A DNA stretch of 64,000 bases, taken from positions 4,656-68,655 of the forward strand of contig CAMCME010000001.1 of the NCBI GenBank assembly GCA_945875925.1, given 5' to 3'. This document shows, piece after piece, positions 1-64,000 of the stretch. The notes beneath the pieces were generated by a model. That model was not told the origin of the DNA, did no database searches, and saw nothing but the letters and a program-made list of their open reading frames with translations. The DNA is from Rickettsia typhi. GTDB lineage: Bacteria > Pseudomonadota > Alphaproteobacteria > Rickettsiales > UBA1997. Numbering within the stretch: position 1 is the stretch's first letter; each line of letters opens with the position of its first letter. The position numbers were made by a program, and so were the translations under genes.

Positions 1-905
1 ACATCCATTACGGAATTAGAGAACATGCGATGGGCGCTTTGATGAATGGTATAACACTTCACGGTGGATTTTTGCCTTACGCAGGCACTTTCCTAGTTTT
101 CTCTGACTACATGAAACCAGCGGTTCGTTTGGCTGCTTTAATGAAATTGCGCTGCATTTATATTTTCACTCATGACTCAATTGGTCTTGGTGAAGATGGT
201 CCAACTCATCAACCAATTGAACATTTGGCAAGTCTGCGCGCCATTCCAAATTTAAATGTTTTCCGCCCTGCTGATGCGCAAGAAACTATTGGATGTTTTG
301 AACAAGCTTTGAAAGCCAAAGAAACTCCATCAGCCATAGTTTTAACTAGACAAAATGTCTCTTTCTTACGCAGCGAATATAGAAAAGATGAAGGTTTCTG
401 CTCACGCGGTGGCTATATCATTTCAGACACTGCACTTGATATTGAGCCAGATGTAGTTTTGATTTCTACAGGTTCAGAAGTTTCAATCGCGATTGAAACT
501 AAAGAAAAATTACACAAACACGGTCTTGCCGTGCGTGTAGTTTCTATGCCATGTTTTGAAATTTTTGCTACTCAAGAAAAATCTTACAAAAACCGTGTTT
601 TGGGTGCAGAACATATTTTAAGAGTTGGTATTGAAGCTGGAATTGACCAATTATGGTGCCGTTATATCGGTAAAGACGGAATCTTCATCGGCATGGAAAC
701 ATTCGGTGCTTCAGGAAAAGCTGAAGATCTTTACAAACATTTCGGAATTACTTCTGACAATGCTTGCGAAAAAATCTTAGCTGAAATGAAAATTCGTCGC
801 AGAGCTGGAATCGCTAAATATAAAGACAGTGATGATGTTTTGGACGAATTAGATAAATATAAAGAACAAATCAGAAAAGAAGTTGAGGATGATGACGAAA
901 GCTAA
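1..905 (+). CDS. tkt: Transketolase, C-terminal ~300 aa (5' end outside window)
   Basis: Frame is open from base 3 (IHYGIREHAMGALMNG). Motif GEDGPTHQPIEHLASLRAIPN is typical of transketolase. Ends with a ~37-aa charged tail beyond the usual C-terminus. Confidence 0.9.
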   Translation, partial: IHYGIREHAMGALMNGITLHGGFLPYAGTFLVFSDYMKPAVRLAALMKLRCIYIFTHDSIGLGEDGPTHQPIEHLASLRAIPNLNVFRPADAQETIGCFEQALKAKETPSAIVLTRQNVSFLRSEYRKDEGFCSRGGYIISDTALDIEPDVVLISTGSEVSIAIETKEKLHKHGLAVRVVSMPCFEIFATQEKSYKNRVLGAEHILRVGIEAGIDQLWCRYIGKDGIFIGMETFGASGKAEDLYKHFGITSDNACEKILAEMKIRRRAGIAKYKDSDDVLDELDKYKEQIRKEVEDDDES

Positions 906-1920
906 AAAAACTTTCTTAATACTTATTTTCAACGCTTTAATAGGCTGCTCCGTCCATAACGGATCATATTACCAAGGACCAATTTCTGATCATTTTGACG
1001 GCAAGAGATTTGACTCGGAAAATGATCAGGATTTCTTTGACACTCTCAGATTTTCTTTCACTCCAAAACCTACTTGGAACAATGTTGATAAGCCTTTAGA
1101 ACTTGGTAAAATAGAAAATTTACCAAATTCTGAAAAAGCCAAAATCATCTTCATTGGACATTCCACTTTTTTAATTCAACTTAAAAATTCTAATATTTTA
1201 ACCGACCCAATTTGGTCAGAAAGTGCTGGCCCAATAAGCTTCGCCAGCCCTTCTCGCTATGTAAAACCCGCCATTTCTTTTGATAATTTACCAAAAATTA
1301 ACTATGTGCTGATCAGCCATAGCTCTTACTATCACATGGATGTGCCGACTATTATAGAACTCAAAAAAAGATTTAATCCGCAATTTATTACGGGACTTGG
1401 AAATTGTTATTATTTGAATGTTAAACAAAAACTTGGAGTTGATTGCACCGAACTTGATTGGGATGAGAAGCTTGATTTGGCAGGCATCGGAGAGCTTTAT
1501 TTTACTAAAGCCAAACATTGGTCCAAAAGATTATTTTTCGATTATGACAAAACTTTATGGGGATCTTTCATCATTAAAAATCCTGAAATAAAAATTTTCT
1601 TCAGCGGCGACAGCGGCTATGACGATCATTTTAAAGTTATGGGCTATCAATATGGACCTTTCGATGTAGCGCTGATGCAAATGGGATCTTACGAACCAAG
1701 ATGGTTTTTGAAGAATCACCACATGAACCCTGAAGAAGCTGTGATGGCACATAAGGATTTGAAATCGAAGAAATCAATCGGTATGCATTTCGCAACTTTT
1801 AGAACTTCAACTGAAGGTTATAGAGATCCCGAAATTGATTTAGAGAAAGCGAAGCTGAAGCATGAAGTGAGAAAAGAAGATTTTATAGCGCCGAAAGTTG
1901 GAGAAGTTTTTGAGTTTTAG
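889..1920 (+). CDS. MBL-fold (NAPE-PLD-like) hydrolase-family lipoprotein
   Basis: Lipobox-like LIGCS follows a hydrophobic N-terminus. Family pattern seen: GHSTFLIQ, LTDP, HWSKR, GDSGY, NHHMNPEEA, GMHFATF. The expected HxHxDH motif reads HSSYYH. ORF track start is 883 (TTG); ATG at 889/892. Confidence 0.6.
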   Translation: MMTKAKKTFLILIFNALIGCSVHNGSYYQGPISDHFDGKRFDSENDQDFFDTLRFSFTPKPTWNNVDKPLELGKIENLPNSEKAKIIFIGHSTFLIQLKNSNILTDPIWSESAGPISFASPSRYVKPAISFDNLPKINYVLISHSSYYHMDVPTIIELKKRFNPQFITGLGNCYYLNVKQKLGVDCTELDWDEKLDLAGIGELYFTKAKHWSKRLFFDYDKTLWGSFIIKNPEIKIFFSGDSGYDDHFKVMGYQYGPFDVALMQMGSYEPRWFLKNHHMNPEEAVMAHKDLKSKKSIGMHFATFRTSTEGYRDPEIDLEKAKLKHEVRKEDFIAPKVGEVFEF

Positions 1921-2090
1921 ATAGCCTCCTTTGCAAAAAGAGTTCTTGCTACGCAAGGCGTGACGGAGGATTTTGACGCAACACGCTCGCAATATTAATA
2001 TTTTTAAATCGATAACTAATTTCAAATTTTGAATCACCCATCTCAAATGGCTTTGGCATTTGATCCACCCTATTTTGCAAAGAGGGCTTA
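1921..2090. repeat. Dispersed repeat family D, copy 1; fills the convergent MBL/znuA intergenic region
   Basis: About 95 nt (1995-2089) is ~85% identical by eye to 60343-60436. Bounded by an imperfect inverted repeat: AGCCTCCTTTGCAAAAAG (1924-1941) vs CTATTTTGCAAAGAGGGCT (2069-2087). Confidence 0.75.
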
Positions 2091-2981
2091 CTTCAAACAA
2101 TCCAACAAATCATTAGAAAGATTCACCATCAAAACCGCATAACCATTTTCACCCACATTCTTTTTCGAACCAATTTCATCCAAAATCGAGAATTTAATTT
2201 TATATTTTTCCGCCAATTTCATCGCTGAATTTTTCTCATCTTGCGGCTCACCAAAAATACATTTTACAGATTTTATCTTCATCAAATCGTCAATTTCTTT
2301 CAGAGATTTTACCGTCAAGTCAGAGCCATGGCTATAACTTACAACCTTCAAGGGCTTAACTCCAAAGGCATCTTCAAAATATTGATAACCATCATGATAA
2401 AAAATATAGCCGAAATTTTCTTTGTTTTTAATTGTCGCTAAATTCTTTTGGATATTTTTCTGCATAGCCAAAATTTCTTTAGTAAATTTCGCTAAATTTT
2501 TCTGATATTTTTTAGAATTTTGTCCATCAATTTCAGAAATTTTCCCCGTGATAAATTCGGCAATTTTAATAGAATTTTGTGGATCTAGCCAAATATGTGG
2601 ATCGATTTTTTTAATATCATTTCTTCTTTGCAAAAGCTTGATATCATTGATTTTGGCTAATTCAAAAATTTGTGATTCTTTGCCAGAATTTTTGGTTAAT
2701 TTTAAGAAGCTATTTTCCAAATCGCGACTAACATAAAAAATCAAATCTGCTTTACTAACTGCTTCAGCATCGTTTTTTTTTAGTTGATAATCATGCTCTG
2801 AAACATTTGGATTAATTATTAAAATGCTATTTTCTGGGTCTTTAGTAATTGCTAAAACTATTTGATAAATCGGATTTATTGAGGTGAGAATTGTAGGATT
2901 TTTTGCTGAAGAATTTTCGATAAAAGCAGCGCAGAAAAGAAAAAATACAGAAAGGAATTTTAGAAAAAACCGCATCACCAA
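2088..2981 (-). CDS. znuA: Periplasmic metal (Zn/Mn)-binding protein, ZnuA/TroA family
   Basis: Signal peptide present. Motifs SEHDYQLK, DPHIWLDP, FYHDGYQYF. Divergent from an ABC ATPase gene 17 bp away. Confidence 0.8.
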   Translation of the reverse strand: MVMRFFLKFLSVFFLFCAAFIENSSAKNPTILTSINPIYQIVLAITKDPENSILIINPNVSEHDYQLKKNDAEAVSKADLIFYVSRDLENSFLKLTKNSGKESQIFELAKINDIKLLQRRNDIKKIDPHIWLDPQNSIKIAEFITGKISEIDGQNSKKYQKNLAKFTKEILAMQKNIQKNLATIKNKENFGYIFYHDGYQYFEDAFGVKPLKVVSYSHGSDLTVKSLKEIDDLMKIKSVKCIFGEPQDEKNSAMKLAEKYKIKFSILDEIGSKKNVGENGYAVLMVNLSNDLLDCLK

Positions 2982-2998
2982 TTAAAATTAAATTATAA

Positions 2999-3706
2999 AT
3001 GAACCTCGCAACGCTTGAAAATATTGTCCTCAAAATAAATGGCCAGCAAATCATCGACAAAGTTTCGCTGAATTTAAGAAAAGGCGAAATCACCACTTTG
3101 ATTGGCCCAAATGGCGGCGGCAAAACTTCAATTGCCCGCATTTTGCTTGGAGTTTTGCAACCAACTTCTGGAACTATAACCAAAGATCTTAAAATAAAAA
3201 TCGGTTATATGCCGCAAAAAATTGAGATCGATAAAACCATTCCAATGACGGTTGATGATTTTTTAAAACTCTCACCTCAAAAAATTATTTTTGATGATCA
3301 CATAAAAAGCCTTATTTTGCGCCTGAAATTGGATCAAATTTTAAATAAACAAATTCATAATTTATCGGGTGGACAAATGCAGAAAGTTTTATTTTTGCGC
3401 GCAATCATCAATAAACCAAATTTATTGGTTTTGGATGAACCCACACAATATATGGACACCAACGGCACTGAAGAATTTTATCAGATTATTGATGAAATTA
3501 GAAAAGCCCAGAATTGCGCTATTTTATTGATCTCGCATGATCTTTACATGGTTATGCAAAAAACAGATTTTGTTTTTTGTGTTAATCGCCACATCTGCTG
3601 TCATGGCAGTCCAGAATCGATTAATCAACATCCAGAATATCTTTCTCTCTTTGGAAACCGTACTGCGCTAGCGGTTTATCAGCATCATCATGATCATAAG
3701 CATTAG
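2999..3706 (+). CDS. znuC: Zinc-type ABC transporter ATP-binding protein
   Basis: Walker A GPNGGGKTS, signature LSGGQMQK, Walker B LLVLDEP, His-rich tail HHHDHKH. Confidence 0.8.
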   Translation: MNLATLENIVLKINGQQIIDKVSLNLRKGEITTLIGPNGGGKTSIARILLGVLQPTSGTITKDLKIKIGYMPQKIEIDKTIPMTVDDFLKLSPQKIIFDDHIKSLILRLKLDQILNKQIHNLSGGQMQKVLFLRAIINKPNLLVLDEPTQYMDTNGTEEFYQIIDEIRKAQNCAILLISHDLYMVMQKTDFVFCVNRHICCHGSPESINQHPEYLSLFGNRTALAVYQHHHDHKH

Positions 3707-3755
3707 TTTTTTCTAGCTTTCCAATTACCAACCTCCGAACTCTTCTTAAAACTCA

Positions 3756-3850
3756 TTCATCCTTGATCGCCAAAGGCGATCGAGGATCTCATTACTTTCA
3801 TTCTCCCTTTTAAGCCAAACTCATGATCCTCGAATCTACACTTCAAGGAT
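3756..3850. repeat. Palindromic repeat family A, degenerate copy
   Basis: TTCATCCTTGATCGCCAAAGGCGATCGAGGATCTCAT ... ACTCATGATCCTCGA..TCAAGGAT. Resembles the 34409-34500 copy. Confidence 0.6.
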
Positions 3851-3887
3851 TAACCTCTATTCCTGTTGTCCTTTTTAACTTCTCCTT

Positions 3888-3973
3888 GCCATTCCCGCGA
3901 AGGCGGGAATCTAGAAGCGAGCCTCCTCTTCGTTTCGAAATCGCACTGGATTCACGCCTTCGCGGGAATGACA
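3888..3973. repeat. Palindromic repeat, family A variant with CCCGCGAAGGCGGGAAT arms
   Basis: GCCATTCCCGCGAAGGCGGGAATC ... GATTCACGCCTTCGCGGGAATGAC are inverted arms. Each arm carries a small GC hairpin. Confidence 0.7.
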
Positions 3974-4016
3974 CGGAGATAAAATAACGCATCCCAAAAA
4001 ATAGCTAAGTTTCCAG

Positions 4017-4096
4017 TTGACATCCCCAAATTTTTCCATAATTTTCCCAAAGATTTCCAAATTTTTCCATGAAATCCCAAATTTTTCCATAATTTT
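4017..4096 (+). promoter_or_regulatory. Candidate mraZ/dcw promoter with direct-repeat operator-like array
   Basis: TTGACA at 4017-4022. The 14-mer CCAAATTTTTCCAT occurs three times (4026, 4057, 4077), plus CCCAAAG at 4046. CCCAA-type motifs are spaced in multiples of ~10 bp, about 100 bp upstream of mraZ. Confidence 0.45.
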
Positions 4097-4199
4097 AAGG
4101 AAAAACTCCGATAAACGAAGCCTATCAAAGGTTTCGAAGGAATCTCAACTAATCAAAATTGATTAGTTTTTATTAATTGTTTAGGGCTTGACGACAGCA

Positions 4200-4649
4200 A
4201 TGGCGCTATTTCTTTCGACATTCGTAAACAAAATTGACAATAAGGGCCGTGTTTCGGTGCCGGCTCAATTTCGTCTGTCCCTTACAAATGAGAACTTCTC
4301 GGGCATCATCATCTATGAATCATTCGTCAATGATTGTATCGAAGGATGTGACATGGAACGCATCAAAAAACTTTCAGATTCAATCGATAATTTAGACCCT
4401 TTTTCTGAAGAAAGAGATTCTTTCGCGACCACCATTTTAGGGGGTGCGGTGCAGCTTTCATTTGATTCTGATGGGCGTGTAATTTTGCCAGAAAGTTTGC
4501 TTAAAAAAGCTAAGATAAAAGATAAGGCAGTGTTTGTTGGGAAAGGCCCAACATTTGAAATTTGGCAGCCAGAGAAGTTTGAAATTTATGCTTCAAAGGC
4601 CAAAGAAAATGCCAAAGAAAAGCGCGGTTCGCTGCGCCTAACTAAGTAG
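4200..4649 (+). CDS. mraZ: Transcriptional regulator MraZ
   Basis: MALFLSTFVNKIDNKGRVSVPAQFR and a second DGRVILP half (duplicated SpoVT-AbrB-like MraZ pattern). First gene before rsmH. ORF track start 4188 is TTG; ATG at 4200. Confidence 0.85.
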   Translation: MALFLSTFVNKIDNKGRVSVPAQFRLSLTNENFSGIIIYESFVNDCIEGCDMERIKKLSDSIDNLDPFSEERDSFATTILGGAVQLSFDSDGRVILPESLLKKAKIKDKAVFVGKGPTFEIWQPEKFEIYASKAKENAKEKRGSLRLTK

Positions 4650-4657
4650 TGTTAAAA

Positions 4658-4748
4658 TTTTACACGGCATTAGCCGCGCCCCGCATTGCGGGGATCCCCG
4701 ATATAACGAATCTGATAGGTTCGATATGTCGAATCAGATTCGGTATAT
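4658..4748 (+). repeat. Repeat family B copy (GC-rich GCGCCCCGCATTGCGGGGATCCCCGAT core plus TATA-hairpin)
   Basis: Aligns with 26322-26408 and the reverse complement of 9982-10069. Lies between mraZ and rsmH, and its last base abuts the rsmH ATG. Confidence 0.8.
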
Positions 4749-5678
4749 ATGGATAATTCTCAGTTCCACAAATCAGTTTTACTGAAAGAGGTAATTATGA
4801 ATTTAGCTCCTAAAGATGGCGAAGTTTATTTGGACGCAACCTTTGGCGCGGGCGGATATACGGCGGCTATTTTAGGAAGCGCTAATTGCAAAGTTTATTC
4901 GGTGGATCGTGATGAATCGGCAAAAAAATTTGCCGTAGAAATTGAAAAAAAGTTTCCAAAAAATTTCACCTTTTTGGCAGGAAAATTTTCTGATTGTCAG
5001 GAACTTTTGGCGCAGAAAGGCGTTGAGAAACTAGATGGCATGGTTTTTGACCTTGGTGTTTCTTCCATGCAATTTGACGAAAAAGAGCGCGGATTTTCTT
5101 TCGATAGTGACGCCAAACTCGATATGAGAATGGATCAGAAAAATCCTTTAAGTGCTTTTGAAGCTGTAAACGAGATTCCTGAAGAAGAGTTAAGAAAAAT
5201 TATTAAAGAATTTGGTGAAGAACCCAAGGCGAAATTGATTGCTAAAAAAATCGTCGCTGAAAGGAAAGACCAACCGATCACTAGTTGCAGGCAGCTGGCC
5301 GACATTGTTAGATCCTTGTATTTTGGTTATTCCAAAACAGATCCTGCAACTAGAACCTTTCAAGCTTTTCGAATTTTTGTGAATCAAGAATTAGATGAGC
5401 TGACCTTGGCCTTAAAGGCTTCAATCCCACTTCTCAAAATTGGTAGCCGTTTAATTGTGGTGTCATTTCATTCTTTGGAAGATGCGATTGTGAAGAATTT
5501 TTTGAAAAAAGAAGCGGGCTTGGATGTTACTTATTCAAGATATTCACCGACTCAAGTTATAGAAGTTGAGAAGCATTTTAAGATTGTGAATAAATCGGCG
5601 ATTCAGGCTGATGAAGAAGAGTTGAAGGGAAATTATCGAGCTAGATCGGCGAAGATGCGTGTTGCGGTTAGGATTTAA
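4749..5678 (+). CDS. rsmH: 16S rRNA (cytosine1402-N4)-methyltransferase
   Basis: HKSVLLKEV, DATFGAGGYT, DLGVSSMQFD, SFHSLEDAIVK motifs. Confidence 0.92.
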   Translation: MDNSQFHKSVLLKEVIMNLAPKDGEVYLDATFGAGGYTAAILGSANCKVYSVDRDESAKKFAVEIEKKFPKNFTFLAGKFSDCQELLAQKGVEKLDGMVFDLGVSSMQFDEKERGFSFDSDAKLDMRMDQKNPLSAFEAVNEIPEEELRKIIKEFGEEPKAKLIAKKIVAERKDQPITSCRQLADIVRSLYFGYSKTDPATRTFQAFRIFVNQELDELTLALKASIPLLKIGSRLIVVSFHSLEDAIVKNFLKKEAGLDVTYSRYSPTQVIEVEKHFKIVNKSAIQADEEELKGNYRARSAKMRVAVRI

Positions 5679-5755
5679 GGAATTCTCGATCTCAGCCCCT
5701 CCTTTACCAAGGATGGGTTGGGTGGTTTGGTGAGTTAGAGTTAAAACTAATGAGA

Positions 5756-5797
5756 TCATCGAGCGCTTTGCGCTCAAGGATGACAAGTGTCTTAAAA
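5756..5797. repeat. Family A repeat, right-half fragment
   Basis: AACTAATGAGATCATCGAGCGCTTTGCGCTCAAGGATGACAAG resembles the right arm of the 34409-34500 copy. Confidence 0.5.
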
Positions 5798-5822
5798 AAA
5801 TGAAAAATTGTAAAACATAAAA

Positions 5823-6221
5823 ATGAAAGAACTTTGGAACTCAATTAATAAATTCTACTTTGCTAACTGCGCGCTAGTGGCTGTATTTTTCTTGAGCATT
5901 GTTTTTATGTTTGTGGCGCAGTTTAAAGTTGAGATGTTGCAAGATGAAATTACGCGCACTGAAGCTGAAATTATTGCTTATGAAGACAAGATTCAGCTTT
6001 TAGAAGTGGAATGGGTTTATTTGACTAGACCAGAAAGATTAAGAAATCTTGCCAGCCTTTATTTGAAGGATAATAGCTATACTTTAGCCAGCCAAATTAA
6101 AGCTTCGGATAAGTTAGAAAAATATTATTTAGTGAATTTCAAGAAATCTGAAAATGAACAACTTGCTTTGAATGCGGCTTTGAAGGAACAAAATCAAATT
6201 GCTGAACAAGTTTCTTTTTAA
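5823..6221 (+). CDS. ftsL: Cell division protein FtsL (alphaproteobacterial type)
   Basis: 132 aa with a single N-terminal TM helix followed by a coiled-coil-like segment. Position directly after rsmH. Confidence 0.5.
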   Translation: MKELWNSINKFYFANCALVAVFFLSIVFMFVAQFKVEMLQDEITRTEAEIIAYEDKIQLLEVEWVYLTRPERLRNLASLYLKDNSYTLASQIKASDKLEKYYLVNFKKSENEQLALNAALKEQNQIAEQVSF

Positions 6222-6340
6222 GAATCTCCCCTCTCCTACTTCCAAAAAAATCTCTACAAAACTTCTCAGCTATAAAGATTATTACTTAGCTACTACTAAC
6301 TATTTAGCAGTTTTAAATTCTGACCAGGTTCTGTTGAAAT

Positions 6341-6645
6341 TCACTTCCCCCAAATAAAAACACGAGCAATTTGTATAAACGAGAGGAAGCTGGAAGAGGT
6401 TTTGTCATATCTTGTAGCTACTCTTCTAAAATTCTTAATCCTGTTAAATGGCACTGTCGCAAATCAACTTTTTCTAAGAAATTTTTGTGATTCAGAATTT
6501 TTTGAAAGGTAAGCGTACCTAGATGTATGTGCTTCAAAAAATTCTGAATCACAAAAATTTCTTAGAAAAAGTTGATTTGCGACAGCACCATAATTATTGC
6601 AGTTTTATGAATCTTGGTAGTAAAGCCACCTCGACTGCGTCCTAT
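6341..6645 (-). pseudogene. IS5-family (DDE_Tnp_1-type) transposase remnant, internally deleted
   Basis: My minus-strand translation gives IGRSRGGFTTKIH (6645-6592) and PFNRIKNFRRVATRYDKTSSSFLSFIQIARVFIWGK* (6451-6341). These are hallmark IS5-family motifs. The ~125 aa that normally separates them is missing. Confidence 0.75.
6454..6585. repeat. 53-bp perfect inverted repeat with a 26-nt loop
   Basis: Left arm 6454-6506 (CTGTCGCAAATCAACTTTTTCTAAGAAATTTTTGTGATTCAGAATTTTTTGAA) is the exact reverse complement of 6533-6585. The loop contains a small hairpin, AGGTA-AGCG-TACCT. Confidence 0.9.
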
Positions 6646-6674
6646 ACCAAACTAAATATCTTTATTTTGGTATA
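6643..6674. repeat. TATACCAAA...TTTGGTATA hairpin element (family C)
   Basis: TATACCAAACTAAATATCTTTATTTTGGTATA abuts the IGRSRGG transposase fragment. Confidence 0.7.
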
Positions 6675-6725
6675 GTTTTTATTTTACGCCGTAAGAAAAC
6701 GGAGCAAAAATTTGTGGAGACCTCA

Positions 6726-6772
6726 TATACCAAAGAAACTTTATTGAGAGTAAAGATTTTTAGTTTGGTATA
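6726..6772. repeat. TATACCAAA...TTTGGTATA hairpin element (family C)
   Basis: TATACCAAAGAAACTTTATTGAGAGTAAAGATTTTTAGTTTGGTATA. Confidence 0.7.
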
Positions 6773-6863
6773 GGTTCCGAGAAAAGTAACAGATTAAAAA
6801 CTCAAAAACCTTTTTACTGATTTCACGAAAATCACTATTTCAACCCGAAATAATCCAGATAGT

Positions 6864-8132
6864 TTACACTTTTGCAGCAATATCCTTTCTAACAAATCCA
6901 CCTTTCCAATCTATCAAATCAATAACTTCGTAAGCCTTGTTGCGAGAGGTTTCGAAAGAATAAGAACTGGCAACAATGTTTAAAACTCGACCACCATTTG
7001 CAACAACTTTTCCATCCACAAATTCAGTGCCCGCATGGAGAACTTTTATACCAGAAACTTCTTTCGCCTTGTCTAAATTTTTAATTTCAGAACCTTTTTC
7101 ATAACTTTCTGGATAACCATTTGCAGCCAAAACCACACAAACTAATTTTTTATCTTCATCAAATTCAACTGTGATTTTATCAAGATTTCCATCAATTGCA
7201 GCTTCTATTAAATAAATAAAATCTGTTTTAATTCTTGGCAAAATAACCTGTGTTTCTGGATCGCCAAAGCGCACATTAAATTCTAATAATTTCGCCTCAT
7301 TTTTATCAATCATCAAACCCGCAAATAAAATTCCAGTAAAAGGCGTGCCTGCTTTTTTCATGCCGCGCAAAGTTGGCTTGATGATTTTTTCGATAATTTT
7401 TTCTTCCATTTGCGCATCGATAAATGGAGATGGCGAATAAGTTCCCATGCCGCCCGTATTTGGACCAGTATCATTCTCACCAACTTTTTTATGATCATGC
7501 GCAAAGCCCAAAGCCGTGAAATTTTTGCCATCACAAAGCACAAAATAACTAGCTTCAAAGCCATTTAAAAATTCTTCGATAATTATTTTTTGGCCTGCTT
7601 CACCAAATTTTCCTGAGAAAATTTCTGCGATTGATTCTTCAGCTTCAGCCAAATTTTGCGCAATGATTACGCCCTTTCCTGCCGCAAGTCCATCGGCTTT
7701 AATCACACAAGGAAATCCTAATTTTTTAGCAAATTCTATAGCCGCTGTGCTTTCAAAAAAAGATTCGTAAGCGGCAGTTGGAACTGAGTTATCGCGGGCA
7801 ATTTTTTTCATAAAAATTTTTGAACCCTCAAGCTGCGCGGCATATTTAGAAGGGCCAAAAGCGCGAATTCCTGATTTTTGCAAATCGTCAACAAGGCCAG
7901 CCACTAAAGGCTGTTCAGGTCCTACAAAAACGAAATCGATTTTTTCATTTTTACAAAATTCGATAATTTTTTGATGTTCATCAATCTTGATTGCCGAAAT
8001 AATTTCAGCAATTTCGCTAATTCCGGCATTTCCTGGCAAAGCAAAAAGTTTCTCTAGTTTAGGAGATTTTCTAAATTGCTCGCAAATGGCGTGTTCTCTG
8101 CCGCCAGAGCCGATTACTAGAATTCTTTTCAT
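6864..8132 (-). CDS. purD: Phosphoribosylamine--glycine ligase
   Basis: MKRILVIGSGGREHA, ATP-grasp core, GGMGTYSP, EFNVRFGDPE motifs. Confidence 0.95.
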   Translation of the reverse strand: MKRILVIGSGGREHAICEQFRKSPKLEKLFALPGNAGISEIAEIISAIKIDEHQKIIEFCKNEKIDFVFVGPEQPLVAGLVDDLQKSGIRAFGPSKYAAQLEGSKIFMKKIARDNSVPTAAYESFFESTAAIEFAKKLGFPCVIKADGLAAGKGVIIAQNLAEAEESIAEIFSGKFGEAGQKIIIEEFLNGFEASYFVLCDGKNFTALGFAHDHKKVGENDTGPNTGGMGTYSPSPFIDAQMEEKIIEKIIKPTLRGMKKAGTPFTGILFAGLMIDKNEAKLLEFNVRFGDPETQVILPRIKTDFIYLIEAAIDGNLDKITVEFDEDKKLVCVVLAANGYPESYEKGSEIKNLDKAKEVSGIKVLHAGTEFVDGKVVANGGRVLNIVASSYSFETSRNKAYEVIDLIDWKGGFVRKDIAAKV

Positions 8133-8291
8133 AGTTTTACTTAGCTTTTATTAATCTATTTATTTTGGGAGTTGCTTTTCTTTCTTGATTTTGCTGATCC
8201 AAAAAAATTTAATCAGTGATCTTTTAAAAAATCTATATCAGACTGGTCCCATAGAATAACTAAATCTCAATAACTAAATCTTTCAAAGAAA

Positions 8292-8963
8292 ATGAGCTTA
8301 AAAGAACATACCGTAAAATCTTACGACTTAGATTTACAATCAATTGCCAGCACAATTGACGAGATGATGCATTTGGTGATGACTTCAGTTGATATGGTTG
8401 CTGCCATGATCAGCCATAAAGGAGATTATAGCGAGAAGGATTTTCTAGAAAAAATTACTAGCCATGATTACAAAATTAACACTTTAGACTTTTTGATTGA
8501 AAGAAAAGTGACTACTATGCTTGCGCTTCGACAACCGATGGCTGTTGATTTGCGCTATATTGTTTCAGCTTTAAAAGTTTCTTCAAATTTAGAAAGAATT
8601 GGCGATCAGGCTAAAAGCATTATCAAAAAAATTGATCGTATCGGCACTCAGGCCTTTGATGCAGAAGTTAAAAAATCTATGTTCGACATGGCTGAATTAT
8701 CAAAAGAAATGGTGCGCAATTCAGTTATCGCCTTCAATGATCAAAATCATCAATTGGCTAACGAAGTATTGAAACAAGATGATAAAATTGACAGTATTTA
8801 CAGCAGCTTGTTTGCGATTTTAGAAAATGACAGTTTCAGCAAAAGCCAAGCTGAAGAAATGATTAATATTTTATTCATTGCTAAAAGTTTTGAACGCTTG
8901 GCTGATCACTCAACCAATATTGCTGACATTGCTAAATATGTTATAACCGGAGAAACCAAGTAA
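8292..8963 (+). CDS. phoU: Phosphate signalling complex protein PhoU
   Basis: Two PhoU repeats, each ending in an (E)R(I/L)(G/A)DH/Q-type motif ([21 protein letters not shown]). Confidence 0.85.
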
Positions 8964-8965
8964 TC

Positions 8966-9949
8966 ATGGAAACGCGCGAAGATAAACGAGAAAGCGGACA
9001 GATCGCTAAACTTGATAATAAGGATTTGATGGGTTTTGCCAAATCTGCTCCGAAAGAAACCATGGCCAGAAAGCCTGACTGGATTAGAGTGAAAGCACCT
9101 GTTTCTAAGGGATATTACGAAACTAAAGAACTTCTAAATAAAAATAAATTACACACAGTTTGCGAAGAAGCAGCTTGCCCAAATATTGGCGAATGCTGGG
9201 CTCAAAAGCATGCAACCGTTATGATTCTTGGTTCAGTTTGCACTCGCGCTTGTTCATTTTGCAATATTGAAACTGGCAAACCTGACACGGTTAATCCGCA
9301 CGAACCATACAATGTTGCCGAAGTTGCCAAAGTTTCTGGCCTTAAACATATCGTAATTACTTCAGTGGACCGTGATGATTTAGCCGATGGCGGAGCAGAT
9401 CAATTTGTGAAATGTGTTGAACAAATTCGCATTTCTTCTCCTTCAACCACTATCGAAATTTTAACTCCTGATTTCCTTCGCAAAGATGGCGCTTTAGAAA
9501 AAGTTGTCGCGTCAAAACCAGATGTATTTAATCACAATATCGAAACTGTTCCAGGCCTTTACGCTACAATTCGTCCAGGCGCGCGCTATTTCCATTCTTT
9601 ATGGCTTTTAAAAAGAGTTAAAGAAATTGATCCAACAATGTTCACAAAATCTGGTTTGATGGTGGGCCTTGGCGAAACTAAAGATCAAGTTTTGCAAGTG
9701 ATGGATGATATGCGCTGCGCTGACATTGATTTCTTAACAATAGGTCAATATTTACGCCCTACTTTGCGCCATGCTCCTGTTGATCGTTATGTTCATCCTG
9801 ACGAGTTCGATTTCTATAAAAAAATGGCTTACAATAAAGGGTTTTTGATGGTTTCTTCTAGTCCTTTAACTCGCTCTTCATATCACGCCGGAGATGATTT
9901 TGCCAAGATGAGAGATGAAAGAGTTAGAAGATTGTCGGTGAAAAATTAA
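8966..9949 (+). CDS. lipA: Lipoyl synthase
   Basis: [13 protein letters not shown] and radical-SAM CTRACSFC cysteine clusters. Confidence 0.95.
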
Positions 9950-9981
9950 TTTTCTACGCTTGAAGAGATGGACCATGCACT

Positions 9982-10069
9982 TATACCAAATCTAAAATCT
10001 ATTGATATTGTTTGATTTGGTATATCGGGGATCCCCGCAAAGCGGGGCGCACCTCATGGTGCGTAAAAA
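9982..10069 (-). repeat. Repeat family B copy (reverse orientation)
   Basis: TATACCAAAT..ATTTGGTATA hairpin (9982-10024), then TCGGGGATCCCCGCAAAGCGGGGCGCACCTCATGGTGCGTAAAAA. Its reverse complement aligns with the 4658 and 26322 copies. Confidence 0.8.
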
Positions 10070-10074
10070 TTAAC

Positions 10075-10108
10075 TATACCAATATCTAAAGAATTCAGAT
10101 TTGGTATA
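10075..10108. repeat. TATACCAA...TTTGGTATA hairpin element (family C)
   Basis: TATACCAATATCTAAAGAATTCAGATTTGGTATA. Confidence 0.7.
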
Positions 10109-10140
10109 GTGAGTATAATCCTTCTCTTCACTAGTGCAAA

Positions 10141-10617
10141 TTACTTATCTTTAAAAACTTCCCTTCCCAATTTCTGTAAAATTTCCGCCAAATCTCGGTC
10201 TTCTATTTCCACAACTTTTTCTGCCAAGAATTTTTCTTGAGCCGCTGGAAGCTTTATTTCAATAGCTTTACCGAAATTAACTTCTTTGGGTTCTTGCTTA
10301 ATTATGATTTTAGAAATTGCTTTATAGCCATAAAGCATGGCAATTTTTTCTAATAAAAATTCTGAATTATTTTCTAAAAAAAACCCCACCGAAGAGTTGT
10401 AAACACCGATTACCAGCTTGGCGCTTTTTTCTGACTTATCAAAATTTATCGATTTTGGATAAGAAAATGGCGCATATTTTTTACCAATAATTTCTGGCCA
10501 ATTTTTTACTAAATTATTGATGATGACGAATTCTTTTTTACTTCCAGCAAAGATTGGTTTGAGTAAGTTGGAAATTTTTTGATCAATTGATTGTAAGCCG
10601 TAGGTTGGTTTTTTCAT
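10141..10617 (-). CDS. DUF721/DciA-like protein
   Basis: 158 aa. The pattern NWPEIIGKKYAPFSYPKSI ... KLVIGVYNSSVGFFLEN fits my recollection of DUF721; not searched. Confidence 0.4.
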   Translation of the reverse strand: MKKPTYGLQSIDQKISNLLKPIFAGSKKEFVIINNLVKNWPEIIGKKYAPFSYPKSINFDKSEKSAKLVIGVYNSSVGFFLENNSEFLLEKIAMLYGYKAISKIIIKQEPKEVNFGKAIEIKLPAAQEKFLAEKVVEIEDRDLAEILQKLGREVFKDK

Positions 10618-10697
10618 GGATTTATTAACTTAAGTAAAAGGCACTTTCTCGGTTTAAAGCCTCCTTTTTAAGGAGGGAAGAAGTTAAAGATCTCTCC

Positions 10698-11567
10698 TTA
10701 ATTAGAATGATAGTTACTTAAAATCTTACTCTTTCTAACAAAAAACTCGGGGAATTTTTTCGTGAAATTTTGGTAAGCAATTTCCAACTGATCTTCGCTG
10801 TCAAAAATCGCAAAACAAGTTGATCCACTTCCCGACATTTTGGCAATCTCAGCACCTTCATTTTTCATCTCATCTAAAATTTCAGCAATCTTGGCAGCAT
10901 TAGCAATTGCTGACTTGGTTAGACAATTTGGCAAGGTTTTTATCAATTCTAAAACATCTATTCTTTGTAAGATCGCATTTGAAATTTCTTGAGAAAAATT
11001 GCCGTCAAATTTCGAAAAAATTTCTTTGGTGGAAAGATGAATTTTTGGATTAATTAGCAAAGTTGGAATTGGCTTAAAGCTAGAAAAATTCTCAATCAAT
11101 TCTCCGCAGCCCTTCACAATTGAAGCTTGGTCTTCAAAGAAAAAAGCAATATCTGAACCAAAGTTTATTGAGATTTTTTGCAATTCTATTTTGGAAAGTT
11201 TAAGAGAAAAAATTTCATTCAAAGCTTTCATAAAAAAAGCTGCATCTGAAGAACCACCACCAAGGCCAGCTCCTACTGGAATATTCTTAGTAATTTTAAT
11301 GTGAAGGTTTTTAGAAATTTTAAATTGATCAGCGAAATAATTTAGAATTTTCGTGAAAAGATTGTTTTTTTCGTCAACCAATTCTCCAAATTCTCCAACT
11401 ATTTCTATTTGTGGATTTTCTAAATTCTGTGAAAGTTTTGTCACTTCCAGCTCATCTGCCAAATCTAAGAATGCAAAAAGAGATTCTAATTCATGATAAC
11501 CATTTGGCCTTTTACCAGTAAGCTTCAGAAATAAATTTATTTTTGCAGGGCATGAAACTTTAAACAT
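10698..11567 (-). CDS. ispE: 4-diphosphocytidyl-2-C-methyl-D-erythritol kinase
   Basis: PAKINLFLKL and the GHMP kinase motif PVGAGLGGGSSDAA. Confidence 0.85.
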   Translation of the reverse strand: MFKVSCPAKINLFLKLTGKRPNGYHELESLFAFLDLADELEVTKLSQNLENPQIEIVGEFGELVDEKNNLFTKILNYFADQFKISKNLHIKITKNIPVGAGLGGGSSDAAFFMKALNEIFSLKLSKIELQKISINFGSDIAFFFEDQASIVKGCGELIENFSSFKPIPTLLINPKIHLSTKEIFSKFDGNFSQEISNAILQRIDVLELIKTLPNCLTKSAIANAAKIAEILDEMKNEGAEIAKMSGSGSTCFAIFDSEDQLEIAYQNFTKKFPEFFVRKSKILSNYHSN

Positions 11568-12466
11568 TAGAAAATGTAATTCGGCACAATTTCTTCAACT
11601 GATTTTGGATTTATAGCGAAGTCTTTTTTAAAATTATCTTCACTCAAAACATTGTCTGTTTTCAGCAATTCAACTTGATCGCGAGTAAGAATTTTTTTGG
11701 TAACAATTTCTAAGAAAAACGCCACCAAATTTGCTTGATAAAATGGTAAATTAGCAAATTTAACATCTTTTCCAACATAGCTTGAAACCAATTCCATCAA
11801 GCGTTTGAAGCTGTAAACTTTATCTCCACCAATTTCATAAATTCTGGCTGGAGTTTTTTTGCCGCAAATAATTTTGCAGATAATTTCAGTTACATCTTCC
11901 ACATAAATTGGCTGAAATTTTGTTTCTCCATTATTTATCAAAGGCAGGATTCTCAAAGTTCTCGCGGTTCTAGCAAATTTTCTGAAGAAATTATCTTGGG
12001 GGCCAAAAATAATTGAAGGGCGCAAAATTGTGGCGTCAGGAAAGTTAGCTAAAACTAATTTTTCACCTGCAACTTTACTTACGCCATATTTAGAATTTAG
12101 AGCTTTCTCAGTCGCCAAAGCTGAAATATGAACCAAGTGTTTCACCTTTTGTTTCTTGCATTCTTCGGCAATTTTTCCAGCCAAATCTGTGTGATATTTC
12201 TTGAAATCGCCTTTGTGATTTTCAGCTAAAATTCCGACCAAATTTATTACTACATCACCGCCTTTAATTATTTTTTCTAGGTCAGAATATTTTTCATAAT
12301 TCCAATGCACTAAAGATAAAAAATCAGGACCCGCAAAAGTTTTTAAGAAGGCTGATTTTTCTTTATCGCGAGTAACAATTTTAACGCGGAAGTTTTTTTT
12401 AAGAAGTTTTGGGATTAGGTTAACACCTAGAAAACCCGAGCCTCCGAAGATAATTACTGTTTTCAT
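11567..12466 (-). CDS. NAD(P)-binding SDR, complex I NDUFA9-like family
   Basis: Rossmann motif IFGGSGFLG, YGVSK (YxxxK), atypical-SDR length of 299 aa. Confidence 0.7.
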   Translation of the reverse strand: MKTVIIFGGSGFLGVNLIPKLLKKNFRVKIVTRDKEKSAFLKTFAGPDFLSLVHWNYEKYSDLEKIIKGGDVVINLVGILAENHKGDFKKYHTDLAGKIAEECKKQKVKHLVHISALATEKALNSKYGVSKVAGEKLVLANFPDATILRPSIIFGPQDNFFRKFARTARTLRILPLINNGETKFQPIYVEDVTEIICKIICGKKTPARIYEIGGDKVYSFKRLMELVSSYVGKDVKFANLPFYQANLVAFFLEIVTKKILTRDQVELLKTDNVLSEDNFKKDFAINPKSVEEIVPNYIF

Positions 12467-12496
12467 TTTATGATATTGTGAAGTTAAATAAATCTT

Positions 12497-12617
12497 TCAT
12501 TTCGACTAAACTTAGCATTTCGACTAAACCCGTCATTTCGAGCGCAGCGAGAAATCTCATGAGTCTTAAGTTTCGAGTTTCAACTCATAAGATTTCTCGC
12601 TGCGCTCGAAATGACAG
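12497..12617. repeat. Palindromic repeat family A copy with leading tandem partial repeats
   Basis: CGTCATTTCGAGCGCAGCGAGAAATCTCATGAGT (12531-12564) pairs with ACTCATAAGATTTCTCGCTGCGCTCGAAATGACAG (12583-12617). Preceded by two copies of CATTTCGACTAAAC. Confidence 0.85.
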
Positions 12618-12646
12618 TTTGGTGGAATGACGATCTGTTTTTTCGG

Positions 12647-14170
12647 CTAATTCGTTGCCAGAACAATTGCGTAATTAGCATTTGCTCTTTTGATAAATAG
12701 GAAAAGTTTTTTGGTTGTTTTTTTGCTTTCTTCAACGGCCTTTCTTAAATCTTCCAAAGATTTAATCGAAACTTGATTGGCCGATAAAATAATATCTCCA
12801 ATCAACACGCCCTTATCTGCTGCTTCTGATTTAATTGCCACATCGGCCACAAACAAACCATCAATATTCACATTCTTTTCTTTCTTTAATTTCTCAGAAA
12901 ATTCGACTAAACCAATGCCAAGAATTTGTGCAGTTGGTTTAAAAATTGGTTTCTTGGCTGTTGGCTGTTTAACTTCTACAGGTTTAGTTTCTTCGTCTTT
13001 CAATTTAGAAACTTTAATATTTAGAATTTTAACTTTGCCGCGTCTGATAATAGTGATTTTTGAATCTTTGCCAATTGGGGTTTTAGCCACAGTTTTTGGC
13101 AACATTTTCATTTCATTAATATCTTGGTCATCAAATTTAATGATGATGTCTGTAGGCAAAATTCCCGCTTTTTCTGCAGGCCCGTCTCTTGTAACTTCAA
13201 CCACAAAAGCGCCTCTAACTTTTTCCATTTTCATAGATTCAGCAATTTCAGGTGTGATGTCTTGAACTGAAACTCCAAGCCAACCGCGAGTAACTTCGCC
13301 TTGATCTTTTAGCTGTTTAATAATTTGCGCTGCAATTGAAGAGGGTGTGGCAAAACCAATACCAACATTGCCCCCTGACGGCGAAATTATTGCCGTGCTA
13401 ACTCCAATTACTTCACCTTTTAAATTAAACATTGGACCACCCGAATTGCCTTTATTAATGGCGGCGTCAGTTTGGATAAATTCGTTAGATTGGCCATTTG
13501 CAATGTCGCGGCCTTTGGCAGAAACAATTCCGACAGAAACTGAACCGCTGAAACCATAAGGATTTCCGATCACAATTACCCAATCGCCAATTCTTGATTT
13601 GCTAGAATCGCCAAATTTCACAAATTTAAATTCTTTGTCAGATTCAATTTTAAGCAAAGCCAAGTCGGTTTTTTTATCAATTCCCACCACTTTTGCTTTG
13701 TATTTTGTGCCGTCATTTAAGCTGGCTGTGATCTCGCTTGCATCATCAACTAAGTGATTATTGGTGACGATGAAACCATCTTTAGAAATTAAGAATCCTG
13801 AACCATCAGAAGTAACTTTTTTCTTCTGATTAATTTTGCGTTGGCCTTCAGCCTGATTTTTAAAATCTTCAAATATTTTTGGTAATTCGTCAGTGATAAC
13901 TTGGTTGGTAGCCGCGCTGTTAGAGACTTCTTGAACAACCGAAATATTCACCACCGCAGGCAGCAAAGACTCAACTTCATTAGCAAAACCTGTGAAAGCC
14001 ATTTGTTTAGGAGAAGCTGCAACGCTAAGTTTTAAAGCTTGTTGCGCAGGTTTTTCTTCAGCCCAAAGTGTTTCTTGAAAAGCAAGAGAAGCTACAAAAA
14101 CAACAGCAGCGAGTTTCAAATGAATTGTGATATTTTTATTTAACATTCCCAAAATATTTAAAAAATTCAC
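12647..14170 (-). CDS. htrA: Periplasmic serine endoprotease DegP/HtrA family
   Basis: Signal peptide, catalytic GNSGGPMFN, two PDZ-like regions. Follows hflKC. The start may be the downstream Met (14146). Confidence 0.9.
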   Translation of the reverse strand: MNFLNILGMLNKNITIHLKLAAVVFVASLAFQETLWAEEKPAQQALKLSVAASPKQMAFTGFANEVESLLPAVVNISVVQEVSNSAATNQVITDELPKIFEDFKNQAEGQRKINQKKKVTSDGSGFLISKDGFIVTNNHLVDDASEITASLNDGTKYKAKVVGIDKKTDLALLKIESDKEFKFVKFGDSSKSRIGDWVIVIGNPYGFSGSVSVGIVSAKGRDIANGQSNEFIQTDAAINKGNSGGPMFNLKGEVIGVSTAIISPSGGNVGIGFATPSSIAAQIIKQLKDQGEVTRGWLGVSVQDITPEIAESMKMEKVRGAFVVEVTRDGPAEKAGILPTDIIIKFDDQDINEMKMLPKTVAKTPIGKDSKITIIRRGKVKILNIKVSKLKDEETKPVEVKQPTAKKPIFKPTAQILGIGLVEFSEKLKKEKNVNIDGLFVADVAIKSEAADKGVLIGDIILSANQVSIKSLEDLRKAVEESKKTTKKLFLFIKRANANYAIVLATN

Positions 14171-14999
14171 TATCAGGCGAAATTACCATCTTGGTTCTGT
14201 CACTTTGAATAGCTGTTTTATATGCGTTCATTGAGCGATAAAAATCTGCAAATTCAGGATCTTTGCCATAAGCATTAGCATAAATTTTATTTGATTCAGA
14301 TTCGCCATTTCCGCGAGTCAAGTCCGATTTTTTCTTAGCTTCAGCCAAGATAATGGTTTTTTCTTTATCAGCTTCAGCGCGAATTTTTTGCGCTTCTTCC
14401 GCACCATTGGCGCGAATTTCACGAGCTTCTTTTTCGCGTTCAGTTTGCATGCGCGCAAAAATCGCCTCGCTATTTTCCTTCGGCAAGTCCGCTCTCATAA
14501 TTCTGACATCAATAATTTTCACGCCGAAAATTTCTGATTCTTTGGCCACCACTTCTTTAATTTTAGTCATGATGTCAACGCGGTTCACTGTAAGAAGTTC
14601 GATAAGTGGAACTTCACCGATAATTTGTCTTAAACTAGAATCTAAAATACCAGAAAGCTTGTTATGCAAACCCTGAAAACTGCGCACCGTGGTGTAAAAT
14701 TTTAGCGGATCAGTAATTTGATATTTAGCGAAAGCATTAATGATTAAACGCTTTTGGTCAGAAGCAATAACTTCTTGTTCAGCAATTGCTAAATCGATGA
14801 TTCTTTTGTCGAAGAAAATCGTATTTTGTAAAAATGGTAATTTAAATTTGATACCAGGAGTGTCTATCACTTTAACTGGCTCGCCAAATTGCAAAACCAA
14901 AACTTGCTGTCTTTGATCAACTGTAAACATAGCGCTGTTGATCAAAAATAAAGCCACTGAAGCGGCGATTAAAATTTGAATCGTTCTTTTTTCATTCAT
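14136..14999 (-). CDS. hflC: Protease modulator HflC
   Basis: N-terminal TM and SPFH/band-7 domain, downstream of hflK. Confidence 0.9.
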   Translation of the reverse strand: MNEKRTIQILIAASVALFLINSAMFTVDQRQQVLVLQFGEPVKVIDTPGIKFKLPFLQNTIFFDKRIIDLAIAEQEVIASDQKRLIINAFAKYQITDPLKFYTTVRSFQGLHNKLSGILDSSLRQIIGEVPLIELLTVNRVDIMTKIKEVVAKESEIFGVKIIDVRIMRADLPKENSEAIFARMQTEREKEAREIRANGAEEAQKIRAEADKEKTIILAEAKKKSDLTRGNGESESNKIYANAYGKDPEFADFYRSMNAYKTAIQSDRTKMVISPDSEFFKYFGNVK

Positions 15000-15021
15000 A
15001 AATCAAATCAATTTTAGTTAA

Positions 15022-16284
15022 TTATTTCGTTAAATTATTTGCTGCTGGAATTGGCGTTTGCTTAGGCAAATCATTCAATGGAAAATATGGCATCACGCCT
15101 GCTCTTGAAGCATTTTTATCGATTATAATTTTATCCGTATCGCGATAAATCGCTTCCATAGTTTCAAGATAAATTCGTTTTTTCGTAACTTGTTTAGCTT
15201 TAGAATATTGATTATACACCGACATGAAACGACCAGCTTCACCTTGAGAATTTGCAATAACTTCTTGGCGGAAAGCTTCGGCTTGTTGAGACATTTCAGC
15301 CGCTAAACCTCTAGCGCGCGGAATGATGTCATTGGCGTAAGATTGGGCTTGGTTAATTTCTTTTTCTTTGTCGGCTTTTGCAGTTTGCACATCGCGGAAA
15401 GCGTCAATAACTTGTGAAGGCGGATCAACACGACGCATTTGCACCAGCACAACTCGCACACCAGCTCCGTAAGAATCTAAAACTTGTTGCATCAAATCTT
15501 TAGTTTCTACTTCAATTTTTTTCTTACCGTCAGATAAAGCATTAGCAATTGGAGTGCGCGCTATCACTTCTCGCATCGCGCTTTCTGCACTTTTTCTTAT
15601 GGCCAAATTTGGTTCAGCAATATTGAAAACAAAATCTTTAATATCAGCAATTTGCCATTGAACTTGAAATTCAATATCCACGATATTTTCGTCTCCTGTA
15701 AGCATCAGGCTTTCAGCTTCTAGGTTTCTATCTTTACTTTTTGAGTTAGAAGTGAATCCAAATTCTTCAGTATTAACGGTAGTTACACTTTTCTTGATAA
15801 CTTGTCCGAAAGGAAAAGGAACGTGGTAGTTGAGCCCAGGAGTTGCAATGCTATAGAACTTTCCGAAATAAAGCACCACGCCATTTTCGTCAGAATCAAT
15901 TTTGTAAACACCACTCATCAACCACAAAAATACAACACCTAAAATGATTAGGCCTATTAGTGATTTTGGTGATTTATTTTCAGGTCTTTTAAAAATATTT
16001 CTTCTCGAACCATTTTTTTTATCACCGAAAATTCCACCAAAAAAATCTTCAATTTTTTTTACGAAATCATCAAAATCTGCTGTCGGTTTTTTATTTTGCC
16101 CCGAATTGCCATTGCCGAAATTTGGTTTAGAACCTTTATTTTCAGACTCTTTGGCGCCTGAATCTTGTGGCTTAGAACCACCTTGCCCTGAATTTCCGCC
16201 TGTATCTCCCCCCGAATTACCCCAAGGGCCTTTAAATTCCAGATTGCCTAGATTTAATTTTAAACCATGCATTTTTGTCGTCAT
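15022..16284 (-). CDS. hflK: Protease modulator HflK
   Basis: Gly/Asn-rich N-terminus, TM helix, SPFH domain. The hflK-hflC-htrA order is typical. Confidence 0.9.
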   Translation of the reverse strand: MTTKMHGLKLNLGNLEFKGPWGNSGGDTGGNSGQGGSKPQDSGAKESENKGSKPNFGNGNSGQNKKPTADFDDFVKKIEDFFGGIFGDKKNGSRRNIFKRPENKSPKSLIGLIILGVVFLWLMSGVYKIDSDENGVVLYFGKFYSIATPGLNYHVPFPFGQVIKKSVTTVNTEEFGFTSNSKSKDRNLEAESLMLTGDENIVDIEFQVQWQIADIKDFVFNIAEPNLAIRKSAESAMREVIARTPIANALSDGKKKIEVETKDLMQQVLDSYGAGVRVVLVQMRRVDPPSQVIDAFRDVQTAKADKEKEINQAQSYANDIIPRARGLAAEMSQQAEAFRQEVIANSQGEAGRFMSVYNQYSKAKQVTKKRIYLETMEAIYRDTDKIIIDKNASRAGVMPYFPLNDLPKQTPIPAANNLTK

Positions 16285-16404
16285 GTGTATTGAAGATTTA
16301 TTTTTAGTTAGAGCAATGCTACTTGAAACTTGAAGAAATTTGTCTTGATATCAGCTTTTAAGCATATTTGTTAAGCCACATTTTATAATTAAATTATTTT
16401 GCAA

Positions 16405-17526
16405 ATGAAAGAAAAAATCTTGGAAATTTTAAAAAAAATTCCTCTCGCAGATTTTGGCGTAACTAACGGAAATTTAATAGAGAATAATGCCATTCAAGGA
16501 ATCATCGAAAAAGGCGGAAATATTGGATTTGCTATTGATATTGGTGCTTTAAAAATTGATCAAATTCAAGGTGAGAAATTAATTAAAATTTGTGAAGAAA
16601 AAATCAAAGAAGAGATTTCTGCAAATAAAATTACCATCATTTTAACCGCCGACAAAAAGATTGATGAAGTTTCTGCGCCAAAGCCTACTCGAGCAGTTAC
16701 TGAAATTTTACCAGTTGTGGGAGTTAAAAAAATTATCGCTGTGGCTTCAGCAAAAGGTGGCGTTGGCAAGTCAACAATCGCTTGTAATTTGGCCTTAGCT
16801 TTAAGAAAAAATGGTTACAAAATTGCTTTGGTAGACGCCGATATTTACGGCCCTTCAATTCCACATTTGATGAATTTTAACGGCAAACCTGAAACCAAAG
16901 ACGGCCTGATGTTACCGATAATTTCTCACAACATAAAATGCATGTCGATTGGTTCGCTAATTGACGAAAATTCTGCTGGCGTGTGGCGCGGGCCCATGAT
17001 TACCAAAATTCTTTATCAATTAATTCGCGGCGTAAATTGGTTGGCCTGTCCAGATCAATCATTAATTTCTAAAATTTTGAATGGAAAATCTAGCAAAGAT
17101 GAAGAGGTAGATTTAATGATCATCGACATGCCACCTGGAACTGGTGATATTTATTTAAGCCTTGCCGAAAAATTTCCACTTGCAGGTGTTATTATTGTTT
17201 CAACGCCGCAAAGCCTTTCTGTGATTGATGTGGTGAAATCGATTGATTGCTTTAAGAAACTAAAAATTCCAATTCTGGGAATAATTCAAAACATGTCTTA
17301 TTTGAAAAATGGCACTGAAAAACAATATCTTTTTGGCAAAGATGGCGCGAAAAATTTGGCTGAAAAAATGGCGATTAAATTTTTAGGCGAAGTACCAATT
17401 ATGCAGGAAATATCTGATTCCACAGAAAATAGATCTTTGATTGCAGCAAATAATCCTGATTCAGAAATTGCGGTGATTTTGGATAAGATTGCGAAGGATA
17501 TAATTGGGATTTTGGAGCCTAAATAA
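16405..17526 (+). CDS. apbC: Fe-S cluster carrier ATPase Mrp/ApbC
   Basis: Deviant Walker A ASAKGGVGKST, WRGPM, DMPPGTGD. Extra ~22 aa lie between them (about 17041-17106). Confidence 0.85.
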   Translation: MKEKILEILKKIPLADFGVTNGNLIENNAIQGIIEKGGNIGFAIDIGALKIDQIQGEKLIKICEEKIKEEISANKITIILTADKKIDEVSAPKPTRAVTEILPVVGVKKIIAVASAKGGVGKSTIACNLALALRKNGYKIALVDADIYGPSIPHLMNFNGKPETKDGLMLPIISHNIKCMSIGSLIDENSAGVWRGPMITKILYQLIRGVNWLACPDQSLISKILNGKSSKDEEVDLMIIDMPPGTGDIYLSLAEKFPLAGVIIVSTPQSLSVIDVVKSIDCFKKLKIPILGIIQNMSYLKNGTEKQYLFGKDGAKNLAEKMAIKFLGEVPIMQEISDSTENRSLIAANNPDSEIAVILDKIAKDIIGILEPK

Positions 17527-17528
17527 AA

Positions 17529-18428
17529 ATGTCTTGGATCCTATACACAATCACCGCCACCATTCTCCAGAATTTCAGAAATTTAGAGCAGAAAAACCTC
17601 AATAAAAAACTCGACGCCTTAACTGTTTCTTGGTCGCGCTTTATCTTGCCTTTGCCATTCGCGATTCTTACTGCCATCTACACATTTTCTATCCTAACTA
17701 ATCAATTTATCCTTTACTGCATTATCACCGCTATTTTTCAAGTTGGTGGAAATCTTTTCTTACTTAGAACCATCAAATCAAAAAATTTTAGCATTGGCGT
17801 TGCCTTCTCCAAAACTGAAACTTTACAGGCAATGATTGTAGGATTTTTGTTTTTTGGCGAAACCGTTTCTTCAGTCGGATGTTCAGCAATTCTAGTTGCG
17901 ACTATTGGTGTAATTTTAATGTCAGGACTTTCTTTTAACGGCGGATTTAAAAAATTTACTAAATCTCTAAATAATAAATCCACGCTTTTTGGAATTTTAT
18001 GCGGCTCATGTTTTTCGGTTTCGGCCTTTAATTTAAAATTCGCCTCAGAAACTTTATTACCTTTGGGATATTCTAATCTCAAAGCTTCAATGGTTGTTTT
18101 GCTTTGGGTAATTTGCTTTCAAAATTTACTTTTTATTGTAGTAAAACTTTACCAAAAACGCTTGCGCCAAGACTTGAGTAGTTTGATTTTACTAGAAAAT
18201 AAAACTGCCTTTTTCAAAACCTCAATTCTTAGTTTTCTAGGATCAGTTTTTTGGTTCACTGCTTACAGTTTAGGAAAGGTGGTTTATGTTAAGGCTGTAG
18301 GGCAAATTGAATTAATTTTAGCCATTGCCAGTTCGCATTTTATTTTAAAAGAAAGGCTGAATAGACTAGAAATTATTGGAATTATTCTGACATTTTCAGG
18401 AATATTAACGCTGATTCTTTTTCATTAA
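17529..18428 (+). CDS. EamA/DMT-family transporter
   Basis: 299 aa with about 10 hydrophobic helices in a two-half repeat organisation. Confidence 0.55.
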   Translation: MSWILYTITATILQNFRNLEQKNLNKKLDALTVSWSRFILPLPFAILTAIYTFSILTNQFILYCIITAIFQVGGNLFLLRTIKSKNFSIGVAFSKTETLQAMIVGFLFFGETVSSVGCSAILVATIGVILMSGLSFNGGFKKFTKSLNNKSTLFGILCGSCFSVSAFNLKFASETLLPLGYSNLKASMVVLLWVICFQNLLFIVVKLYQKRLRQDLSSLILLENKTAFFKTSILSFLGSVFWFTAYSLGKVVYVKAVGQIELILAIASSHFILKERLNRLEIIGIILTFSGILTLILFH

Positions 18429-18474
18429 TTTAGACACTGTTATCTAAAAGTGTCTAACAATTTAAAAACAAAAT

Positions 18475-18882
18475 ATGTCCATCACAATCACAACAAAATA
18501 TCTCGGCGAATTAAGAACTGAGTCAGTTCACATCAAATCTGGAAATAAAATTATTACCGATGCGCCTTTGGATAATAAAGGAAAAGGTGAAGCATTTTCA
18601 CCAACCGATTTACTGGCCGCCTCCCTTGGCACTTGTATGATCACGATTATGGGAATTCAGGCCAATCAACATGGCTTAAAAATTGAAGGCCTTGATTGTA
18701 AGGTTACTAAAGTGATGGCGATTAATCCAAGAAGAGTTTCAGAAATCATAATCGAATTTAATTTTCCGAAAAATGATTTTAGCGAAGAGCAAAAACAAAT
18801 TTTAAAAGATGCAGCTTTTTCTTGCCCCGTGGCTTTTAGCCTTCATCCAGATTTAAAAAAAACTGTGACTTTTAATTTCTAA
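18475..18882 (+). CDS. OsmC/Ohr-family protein
   Basis: 135 aa. Motifs [15 protein letters not shown] and AFSCPV provide the two conserved Cys. Confidence 0.7.
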
Positions 18883-18897
18883 ATAGATCGAAGTTTA

Positions 18898-18930
18898 GAA
18901 GAGATCCTGAAACAAGTTCAGGATCTCTTC
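18898..18930. repeat. Hairpin with GATCCTGAAACAAGTTCAGGATC core
   Basis: GAAGAGATCCTGAA-ACAAG-TTCAGGATCTCTTC, a 14-bp stem. The same core occurs inside mtaB at about 42115-42140, and a variant at about 31268-31290. Confidence 0.75.
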
Positions 18931-19022
18931 CAACAAAAAAACTCACAGAAAATTTATTGCTATTTTACAGCAAATTCTTACGCTGCCGCACCTTCTTCTT
19001 ACTTAAAGAAAACACATTTAAA

Positions 19023-20231
19023 ATGACTTACAACCAACCAGATTCTAATGGAAAATTCGGCCAATTTGGCGGACAATTTGTTGCCGAAACCTTGATGCCA
19101 GCAGTTCTAGAACTTGAGGCAGCTTACGAAAAAATTAAAAAAGACCCAGAATTTCAAAAAGAATTAGACTATTATTTGAAATATTATGTGGGTCGTCCAA
19201 GCCCTCTATATTCGGCTGAAAGACTTACTGAAACGATTCGCTCTGGCGACAAAGGTGCTAAAATTTATCTAAAAAGAGACGAGCTAAATCACACAGGATC
19301 TCACAAAATAAATAACTGTTTGGGCCAAATTTTGCTTGCCAAAAAAATGGGCAAAAAGCGCATCATTGCTGAAACTGGCGCTGGTCAACATGGTGTGGCA
19401 ACTGCCACAGTTTGTGCACTTTTTTCAATTCCTTGCACCATTTACATGGGCGCTAAAGATGTAGAAAGACAAGCCCCGAATGTCTTTCGTATGAAGCTTT
19501 TAGGAGCAGAAGTAATACCAGTTGAATCAGGTTCAAAAAGTTTAAAAAATGCCATTAACGAAGCAATGCGCGACTGGATTTCAAACGCCCGCGACACTTA
19601 TTATTTGCTTGGCACAGTTACTGGTCCACATCCTTATCCTGCAATGGTTCGCGACTTCCACTCAATCATTGGAAAAGAAGCAAAAGAACAACATTTTCAA
19701 GCTGAAGGTAGATTGCCAGACGCTTTGGTTGCCTGCATCGGTGGCGGCTCAAATTCCATCGGATTATTTCATCCATTCATTGACGACACTTCAGTAAAAA
19801 TCTACGGCGTAGAAGCTGCTGGAAGAGGAATAAGTAGTGGCGAACATTCTGCGTCAATTGCAGGCGGCAGTGTGGCAGTTCTTCATGGCAATAAAACTTA
19901 TTTCTTACAAGATTCTGACGGACAAATTCAAGATGCTCACTCAATTTCTGCTGGGCTTGATTATCCAGGAATTGGCCCAGAACATGCTTATTTACACAGC
20001 ATTGGTAGAGTTAATTACGAAAGCGCAACTGATGATGAAGCTCTAGAATCATTCCAACTTTTATGCAGAACTGAGGGAATTATTCCAGCACTAGAATCTT
20101 CTCACTCAATTTCTTACGCTTGTAAATTGGCAGCTAAAATGGATAGAGATCAGACAATGATTGTGAATTTATCAGGACGGGGAGATAAGGATATTTTTAC
20201 AGTGGCGAAGGCGCTGGGTGTGAATCTTTAA
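19023..20231 (+). CDS. trpB: Tryptophan synthase beta chain
   Basis: [24 protein letters not shown] (PLP lysine), GGGSN. ATG at 19023 fits better than ORF track start 18957. Confidence 0.95.
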
Positions 20232-20246
20232 AAAGCCCAAACCGCT

Positions 20247-20356
20247 GGCCCGCGCGTAGTCGAAACCAATGGAAGGTTCTTGCCGTGATTTAAAAAAGTC
20301 TTTGTTTCAAAATTTCTGTAAGTAACCTTCCGTTGGTTTCGACTCCGCGCGGGCCG
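20247..20356. repeat. Large GC-ended hairpin (family E), probable bidirectional terminator
   Basis: 32-nt arms GGCCCGCGCGTAGTCGAAACCAATGGAAGGTT / AACCTTCCGTTGGTTTCGACTCCGCGCGGGCC with 2 mismatches and a 46-nt loop, followed by a T-run. Lies between convergent trpB and the RDD gene. Confidence 0.75.
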
Positions 20357-20386
20357 AAGGTTTTTTTCTTTTTGCAACTCAAAAAA

Positions 20387-21082
20387 CTAAAACTCCTCAC
20401 CCTCTTCCACCTTACTCCAAGGAAACTTCGCAGCAGTTCTGCCTTTTTTAAAAGTAGTATTACAAATCAAATCATAAGCCGTAACTTTTCTCTTAGTGAT
20501 CAAATGAATTTGCACCCAACCAATAAATAAAATTCCAAAAAACACATTCGCAGGGCTGGCTGTTATTGTATCAAAGAAATTTGTCTTGTGAGCATTTTGA
20601 TAAATCACGATGTAGAAGATATAAAGAAAAGGCAGGGTTGATAAAAAATAATGCTCCAAAGCTAAACCAAAACTTGGTCTAGAATTTCCCGAATTTTTCA
20701 CAATCACCATATTAGATAATCTCTTGCCAATTGTGGCTTGCCAAGCTGATGAATTAAGCAAAGAGTAATAAAGCGCGCCCACAAAAATCACAATCGCATA
20801 GCAAATTAAAACTGCGTAGAAAAATTTGTGATGGATCACAAAATCAATATGTTCAGGCGTACTTTTTACAGTTTCTGTGCCGAATTTATCATGAAATTCT
20901 GTCAAAAAATCTTGAATAATTTGATTCATAAATAGCGACCCCAAAAGCTGCGCCACCAAAGATCTAAGCACCAACACAATCACCATATCCATCATCGAAG
21001 CACTACTTCTTTTGAACGAACCCGGAAAAGGAGATTCTTCGGCAGTTTTTCTAGCAAAAATTTTATTAATGTTCATAGCCAT
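20387..21082 (-). CDS. RDD-family membrane protein
   Basis: TM helices and the pattern ATIGKRLSNMVIVKNSG typical of RDD domains. Confidence 0.5.
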   Translation of the reverse strand: MAMNINKIFARKTAEESPFPGSFKRSSASMMDMVIVLVLRSLVAQLLGSLFMNQIIQDFLTEFHDKFGTETVKSTPEHIDFVIHHKFFYAVLICYAIVIFVGALYYSLLNSSAWQATIGKRLSNMVIVKNSGNSRPSFGLALEHYFLSTLPFLYIFYIVIYQNAHKTNFFDTITASPANVFFGILFIGWVQIHLITKRKVTAYDLICNTTFKKGRTAAKFPWSKVEEGEEF

Positions 21083-22064
21083 ATTTTTTGATTTTTATTT
21101 TCTTATTTTTCTCGTCAAACAAAGATATTTCAAATTTTTTATTAGCCGAATTTTTTAATTCTCCAATGCAAGTTAAGTCTAATTTAAGCTCACGGCCCAA
21201 GGCTTCAACCTCTTTAGCTTTTTTCTTTTCTACTGTAAATATCAGCTCATAATCATCTCCCGCACTGCTTAAATCAAGCACAGAAATTTTAGAATTTTTC
21301 TGAAGAATTTTTCTAGCTTCAACCGAAAGTGGAATTTTATTTTGATAAATTTCTGCCGATAATTTTGAAGATTCACAAATATGTTTAAGATCGGCAAATA
21401 GGCCGTCCGAAACATCAATCGCACATTTAGAAATATTTTTTGTCAGCAATCTTTGTCCTAAATTAATTCTAGGAGTTGGAAAAAAATGACGATCTAAAAA
21501 ATATTTTAAAGATTTTTTATCCGCAATTTCCACTTTATTATTCAAAGCCTGAAGCCCTAAATAAGCGTCTCCAATTGAGCCAGAAACAAAAATTAAATCT
21601 CCATCTTTAGCATTTCCTCTAGCCAAATTTTTACTTTTTTTTGCCACACCAAAAATTGTAATTGAGAAGAAAAGTTGTTTGGCACTAACCGTGTCTCCGC
21701 CAATTAAAGAAAGGCCAAATTCATCTTGCACGCTTTTTAGGCCTGCCGCAAATTCACTAATAAATTTTTCTGAAATTTTAGAATTTTTAGAAAACCCTAA
21801 AAGATAATGAAGGGGAGTAGCGCCAGCAGAGGCAAGGTCTGAGAGATTTGAACGAAGTAATTTTGAAGCAATTGTAAATCCACCATCTGACATTAAAAAA
21901 TGTACGCCTTGCACCATCAAATCTTTGCTGATGATCAGCTGTTCATCTTTTTTCAAAGAAATTTTCGCTACATCATCAGACAGATTTTGCGCCGCTTCAC
22001 AAGAGTTGGTAAGCGGCTGAAAAAATTTTTCTATTAAGTTAAATTCTTCTAATTTCTTAGACAT
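21066..22064 (-). CDS. thiL: Thiamine-monophosphate kinase
   Basis: EFNLIEKFF, AIR-synthase-like fold motifs DLMVQGVHF, GGDT, GDDYELIFT. Confidence 0.8.
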   Translation of the reverse strand: MSKKLEEFNLIEKFFQPLTNSCEAAQNLSDDVAKISLKKDEQLIISKDLMVQGVHFLMSDGGFTIASKLLRSNLSDLASAGATPLHYLLGFSKNSKISEKFISEFAAGLKSVQDEFGLSLIGGDTVSAKQLFFSITIFGVAKKSKNLARGNAKDGDLIFVSGSIGDAYLGLQALNNKVEIADKKSLKYFLDRHFFPTPRINLGQRLLTKNISKCAIDVSDGLFADLKHICESSKLSAEIYQNKIPLSVEARKILQKNSKISVLDLSSAGDDYELIFTVEKKKAKEVEALGRELKLDLTCIGELKNSANKKFEISLFDEKNKKIKIKKYGYEH

Positions 22065-22564
22065 TTGCTGATTAAAATTTTTACCACCTTATCCAAAGAG
22101 AATATTCCCGCGCCATAAACAAAGACAGTGGCAAGCATAATCATCCAGTAAAAATGTTCAGGATTTTGCAAAATGAATAATTGAATTATTGTTGTCATGC
22201 CCAAAAGCACTAAAGCCATTGGTCTTGTAGCAAGCCCCAAAATTAAAAGCGTTGAACATCCAAGTTCACAAATAATTGTAAAATAAGCTGCAAAAACTGG
22301 TGGCAAAAGCGGCACATTATATAAATTTTCAAAGAGATAAATTGTAGCGTCAATGCTAGAAATTTTCACCAAACCACTTTTAAAAAACACCATTGCAACC
22401 ATAATTCTCAAGGTAAAAAGCAAAAATGGAGAAACATATTTTTCCAGAAATTTGGCTTTTTTTTCACAGAATTTTTCTAAACATAAAATTATTTTTGCCG
22501 ATTTTTCACATTTCATTTTTGACCTTACTTTATTTAGTAATTTTGAAATCCACAAAGACTCCAC
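22049..22564 (-). CDS. DoxX-family membrane protein (4th gene of the MNIO operon)
   Basis: LRIMVAMVFFKSGLVKI and four TM helices. The start may be the internal Met at 22516. Confidence 0.6.
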   Translation of the reverse strand: MESLWISKLLNKVRSKMKCEKSAKIILCLEKFCEKKAKFLEKYVSPFLLFTLRIMVAMVFFKSGLVKISSIDATIYLFENLYNVPLLPPVFAAYFTIICELGCSTLLILGLATRPMALVLLGMTTIIQLFILQNPEHFYWMIMLATVFVYGAGIFSLDKVVKILISKCLRN

Positions 22565-23342
22565 TAGAGATAAATCGATTCAGAAAATTCCCAATATCGA
22601 TTTCTTTCTTAGCAACCTCCTTTTTAGTCTTTCGACAAATTTTCTGATAAGTTTCATATAATTTTTTACCATCACCAATAAGCGACAAAAATATAAATTC
22701 TTCCTCTGTTAATTTAGTAATCATTGATTTCCCACCAACGCGCTCAATCAGAATCATTTCAGCATTATCAGCAATTTTTATTCTCTTCTTTTTATCCTCA
22801 ATATTATTTTTCCAAATTGTAAAAACTGGAAATTTTGAAGAAAATAAAAGGCTCGTTGGGTGAAGTTTAAATGATAGATCTTTATATTTTTCTGGGGCAA
22901 TTTTTTTAAATTTTTCCACATCAAAAAGCGCTTTAGCATCTTTTTCAAAATAGCTTTGGTGATAGAGCCATTCTAGCTTGGCAACATCTTCTAAATAAAG
23001 TAACTTATGTTCTTTTAATTTTTTCTTAATGAAGGCGGGAAAATATTGTCCGTAAAAATCGAGATTTCCACTTTGCGATGGATGCTTTACAGCGTAGGTT
23101 TCAACTAATTTTTCAAAATATTTTTCACCAACAATTTTTTTTACCACTTCAAAAGTTGATGCTAAAACTCCTTCAAAATTTCCAATAACATTATTGCGGT
23201 AAATGTTTAAACGAGCTAGAGCCTCTTGTTTTGAATAAGGTAATTCATCAATAATTTTCTGATCATCTTTATCAAAAATATGCGAAGCAAAATCTTGCTG
23301 CAATTTCACTAATTCAGATTTTATATTTTTACTTTTGGGCAT
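22530..23342 (-). CDS. DUF2063-family protein (MNIO partner, MbnC/BufC-like position)
   Basis: The N-terminal pattern LQQDFASHIF...RLNIYRNNVIGNFEGVLASTF..VKKIVGEKYFEKL matches my recollection of DUF2063. Overlaps the DUF692 gene by 14 nt. Confidence 0.7.
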   Translation of the reverse strand: MPKSKNIKSELVKLQQDFASHIFDKDDQKIIDELPYSKQEALARLNIYRNNVIGNFEGVLASTFEVVKKIVGEKYFEKLVETYAVKHPSQSGNLDFYGQYFPAFIKKKLKEHKLLYLEDVAKLEWLYHQSYFEKDAKALFDVEKFKKIAPEKYKDLSFKLHPTSLLFSSKFPVFTIWKNNIEDKKKRIKIADNAEMILIERVGGKSMITKLTEEEFIFLSLIGDGKKLYETYQKICRKTKKEVAKKEIDIGNFLNRFISSGVFVDFKITK

Positions 23343-24207
23343 TTTTTAAGATTTTTTTAGCTTTTTCGGCTTCACTTAAAAGCACTTCTAAATGAGGAAT
23401 ATCTTGATCCCATTCAATCAAAGTTGGAATTTTTCCGAATTTTTTTATCGCCATTTTATAAATCTGCCAAACCTCACTGCACACCAAGTCATTATGGGTG
23501 TCGATCAAAATTTGCTTATCTTTTTTTCCATCAAAAATTTTTGATTTTGAATGCCCTGCCAAATGAATTTCGGCAACCGATTTTTTATCAATTTTTTCTA
23601 AATATTCTTTCGGATTAAATTCTGCATTATTTTGCGAACTAACAAAAATATTATTCACATCTAACAACAACTCACATCCTGTCTTTCTGGTCACCTGATT
23701 AATAAAATCAGCTTCATCCATTTCAGGGTTTTTAAAACTTAAATAAGTGGATGGATTTTCAATCAAAATTTTTCTGCCCAAATAATCTTGCATCAGCGAA
23801 ATATTATTAGAAATCGCTTCTACTACTTCTTTTGTGTAAGGCAGTGGCAATAAGTCATTTAAATTTTGATCAGCAGTTGCGCCCCAAGAAATATGATCCG
23901 AAACCAAAAATGGATCGATCATTTCAATAAGTTTTTTTAGGGGTTTTAAATGATTTAAATCAATTTTTTGAGCCGAGCCCAAAGAATTTCCAACGCAGTG
24001 AAAACTGACGGGATAATTTTTTCTAATTTCTGTAAGATATTTAATTGCCGGACCACCTTTCGCGTAATAATTTTCGCTGTGAATTTCTAACCAACCAATT
24101 TGGGGATTTTCTTCTAAGATGCGGCTAATATGAGGGGATCGAAGCCCGATTCCAACTTTATCAGTTGGAATCGAGATTCTTGATTCAGTGATTTTTTTAC
24201 TCATCAC
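23329..24207 (-). CDS. DUF692/UPF0276 family protein (MNIO, MbnB/BufB-like)
   Basis: VGIGLRSPH, EIHSENYY, SFHCVGNSLGS, LVSDHISW, LLPLPYT, LIENPSTY, LLDVNNIFVS, IHLAGHS, LIDTH, LIEWD. Confidence 0.85.
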   Translation of the reverse strand: MMSKKITESRISIPTDKVGIGLRSPHISRILEENPQIGWLEIHSENYYAKGGPAIKYLTEIRKNYPVSFHCVGNSLGSAQKIDLNHLKPLKKLIEMIDPFLVSDHISWGATADQNLNDLLPLPYTKEVVEAISNNISLMQDYLGRKILIENPSTYLSFKNPEMDEADFINQVTRKTGCELLLDVNNIFVSSQNNAEFNPKEYLEKIDKKSVAEIHLAGHSKSKIFDGKKDKQILIDTHNDLVCSEVWQIYKMAIKKFGKIPTLIEWDQDIPHLEVLLSEAEKAKKILKNAQK

Positions 24208-24218
24208 TTAAGTCAAAA

Positions 24219-24506
24219 CTAGTTAGATTTAACTTCAGATTTAGCTTCAGCGGCTGGTTTAACTTCAGCGGCTTTTTTAGCTTTTTTGTGATGCTTTTTA
24301 GCTTTAGCTTCAGTTTTAACTTCAGCTTTAGCTTCTACTTTAGCAGCAGGAGCTACTTCTTTACCTTTAGCAGCACATTTGTGAGCTTCTTCAGCTTTTT
24401 TGCTAGAACATTTGTGAGATGATTTTCCAGTAAGTTGTGCACAAGAAGCGATAAGGCCTAAACTAACAACGCCAGTAATAACTGATTTGATGAAATTTTT
24501 GTTCAT
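24219..24506 (-). CDS. Small secreted/lipoprotein-like Cys-His-Lys-rich protein (candidate RiPP precursor)
   Basis: MNKNFIKSVITGVVSLGLIASC signal/lipobox, two HKC triplets, and a Lys/Ala/Glu-rich tail. Located 12 nt upstream of the DUF692 gene. ORF track extends to 24590. Confidence 0.5.
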   Translation of the reverse strand: MNKNFIKSVITGVVSLGLIASCAQLTGKSSHKCSSKKAEEAHKCAAKGKEVAPAAKVEAKAEVKTEAKAKKHHKKAKKAAEVKPAAEAKSEVKSN

Positions 24507-24703
24507 AATAAGAAATATTAATTTTTTAAATAACTTGAGAATCGGGTTTGTGGTAATGTCCTGTGGATTAGGATTTTTCAGGCTATTCACCGCTTCAAAT
24601 TTGTCAAATGCTTAAAATTCTTTTTTGACATTAGTAAATTTCTTTGTTCAAATTAGGGCCATATTTTCAAGTTTATTTTAACTTCCAAATCTCCCCCCAA
24701 AAA

Positions 24704-25909
24704 ATGATCAAAGAGCAATTTCTGAACAGCATTAGAGCTGAATTACAAGACCTAAAAAATACAGGTCTTTACAAAAGTGAATATGAAATTGTTACCCCTC
24801 AATCTCCCGACATCGAAATTTTTCATCACGGCTTAAAGAAAAAAGTTATAAATTTTTGCGCTAATAATTATTTGGGTTTGGCCAATAACCAAAGTTTGAT
24901 TGAGGTTGGCAAAAAATCTCTTGAAGAATATGGGCTTGGTACAGCCTCTGTGCGCTTCATTTGCGGCACTTTCGATTTACATAAAAAATTTGAAAGAGAC
25001 TTAGCGGAATTTTTAGGATTTGAAGATGTAATCACTTTTTCATCATGCTTCGCTGCTAATGGCGGTTTGTTTGCCGCACTTTTTGATCAAGATGATGCGA
25101 TCATTTCTGCTGATTTAAATCACGCTAGTTTAATTGACGGAATAAGACTTTCTAAAGCCGCACGCCATTTTTATAAATTTGATGACATGGCAGATTTAGA
25201 AAAAAAATTACAAGATGCCGCAAGTGCAAAAACTCGCGTGATTGTTACTGACGGCGTATTTTCAATGGATGGTGACATTGCAAAACTTAATGAAATTTGC
25301 AATTTAGCTGAAAAATATAATGCATTAGTTTTGGTTGATGACTCTCACGCTACTGGTTTTACTGGTGCTTCGGGCCGCGGCACTTTTGAATTATGCGGCG
25401 TTGAAGGCAGAGTTGATATTTTAACCAGCACACTTGGAAAAGCTTTGGGTGGAAGTGGTGGCGGTTTCATCGCTTCTAAAAAAGAAGTGATTGATAAATT
25501 AAGAAATAAGGCACGCCCTTATCTTTTCTCAAACAACATCTTGCCAATGACTGCAGCTGTTGGAATTGAGATTTTACAAATGTTAAAAGATTCAAAAGGT
25601 CTGATCAAAAAACTTGCTGACAACACTACTTATTTCAGAAGCAAAATGGTGGAAGCAGGCTTTGATATTAGATCTGGCGTTCATCCTGTGGTTCCTGTAA
25701 TGTTTGGCGATGCAATTTTGGCCAGCAAAGTTGCCAAAATGATGATTGAAGAAGAAGGAATTTATGTAATTGCATTTTCTTTCCCAGTGGTACCAAAAAA
25801 CGAAGCGAGAATTCGTGTACAAATTTCTGCGGCACACAGTAAAGAGCATTTAGATAGTGCTATTGCTGCCTTTATCAAGGTTGGACAAAAACTGAAAATA
25901 ATTAAATAA
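24704..25909 (+). CDS. kbl: 2-amino-3-ketobutyrate CoA ligase (glycine C-acetyltransferase)
   Basis: Colinear with E. coli Kbl as I recall it: INFCANNYLGLA, ASVRFICGT, DGVFSMDGDIA, DDSHATGF, TLGKALGG. Confidence 0.85.
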   Translation: MIKEQFLNSIRAELQDLKNTGLYKSEYEIVTPQSPDIEIFHHGLKKKVINFCANNYLGLANNQSLIEVGKKSLEEYGLGTASVRFICGTFDLHKKFERDLAEFLGFEDVITFSSCFAANGGLFAALFDQDDAIISADLNHASLIDGIRLSKAARHFYKFDDMADLEKKLQDAASAKTRVIVTDGVFSMDGDIAKLNEICNLAEKYNALVLVDDSHATGFTGASGRGTFELCGVEGRVDILTSTLGKALGGSGGGFIASKKEVIDKLRNKARPYLFSNNILPMTAAVGIEILQMLKDSKGLIKKLADNTTYFRSKMVEAGFDIRSGVHPVVPVMFGDAILASKVAKMMIEEEGIYVIAFSFPVVPKNEARIRVQISAAHSKEHLDSAIAAFIKVGQKLKIIK

Positions 25910-25921
25910 TTCGTAAGAAAC

Positions 25922-26311
25922 ATGCAAAAGAGCTATGAAAGAAACCCTAGTGAAAGAAGAGATCACAAAGAAGACGCTCCAATCTATAAGCCAAATAAAA
26001 GTTTGATCATCCTGAAATCTTCTGTGATAGGCCTATTCATAGTTTTAGTTGTTTTGATTTTCACTTTTATAATTGTAAAAAGTAAACAGCAAAAAGCTTC
26101 GAAAACAATTGCCAGCAATTGCATCATTTCTAGAACCATTGAAATTGATAAAAAAATTGAGAAATACGAAACCCAAAATGGCGTGGTAACAATTCTTACT
26201 CAGCTTGATAAAAAAACTGGCAAGCAAGAAATTATAAGGCTTGATGCAACATGTGGTCATGTAATTAATCGCATCATTTTCAAAATTAATAAACCTCTAG
26301 AGGTTAATTAA
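25922..26311 (+). CDS. Hypothetical membrane-anchored protein
   Basis: 129 aa with one TM helix (LIILKSSVIGLFIVLVVLIFTFIIV). No motif recognised. Confidence 0.35.
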   Translation: MQKSYERNPSERRDHKEDAPIYKPNKSLIILKSSVIGLFIVLVVLIFTFIIVKSKQQKASKTIASNCIISRTIEIDKKIEKYETQNGVVTILTQLDKKTGKQEIIRLDATCGHVINRIIFKINKPLEVN

Positions 26312-26321
26312 TTTTTATTTC

Positions 26322-26408
26322 TTTACGCGGCACGAGCCGCGCCCCACATTGTGGGGATCCCCGATGTACTGAATCTGATAAATTCGGTATTATCGCATTC
26401 AAGTACAT
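26322..26408 (+). repeat. Repeat family B copy
   Basis: TTTACGCGGCACGAGCCGCGCCCCACATTGTGGGGATCCCCGATGTACTGAATCTGAT... Stems carry compensatory changes relative to the other two copies. Confidence 0.8.
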
Positions 26409-26421
26409 AAAAATAGAAAAA

Positions 26422-27579
26422 ATGATTAACTTTGAACTAGCTCCTTACGCAGTTGTTGAAGAACAATCTCGCGGCAGACTTTATCAAGAAAGTTACGATG
26501 ATTCAAAATATCGCTCAGTTTTTGGTCGCGATCGCGATCGCATCATCAATTCATCAGCTGTGCGCCGCCTGCAATATAAAACTCAAGTATTTGTAAATCA
26601 CGAGGGAGATCATTACCGCACTCGCCTCACTCATTCTTTAGAAGTTGCGCAAATTGCGCGCTGGATTGCTGGCGCTTTGAAAGTTAATAAAGATTTAGCA
26701 GAAATTGTTTCGCTGGCTCACGACTTAGGCCACACACCTTTTGGCCATGCTGGCGAAGATGCCTTGCATAAAAAAATGGAAGCCTTTGGTGGCTTTTCAC
26801 ATAATGCTCACACTCTGAAAATTATCACCAAATTAGAAACTCGTTTTATCGAATTTGAAGGCCTAAATTTATCTTGGGAAATGCTAGAAGGTGTGGTAAA
26901 ACATAATGGCCCTATCCTAGATGATTCTAAGCTTCATAGCTATATCAAAGAATATAATTCTAAGCATGATTTAGACTTAAAAAACTTCCCTTCTATCGAG
27001 TCACAAATCTCGGCAATTTCTGATGACATCGCTTATAATAATCATGATATTGAAGATGGTTTGCGCGCCAATTTATTTGAAGTTGAAGAGCTTTTTTCTT
27101 TGCCTTTAATTGGAGAAATTTATCAAGAAATTTTAGCAAAATATCCCGATATAAAAATAAAGTTATTAGTTGGAGAAGCCAAGAAACGCCTTACTTTGGC
27201 AATGGTGATGAATGTGATTGATACTACTCAAAAAAATCTTGTCGAAAATAAAATTCAAAGCGAAAAAGATGTGCGCCAGGCTGGAAAATTTTTAGTACAT
27301 TTTTCTGCCGACATGGAAAATGCTCATCAAGCAATTAAGAAATTTTTAATGCAAAATATGTATCGCCATTCCACCGTAAATCGTATGACGGCGAATGCTA
27401 AAAAAATTGTCAGCGGACTTTTTGATTTTTATATGGCAAGCCCAAGCTGCTTACCTGATAAGCGCGCTGAGGTAGAGATAAAAATTTCTGACCAAAAAAC
27501 TTTAGCGATTTTTATTTCAGATTATATTGCTGGAATGACCGATCGTTATGCAATTAAAGAGTTTGAGGAGTTGGTTTAA
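26422..27579 (+). CDS. dgt: dGTP triphosphohydrolase-like HD-domain protein
   Basis: FGRDRDRIINSSAVRRLQYKTQVF, HYRTRLTHSLEVAQIAR, HDLGHTPFGH. Confidence 0.85.
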   Translation: MINFELAPYAVVEEQSRGRLYQESYDDSKYRSVFGRDRDRIINSSAVRRLQYKTQVFVNHEGDHYRTRLTHSLEVAQIARWIAGALKVNKDLAEIVSLAHDLGHTPFGHAGEDALHKKMEAFGGFSHNAHTLKIITKLETRFIEFEGLNLSWEMLEGVVKHNGPILDDSKLHSYIKEYNSKHDLDLKNFPSIESQISAISDDIAYNNHDIEDGLRANLFEVEELFSLPLIGEIYQEILAKYPDIKIKLLVGEAKKRLTLAMVMNVIDTTQKNLVENKIQSEKDVRQAGKFLVHFSADMENAHQAIKKFLMQNMYRHSTVNRMTANAKKIVSGLFDFYMASPSCLPDKRAEVEIKISDQKTLAIFISDYIAGMTDRYAIKEFEELV

Positions 27580-27622
27580 TTTCATCTCACCTTTATCACA
27601 TAACCCATATTGTCATCTCAAT

Positions 27623-27669
27623 AATTCACGCTGTCATCTCGAACGAAGTGAGAGATGACAGCGTGAATT
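27623..27669. terminator. Hairpin related to the family A arm, after dgt
   Basis: AATTCACGCTGTCATCTC-GAACGAAGT-GAGATGACAGCGTGAATT, an 18-bp stem. The CTGTCATCTCGAA.G.AGTGAGAGAT part matches the left arm of the 36159 copy. Confidence 0.5.
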
Positions 27670-27718
27670 ATATGGTGACAAAAAATAAATTTAAAAACGG
27701 CTATTAAAAATATCATTT

Positions 27719-28270
27719 ATGAAAAACATCCTCCCATATCGCGGCATCTCTCCCACCATCGATTCATCAGCATTCGTTGCTCAAACTGCAATTCTTTCTG
27801 GCGATGTAAAAATCGGCAAAAATTCTGGCATTTGGTATGGCTGTGTTTTGCGTGGCGATGTTACAAAAATCATAATTGGCGAAAATACCAATATTCAAGA
27901 TAACTGCGTTTTGCACGGCACGCGCCCTAATCATGCTCAAAATAAAACTGGTGCCCAAGGCGCTCCTGTAATAGTTGGAGATAATGTAACAATCGGACAT
28001 GGTGCCATAGTTCATGCTTGCGTAATTGAGGATTACGCCTTTGTTGGCATGGGTTCTTTAGTGATGGATTTAGCTAGAATTGAGAAATATGGCATGCTTG
28101 CAGCAGGTTCGGTTCTAACTCCGAAAAGAGTTGTAAAAAGCGGAGAAATTTGGGCAGGAAACCCGGCTAAATATTTTCGTGACATGACACAAGACGAGAA
28201 AGATTACATCAAAACCTCTGCCGATAACTATGCCGAGCTTGCTCGTGAATATAAAGAGACCCAAAAATAG
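27719..28270 (+). CDS. Gamma-carbonic-anhydrase-like left-handed beta-helix protein
   Basis: Hexapeptide repeats (GDVKIGKNSGIWYGCVLRGD, IGENTNIQDNCVLH, VGDNVTIGHGAIVH). Confidence 0.75.
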   Translation: MKNILPYRGISPTIDSSAFVAQTAILSGDVKIGKNSGIWYGCVLRGDVTKIIIGENTNIQDNCVLHGTRPNHAQNKTGAQGAPVIVGDNVTIGHGAIVHACVIEDYAFVGMGSLVMDLARIEKYGMLAAGSVLTPKRVVKSGEIWAGNPAKYFRDMTQDEKDYIKTSADNYAELAREYKETQK

Positions 28271-29082
28271 TGAATAAACTTTTTAATAAATCCCAAATCG
28301 AAAATATCATTTCTTGCGCTTTTGATGGTGGAGAAATTGCGGAAAAATCTCAAAAATCTAAAGATTTTCAAGTTTTGAAAAAACCAGATGGATCAAGCGT
28401 TACAAGTGCCGACATCGCTGTAAGTAAATATATTAATCAAAAATTATCCGCTCTTTTCCCTAACATTCCTGTAATTTGCGAAGAAGGAAAATTGCGTGAC
28501 GCTGATGATATTTTCTGGTTAATCGATCCAATTGACGGCACTAGCAGTTTCATCGATGGCAGCCCTGAATATGCTGTGAATATTGCTTTGGTAGAAAATA
28601 AAAAAGCAATTTTTGGATTAATTTATGCACCATCTTTTGAAGGCGGAAAAATGATTTTTTGTGATCACGAAAATCAAATTATTTCTCAAAATAAAAAGGG
28701 CGAAAAATTAATTTTGGAAGCTCAAAACTTTGATCAAAATAAATTGCGTATTATCACCAGTTCTAGATCAAAACATCCTGACATTGAAAAATACATCTCA
28801 CAATTTCACCAAGATTTTTCACAAAATATCGCTGTTGAAAAACTTTCTTCAGCCATAAAATTTTTCCGAATTTTAGAAAATGACGCCGATCTTTATCTGC
28901 ATTTTCGCAAGTCAATGGAATGGGATACTGCTTCAGGACAAGCTCTAACTGAACTTATGGGTGGAAAAGTAAAAAATTTATTTTTTAATGAAAATGAATA
29001 TGTGATTGGCGAAGAATTATCTTACAAAAAACCTGATTTTGCTAATCAGCCTTTTGTCCTATCTGTAAAAGAATTAAATTAG
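28270..29082 (+). CDS. Inositol monophosphatase/CysQ-family phosphatase
   Basis: FWLIDPIDGTSSF and WDTASGQA motifs. GTG start. Confidence 0.7.
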   Translation: MNKLFNKSQIENIISCAFDGGEIAEKSQKSKDFQVLKKPDGSSVTSADIAVSKYINQKLSALFPNIPVICEEGKLRDADDIFWLIDPIDGTSSFIDGSPEYAVNIALVENKKAIFGLIYAPSFEGGKMIFCDHENQIISQNKKGEKLILEAQNFDQNKLRIITSSRSKHPDIEKYISQFHQDFSQNIAVEKLSSAIKFFRILENDADLYLHFRKSMEWDTASGQALTELMGGKVKNLFFNENEYVIGEELSYKKPDFANQPFVLSVKELN

Positions 29083-29090
29083 GTAAAAAA

Positions 29091-29417
29091 ATGGTAAAAA
29101 AATTTACTGCAAATTGCGATTTTGGCGGCAGATCTGTTCCTGTAACTTTATTCGTGGGCGATCCATCTCCCGATTCTCATCCTTTGGCTTTTCAAAATAA
29201 ATGGCTTGGCGCAACTAAAGGTGGCAGCGTGCCAAATGATATCATGGAATCTTTTGCCAAACTTAAGGAAATTTCTATCAAAAATAAGGTTTCCTTTGAA
29301 GAGCTTTGCGGCTATGTAATTGAAGAATTGAAGTCGAATAATACAGTGATTGAAGATGCTAAAAAAGCTAAGGAATTTTCCGATAAAAAAAATGATAAAA
29401 AAGACGATAAAAAATAA
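29091..29417 (+). CDS. Conserved hypothetical protein (possibly DUF2610-like)
   Basis: 108 aa. CDFGGRSVPVTLFVGDPSPDSHPLAFQNKWL. Family assignment is from memory only. Confidence 0.4.
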   Translation: MVKKFTANCDFGGRSVPVTLFVGDPSPDSHPLAFQNKWLGATKGGSVPNDIMESFAKLKEISIKNKVSFEELCGYVIEELKSNNTVIEDAKKAKEFSDKKNDKKDDKK

Positions 29418-29424
29418 TAAATTT

Positions 29425-30357
29425 ATGAATAAAAATATCTGCGTTGCTGTCTTGATGGGTGGCTGGAATTCTGAAAGAGAAGTTTCTTTAAGATCGGGAG
29501 AAGCCGTTTATAACGCACTTCTAAGCCTTGGTTACAAAGCCGAAAAAATTGATTTTTCTCGCGACATTTTTAATCAAATCGCAGCTGTAAAACCTGATGT
29601 TATTTTCAATGCACTTCACGGTCAATTTGGTGAAGATGGCAGAATTCAAGGCTTCCTAGACATTTTAAATATTCCTTACACTCATTCTGGAATTGTCGCT
29701 TCAGCACTTTGTATGGATAAAATTTTAACCAGAAAAATTTGCCAAACCGCTGGCGTAAAATCTCCACCTTTTGGACTTCTAAAAAAAGGTGAAACCGCAA
29801 AAAACAAAGAAGTAATGCTAGAAATTGGCAAACCTTTTGTAATCAAGCCAATCAACGAAGGATCCTCAGTTGGTGTCGAAGTAATTTTAGCCAATATGCC
29901 TTTCGATTTAGAAAAATATGAATGGCAATTTGGCGATGAAATTATCATCGAAAAATATATTGCTGGTCAAGAAATTCAGGTGGCGGTGATTGATAATAAA
30001 GCTTTAGGAGCCATTGAAATTCGTCCTCACGGTTTATTTTATGATTACAAATGCAAATATACTGCGGGCATGACTGATTACATTATGCCAGCTGAAATTA
30101 GCCCGCAGAAATATGCTGAAGTTTTAGAATTAGCACAAAAATCTCACCAAGTTGTGGGATGCTTAGGCGTAAGCAGAATCGACTTTATTTTGAATAATAA
30201 AGATGGCGGAGATAATGAATTTTATCTGCTAGAAATTAACACTCATCCGGGTTTCACTGCTACTTCTTTAGTTCCAAAAATCGCTAAACATGTTGGAATT
30301 TCTTTCGAAGAAATTGTTGATTATCTAGTTAAATCTGCCTCTTGCGGAATTCAGTAA
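29425..30357 (+). CDS. ddl: D-alanine--D-alanine ligase
   Basis: VLMGGWNSEREVSLRSG, HGQFGEDGRIQG, EINTHPGFT. ATG at 29425. Confidence 0.9.
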   Translation: MNKNICVAVLMGGWNSEREVSLRSGEAVYNALLSLGYKAEKIDFSRDIFNQIAAVKPDVIFNALHGQFGEDGRIQGFLDILNIPYTHSGIVASALCMDKILTRKICQTAGVKSPPFGLLKKGETAKNKEVMLEIGKPFVIKPINEGSSVGVEVILANMPFDLEKYEWQFGDEIIIEKYIAGQEIQVAVIDNKALGAIEIRPHGLFYDYKCKYTAGMTDYIMPAEISPQKYAEVLELAQKSHQVVGCLGVSRIDFILNNKDGGDNEFYLLEINTHPGFTATSLVPKIAKHVGISFEEIVDYLVKSASCGIQ

Positions 30358-31247
30358 TGGCTGAAAAATTTTCTATTTCAAATATCAAAGAAAGATTTAA
30401 AAACTTTTTATTCACTAATCAGTTTTTACGAAAAGTTAGAAATTTCTTTCATCAAAGTTTTTTACCTTTTTTATTCAAATGCCTGCTGGGCTTTATCGCT
30501 CTGCTTGCCATAATCATCATCACAATTAAAATTTTTAAACCTGCTTACATCGAAACTGCTCATCAGAAAATTTCTTTTTACTTTTTTCACTATCTAAATC
30601 TTGATAATCAAGAACTTGGAAAAGTTACCATCGCGGGCAATAAGCGCACCACTACCGAAGAAATTTTAGCTATTGTTACTGAAACTCACAAAGCCGCCAA
30701 CAATAATAAATTTCAAGATTATCAGCCCTTAATTCAAAGACTGGTTATAGAAATTAAAAAACAACTGCCTTGGATTAATAAAGTTGTGATCACTCGCAGC
30801 ATGCCCAACCTTTTAAACATTACAGTCACCGAATATGAGCCATTTGCAATTTGGCAAAAAGGCGACAAAAAATATATCACTGACAAAGATGGAAATATCG
30901 TCTTAATTGAAGATTTAACTGAATTTGAAAACTTGATTATTCTTTCAGGAAATGAAGCAAATAACCATGTGAATTCCCTATTTAATATTTTCGTTGCCGA
31001 CCCCAATTTAAGCTCGCATGTCTATTCTGCCACTTGGTCGGGAGACAGAAGATGGGATATTAGATTTGATAACGGACTGCTGATTAAATTGCCTGAAAAT
31101 AATATTTCTGAAGCTTGGAATAATTTGATAAAAATTTATAATACACCTGGGTCAATCTTAGGTTTGAATGTGATTGATTTAAGAGTGGAAGGAAAAATTT
31201 ATTTGGAATATGGGGATTCGGTGATTAAGGAGATTAAGAGTTTGTAG
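30357..31247 (+). CDS. ftsQ: Cell division protein FtsQ
   Basis: TM helix followed by a POTRA-like region (VTIAGNKRTTTEEI). ATG overlaps the ddl stop (TAATG). Confidence 0.7.
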   Translation: MAEKFSISNIKERFKNFLFTNQFLRKVRNFFHQSFLPFLFKCLLGFIALLAIIIITIKIFKPAYIETAHQKISFYFFHYLNLDNQELGKVTIAGNKRTTTEEILAIVTETHKAANNNKFQDYQPLIQRLVIEIKKQLPWINKVVITRSMPNLLNITVTEYEPFAIWQKGDKKYITDKDGNIVLIEDLTEFENLIILSGNEANNHVNSLFNIFVADPNLSSHVYSATWSGDRRWDIRFDNGLLIKLPENNISEAWNNLIKIYNTPGSILGLNVIDLRVEGKIYLEYGDSVIKEIKSL

Positions 31248-31261
31248 GTTTGAGTCCTTAC

Positions 31262-31340
31262 TAGATGGAACCCGTAACAAGTGCGGGATGAAAATTCTTG
31301 GAAGAGATCTCTTATCACTTTGTCACCGCACAATTTTTGC
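31262..31340. repeat. Repeat-derived hairpins in the ftsQ-ftsA spacer
   Basis: CCCGTAACAAGTGCGGGATG is a variant of the CCTGAAACAAGTTCAGGATG core. ACCGCACAATTTTTGCGCGGT is an imperfect palindrome. Confidence 0.5.
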
Positions 31341-31490
31341 GCGGTCCATTTCGTCACAATTTAATTTTATCTTTAAGAAACAGCTCCCAAATAACCCCAA
31401 AATTTTATTGCTAATTTTTCCTGAAACAAAATATTGTTTGCCCTTCTAAAATTCCTAAAAACCAATTTCTTTAAAATAGCAATTTCCTAA

Positions 31491-32726
31491 ATGGCAAAAA
31501 ATCTTAAAAAAGGAAAAATTGTTGCTTGCCTTGATATAGGCTCCTCTAAGTTGGTTTGCTTTATCGCATCTATTACTAATGACGAAGTAAAAATTCTCGG
31601 CTACGGACATAAAAAATCAAAAGGCATCATGGGCAGCGCTTTGTCTGACATGAGGTTGGCGCAAAAATCCATCACCAATGTGGTGGCAGAAGCTGAAAGA
31701 ATGGCAGGATTAAATATTGATCGTCTTTTAATTGGAATCTCGGGAAGCCAAGTTACATCAAGTCGCAAAGAAGTTAGTGTGAAGATCGGATCAGATATTG
31801 TTAAAAGTTCTGACATCACAAATTTAGCAAATTTTGTGCGCGCTGAATTCAAAAAAAATCATCGCGAAATCATCCATTTAATTCCCCTGCAATATCGCAT
31901 TGATGATCTTTCTCCTGTAGAAAATCCGCGCTATATGACAGGAAACAAGCTTTACGCTAAATTCCACATCGTTTCCACTTCTCAAAGTGCCGTAAAGAAT
32001 ATCGAAAATTGTTTAAAAAGATGTCAGCTTTCGGTGAATAATTATGTTGTAGAACCTTACTCATCAACGCTTTCTTGTCTTACTGAAAATGAAACTAATC
32101 TTGGAACTTTGCTAATTGATATTGGCGGCAGCTCCACTTCCATTTGCATTATTTTAAATGGAAAATTGTTTTATGTGGGAAATTGCATGATGGGCGGAAT
32201 TCATGTCACCAAAGACATCTCGACCATTTTAAATATTAGTTTTGATGAAGCTGAACAGATTAAAAATTTAAATAGCTCTTTGATGATCAGCCCAATTGAA
32301 GAAAGAGAAATAATTAGATTAGATAATATCGACCCTAATGATGGCCCAGACATGATTAAAATCACTCGTCTTGAGCTACGAGAAATCATTAAATCTAGAC
32401 TTGAAGAAGTGTTTGAATTGGTAAAAGAAAATTTAGCAAAATCTGGAGTTCCAGACAGCATCATCAGCAATATCGTTCTTACGGGCGGCGTAACTTTGAG
32501 TGTGGGAATTGATCGCTTGGCGTCAGAAGTGTTTAAAAAGAATGTGCGAATTGGCTATCCAAACAAGCTTGAAGGTGTTGCTTCTGAAATCTTGAACCCA
32601 ACTTATTCTTGCTGTTTAGGCATGTTGGTTTTCTTAAAAAATATGTATTTGAAAGAGAAAATTAAAAGCGGATTTGAAACTAAAAATAGCTGGTTCAGAA
32701 AGTTGATTGAGAAGTTGGCAGCTTAA
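31491..32726 (+). CDS. ftsA: Cell division protein FtsA
   Basis: Actin-like ATPase motifs LDIGSSK, IDIGGSST, LTGGV. Confidence 0.9.
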   Translation: MAKNLKKGKIVACLDIGSSKLVCFIASITNDEVKILGYGHKKSKGIMGSALSDMRLAQKSITNVVAEAERMAGLNIDRLLIGISGSQVTSSRKEVSVKIGSDIVKSSDITNLANFVRAEFKKNHREIIHLIPLQYRIDDLSPVENPRYMTGNKLYAKFHIVSTSQSAVKNIENCLKRCQLSVNNYVVEPYSSTLSCLTENETNLGTLLIDIGGSSTSICIILNGKLFYVGNCMMGGIHVTKDISTILNISFDEAEQIKNLNSSLMISPIEEREIIRLDNIDPNDGPDMIKITRLELREIIKSRLEEVFELVKENLAKSGVPDSIISNIVLTGGVTLSVGIDRLASEVFKKNVRIGYPNKLEGVASEILNPTYSCCLGMLVFLKNMYLKEKIKSGFETKNSWFRKLIEKLAA

Positions 32727-32770
32727 ATATTTTTTCCCCTGTTATTTCCACAACTTTGTCACCCCCACAC

Positions 32771-32891
32771 ACTGTCATTTTTCCCACATACTGTCATTTC
32801 GAACTAAGTGAGAAATCTCATGATACTTAACCGAGTCCAACCTGATGAGATTTCTCACTGCGTTCGAAATGACAGTTTTGTAAAAATGACA
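32771..32891. repeat. Palindromic repeat family A copy (extended)
   Basis: CTGTCATTTCGAACTAAGTGAGAAATCTCATGA ... TGATGAGATTTCTCACTGCGTTCGAAATGACAG, with outer CTGTCATTTTT / AAAAATGACAG arms. Confidence 0.85.
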
Positions 32892-32897
32892 GATTAT

Positions 32898-34385
32898 TTA
32901 CCTTCCCATCCCGCCATCCTTGTCATTATTGAAACCATAATCCTTCTTCACATTCTGAAGCTTTGATACAAAGCCACCTTGTTGTCCCATTCCAAAAGAT
33001 CCTAAACCTTGTGGAGCCACTTCTTTAGCAGCGCCTTTTTTTGAACCTTTAATGGCCGCAGCCGCTTCTATAGCTTCTTTAGCCAATTCTTTATTGTCTA
33101 ATCTGGCTTTTTTTTGTTTCCAAACCAAAGATTTCATTCCCGTAGAATTGAAAACTTTTGCAGTATTAGAGCCCATTTTATCAACTTCTTCTGATCTAGC
33201 ATCCCAAGCATCTTTTGCAGAAATTCCATTATCTTCTTCAGCCTCTAATCCACCAGTTTCGCGGCTTAAATTTCTTTGCTGATTATTGTTTGGAAAAACT
33301 AAATTTTTTAATTCCCCAATAACACCACTAACTTCTTGTCCTTCTTCAACTTCAACAATATCTTTTGGCTCAGATTCTTTTTGCTCTTCACCTTTTTTGA
33401 TAAATTTTTGGTCATCTTCTTTTTTATCTTCCGACATTTCTAACATCTTGCGAAGAGGCTTTTCCGCCTTAATTCTCAACTCTTCAGAAAGATTCAGCTC
33501 GCCACCATAAATAGAATCAGAGCCATATTTCATCACCAAATAAAGCTTCTCTAAGGTGTTCAACTTCATGTAAGGGCAAGAGTTGCAAAGTGTGCAACCA
33601 GCAGCGTCCACAAAAGGACAATCGTAAAGTTTTGCCGTCGGATTTTTTTGTCTCATTTGGTGAAGAATACCAACTTCTGTGAGAACAATAAATTCGCCAC
33701 CTTGGGTGTCGCTCACATATTTCAAAAGTGACGAAGTTGAACCAATGTGATGAGCATATGAAAGCAGCGTTTCTGGGCATTCAGGATGAGCGATGACTTT
33801 TGCGTTTGGGTAATTCGCAATTAATTTCACCAATTCTCTTTCGCTATATTGTTCATGAACCATGCAGCTTCCATTCCACAGAAGCATGTTGCGGCCAGTG
33901 ATTTTATTGATGTAGCGGCCAAGATGTTGGTCGGGCGCGAAGATAATTTTTTGGTTCGCTGGAAGTTGATCAATAATTTTTTTAGCGTTAGTTGAAGTAA
34001 CAATAATATTCGACAAAGCCTTTATTTCAGCAGAGCAATTGATGTAGCTAACTACAATATGATCAGGATTTTTTCGGCAAAATTCGTCAAAAACATCAGG
34101 CTTGCAAGAATCTTCCAAACTGCATCCAGCCTTTAAATCGGGAATCCAAACTTTCTTTTGTGGCGACAGAATTTTTGCCACTTCGGCCATAAATTTCACG
34201 CCGCAGAAAATAATTTCATCAGCATTTGTAGAAGCGGCATTGCGCGATAAATCTAGAGAATCGCCAACAAAATCTGCAATATCTTGAATCTCCGAATCTT
34301 GATAAAAATGCGCCAAAATAACGGCATTTTTTTCTTTTTTCAGACGAAGAATTTCTTCTTCTAAATTTGTAGGGATTTCGTACAT
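32898..34385 (-). CDS. nadA: Quinolinate synthase NadA with ~178-aa low-complexity C-terminal extension
   Basis: AVILAHFYQD, VSYINCSAEIKA, IAHPECP and C-x-x-C-x-x-C-type CTLCNSCPYM. The ORF track start (34442) lies inside a repeat; Met at 34385 fits NadA N-termini. Confidence 0.85.
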   Translation of the reverse strand: MYEIPTNLEEEILRLKKEKNAVILAHFYQDSEIQDIADFVGDSLDLSRNAASTNADEIIFCGVKFMAEVAKILSPQKKVWIPDLKAGCSLEDSCKPDVFDEFCRKNPDHIVVSYINCSAEIKALSNIIVTSTNAKKIIDQLPANQKIIFAPDQHLGRYINKITGRNMLLWNGSCMVHEQYSERELVKLIANYPNAKVIAHPECPETLLSYAHHIGSTSSLLKYVSDTQGGEFIVLTEVGILHQMRQKNPTAKLYDCPFVDAAGCTLCNSCPYMKLNTLEKLYLVMKYGSDSIYGGELNLSEELRIKAEKPLRKMLEMSEDKKEDDQKFIKKGEEQKESEPKDIVEVEEGQEVSGVIGELKNLVFPNNNQQRNLSRETGGLEAEEDNGISAKDAWDARSEEVDKMGSNTAKVFNSTGMKSLVWKQKKARLDNKELAKEAIEAAAAIKGSKKGAAKEVAPQGLGSFGMGQQGGFVSKLQNVKKDYGFNNDKDGGMGR

Positions 34386-34408
34386 TTTAAAAACTCTTAA
34401 AAGAAACT

Positions 34409-34500
34409 CGTCATCCTTGAGGCGAAGCCTCGAGGATCTCATGAGTTATTTTTCTAAACTCATGAGATCCTCGGTGCGCCTTCGGCGACCAAGGATGACG
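34409..34500. repeat. Palindromic repeat family A copy
   Basis: CGTCATCCTTGAGGCGAAGCCTCGAGGATCTCATGAGT ... ACTCATGAGATCCTCGGTGCGCCTTCGGCGACCAAGGATGACG. Confidence 0.85.
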
Positions 34501-34528
34501 GATGTGTTTAGAAGACAAAATATTAATA

Positions 34529-43929: not shown

Positions 43930-46689
43930 TTAAAGCCCATGACATTGCTTAAATTTTTTCTCACTACCACATGGGCAAGGTTCGTTGCGACCAACATTTC
44001 CCCAAGTTTCAGGATTGCTTGGGTCACGATCTTGTGCTTCAATATTCAATTTTACAGGAGACAAAGATGAAACAGCTTTAGTATTGTGAAATTCTGATTT
44101 CACAAAAGCTGGATCGCTTCTGGTTTCAAACATTTTTTGTTTTGGAGCTTGAGCAAATAAGTTAATTTCTTTGTTTTCATCTTCAGAAACACTTAATTGA
44201 ACATGAGATAATCTGCTGATAATTTGCTCTTCCATTCTAAGCATCATATCTTCAAATAAACTGAAAGCGTCTCTCTTATATTCAATCAATGGATCCTTTT
44301 GAGCGTAAGCACGAAGATTGATACCATTTCTTAATTTATCCAAAGAAAGTAAGTGATCTTTCCATTCTGAATCTAGCGTTAATAAGAAAATTTGCTTCTC
44401 AACTTTAGCAACAATTTCTTCGCCATAAATTTCTTTTTTAGAAGTGAAAATTTCCGCAGTTTTATCTTCAATGAAATTCAAAATTTCTTTATCTCCAACT
44501 CCATCTTTTTCAGATTCTGCTTTCAAATCCAATCTCAAGCCATAAACACGAAGTATCTCGGTTTCTAGATCATCAATCTCCCACTGCTGCGAATAAGAAT
44601 TTTTTGGAATACAATCTTCCACCAAATCCTTATTAATATCATTTCTAAATTTAGTAATTTTTTGTGAAATTTCTTCAGACGAAATTACTTCGGTGCGCAA
44701 AGCAAAAATCATTTTGCGCTGTTGATTTACAACATCGTCATATTTCAAAAGATTTTTTCTAATCTCATAATTTCGCATCTCAACCTTATGCTGAGCTTTT
44801 GCTAAAGTTTTGCTAATCCAAGGATGGAAAATTGCTTCATCATCTTTTAGCCCTAAGCTAGATAACATTCCTTGTAATTTTTCTGAACCAAAAATTCTCA
44901 TCAAATCATCTTCTAAAGATAAGAAGAATTTAGATCTTCCAGCATCTCCTTGACGACCAGAACGGCCACGAAGTTGATTATCAATTCTACGACTTTCATG
45001 TCTTTCAGTTGCCAAAACATAAAGCCCGCCCGCTGCAATTGCGATTTTTTTATCGGCTTCAGCTTTTGCTTCAATTGCGGCAATTTTTTCTGCTTTTTCT
45101 GCCTCGCTTATCGTTTGCACTTCTTCAGAATCTAAGAATTTCTCGATAATCATATCAGGATTTCCGCCAAGCTTAATATCCGTACCACGACCCGCCATGT
45201 TGGTCGCGATAGTTATGGCACCTGGAACTCCAGCTTGAGAAATAATTTCAGCTTCTTGTTCGTGATATTTAGCATTCAAAACACTATGGGTTAATTTATG
45301 CTGACGCAGTAATTTTGAAAGATATTCAGATTTTTCGATGCTTACAGTACCAACAAGAATCGGCTGTTTTTTAGCGTGGGCTTCTTCGATAGATTTGATA
45401 ATCGCATCATATTTTGCCTTCTCAGTTTTATAAATTTCATCATCTTCATCAATTCTAGAAACATTCACATTGGTTGGAATTTCTACAACTTTAAGTCCAT
45501 AAATTTCTTCAAATTCAGTGGCTTCAGTTAAAGCAGTTCCCGTCATGCCACCGATTTTTTTGTAAAGTCTGAAATAATTTTGGAAAGTGATTGAAGCTAA
45601 AGTTTGATTTTCATTTCTAACTCTAACGCCTTCTTTTGCTTCTAAAGCTTGATGCAAACCATCTGAGAATCTTCGGCCTTCTTGCATACGGCCCGTAAAT
45701 TCATCGATAATTACCACTGAATTATCTTTAACGATGTAATCAATTTCATTTTTGAAAAGCTTATGCGCTTTCAGAGCCTGATTGGTGTGATGAACTAAAG
45801 AAACATGGTTGATGTCGTAAAGCGAAGCATCAGACTCAATAAATCCATCTTCTTTCAAAAACTTTTCCATGGTTTCAACACCTGTGTCGGTTAGAAACAC
45901 ACCGCGTTCTTTTTCTTCAAGTTGGAAACATTCAGGTGTTAATTTTGGAATCAGGCGATTAATTTCTTGGTAAAGTTTTGAATTATCATTAGTTGGACCA
46001 GAGATGATTAGCGGAGTTCTAGCCTCGTCAATTAAGATTGAATCAACTTCATCAATAATGGCATAGCTTTTACCAAATTCGCCGTGGCGCTGCACCATAT
46101 TGCTCACATCATATTTCATATTGTCGCGCAAATAATCAAAACCAAGTTCGTTATTTGTGGCATAAGTGATGTCGCAATTATAAGCAGCTTTGCGCTCTTC
46201 ATCATTCAAATCATTAGTGATGCAACCAACAGTCAGGCCTAAAAATTCATGCAATTTTCCCATCCAAGCCGCGTCTCTTTTTGCAAGATAATCGTTAGGC
46301 GTAACTACATGCACACCGTTGCCAGTCAAGGCATTAAGATAGCATGGCAAAGTTGAAACAAGAGTTTTTCCTTCTCCTGTTTTCATCTCAGAAATTCTGC
46401 CTTGATGCATCACCATTCCACCAATTAATTGCACATCAAAATGACGCATGTGAAGCACGCGTTTTGAAGCTTCGCGAACTACGGCAAAAGCTTCATGCAA
46501 AATTTGATCCAAAGTTTGGCCCGATTTTAAACGAGATTGGAATTCTGTAGTTTTAGCTTTTAATTGCTCATCCGATAAATTGCTAATTTGGGCTTCCAAA
46601 GCGTTAACTTTAGCCACTTCCAAAAATAAAGATTTGATGACGCGATCATTTACTGATCCAAAGATTTTTTTAGCGAGGTAGGAAAACAT
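43930..46689 (-). CDS. secA: Preprotein translocase ATPase SecA
   Basis: 919 aa. MKTGEGKTL, DEVDSILIDEARTPLIISG, TNMAGRGTDI, C-terminal zinc motif CPCGSEKKFKQCHG. Confidence 0.97.
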   Translation of the reverse strand: MFSYLAKKIFGSVNDRVIKSLFLEVAKVNALEAQISNLSDEQLKAKTTEFQSRLKSGQTLDQILHEAFAVVREASKRVLHMRHFDVQLIGGMVMHQGRISEMKTGEGKTLVSTLPCYLNALTGNGVHVVTPNDYLAKRDAAWMGKLHEFLGLTVGCITNDLNDEERKAAYNCDITYATNNELGFDYLRDNMKYDVSNMVQRHGEFGKSYAIIDEVDSILIDEARTPLIISGPTNDNSKLYQEINRLIPKLTPECFQLEEKERGVFLTDTGVETMEKFLKEDGFIESDASLYDINHVSLVHHTNQALKAHKLFKNEIDYIVKDNSVVIIDEFTGRMQEGRRFSDGLHQALEAKEGVRVRNENQTLASITFQNYFRLYKKIGGMTGTALTEATEFEEIYGLKVVEIPTNVNVSRIDEDDEIYKTEKAKYDAIIKSIEEAHAKKQPILVGTVSIEKSEYLSKLLRQHKLTHSVLNAKYHEQEAEIISQAGVPGAITIATNMAGRGTDIKLGGNPDMIIEKFLDSEEVQTISEAEKAEKIAAIEAKAEADKKIAIAAGGLYVLATERHESRRIDNQLRGRSGRQGDAGRSKFFLSLEDDLMRIFGSEKLQGMLSSLGLKDDEAIFHPWISKTLAKAQHKVEMRNYEIRKNLLKYDDVVNQQRKMIFALRTEVISSEEISQKITKFRNDINKDLVEDCIPKNSYSQQWEIDDLETEILRVYGLRLDLKAESEKDGVGDKEILNFIEDKTAEIFTSKKEIYGEEIVAKVEKQIFLLTLDSEWKDHLLSLDKLRNGINLRAYAQKDPLIEYKRDAFSLFEDMMLRMEEQIISRLSHVQLSVSEDENKEINLFAQAPKQKMFETRSDPAFVKSEFHNTKAVSSLSPVKLNIEAQDRDPSNPETWGNVGRNEPCPCGSEKKFKQCHGL

Positions 46690-46709
46690 TTGAGAAATTT
46701 AAGAGATTT

Positions 46710-47996
46710 TTAGTAGAGAATTTTTATATCAGCACCGCAAGCAATAAGCTTTTCAGCCAATCTTTCGTAACCTCTTTCAAGGTGATAAAGTCGATTAATT
46801 TTAGTTTCACCATCAGCCACCAAAGCAGCTAAAACCATTGAAACTGAAGCTCTAAGGTCGGTTGCCATAACTTCAGCACCAGTCAATTTTTTAACACCTT
46901 TTACAATTGCAATATTGCCATGAGATTCAATATTCGCACCCATTCGTACTAATTCCATCACATGCATGAAGCGATTTTCAAAAATAGTTTCTTCAATTGT
47001 CGCAATACCGTCAGACATTGTCATCAAAGACATGAACTGAGCTTGCATATCCGTAGGAAATCCTGGGAAAGGATGAGTTGAAATGCTCACCGAGTGAATT
47101 TCCTGCGACACTCTTTTAACTTCAATTTCATTTTCCGAAACTTGTGTCAGCTGTAATCCAGCTTTTTCTAATTCTCCTTTAAAACCACCAAAAAGCCACA
47201 TTTCCACACCAACTAATTTTACACATCCACCTGTAATTCCAGCCGCAATTGCGTAAGTTCCAGCTTCAATTCTATCAGCCACAATTTTGTGACGCGCGGC
47301 GTGTAATTTTTCAACACCTTGAATCTTAATTTGCGAAGTCCCGGCACCTGTAATTTTTGCGCCCATGGCATTCAAACATTTTGCCAGATCAATAATTTCA
47401 GGCTCGCAAGCTGCATTATTTAAAATGGTTTCGCCTTCTGCAAGTGAGGACGCCATCAAAGTGCTTTGAGTTGCACCAACTGAAACTTTTTCAAAATTTA
47501 CTTCCGCACCTTTCAATCTGCCATCAACTGAAGCCTCAACATAGCCGCTAACTAATTCAATTTTTGCACCTAGCTTTTCCATAGCTTTTAAGTGCAAATC
47601 TACTGGGCGTGTACCAATTGCGCATCCACCTGGTAAAGAAACTTTAGCTCTACCAAAGCGCGCCAGCAAAGGCCCTAAAATTAAAATTGAAGCACGCATT
47701 TTACACACCAAATCATATGGAGCGACAGGATTGCTGATTTCTTTCGCATCCAAAATCATCACTCTACCATGATTTCCGCCATCTTTGTCCGCGCCATCAA
47801 GCTGAATTTCAACACCCAAATTAGCCAATAAATTAGCCATTGTAGAGATATCCGCCACATGAGGAACATTGGTTAAAGTAAGCTTTTCATCCGTCAGAAT
47901 TGCGGCCACCATCAATGGTAGAGTAGCATTTTTAGCACCCGCAATATGAACATTTCCATGCAGCTTTTTGCCGCCTTTAATCAAAAGCTTTTTCAT
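46710..47996 (-). CDS. murA: UDP-N-acetylglucosamine 1-carboxyvinyltransferase
   Basis: GAKNATLPLM, active-site region LPGGCAIGTRPVDLH. Confidence 0.95.
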   Translation of the reverse strand: MKKLLIKGGKKLHGNVHIAGAKNATLPLMVAAILTDEKLTLTNVPHVADISTMANLLANLGVEIQLDGADKDGGNHGRVMILDAKEISNPVAPYDLVCKMRASILILGPLLARFGRAKVSLPGGCAIGTRPVDLHLKAMEKLGAKIELVSGYVEASVDGRLKGAEVNFEKVSVGATQSTLMASSLAEGETILNNAACEPEIIDLAKCLNAMGAKITGAGTSQIKIQGVEKLHAARHKIVADRIEAGTYAIAAGITGGCVKLVGVEMWLFGGFKGELEKAGLQLTQVSENEIEVKRVSQEIHSVSISTHPFPGFPTDMQAQFMSLMTMSDGIATIEETIFENRFMHVMELVRMGANIESHGNIAIVKGVKKLTGAEVMATDLRASVSMVLAALVADGETKINRLYHLERGYERLAEKLIACGADIKILY

Positions 47997-48002
47997 TAAT
48001 TT

Positions 48003-49490
48003 TTATTTTTCGTAATTATCTTTAACCAACTGATTCAACAAGCGCACACCATATCCTGTAGCGCCTTTCACAGCCATCGGATCGCCCTTACCTTTCCATG
48101 CCACACCAGCAATGTCTAAGTGAGCCCATTTTGTGTCACCAATAAATCTTTTTAAGAATTGCGCCGCAGTTGTGCTTCCAGCACCTCTGCCGCTTCCAAC
48201 ATTTTTCATATCAGCAATATCAGAATTGATCATATCATCATATTCTTCACCCAAAGGCATTCTCCAAACTGTTTCTGCCGTAGCTTTACCAGCTGCCTCA
48301 ATTTTTTTGGATAAATCATCATCATTACTAAACATACCAGCATGAACATCTGACAAAGCAACAATGATTGCACCTGTAAGAGTTGCCAAATCAATGATAA
48401 ATTTCGGTTTGAATTTTGTGTTTGTGTAATGCAAAGCATCCGACAATACCAATCTCCCTTCAGCGTCAGTATTTACAATTTCAATAGTTTGACCCGACAT
48501 TGATTTCACAACATCTCCTGGTCTTTGCGCCGAACCAGATGGCATATTTTCTACCAAACCAATCACACCAACTGCATTCACTTTTGCTTTTCTTTGAGCA
48601 AGCAAACGAAGTAATCCAACTACTACAGCAGAGCCCGCCATATCAGTTTTCATATCTTCCATATTTTGCGCTGGCTTGATCGAAATTCCACCAGTGTCAA
48701 AAGTCACACCTTTACCAACAAAGGCTATTGGCTGATCTTTTGGATTTTTCGCACCATTATATTTCAAAACCACCAAACGAGATTCTTTCACACTGCCCTG
48801 TCCAACACCAATTAGCGCATTCATTCCAAGTTTTCTCATTTCAGCAATTCCTAGAACCTGCACTTCCAAACCGTCTTTTTTAAAGGTTTTGCAAATTTCT
48901 GCGTAGCTTTCAGGATTCAAAATATTGCAAGGTTCAGAAACTAAATCTCTAACCAAGAAAATATTATCGGCTATCACTTCCAAATCAGCGAAGGTTTTTT
49001 TAGCTTTTGCAGCATCGCTTACAGCGAAAGTTAAAGATGAAACTTTCAGCTCTTTATTTTTCTTTTTATCTTCAAAATATTTGTTAAATCTGTAAGATTG
49101 TAAAAGTGATCCAAAGGCGATGTTGCAAGTGTTTTGAACATCTGAAGAGTTATTTTTTATCACACCTTTTTCATCTAATTCGCAGTCAAAAAAGATCGTC
49201 GCATCTTTAATTTTTGAGCCATTTAAAAAAGCGATAATGCGTGAACCAATTTTTTGCAAAGCTAATTCATCAATTTTTTTATCAGCTCCCGCACCTACAA
49301 CCAAAAACATTTGATCATTTGCCGAAACTAAATGAGTTTGACTGCTTTTGCCGGTAAAATCGAAATTTTCTTTGGCAAATTTTACTAATTTTAATTTAGA
49401 TTTTTTAGCCTGCTCTTCATTGAAAACAATCACTGGTAGCGAGTTTTTAAGAGCAGAAAGAGTAGAGACTTTGGCGAAATTTATTTTCAT
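48003..49490 (-). CDS. pepA: Leucyl aminopeptidase (M17)
   Basis: VGKGVTFDTGGISIKP and NTDAEGRLVLSDAL. Met at 49490 is preferred to ORF track start 49532. Confidence 0.9.
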   Translation of the reverse strand: MKINFAKVSTLSALKNSLPVIVFNEEQAKKSKLKLVKFAKENFDFTGKSSQTHLVSANDQMFLVVGAGADKKIDELALQKIGSRIIAFLNGSKIKDATIFFDCELDEKGVIKNNSSDVQNTCNIAFGSLLQSYRFNKYFEDKKKNKELKVSSLTFAVSDAAKAKKTFADLEVIADNIFLVRDLVSEPCNILNPESYAEICKTFKKDGLEVQVLGIAEMRKLGMNALIGVGQGSVKESRLVVLKYNGAKNPKDQPIAFVGKGVTFDTGGISIKPAQNMEDMKTDMAGSAVVVGLLRLLAQRKAKVNAVGVIGLVENMPSGSAQRPGDVVKSMSGQTIEIVNTDAEGRLVLSDALHYTNTKFKPKFIIDLATLTGAIIVALSDVHAGMFSNDDDLSKKIEAAGKATAETVWRMPLGEEYDDMINSDIADMKNVGSGRGAGSTTAAQFLKRFIGDTKWAHLDIAGVAWKGKGDPMAVKGATGYGVRLLNQLVKDNYEK

Positions 49491-49543
49491 TTGTTGAAAA
49501 TGCTTGAATTGATAGGGAGGACTTCTAGTCAAATTAGGATTGA

Positions 49544-50602
49544 TTAGTCAAAAACTCTATCAAAAAGTTTTAAAATTTTCTGGCGATTTTTTTCTAGCAA
49601 CAAAACTAGTGTTTCTTTTTCCAAATTCAGCAGCGCGATAATTGAGGTAAAGTCTCTAAATCCAGAACCAGCAAAGATTTGATATTTTTTCAAATCAGCA
49701 ATTTGCAAATAGCTGATCACGAAAATTACGCGGAAAAAAATTACTGCGAAATTTTCTTCTATAAGCTTATCATCAAATTCTATTTTTTGCGTCAAAACCA
49801 AAGTTTTATTTTCGATAATTTCTGAAAATTTTCTTTGCTTAATATTCTCTTCTAAAATTTCCAAATTATCGAAAAATTCCATATAAAATTTCTCAATATT
49901 TTTTTCATTTAATTTAAAAATTTCTCCCCAAATTTCTGGATCAGAATCATCTAAACGAAAAGCGGTTTTGAAAAATTCATCTGTCACTTCTTTAAGCGAA
50001 ATTTCCAAAGTTAAAAATGACAGAAACTGCGGTAAATGTGACACCAAGGCATAAATTTCATTATGTTTTTTGGCTTCCAAGTTTTCAGAAATTCCATCAA
50101 ATTTCTTCACCATTTCTTCAATTTTTTTCAAACTAGATGGGTTAGTGTTTTCTGGACAAATAATAAATTTTTTACCAAAAAATAAATCGTCAGAAGAATT
50201 TTCAAATCCAGTTTTTTCTGACCCAGCAATTGGATGACAAGGAATGAAATTTGCCTGTAAATTTTGCGGCAAAATTTTGCTCTTTATTTCGATTTCTTTT
50301 ACCGAACCTAAATCGATCAAAATTGCTTGATCAGAAATTTTACCAGAAATTTTTCTGATAATATCTTTGTAAGTTAAAAGGGGAGACGCCAAAACTATCA
50401 AATCGAAACTGGATAAATCACCATCCAAAGAAATAGATTCCTCAATAATATTAGTCGCTTTGGCAAGACCGGTAGATTCTGGATTTAAATCAAAAGCCCA
50501 AATCTCTTTGGCGATATTATATTTTTTGCAAGTTTTAGCGAATGAGCCGCCAATAAGACCAAGGCCAATTACTAAAATTTTATTGAAATTTTCTGTCGAC
50601 AA
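49544..50602 (-). CDS. tyrA: Prephenate/arogenate dehydrogenase
   Basis: ILVIGLGLIGGSFA Rossmann motif and HPIAGSEKTG. Confidence 0.7.
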   Translation of the reverse strand: MSTENFNKILVIGLGLIGGSFAKTCKKYNIAKEIWAFDLNPESTGLAKATNIIEESISLDGDLSSFDLIVLASPLLTYKDIIRKISGKISDQAILIDLGSVKEIEIKSKILPQNLQANFIPCHPIAGSEKTGFENSSDDLFFGKKFIICPENTNPSSLKKIEEMVKKFDGISENLEAKKHNEIYALVSHLPQFLSFLTLEISLKEVTDEFFKTAFRLDDSDPEIWGEIFKLNEKNIEKFYMEFFDNLEILEENIKQRKFSEIIENKTLVLTQKIEFDDKLIEENFAVIFFRVIFVISYLQIADLKKYQIFAGSGFRDFTSIIALLNLEKETLVLLLEKNRQKILKLFDRVFD

Positions 50603-50776
50603 GCTGTTTTTCCAGTTGATTGTTGTTTGTGAAGATTTTTAATTCTTACCTATTGAAAGTTTCTATCAAGAAATTAAAACTCAGTCTATCTATATATATT
50701 AGATCTAAACAAAACTTATCATTTTTGAAACCTTCTAGCTTAAGATATTAAAATAGCAGGAACTATATTTAGTAAT

Positions 50777-50962
50777 ATGAAAAAAATAATTTTAATTCTA
50801 TCGTTTTTCACTTTAATTTCTGCTTGCTCTTCTTCTAAAACAATAGATATTAAAAGCCCTTGTGTTTCGAACGAAGACGGCCCTTGTGGACCTAAAAAGG
50901 CAATTAATGATTGGTGGATAAAAAATTCTAAAGGCTCTAAAACTAATCTAGTCAATTCTTAA
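50777..50962 (+). CDS. Small lipoprotein (61 aa)
   Basis: Lipobox LISACSS. Motif SPCVSNEDGPCGPKKAINDWW. Confidence 0.45.
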   Translation: MKKIILILSFFTLISACSSSKTIDIKSPCVSNEDGPCGPKKAINDWWIKNSKGSKTNLVNS

Positions 50963-50979
50963 ATTATTCAAAAGCAAAT

Positions 50980-51387
50980 ATGTCTGAAACACAAAAAAGT
51001 TTTGCCGAAAGATATGCTAGTAAAAAGGGCTCTTTTACTTCACAAAACTTACAGAATGCTGAGCCTGAGGCGGCTGCAAAGAGTGAAAACTCTAGCACTG
51101 AATCAACTCAAAGTTCTATTTTACAAAACAAAAAAAACCTTAAACCAATCGATCCTCAGAAAAAAATGCAAGCTGAACTTATTTATCTCGTCAAGGGAGT
51201 TGATGCCGGCCGTAACGCTTGGTATTATGTTTTGGTAGAACGCTTAAAAGTTCAATTATTTTTAAAAGCCTTAAATGATGAAATTATTCATCTAGAAAAT
51301 TATGGCAAAATTCTATTTTCAGCCTATGGCGACGAACCACCTGAAGATATTACCAACAGCTTAAAAGACGAATATGGAATTGTTTAA
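50980..51387 (+). CDS. Hypothetical protein (135 aa)
   Basis: Disordered N-terminal half and a structured C-terminal half (AELIYLVKGVDAGRNAWYYVLVERLK). No family recognised. Confidence 0.35.
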   Translation: MSETQKSFAERYASKKGSFTSQNLQNAEPEAAAKSENSSTESTQSSILQNKKNLKPIDPQKKMQAELIYLVKGVDAGRNAWYYVLVERLKVQLFLKALNDEIIHLENYGKILFSAYGDEPPEDITNSLKDEYGIV

Positions 51388-51430
51388 GTAATTACTTGGT
51401 AATTTTTTGAAATTCGCATCAAATTATGAA

Positions 51431-51467
51431 GAGTAAATCTGGCTTAAAAATGAAGCCAGATTTACTC
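51431..51467. terminator. Stem-loop after the 50980-51387 ORF
   Basis: GAGTAAATCTGGCTT-AAAAATG-AAGCCAGATTTACTC, a 15-bp perfect stem with no clear T-run. Confidence 0.35.
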
Positions 51468-51661
51468 TCTCATAAAGACTTATCCTTTTATCTTTCGATC
51501 CAATTTTATAATTAATCTTATTTATAAAATTTTACTCCTCCAAATTCTTTCAAGTTGGGGTAAAGATCTCATACACTTAATTTGTCAGCCTTAGTATTGA
51601 TCCATCTTTGGCAATTTATCGGATTAGCATTTTGCACCGCTCTAAAATACTTAAATTTCTC

Positions 51662-53014
51662 ATGAAAAATCTTGTCAAAATTTCCGTTGTTGTAGTGATA
51701 TCAACTGCGATTGGCTTTTTTTCTGCCATCTCTTTTTCTCAAATTGAAATTAAGCCAATTAAAATTAATGACGGATCTTCTGATAAAGATCAGAAAGAAT
51801 TTCTCAAAGATGTCATTTCCCGCGTAAAAAAAGATTATGTTGAAGAAAAAACAGATCGTCAATTAGCCGAAGCTGCAGCCAACGGTCTTTTATCATCTCT
51901 TGATCCACACTCATCTTATCTTAACGAAGATGCTTTGAAAGAAATGCAAGTGCAAACCAAAGGTGAATTTGGCGGACTTGGCATTGAAATCACCTTAGAA
52001 TATCAAGTGGTGAAAGTTATTTCAGCAATTGAAGATACTCCAGCCTTTGCTGCTGGCATTAAATCTGGCGACTACATTACCAAAATTGAAGATAAAAGCG
52101 CGATTGGACTATCTTTGGAAGAAGTGGTGAAAAAATTACGCGGCAAACCTGGAACTAAAGTTACTATTACAATTTTAAGAAAAGGTGAAAAAGAACCTTT
52201 AGTTAAAACTATCACTCGTCAAATCATTAAAGTTAAAGCAGTTAAAGCTGCTAGATTTAAAGATGTTGCTTACATCAAAATCAACACCTTCTCAGAGCAA
52301 GCTAATTCAGGTCTGACCGCTGAATTGAAAAAACTTAAATCTCAAATCGGTGAAAAAAATCTTAAAGGATTAGTTCTAGATTTACGAAATAATCCAGGTG
52401 GATTGCTTGATCAAGCTGTGGAAGTTAGCGATACTTTCTTAAATAAAGGCCAAACTATCGTTTCAATTAACGGTCGTAATAAAGAAGAAACTAAATATTT
52501 TAAAGATGAAGCTGACGAATCTTTAATTCCTAATATTCCGATTGTGATTTTGATTAATGAAGGTTCAGCATCAGCTTCAGAAATTGTAGCTGGAGCTTTA
52601 CAAGACAATAACCGCGCCGTGATTATGGGTATGAAATCTTTTGGAAAAGGTTCTGTGCAAACTGTAATTCCTCTAGATAAAAATAATGGCGCTATTCGCT
52701 TAACTACTTCTCTTTATTACACTCCAAGCGACAAATCAATTCAAGCTCACGGCATTGAACCAGATATTATTGTGAATGAAGCTAAGATTGAAAAAACTAC
52801 AAATAATAATCTTCGCGATTCAGAAGCTGACTTGAAAGGTCACATTGAAGTGCAAGTTCAAAAGGCAATTTCTGATTCTAAAAAAAATCAAATTGATGAT
52901 GATAATTCAGATATTTACGACAAGGATTATCAATTAGCTCGTGCTATTGACCTGCTTCGTGGCATCAATATTTACAAACATTCGACCAGAAAAATAGCAA
53001 CCGAATTTAAATAA
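51662..53014 (+). CDS. ctpA: Carboxy-terminal processing protease (S41)
   Basis: PDZ region. Motifs LRNNPGGLLDQAV, NEGSASASEIVAGALQD, FGKGSVQT. Confidence 0.85.
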   Translation: MKNLVKISVVVVISTAIGFFSAISFSQIEIKPIKINDGSSDKDQKEFLKDVISRVKKDYVEEKTDRQLAEAAANGLLSSLDPHSSYLNEDALKEMQVQTKGEFGGLGIEITLEYQVVKVISAIEDTPAFAAGIKSGDYITKIEDKSAIGLSLEEVVKKLRGKPGTKVTITILRKGEKEPLVKTITRQIIKVKAVKAARFKDVAYIKINTFSEQANSGLTAELKKLKSQIGEKNLKGLVLDLRNNPGGLLDQAVEVSDTFLNKGQTIVSINGRNKEETKYFKDEADESLIPNIPIVILINEGSASASEIVAGALQDNNRAVIMGMKSFGKGSVQTVIPLDKNNGAIRLTTSLYYTPSDKSIQAHGIEPDIIVNEAKIEKTTNNNLRDSEADLKGHIEVQVQKAISDSKKNQIDDDNSDIYDKDYQLARAIDLLRGINIYKHSTRKIATEFK

Positions 53015-54012
53015 TGATAAGAAGATCGCTTTTAAAAACTTGGGTGCCAGCTTTAGCGGGAATTTTGACTATCTTCACATTTTATTTTGCTGAATCTAAA
53101 GCTGCTGGAATTGCCCAACAAAACCCCCAGCAAAATTACAGCAACTTCGTCATCGCCCGAGTTAACAGCAAAGTTATCACTTATTTAGAATTGATGGATC
53201 GCTATCAATTCGTTCTCTTCGCCTCAAAAATTAACGCCAAATCAATTCAAGATAGGAAAATTATTCTTAATCAAATCATGGATAAAATGATTGATGAAGA
53301 ATTGATTAGACAAGAAGCCGCCAATTTAAAAATTGAAGCCACAGCAGATGAAATTCAAGGAACTATTGATGATGTAGCTGCGCAGCAAAGAAAAAATGCC
53401 ACACAATTTAAACTAGCTTTAGCCCAAAAAAATATCTCGGTTACTAATTATGTCAGACAAGTTGAGGCTGATATATTATGGTCAAAACTGATCTCTGAAA
53501 TGTTGCGTCCCAAAATAAAAATTACTGACGCCGAAATTCAGGAATTTTTTGAGCAGCAAAAATTTAATACAAATATTTCCAAACTTTTCATTGCGGAAAT
53601 TTTTATTCCTAAAGCAGAAAAAGCTGGGGAAATTTCTACAAAATTAGTTTCTGAATTAAGAAATGGCGCCGATTTTCGTAGCATCGTTAAACAATTTTCT
53701 CGCGATAGTTTATCGGTAGAAAATAATGGCGAAATTGGTTGGGTTTCGCAAAAAGATTTGGATAAAAAAATCTATGATGAAGTTTCTAAATTAAAAAAAG
53801 GCGAATATTCCAACCCTGTTCTTTTAGCCGATGGCTATTATATTTACAAGCTGATCAATACTAAATTTGAAACCAAAATTGAAGATCAAGATTTGAATGT
53901 GGCGCGAAATAATATTTTTATAAAAAAATTACAAAATTTAGCGCGTGGTTATTTAATGGATTTGAAGAAAAAATCTTTTGTAGAAGTTGATAGAGAAAAA
54001 ATAGGATTATAA
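53014..54012 (+). CDS. SurA-like periplasmic chaperone / PpiC-type peptidyl-prolyl isomerase
   Basis: Signal peptide, SurA_N-like helical region, parvulin-like region (ADFRSIVKQFS..GEIGWVSQKDL). Confidence 0.6.
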   Translation: MIRRSLLKTWVPALAGILTIFTFYFAESKAAGIAQQNPQQNYSNFVIARVNSKVITYLELMDRYQFVLFASKINAKSIQDRKIILNQIMDKMIDEELIRQEAANLKIEATADEIQGTIDDVAAQQRKNATQFKLALAQKNISVTNYVRQVEADILWSKLISEMLRPKIKITDAEIQEFFEQQKFNTNISKLFIAEIFIPKAEKAGEISTKLVSELRNGADFRSIVKQFSRDSLSVENNGEIGWVSQKDLDKKIYDEVSKLKKGEYSNPVLLADGYYIYKLINTKFETKIEDQDLNVARNNIFIKKLQNLARGYLMDLKKKSFVEVDREKIGL

Positions 54013-54056
54013 AAATTATTTTACAGACGACCAAGCACAAAATAAATAAAGCAACC

Positions 54057-54581
54057 ATGTATAAAAAAATCTTAGCAATTTTATTAATTTCTTTTTTAGC
54101 AAATTGCTCAACCCCAAATTGGTATAAACCCTACGGCTATACAATGTTTAAGCAGATGCCTAAAGGCGGCACACCGGGTTATAATTTGGGCTGGATTCAC
54201 GGTTGTCAGTCTGGTCTTGGAAGTCAGTTTGCCGGTGCAATTTATCACACTTATTACACTTGGAGTCGCGACCCAGATATTACTTCTGTGAACCCTGATA
54301 TTCCAAAAATCAGAGCGCGTTATAAAAAAGAATTAAAAGGTATTGATTGGAATAACCCAGCCGACATTCAAAAGAATTTTAGTGACTATAACACAATTTT
54401 TTGGGGCTCTCACTCATTTTGTCGTCACTCAATTTTGGGTATTCTACAAACTGCAGCCATGACCCCAACTCTTCCTGGACAAGAGAGATTTACCCCTGGT
54501 GCGCATAGCATTAGCAATGTTTGGAAAATTAATGGTAAAGGTGATACGCGACTTGGCGCGGGTGATACTAGTTTATGGTAA
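54057..54581 (+). CDS. Hypothetical lipoprotein (174 aa)
   Basis: Lipobox LANCS. Aromatic-rich mature part with 3 further Cys. No family recognised. Confidence 0.45.
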   Translation: MYKKILAILLISFLANCSTPNWYKPYGYTMFKQMPKGGTPGYNLGWIHGCQSGLGSQFAGAIYHTYYTWSRDPDITSVNPDIPKIRARYKKELKGIDWNNPADIQKNFSDYNTIFWGSHSFCRHSILGILQTAAMTPTLPGQERFTPGAHSISNVWKINGKGDTRLGAGDTSLW

Positions 54582-54702
54582 ATTTAAGTTTGATTTTTGC
54601 TTAAATATTTCTAGATTGGCGCTCTTTGAATATCATCCCCTCACGAAATAAATATCCTTACATCAATCAGGATAGCAATTTTAACAAAATCTTTAATCAA
54701 GC

Positions 54703-56673
54703 ATGTTACTTAAAGCAGCAGTATTTTTGCCACTTATTGGCTTTTTAATTGGTGGAATTTTTTCACGCATTTTGCCGAAAAATTTGGCTGATAAAATATC
54801 TCAAATCAGCACCACTTCTTTACTGATTATTTCCGCTCTTTGTTCATTAAAAATCTTCTGCGATGTTGCCGCTGAAGGTAACAATGCTAGTCATGTTGTA
54901 ACTTTATTTAGCTGGATTTCTTCTGGAGATTTCACTGCCAATTGGTCTTTAAAACTTGATCAACTTACCGCAATTATGCTGGTTGTAGTGACTGTAGTTT
55001 CAAGCTTGGTGCATGTTTATTCTAACGGATATATGCATGAAGATAAATCTCTAGCTCGCTTCATGTCTTACCTTTCGCTCTTTACTTTTTTCATGTTAGT
55101 TTTAGTTACTGCGGACAACTTCTTACAACTTTTCGTAGGTTGGGAAGGTGTTGGTTTAGCTTCTTATTTACTAATCGGATTTTGGTTTAAAAAGCCTTCT
55201 GCTAATGCCGCAGCTATTAAAGCATTTGTGGCCAACCGCGTTGGTGATTTTGGTTTAATCATCGCGATTGCGCTTATTTACATCACTTTTGGCACTGTTG
55301 AATATGCAAAAGTTTTTGCTGATGTGACCAATCATTTAAGCGATACTTTTAAACTTTTTGGCACCGAATTTAGAAGTTTAGATGCAATTTGCATCTTACT
55401 CTTCGTTGGTGCTATGGGTAAATCAGCGCAAATTGGTTTACATGTTTGGTTGGCTGACGCGATGGAAGGTCCAACTCCAGTTTCGGCTTTAATTCACGCC
55501 GCCACAATGGTTACTGCGGGTGTATTTTTAGTTGCCAGATGTTCGCCAATTTTTGAATATTCTGAAACTGCATTAATGATGGTTACCATTGTTGGAGCTT
55601 CTACCGCAATATTTGCCGCTACAATTGCCATCACTCAAAATGACATTAAGAAAATTATCGCTTATTCAACTTGTAGTCAGCTTGGTTACATGTTTTTTGC
55701 TTGTGGCGTTTCGGCTTATTCAGCAGCAATTTTCCACTTAGCAACTCACGCTTTCTTCAAAGCATTGTTATTCCTTGGCGCGGGCAGCGTAATTCACGCT
55801 ATGCATCACGAACAAGATATTCAGAAAATGGGAGGGATTTGGAAAAAAATTCCTTACACTTACGCCGCAATGTGGATCGGATCTCTTGCTTTGGCTGGCT
55901 TCCCACCATTTGCTGGTTACTTCTCAAAAGATGTAATTTTAGAAGCAGCTTTCATGTCTCAAAGTCAATTTGGTAAATTGGCTTATTGGCTTGGAATTAG
56001 CGCCGCTTTCTTAACGGCCTTTTATTCTTGGCGTTTATTATTTTTAACTTTCCATGGCAAAACTCGCGCTGATCACCACACTTTTGATCATGCTCACGAG
56101 TCACCAATGTCAATGATGATTCCTCTTGCGATCCTTTCTTTAGGATCAATTTTAGTAGGCTTTATCGGCGCTAATTTACTTCACATGGTTTCTGCTGAAG
56201 AAAACTTTTTCGGCAAAGCAATTTTTATGTTGGAAGAAAATGCTCATCTTTTAGAAGAAATTCATCACGCACCAACTTTGGTTAAAATTTCTCCATTAAT
56301 TGTGGGCGTGGTAGCAATTTTCTTGGCTTATATTTTCTATTTAGTGAAAACAGATATTCCAGCAAAAATGGCTAAAGCCTTTCAACCACTTTATAAATTG
56401 TCACTTAACAAGTGGTATTTTGACGAAATTTATGAAGCTGCTTTGGTTAAACCAACCAAAAAACTTGGCGATTTTCTATGGAGATTCTTTGATATTAAGG
56501 TTATTGACGGATTTGGTCCAAATGGAGTTGCTGCTTTATGTAAGAAGGCTGCAGGACAAATTAGTAAATTACAAACTGGTTACATTTATCATTATGCTTT
56601 TTCTATCGTTTTAGGGTTAATCATTGTGATATTTTTCCTTATCAGCTCGTTCAAACAATTAATGATTTTTTAA
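54703..56673 (+). CDS. nuoL: NADH-quinone oxidoreductase subunit L
   Basis: 656 aa. WEGVGLASYLLIGFW, AFVANRVGDFG, GKSAQIGLHVWLADAMEGPTPVSALIHAATMV. Long C-terminal helix region. Confidence 0.85.
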   Translation: MLLKAAVFLPLIGFLIGGIFSRILPKNLADKISQISTTSLLIISALCSLKIFCDVAAEGNNASHVVTLFSWISSGDFTANWSLKLDQLTAIMLVVVTVVSSLVHVYSNGYMHEDKSLARFMSYLSLFTFFMLVLVTADNFLQLFVGWEGVGLASYLLIGFWFKKPSANAAAIKAFVANRVGDFGLIIAIALIYITFGTVEYAKVFADVTNHLSDTFKLFGTEFRSLDAICILLFVGAMGKSAQIGLHVWLADAMEGPTPVSALIHAATMVTAGVFLVARCSPIFEYSETALMMVTIVGASTAIFAATIAITQNDIKKIIAYSTCSQLGYMFFACGVSAYSAAIFHLATHAFFKALLFLGAGSVIHAMHHEQDIQKMGGIWKKIPYTYAAMWIGSLALAGFPPFAGYFSKDVILEAAFMSQSQFGKLAYWLGISAAFLTAFYSWRLLFLTFHGKTRADHHTFDHAHESPMSMMIPLAILSLGSILVGFIGANLLHMVSAEENFFGKAIFMLEENAHLLEEIHHAPTLVKISPLIVGVVAIFLAYIFYLVKTDIPAKMAKAFQPLYKLSLNKWYFDEIYEAALVKPTKKLGDFLWRFFDIKVIDGFGPNGVAALCKKAAGQISKLQTGYIYHYAFSIVLGLIIVIFFLISSFKQLMIF

Positions 56674-56685
56674 TAAGCGGATTAA

Positions 56686-57267
56686 ATGGACCAAAGAAAA
56701 TTACGCGATTGTTTCGGACTCTTCGCTACGGGAGTAATTATTGCTTGCGCTCGCAGAAATAATTTTCTTGCTGAAAAATTTTTCAATAACAATTTATTTG
56801 ATGGCAAAAAGCTTGGCGACAGATTGTTAAATAATAAAATTTTTGGTAAAAAACTTGCCGAAATTTTTACTGATGAATTTTTTGGAATGACCATTAATTC
56901 TTTTTCATCAGTTTCTCTTCAACCACCGCTCATCTCATTTTGCATCGATAACAAATCTTCAAATCTCAGCCTCTTTAAAAAAAATCACTACTTCTCTCTT
57001 AATATTTTAGGTGAAAATCAAAAAGATTTGGCCAGCGGTTTTGCTAAGCCTAGAAACAGTGATAAATGGCAAATTGAAAATTACACTTTCGGCAAATTCG
57101 GCAATCCTATTTTCGATAATTCAATCGGATTTCTTGAATGTAAGAAGCATAAAATAATCAAGGTTGGTGATCATCACATGGTTATTGGCGAAGTGGTTGA
57201 TTGTGGTAAAATTAGCAATGCTGGGCCGCTGATTTATAATAAGGCGAAATTTTCTTTGTTGAAATAA
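56686..57267 (+). CDS. Flavin reductase-like domain protein with ~43-aa insertion
   Basis: FATGVIIA ... GMTINSFSSVSLQPPLISFC ... HHMVIGEV. An inserted Asn/Lys/Phe-rich segment lies at about 56752-56880. Confidence 0.55.
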   Translation: MDQRKLRDCFGLFATGVIIACARRNNFLAEKFFNNNLFDGKKLGDRLLNNKIFGKKLAEIFTDEFFGMTINSFSSVSLQPPLISFCIDNKSSNLSLFKKNHYFSLNILGENQKDLASGFAKPRNSDKWQIENYTFGKFGNPIFDNSIGFLECKKHKIIKVGDHHMVIGEVVDCGKISNAGPLIYNKAKFSLLK

Positions 57268-57270
57268 TTT

Positions 57271-57306
57271 ACTTATGAGATCTCTCGCTTACGCTCGAGA
57301 TGACAG
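57271..57306. repeat. Family A repeat, right-half fragment
   Basis: ACTTATGAGATCTCTCGCTTACGCTCGAGATGACAG. Confidence 0.6.
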
Positions 57307-57331
57307 TGGAATGAAACTCAGATAAAAGTTT

Positions 57332-60112
57332 TTGATGAACAGCGTGAACCTCACCAAAAAACTCCTCAAAATTTTCAATCAAGAAAAAAAACTAATCTGG
57401 CTTTGGATGCCGATTTTTTTTGCCTGTGGAATAATTTTTTTCTTTGAATTTTTTAATTCCGATGCAAATGAAATATTTCTCGCCTCTTGTCTTCTCTTAA
57501 TCTCCGCTCTGCTTTTTTATTTTGACAGATTTTCTTACCGATCCTTTATTTATATAGTTTCTGGCCTAATGCTTCTGGGATTTATTTGGGCGTTTTTTTA
57601 CCAGAAATTTTTTGTAATGGATTATCAATTAACTGGAAAAGTTTATGCTGATGTAAAAGGAAAAGTTACGGATATTAAAGAATTTTCTAATCCTATTAAT
57701 GGTCACGGTGGCATAAATCTAGTGATTTCAGATCCTATTCTCTACAAATCACAATTTGTTAAGAAGGAAATAAAAAATAGCAAAAAGACGAAAAAACAGG
57801 TAAAAAAACCTAAGAAGAAATCTGCCAAAAAAACTAGCAGAAAACCCTCTAAAAAGTTTCTGAAATTGGCTGCGGATTGTGGCGAAGACTCATTTTGTTT
57901 GAAGAATTTAGAAGCAAAATATGCGGCGCAAAAGGCGGCACGAAAATTAAAAAAAGAACAGAAAAAACTAGCAAAAACTTCATGGGAAATTTCAGAAGAA
58001 ATTCCTGAGAAAAAGATGACCAAAAAATTTCTCAAATTATTTTCTGAATGCGGCGAAGATGAAGCTTGTAAAAATGAAGTAAAAAAATCTTTTGAAGAAC
58101 ATGAAGAGGCCAAGAAATTGCGTCGCGAAGAAAGAAAAAAAGAGAGAAAAGAAGCTTCACAAAAAAACTTAGAAAATTCTGCAATTTGTAACGAGGAGAA
58201 TCCTTGTCCTGAAACATTACAAAGCAATTCTAAACAAGTTAAAAAACAGCCAAAAAAAGCTCAAAATAAACCAAACAAAATCACTGAAAAACAAATCGAG
58301 AAAAACTTCTTAAACCTTCCCGATTACCAAGAAATTGACCGCGAATTTTTGGATATTAGCAAAAATTACCAAACAGTTTTTTGGCAGAAAAAAGGTGATT
58401 ACCAAATTTTTCCAAACCCACCGAAAAAAATTTCCATCTTGTCTTATTCAACTATTCCTAACTTAAAAATTGGCGACATTATCTTCTTGCGCACCGCAAT
58501 TGGGCCGCCGCAGCAAAGAGAATTTCTCCACGAATTTGATTATGCTTTGAACGCTCAGTCAAAAAGAATTGGCGGCTTTGGACATGCGATGTCGAAAGGA
58601 ATAATTTTGCAAAAATCTCAAACTTCTGTTTCTCTGGCTTCTTCCTTCGAAGATTTTATCGGAAATTTACGCAAAAAAATTGAAAGCAAAATCACTTCGC
58701 AAATTTCTGGTGACGAAGGCGCAATTGCCGCAGCTTTGATGATGGGAAGTCAGAATTTAATTTCTAAAGATAGAATGCTTGAAATTAGAAATTCTGGCCT
58801 CGCCCATTTGCTTTCAATTTCGGGCCTGCATATGGCAATTGCGGCAGCAATATTTTTCACCCTCACCCGCTTTTTATTGTCGCGCAGCGAATATTTAACT
58901 TTGCATTTTAACATCAAAAAAATCGCAGCTTTTGCGGCCATTTTTAGCGCTTATTTTTATCTGGAACTTGCAGCTTCTCCTGTGCCTGCCGTTCGCTCTT
59001 TTGTTATTGTGGCTCTAGTGCTGCTAGCCGTAATGATTGATCGCAAAACTGATGCTAAAAGATGTATTGCTTTGGCAGCTTTTGGCCTGCTGATTTTTAA
59101 TCCTTACAATATTTTTTCGATCAGCTTTCAGCTTTCTTTCGCGGCCATTTTGTCGTTGGCTTGCTTCCACGAATTTTTCTTAAAAGCTAAACCAAAATTT
59201 AAACAAGATTCTGCTTTCCAAAAATTTCTCTGGTATTTTTTAGAAATCGCTTTCGCCTCTGTGGTTGTGCAAATTGCCACCATGCCATTTTTAATTTACC
59301 ATTTTCGCAACTTCTCCACTTATGGCCTTGTGTCAAATATGCTCGCGATTCCGCTGACCACTTTTGTCACCATGCCTTTAGGATTTTTGGCAGTTTTTTT
59401 AATGCCTTTGGGTTTGGAAAAATTGCCGTTACAGGCGATGGGACTTTCAATTTCTTGGGTTATAGACATTGCACGCCTTGTCAGCAATTTGGATTATTCT
59501 TATTTTACCACACCGCAAATGCCAAAATTTGCTTTCGCTTTTGCCAGTTTTGGTTGGCTGATTTTATGCTTGATGAATTCGAAAGTAAGATGGTTTGGAG
59601 GCCTGATTTTGCCTGTTTCATTTATTTCATTGTGCTTCGTAAAACAGCCCTATTTATTATTTGACGGACAACAAAAATTCTTCGCAATTTATGATGAAAA
59701 AGATGGCTTAGTTTTTTCTGAAAAAATGCGAGCTTCTAAAAAGCGCGATTTGTGGATGCAGGAAATGAACGAAACTCAGTTTAAATATTTTGGGGAATTT
59801 TCTGATGAGTGGCGCACGCAGAAAGGAATAAAATGTGACGAGAGAAAATGTAAAATTATAAAAGAAAATCAGAAGATTTTAGTGATTTTAAAACGAAATA
59901 AATTGTCAGAAATTTGTTCAGAAAATTATGATGTAATTGTGAATTTGACCTCTAAATATAAGCTTCCAGAGTGTTTTTCAGAAAATGCAATTAAGATTGA
60001 TAATTTAGCTTTTTATCAAAAAGCTGGACATTTTTTATATTTTGAAGAAGAAAAATCAGACAGCAAAAAGACTGAAGAGAAAATAAGAATTGAAACTGCT
60101 AGAGAAATTTAA
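57332..60112 (+). CDS. comEC: Competence protein ComEC/Rec2-family channel with large Lys-rich insertion
   Basis: N-terminal TMs, OB (DUF4131)-like region, competence domain (IRNSGLAHLLSISGLHM and multiple TMs). A ~230-aa insertion lies at about 57749-58426. No MBL domain recognised. Confidence 0.75.
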   Translation: MMNSVNLTKKLLKIFNQEKKLIWLWMPIFFACGIIFFFEFFNSDANEIFLASCLLLISALLFYFDRFSYRSFIYIVSGLMLLGFIWAFFYQKFFVMDYQLTGKVYADVKGKVTDIKEFSNPINGHGGINLVISDPILYKSQFVKKEIKNSKKTKKQVKKPKKKSAKKTSRKPSKKFLKLAADCGEDSFCLKNLEAKYAAQKAARKLKKEQKKLAKTSWEISEEIPEKKMTKKFLKLFSECGEDEACKNEVKKSFEEHEEAKKLRREERKKERKEASQKNLENSAICNEENPCPETLQSNSKQVKKQPKKAQNKPNKITEKQIEKNFLNLPDYQEIDREFLDISKNYQTVFWQKKGDYQIFPNPPKKISILSYSTIPNLKIGDIIFLRTAIGPPQQREFLHEFDYALNAQSKRIGGFGHAMSKGIILQKSQTSVSLASSFEDFIGNLRKKIESKITSQISGDEGAIAAALMMGSQNLISKDRMLEIRNSGLAHLLSISGLHMAIAAAIFFTLTRFLLSRSEYLTLHFNIKKIAAFAAIFSAYFYLELAASPVPAVRSFVIVALVLLAVMIDRKTDAKRCIALAAFGLLIFNPYNIFSISFQLSFAAILSLACFHEFFLKAKPKFKQDSAFQKFLWYFLEIAFASVVVQIATMPFLIYHFRNFSTYGLVSNMLAIPLTTFVTMPLGFLAVFLMPLGLEKLPLQAMGLSISWVIDIARLVSNLDYSYFTTPQMPKFAFAFASFGWLILCLMNSKVRWFGGLILPVSFISLCFVKQPYLLFDGQQKFFAIYDEKDGLVFSEKMRASKKRDLWMQEMNETQFKYFGEFSDEWRTQKGIKCDERKCKIIKENQKILVILKRNKLSEICSENYDVIVNLTSKYKLPECFSENAIKIDNLAFYQKAGHFLYFEEEKSDSKKTEEKIRIETAREI

Positions 60113-60132
60113 ACTAGAGACTTGAAGAAAGA

Positions 60133-60207
60133 TGGTGACCCCTACGGAATTCGAATCCGTATTGCCACCGTGAAAGGGTGGCGTCCTAACCGTTAGACGA
60201 AGGGGCC
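60133..60207 (-). tRNA. tRNA-Glu (anticodon UUC), CCA encoded
   Basis: Minus strand reads GGCCCCTTCGTCTAACGGTTAGGACGCCACCCTTTCACGGTGGCAATACGGATTCGAATTCCGTAGGGGTCACCA. Anticodon arm is CCACC-CTTTCAC-GGTGG. Confidence 0.95.
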
Positions 60208-60342
60208 AAAGAAAATAAAGCTTGGGAGTGTTTGAACTAGCTATTTGTAAATATAGGGAAGAGCAAAACGAGCGGCGCATCCTAGGAATTGCTTTTAAAA
60301 AGGCAAGTGATTCTTCTTATAGAAATTTAGTGAACTCAGAAG

Positions 60343-60436
60343 TTAATATTTTTAAATCGATAATTACTTCAAAATCTCTTAATCACCCGTCTCAAATGCT
60401 ATGGCATTTGATCAACTCTTTTTCAAAGAGGGCTAA
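60343..60436. repeat. Dispersed repeat family D, copy 2
   Basis: TTAATATTTTTAAATCGATAA...AATCACCCGTCTCAAATGCTATGGCATTTGATC...CAAAGAGGGCT aligns with 1995-2089. It ends at the stop codon of the GNAT gene. Confidence 0.75.
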
Positions 60437-61041
60437 AAAACCTTCAAATAAACACCCAGCGTAATATCATCATTCTTCACTAGACCTAAACATTTAAAGC
60501 CAAAATCTTCGTGAAAGCCGATGGAAATTTTATTACGCAGTGGTTTGTGAACTATTCGGCAAACAATGGCCTCATAGCCTATGGTTTTAGCTTCTTCTAG
60601 CATCTTTTTTAGTAATGTTGAACCAACACCATCTTTACCAGGTAATTTAGCGATTTGGCGATAATAGAGAATTTTTTTCTTATCTTTAAAAGCGTCAATT
60701 TCAGGAAACGATAAAAACTCTTTATAGAGATTTTCATTTACTTGCTGAAGGTCGTAAGAGATTAAATATCCAACCACCCTTTCCTCTTCTTTCAAAACCA
60801 AAATCACATGTTTTTCGGTGGCAGATAAATGATTAGAAATTTCTTCTGCTGTAAAAGGGCCAACTAAAAAACCATTCGCCTCCACATTATCTTTATTAAT
60901 TTCGTGAAGTTTTTTATCGGCAATAAGGTTTTTATTCAGCACTTCAATCATGCCAGCTAGATCTTCTTCTAAAGCAAATTGAGCAACCAATTTCTCGCGG
61001 TTTTCAAAGCGATTATCATTAGCAATAATATGTATGGTCAT
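60433..61041 (-). CDS. GNAT-family acetyltransferase
   Basis: 202 aa. RQIAKLPGKDGVGSTLLKKMLEEAK is an acetyl-CoA-binding-type Q/RxxGxG/A motif. Confidence 0.55.
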   Translation of the reverse strand: MTIHIIANDNRFENREKLVAQFALEEDLAGMIEVLNKNLIADKKLHEINKDNVEANGFLVGPFTAEEISNHLSATEKHVILVLKEEERVVGYLISYDLQQVNENLYKEFLSFPEIDAFKDKKKILYYRQIAKLPGKDGVGSTLLKKMLEEAKTIGYEAIVCRIVHKPLRNKISIGFHEDFGFKCLGLVKNDDITLGVYLKVF

Positions 61042-61124
61042 GATTTAAAATTTATCAAATTGAGTTCACTTCTGTGAGCCGCTAGAAAATGTTTATAATC
61101 TAAAAAGATCAAGAAATTTAGAAA

Positions 61125-64000: not shown

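Follow-up and report, generated by a model that had tools for sequence, protein, structure and literature searches.

The locus described here is a real four-gene operon of the bufferin/captophorin RiPP type, comprising a precursor gene, a BufB-type MNIO, its DUF2063 partner, and DoxX, and it lies within a 64-kb stretch of DNA (the window). In operons of this known kind, an iron enzyme working with a partner protein converts Cys residues of an exported peptide into rings that bind copper. We give a probability of about 0.6 to the reading that the operon encodes a disordered, lipoprotein-type precursor that derives from BufA1 and is matured in the way proposed below. This reading builds on what was observed directly, namely, the identities of the genes, the conservation of the precursor family, the lipobox, the linkage to the MNIO, and the predicted disorder of the product.

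Table 1. Features of the operon and its surroundings (window coordinates)
Feature	Position	Strand	Details
Promoter-like element preceding the small ORF	24580..24607	-	TTGACA (24607-24602), 16-nt spacer, TAGCCT (24585-24580)
Small ORF, candidate lipoprotein-type precursor	24219..24506	-	95 aa + stop; homologues all start at MNK/MKK
First His-Lys-Cys site (H31-K32-C33), candidate modification site	24408..24416	-	Fits family motif [N/H]-K-C-[S/A]-[A/S]-K-K
Second His-Lys-Cys site (H42-K43-C44), candidate modification site	24375..24383	-	Fits family motif
Lys/Ala/Glu-rich tail, residues 45-95	24222..24374	-	Predicted disordered; encoded by 6/12/18-nt tandem repeats
BufB-type MNIO (DUF692), predicted Cys-to-5-thiooxazole maturase	23329..24207	-	Pfam PF05114 (MbnB_TglH_ChrH), 335 bits
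DUF2063 partner (PME type 1, BufC/HvfC-like)	22530..23342	-	Pfam PF09836, 83 bits (cut-off 27.2)
DoxX membrane protein (BufD/HvfX-like)	22049..22564	-	Pfam PF07681, 63 bits; start GTG 22564 or ATG 22516
thiL-like gene (AIR-synthase-related)	21066..22064	-	Pfam AIRS/AIRS_C; outside the assigned system

The four open reading frames (ORFs) are tightly packed and codirectional on the minus strand in the order small ORF, MNIO, DUF2063, and DoxX, with thiL next (Table 1). All four had been recognized in a preliminary description of this DNA, and its assignment of an MNIO-DUF2063-DoxX operon of the bufferin type is backed by Pfam and NCBIfam model scores; in the profile search that it had proposed, the MNIO, DUF2063, and DoxX models were matched and the small ORF had no DUF2282 match. 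The MNIO scores 361 bits against NCBIfam NF050167 (MNIO_BufB; cut-off 310) and 228 bits against HvfB, below the cut-off of 360, its best match in the PDB is 3BWW (E=2e-36), its metal-ligand motifs are conserved, and the eight DUF692 motifs listed earlier are all present in its translation. The MNIOs of the clade carry GLR-[S/H] and EWD-Q (GLR-S and EWD-Q in the window) at the positions that we map, by our own inference from PMC13097082, to FonB Arg16 and Phe250, and on this mapping, the window MNIO lacks the R-R / D-F signature residues reported for Lys-Cys-type MNIOs (PMC13097082).

The partner proteins fall below the NCBIfam cut-offs for HvfC (DUF2063, 56 bits; cut-off 142) and HvfX (DoxX, 50 bits; cut-off 80). 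The gap between the stop of the small ORF and the start of the MNIO is 11 nt in the window, where a search for a same-strand terminator gave no credible one, and the previously reported 14-nt overlap of the DUF2063 and MNIO genes was found again. The DoxX gene had also been called correctly, but its reported overlap with DUF2063 exists only with the GTG start, as the ATG at 22516 leaves a 13-nt gap; gene calls in the relatives, which are MAGs labeled Rickettsiales, suggest a start at or near this ATG. DoxX is accessory and limited to part of the clade; among the loci checked, it was found only in the window and the near-identical L034/L035, L001, L007, L018, L032/L033, and L039/L040. The thiL-like gene, which shares 16 nt with DoxX, is probably cotranscribed with the cluster, and in most relatives, thiL comes after the MNIO cluster. 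Two ankyrin-repeat proteins are also encoded in the window.

The longest frame of the small ORF runs from a GTG at 24590 and encodes 123 aa, and all homologues begin at the position of the ATG at 24506 (MNK..., 95 aa); because of this shared start and the promoter-like element at 24580-24607, we take 24506 to 24219 to be the true coding sequence. Its N terminus reads MNKNFIKSVITGVVSLGL-IAS-C22, in which a positive n-region and a hydrophobic h-region are followed by a match to [LVI][ASTVI][GAS]C, and the signal peptide (residues 1 to 21) ends in the lipobox L-I-A-S-C with Cys22 (codon 24443-24441). The signal end GLIASC, the segments SSHKCSS and EAHKCAAKG, and the Lys/Ala/Glu tail appear in the translation exactly as previously given, and there are indeed only two core Cys, although C33 and C44 are 11 positions apart, not 10, and the basic low-complexity tail is about 51 aa long, not about 60. 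Aromatic residues are absent from the mature protein, whose net charge is +11, and AlphaFold2 predicts a helix at residues 3 to 24 only, with a pLDDT of about 46 to 54 for the remainder.

The promoter-like element aligns with a conserved block, CAATTGACAAGTCAAAATTGCCAAATAGTTTGC, found about 80 to 100 nt ahead of the small ORF in the relatives, and an exact 14-mer of this block occurs once per locus in 18 loci. The window's element keeps the -35 and -10 hexamers and lacks the TTGAC-AA-GTCAA palindrome, and an AGGT Shine-Dalgarno-like element is absent as well; most relatives have both. The closest relatives, L001 and L009, likewise lack the palindrome and retain the operon. A generic promoter scan of the window did not flag the site at 24580-24607.

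A search of 1.84 billion proteins at E<=1e-3 gave 50 cluster representatives homologous to the small ORF, and a set of 5.8 billion proteins gave 100 clusters (at 90% identity), all from uncultured Rickettsiales-like bacteria, and none of the roughly 100 clusters has a Pfam or NCBIfam assignment. Because homologue clusters are found in these large sets, the small ORF is, on comparative grounds, a real gene and not a chance ORF; it is also intact and 98 to 100% identical in two independent metagenome contigs (P0001 and P0002). The family shares one build, that is, a lipoprotein signal with an invariant lipobox Cys at residue 22, Cys units, and a polybasic disordered tail, and 147 of its 150 unique sequences match the lipoprotein rule (a PROSITE PS51257-like pattern). 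The core Cys number at least 2 in every member (range, 2 to 9; exactly 2 in 26 of 150 sequences) and lie in [N/H]-K-C-[S/A] units, with (K/D)-E-A-[N/H]-K-C-[S/A]-[A/S]-K-K as the core motif, and the number of units varies via 15/30-nt tandem DNA repeats. The "HKC" that had been proposed as the repeat motif turns out to be a local spelling of [N/H]-K-C-[S/A], His not being conserved at residue -2 to the core Cys (Asn at 77 of 129 sites versus His at 41). A pair of ligands per copper ion has been reported for Buf1 and oxazolin (PMC11626156, PMC11252979), and the presence of at least 2 core Cys in every member fits such a need. Judged from its sequences, this is an unnamed, unstructured, lysine-rich, and presumably lipid-anchored family known only from an uncultured Rickettsiales-like group.

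Of 26 genome loci, 22 have the small ORF immediately upstream of the MNIO, as do other contigs, and at least four different genomic contexts show this linkage; the comparison of neighborhoods suggested earlier therefore finds it conserved beside MNIO homologues in relatives. Canonical BufA1 (DUF2282) adjoins it in the same cluster in deeper relatives, and in L018 and L039/L040, BufA1 is nearby in the opposite orientation and the small ORF, not BufA1, heads the MNIO operon. The small ORF is more tightly linked to the MNIO than BufA1 is. Four loci (L004, L008, L012, and L029) keep the small ORF with MNIO and DUF2063 absent beside it, and one genome among these carries another cluster, a complete one, at a different place (L008/L018). 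Related genomes and MAGs contain canonical BufA1 genes, sometimes as orphans, and the window contains none.

BufA1 itself is marked by four conserved Cys (EKCYG, NDC, HSCAG, and GxC), a W/P/G C-terminal segment, and a small-protein fold. The preliminary description had seen no such DUF2282 pattern in the precursor slot and had named an ordinary DUF2282 member as the alternative; the small ORF fails both the model and the four-Cys pattern, since it has no match at E<=1 to Pfam including PF10048 (DUF2282), only two core Cys, nothing that corresponds to columns W68/P72/G74/C76 in alignment A3, and a mature part that is predicted to be disordered. PF10048 is likewise absent from the best 25 of the 31 Pfam families matching 54 family members. 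An hhalign comparison of the family with BufA1, in which the N-terminal half of the small protein is the part that resembles BufA1, gave 96% probability (E=1.5e-9), mostly driven by the signal peptide, as the signal-peptide part had P=4e-8 and the mature part alone reached 16% probability (P=1.6e-3). The mature part of the alignment lies over Cys-II/Cys-III of BufA1, which are the modified residues of Buf1 (PMC11626156), and takes in the second His-Lys-Cys site of the window protein, and the family core motif resembles the Cys-III site H-S-C-A-G. The synteny with BufA1 supports descent of the small ORF by duplication, and together with the profile similarity, it suggests a BufA1 origin, so that the family is probably a truncated, repeat-amplified BufA1 derivative rather than an unrelated one. 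As for other precursor models, the window protein and 52 of 54 members do not match the BufA2 model (NCBIfam NF050166; cut-off 60 bits), which two distant members match faintly (22 and 16 bits), and no family member matches the oxazolin/HvfA models in NCBIfam. EGKCG 5-mers are absent from the window precursor, the sites of which read SHKCS and AHKCA.

Our results lead us to infer, by analogy with studied systems, how the small protein may be modified, lipidated, localized, and loaded with copper. In the cytoplasm, the MNIO-DUF2063 complex would oxidize C33 and C44, at their H-K-C-[S/A] sites, to 5-thiooxazoles (-4 Da each), which absorb at around 302-305 nm, and spare the lipobox Cys22. The peptide would then leave the cytoplasm by Sec, receive a diacylglyceryl group on Cys22 from Lgt, be cut by signal peptidase II, and be N-acylated; since residue +2 is Ala and not Asp, its probable destination would be the outer membrane. 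There, the thiooxazole pair may chelate one copper ion and so buffer copper at the envelope, with the polybasic tail possibly serving as a flexible spacer or envelope contact. In relatives, the Cys-bearing unit would have been amplified to 2 to 9 sites by tandem-repeat slippage.

Since canonical BufA1 genes exist in related genomes, the main substrate of the enzyme in the window's genome could instead be a BufA1 outside the window. The small ORF might then be an accessory lipoprotein and no substrate, its Cys/Lys-rich chain binding metal via unmodified thiols or helping to handle the bufferin, while the MNIO-DUF2063 pair acts on canonical BufA1 elsewhere in the genome. We regard this as unlikely, although the bona fide BufA1 beside the small ORF in deeper relatives, the orphan BufA1 genes in related MAGs, a BufB equivalog that lacks the specificity residues reported for Lys-Cys-type enzymes, and the four loci that retain the small ORF with no MNIO next to it all speak for it, as do several non-RiPP lipoprotein clusters inside bufferin BGCs, one of them a "hypothetical protein in bufferin BGC" (PMC13056109). 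It sits poorly with the window's lack of BufA1, the tighter MNIO linkage of the small ORF, and the minimum of two core Cys in every family member, and it is specifically the units resembling the modified BufA1 site that have been amplified.

That the small ORF is instead a divergent oxazolin / Buf_EGKCG (HvfA, NedA, FonA) Lys-Cys repeat member, processed likewise and not derived from BufA1, seems to us quite improbable: the zero matches to NCBIfam oxazolin/HvfA models, the MNIO's BufB rather than HvfB score, a partner protein below the HvfC cut-off, an enzyme without the R-R / D-F signature, and the synteny and profile similarity that point to BufA1 outweigh a shared Lys-Cys dyad, small residue after Cys, upstream acidic residue, and tandem repetition, disorder like that of type-2 Buf_EGKCG domains (PMC12452194), and the existence of lipoprotein oxazolins (PMC13056109). 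Very improbable indeed is a decaying remnant in an operon that no longer yields a functional product, as might be read from a window copy at the family minimum of two core Cys that is missing the AGGT element and palindrome of most relatives. The ORF is intact and nearly unchanged in P0001 and P0002, the enzyme motifs are all intact, the same Cys minimum recurs in 26 of 150 sequences, and L001 and L009 kept the operon without the palindrome.

The preliminary description had considered the precursor class undescribed, but the 2024-2026 literature already holds lipoprotein-type bufferins/oxazolins, precursors with Lys-Cys repeats, and, upstream of MNIOs, hundreds of unclassified ORFs that combine a signal peptide with Cys (PMC12452194, PMC13056109, PMC13097082). 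Only this particular precursor family is unnamed, and it is a variant within a class described recently rather than a class of its own. The closest known system is Bufferin 1, BufA1-BufB1-BufC1-BufD1 (DUF2282 / MNIO / DUF2063 / DoxX; Leprevost et al. 2024, PMC11626156), which belongs to the "captophorin" class (Gadgil et al. 2026, PMC13097082). The gene order and the three accessory families are the same, the MNIO passes the BufB equivalog cut-off, the window precursor carries a Sec-type signal peptide and is encoded directly upstream of the MNIO, its central Cys pair is spaced by about 10 to 11 residues with the second Cys in an H-x-C-[A/S] context like BufA1 Cys-III, and the window's relatives have true BufA1 in the same cluster. 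In contrast to BufA1, the window precursor has no DUF2282/BufA1 model match and contains neither Cys-IV nor the W/P/G elements of the C-terminal fold. It has a polybasic tail, its predicted state is disordered instead of a small fold, a lipobox takes the place of the signal peptidase I site, and in its relatives the Cys unit is tandemly amplified.

The lipoprotein oxazolin NedA of Neisseria dentiae, modified (-12 Da) and triacylated by experiment (PMC13056109), and the DAG-RiPPs share with the window protein a lipoprotein signal on a Lys-Cys-containing MNIO/DUF2063 peptide that probably binds copper (for the window, by analogy) and the same predicted order of cytoplasmic modification followed by the Lgt/LspA/Lnt pathway. 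NedA, however, combines EGKCG repeats with an HvfB-like oxazolin enzyme, whereas the window has [N/H]KC[S/A] units with a BufB-type enzyme. Oxazolin, Buf_EGKCG, and fontiphorin precursors (HvfA, FonA; PMC11252979, PMC12452194, PMC13097082) likewise have short, repeated Lys-Cys units in which a small residue follows Cys, a variable repeat number, DoxX in the operon, and some unstructured members; in the oxazolin / Buf_EGKCG comparison, the window lacks the EGKCG 5-mer, a model match, an HvfB-level score, and the R-R / D-F residues, and the evolutionary neighborhood of its family is next to BufA1. In the Cys-Lys group of BufA2 / Buf_6/12Cys bufferins, about 16% of the peptides are predicted to be lipoproteins (PMC12452194). 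These bufferins resemble the window protein in this lipoprotein subset and in being Cys- and Lys-rich, but the window motif is Lys-Cys and not Cys-Lys, the window protein has neither a conserved pattern of six Cys nor a predicted fold, and it is the Lys-Cys precursor group of PMC13097082 that the family core motif resembles.

The preliminary description had read four tightly packed minus-strand genes of the window as an operon around an MNIO (a DUF692 iron enzyme), and this holds, with all of the MNIO motifs that it listed present in the translation. The operon is headed by a small ORF encoding a candidate lipoprotein-type precursor and is flanked by a Kbl-like aminotransferase gene and thiL. 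The MNIO matches Pfam MbnB_TglH_ChrH (335 bits) and the NCBIfam equivalog MNIO_BufB, the bufferin maturase (361 bits, cut-off 310), falls below the NCBIfam HvfB equivalog cut-off (228 bits vs 360), and its metal-ligand motifs align with 3BWW, the closest solved structure (E=2e-36). Because every homologue of the small ORF starts at the ATG at 24506, we place its coding sequence there; a GTG start at 24590, which would give the longest frame (123 aa), was ruled out, as all homologues start at MNK and the extra codons overlap a conserved promoter block. For DoxX, a start at GTG 22564 implies a 35-nt overlap with the DUF2063 gene and ATG 22516 a 13-nt gap and a 155-aa product as called in the related contig L001; relatives' gene calls suggest that the latter may be the true start. 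Transcription of the operon probably runs on through thiL and the RDD-family gene, and no credible same-strand terminator was found between the operon genes, a generic sigma-70 and terminator scan having given no more sites than shuffled sequence.

Features of the operon and of its surroundings in the window
Feature	Position	Strand	Remarks
Lactamase_B_2 gene	883-1920	+	metallo-beta-lactamase fold
ZnuA-type gene	2088-2981	-	periplasmic zinc-binding protein
RDD-family gene	20387-21082		overlaps thiL by 17 nt
thiL	21066-22064	-	overlaps DoxX by 16 nt
DoxX	22564->22049	-	63 bits; start ambiguous
DUF2063 partner	23342->22530	-	83 bits; 14-nt overlap with MNIO
MNIO	24207->23329	-	starts 11 nt after small-ORF stop
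Small ORF	24506->24219	-	95 aa; ATG start as in every homologue
Promoter-like element	24580-24607	-	TTGACA-N16-TAGCCT kept in window
Kbl-like aminotransferase gene	24644-25909	+	divergently transcribed from operon
RNase P RNA, class A	35683-36146	+	Rfam, 230 bits
Ankyrin-repeat protein	37064-38746	-	560 aa, weak Ank matches
tRNA	43335-43406	+	Rfam
tRNA	60136-60207	-	Rfam
Ankyrin-repeat protein	61125-63986	-	953 aa, strong Ank matches

Around the operon lie housekeeping genes (PurD, LipA, IspE, DegP-like, HflK/C-like, NadA, class I LysRS, MiaB-like, SecA, PepA, NuoL, and ComEC), and the RNase P RNA and the two tRNAs are the only Rfam matches above gathering score in the window. Ankyrin repeats are typical of host-interacting bacteria, and the two ankyrin-repeat proteins, together with the Rickettsiales labels of related MAGs, make host association of this organism plausible. 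A further ankyrin-repeat protein is encoded on the related contig L032. The ZnuA-type and Lactamase_B_2 genes, about 20 kb from the operon, have no evident link to it.

The small ORF is a genuine gene in a coherent family. A first search gave ten relatives, a profile run against 1.84 billion cluster representatives gave 50 (E<=1e-3), and one against a 5.8-billion-protein set gave 100 clusters; annotation throughout is "hypothetical" or none, and the one member with a precomputed Pfam match, to a histone-H1-like family, is taken as a compositional case. In the window, the protein sequence is MNKNFIKSVITGVVSLGLIAS-C22-AQLTGKSS-HKC33-SSKKAEEA-HKC44-AAKG..., with a Lys/Ala/Glu tail of 51 residues behind it. 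The N terminus, M-[NK]-K-x-F-[LI]-[KQ]-S, is nearly the same in every member, and the lipobox Cys is invariably residue 22; a PROSITE-style lipoprotein rule is satisfied by 147 of the 150 unique sequences (the other 3 are truncated or begin at a wrongly called start), with Ser or Ala at +2 in 137 of the 147 and Asp in none. Beyond the lipobox there are 2 to 9 core Cys per member, never fewer than two, in the motif (K/D)-E-A-[N/H]-K-C-[S/A]-[A/S]-K-K. Across 129 sites, position -2 is Asn in 77 and His in 41, position -1 is Lys in 73, and 112 sites carry Ser, Ala, or Gly at +1. The HKC triplet remarked on earlier does occur in the window, but as Asn outnumbers His at -2 it is only the local form of a family-wide [N/H]KC unit. 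Lys makes up 21 to 39% of the mature parts, whose net charge is +5 to +14 and which almost lack aromatic residues. For the window's protein, AlphaFold2 with the family alignment gives the signal-peptide helix alone (residues 3-24) and a pLDDT of ~46-54 for the mature part, which is thus predicted to be disordered; no PDB sequence matched the family profile. The signal-peptide n-region (M-N-K-K-F-L-Q/K-S-V; residues 1-9, window 24480-24506) is unusually conserved family-wide and is common to neighbouring BufA1 (DUF2282) precursors of the same lineages (MNKKTFISS), which could reflect recent duplication or a role in recognition.

Scanning one genome for each species turned up 26 loci, all in MAGs labelled Rickettsiales, Pelagibacterales, Alphaproteobacteria, or "uncultured Rhizobium," the last being implausible. 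In 22 of them the small ORF is directly followed by the gene of an MNIO 57 to 69% identical to the window's, and the DUF2063 gene is 3' of the MNIO wherever the contig is long enough. Metagenome contigs (L001-L003, L034/L035) have the same small ORF-MNIO arrangement. The flanks vary by locus group: Kbl lies upstream in many, others have a 365-aa lipoprotein-like gene and a dGTPase, L007, L018, and L026 have a DnaQ-like exonuclease gene, and L032 and L038 have PriA or a PfkB-family kinase. The pair thus holds together across contexts. DoxX is confined to the window and near-identical copies, L001, L007, L018, L032/L033, and L039/L040. At four loci (L004, L008, L012, L029) the small ORF is followed directly by thiL, at the Kbl/thiL site, with neither MNIO nor DUF2063. 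Three of these fall in one nested clade of a ThiL neighbour-joining tree, which favours loss or relocation over repeated insertion; insertion of an MNIO operon beside an unrelated resident lipoprotein gene is disfavoured by this nesting and by the small ORF travelling with the MNIO elsewhere. One MAG, CAYUSO01, holds both an MNIO-less small ORF (L008) and, elsewhere, another copy that is accompanied by MNIO, DUF2063, and DoxX genes as a full cluster and by a convergent BufA1 (L018), so that orphan small ORFs could be served in trans, as suggested for other bufferins (PMC12452194). Throughout the clade thiL lies 3' of the bufferin-type cluster, and in deeper relatives (L032, L038, L036) a PfkB/ThiD-like kinase gene precedes BufA1, a persistent synteny with thiamine-related genes.

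The Cys units of relatives lie in tandem DNA repeats of 15, 30, and 45 nt (for example, L016 5137-5276 and L015 5138-5233, with units NKCSA and NKCS[AS]KK[DS]EA), which is why near-identical homologues (P0003-P0008) differ in unit number. This suggests that slippage drives variation in the number of putative metal sites, from 2 to 9 units across the family. The window's Lys/Ala/Glu tail is encoded by 6/12/18-nt repeats. Comparison of relatives also revealed a conserved promoter-like block, CAATTGACAAGTCAAAATTGCCAAATAGTTTGC, 80 to 100 nt upstream of the small ORF; the exact 14-mer is present in 18 loci, once in each (e.g., L011 4905-4918 and L014 4912-4925). The relatives' -35 TTGACA is embedded in a TTGAC-AA-GTCAA palindrome, a possible operator. 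The palindrome was considered as a regulon marker but is missing from the window, also when 2 mismatches are allowed, as well as from L001 and L009.

In bufferins, an MNIO and a DUF2063 protein make 5-thiooxazoles on Cys residues of Sec-exported precursors, which chelate copper (PMC11626156). The window's small ORF matched no Pfam or NCBIfam family. Among the matches listed for 54 family members there was no BufA1, and no oxazolin/HvfA model was matched; two distant members gave faint matches to BufA2, a Cys-Lys precursor (22 and 16 bits, cut-off 60), and the rest was generic lipoprotein-signal noise. Deeper-branching relatives (L005, L032/L033, L038, one JGI contig) have the order BufA1 (PF10048), small ORF, MNIO, DUF2063, in some cases DoxX, and thiL; BufA1 is convergent and downstream of the operon in L018 and L039/L040, is an orphan in L036/L037, and is absent from the 64-kb window. 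Aligned as profiles, the family and 39 BufA1 sequences of these lineages gave 96% probability (E=1.5e-9, 53 columns). When the alignment was split, most of the signal came from the signal peptide (P=4e-8), the mature part alone matching weakly (P=1.6e-3) with KN-x-C...[N/H]KC[S/A] aligned to KNDC...HSCAG, that is, to Cys-II and Cys-III, the two residues turned into thiooxazoles in Buf1 (PMC11626156). On the basis of this alignment and the BufA1 synteny, the family is probably, with moderate support, a BufA1 duplicate. In that view the folded C-terminal half, with its Cys-IV, Trp, Pro, and Gly, would have gone, a lipobox and a basic tail would have been added, and the Cys-III-like unit would have been amplified.

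MNIOs of the Lys-Cys type conserve Arg15-Arg16 and Phe250, beside the catalytic Asp249, those of the Cys-Lys type have Asp at the Phe250 position, and DUF2282 types show no conservation there (PMC13097082). In all 29 clade MNIOs the motifs are GLR-[S/H/V/A] and, without variation, EWD-Q; if our residue mapping is right, they would belong to neither the Lys-Cys nor the Cys-Lys type, and would therefore fit a BufB1-like origin. FonBC, which acts on an oxazolin-type precursor, accepted Ala after Cys and no other tested residue (PMC13097082); in the present family that position is mostly Ser, Ala, or Gly.

A further-reaching reading, at a rough probability of 0.3, is that in this clade of probably host-associated Rickettsiales-like bacteria BufA1 gave rise by duplication, loss of its folded half, and conversion of the signal peptide to a lipobox to a membrane-tethered, disordered, polybasic thiooxazole peptide. 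This peptide would have taken over as chief substrate of a DUF2282-type MNIO, perhaps even as the sole one in the lineage of the window, and slippage of a 15/30-nt Cys-encoding repeat (2 to 9 sites) would tune how much copper it can take up. Apart from that reading, the mechanism proposed by analogy is that the MNIO-DUF2063 complex would oxidize C33 and C44 to 5-thiooxazoles in the cytoplasm, after which the peptide would be exported by Sec and processed at Cys22 by Lgt/LspA/Lnt. With Ala at +2, Lol would probably sort it to the outer membrane, a rule that comes from E. coli (summarised in PMC13056109). The thiooxazole pair would then chelate one copper ion at the envelope. DoxX is probably not biosynthetic (PMC11626156, PMC11252979); it and the signal peptide are dispensable for bufferin modification (PMC11626156), and in published work the signal peptide is dispensable for modification of BufA1 and HvfA.

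The main alternative, which we consider unlikely, casts the small protein as an accessory lipoprotein, with the MNIO acting on a BufA1 encoded elsewhere. The presence of BufA1 in related clusters and the BufB-type MNIO would suit such an arrangement, yet BufA1 is less tightly tied to the MNIO than the small ORF, whose Cys units resemble modification sites and are amplified, and at least two core Cys are found in every member. A divergent oxazolin as the source of the small ORF is less likely still. The oxazolin HvfA carries AEGKCGEGKCG repeats (PMC11252979), and its modification was later revised to 5-thiooxazole (PMC13097082). Least credible is that the small ORF is a decaying remnant, which we regard as very improbable.

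Were the further-reaching reading true, it would document a RiPP enzyme exchanging a folded protein substrate for a repeat peptide and place an envelope-anchored copper shield in Rickettsiales, an order in which captophorin clusters are reported to be depleted (PMC13097082). If the small lipoprotein is modified, the bufferin/captophorin class gains a lipid-anchored, disordered, polybasic precursor with as few as two sites, and a route by which such precursors evolve from BufA1 is revealed. It would also offer a compact two-site natural substrate for studies of BufB-type MNIO recognition, and uncultured Rickettsiales-like bacteria would be seen to keep envelope copper buffering, which is relevant to copper stress in hosts.

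The specific family is not named in the published texts consulted and has no model in the libraries. Its sequence strings have no match in the supplementary tables of PMC12452194 as far as these are searchable, and the supplementary lists of that paper and of PMC13056109 may yet include it. Among known systems, the MNIO-PME1 group, with >24,000 loci, has been named captophorins, with three precursor groups, DUF2282, Lys-Cys 5-mer repeats, and Cys-Lys (PMC13097082). Antoine et al. found lipoprotein signals in ~16% of Buf2 precursors and hundreds of unclassified ORFs upstream of MNIOs with a signal peptide and 1 to 18 Cys (PMC12452194). In 2026 the lipoprotein-type MNIO peptides DybA and the oxazolin NedA were experimentally shown to be modified and triacylated, as "DAG-RiPPs," and lipoprotein bufferins and oxazolins were listed along with several presumed non-RiPP lipoproteins within bufferin clusters (PMC13056109). 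Given these reports, a copper peptide that is membrane-tethered, of Lys-Cys type, and modified by an MNIO is, as a general idea, already published (PMC12452194, PMC13056109, PMC13097082). The preliminary description's view of the precursor class as undescribed does not stand, and its interpretation is partly right. Chemistry, operon type, and lipidation route being on record, no new class is opened, and the finding is a new precursor variant inside a known, recently well-described class.
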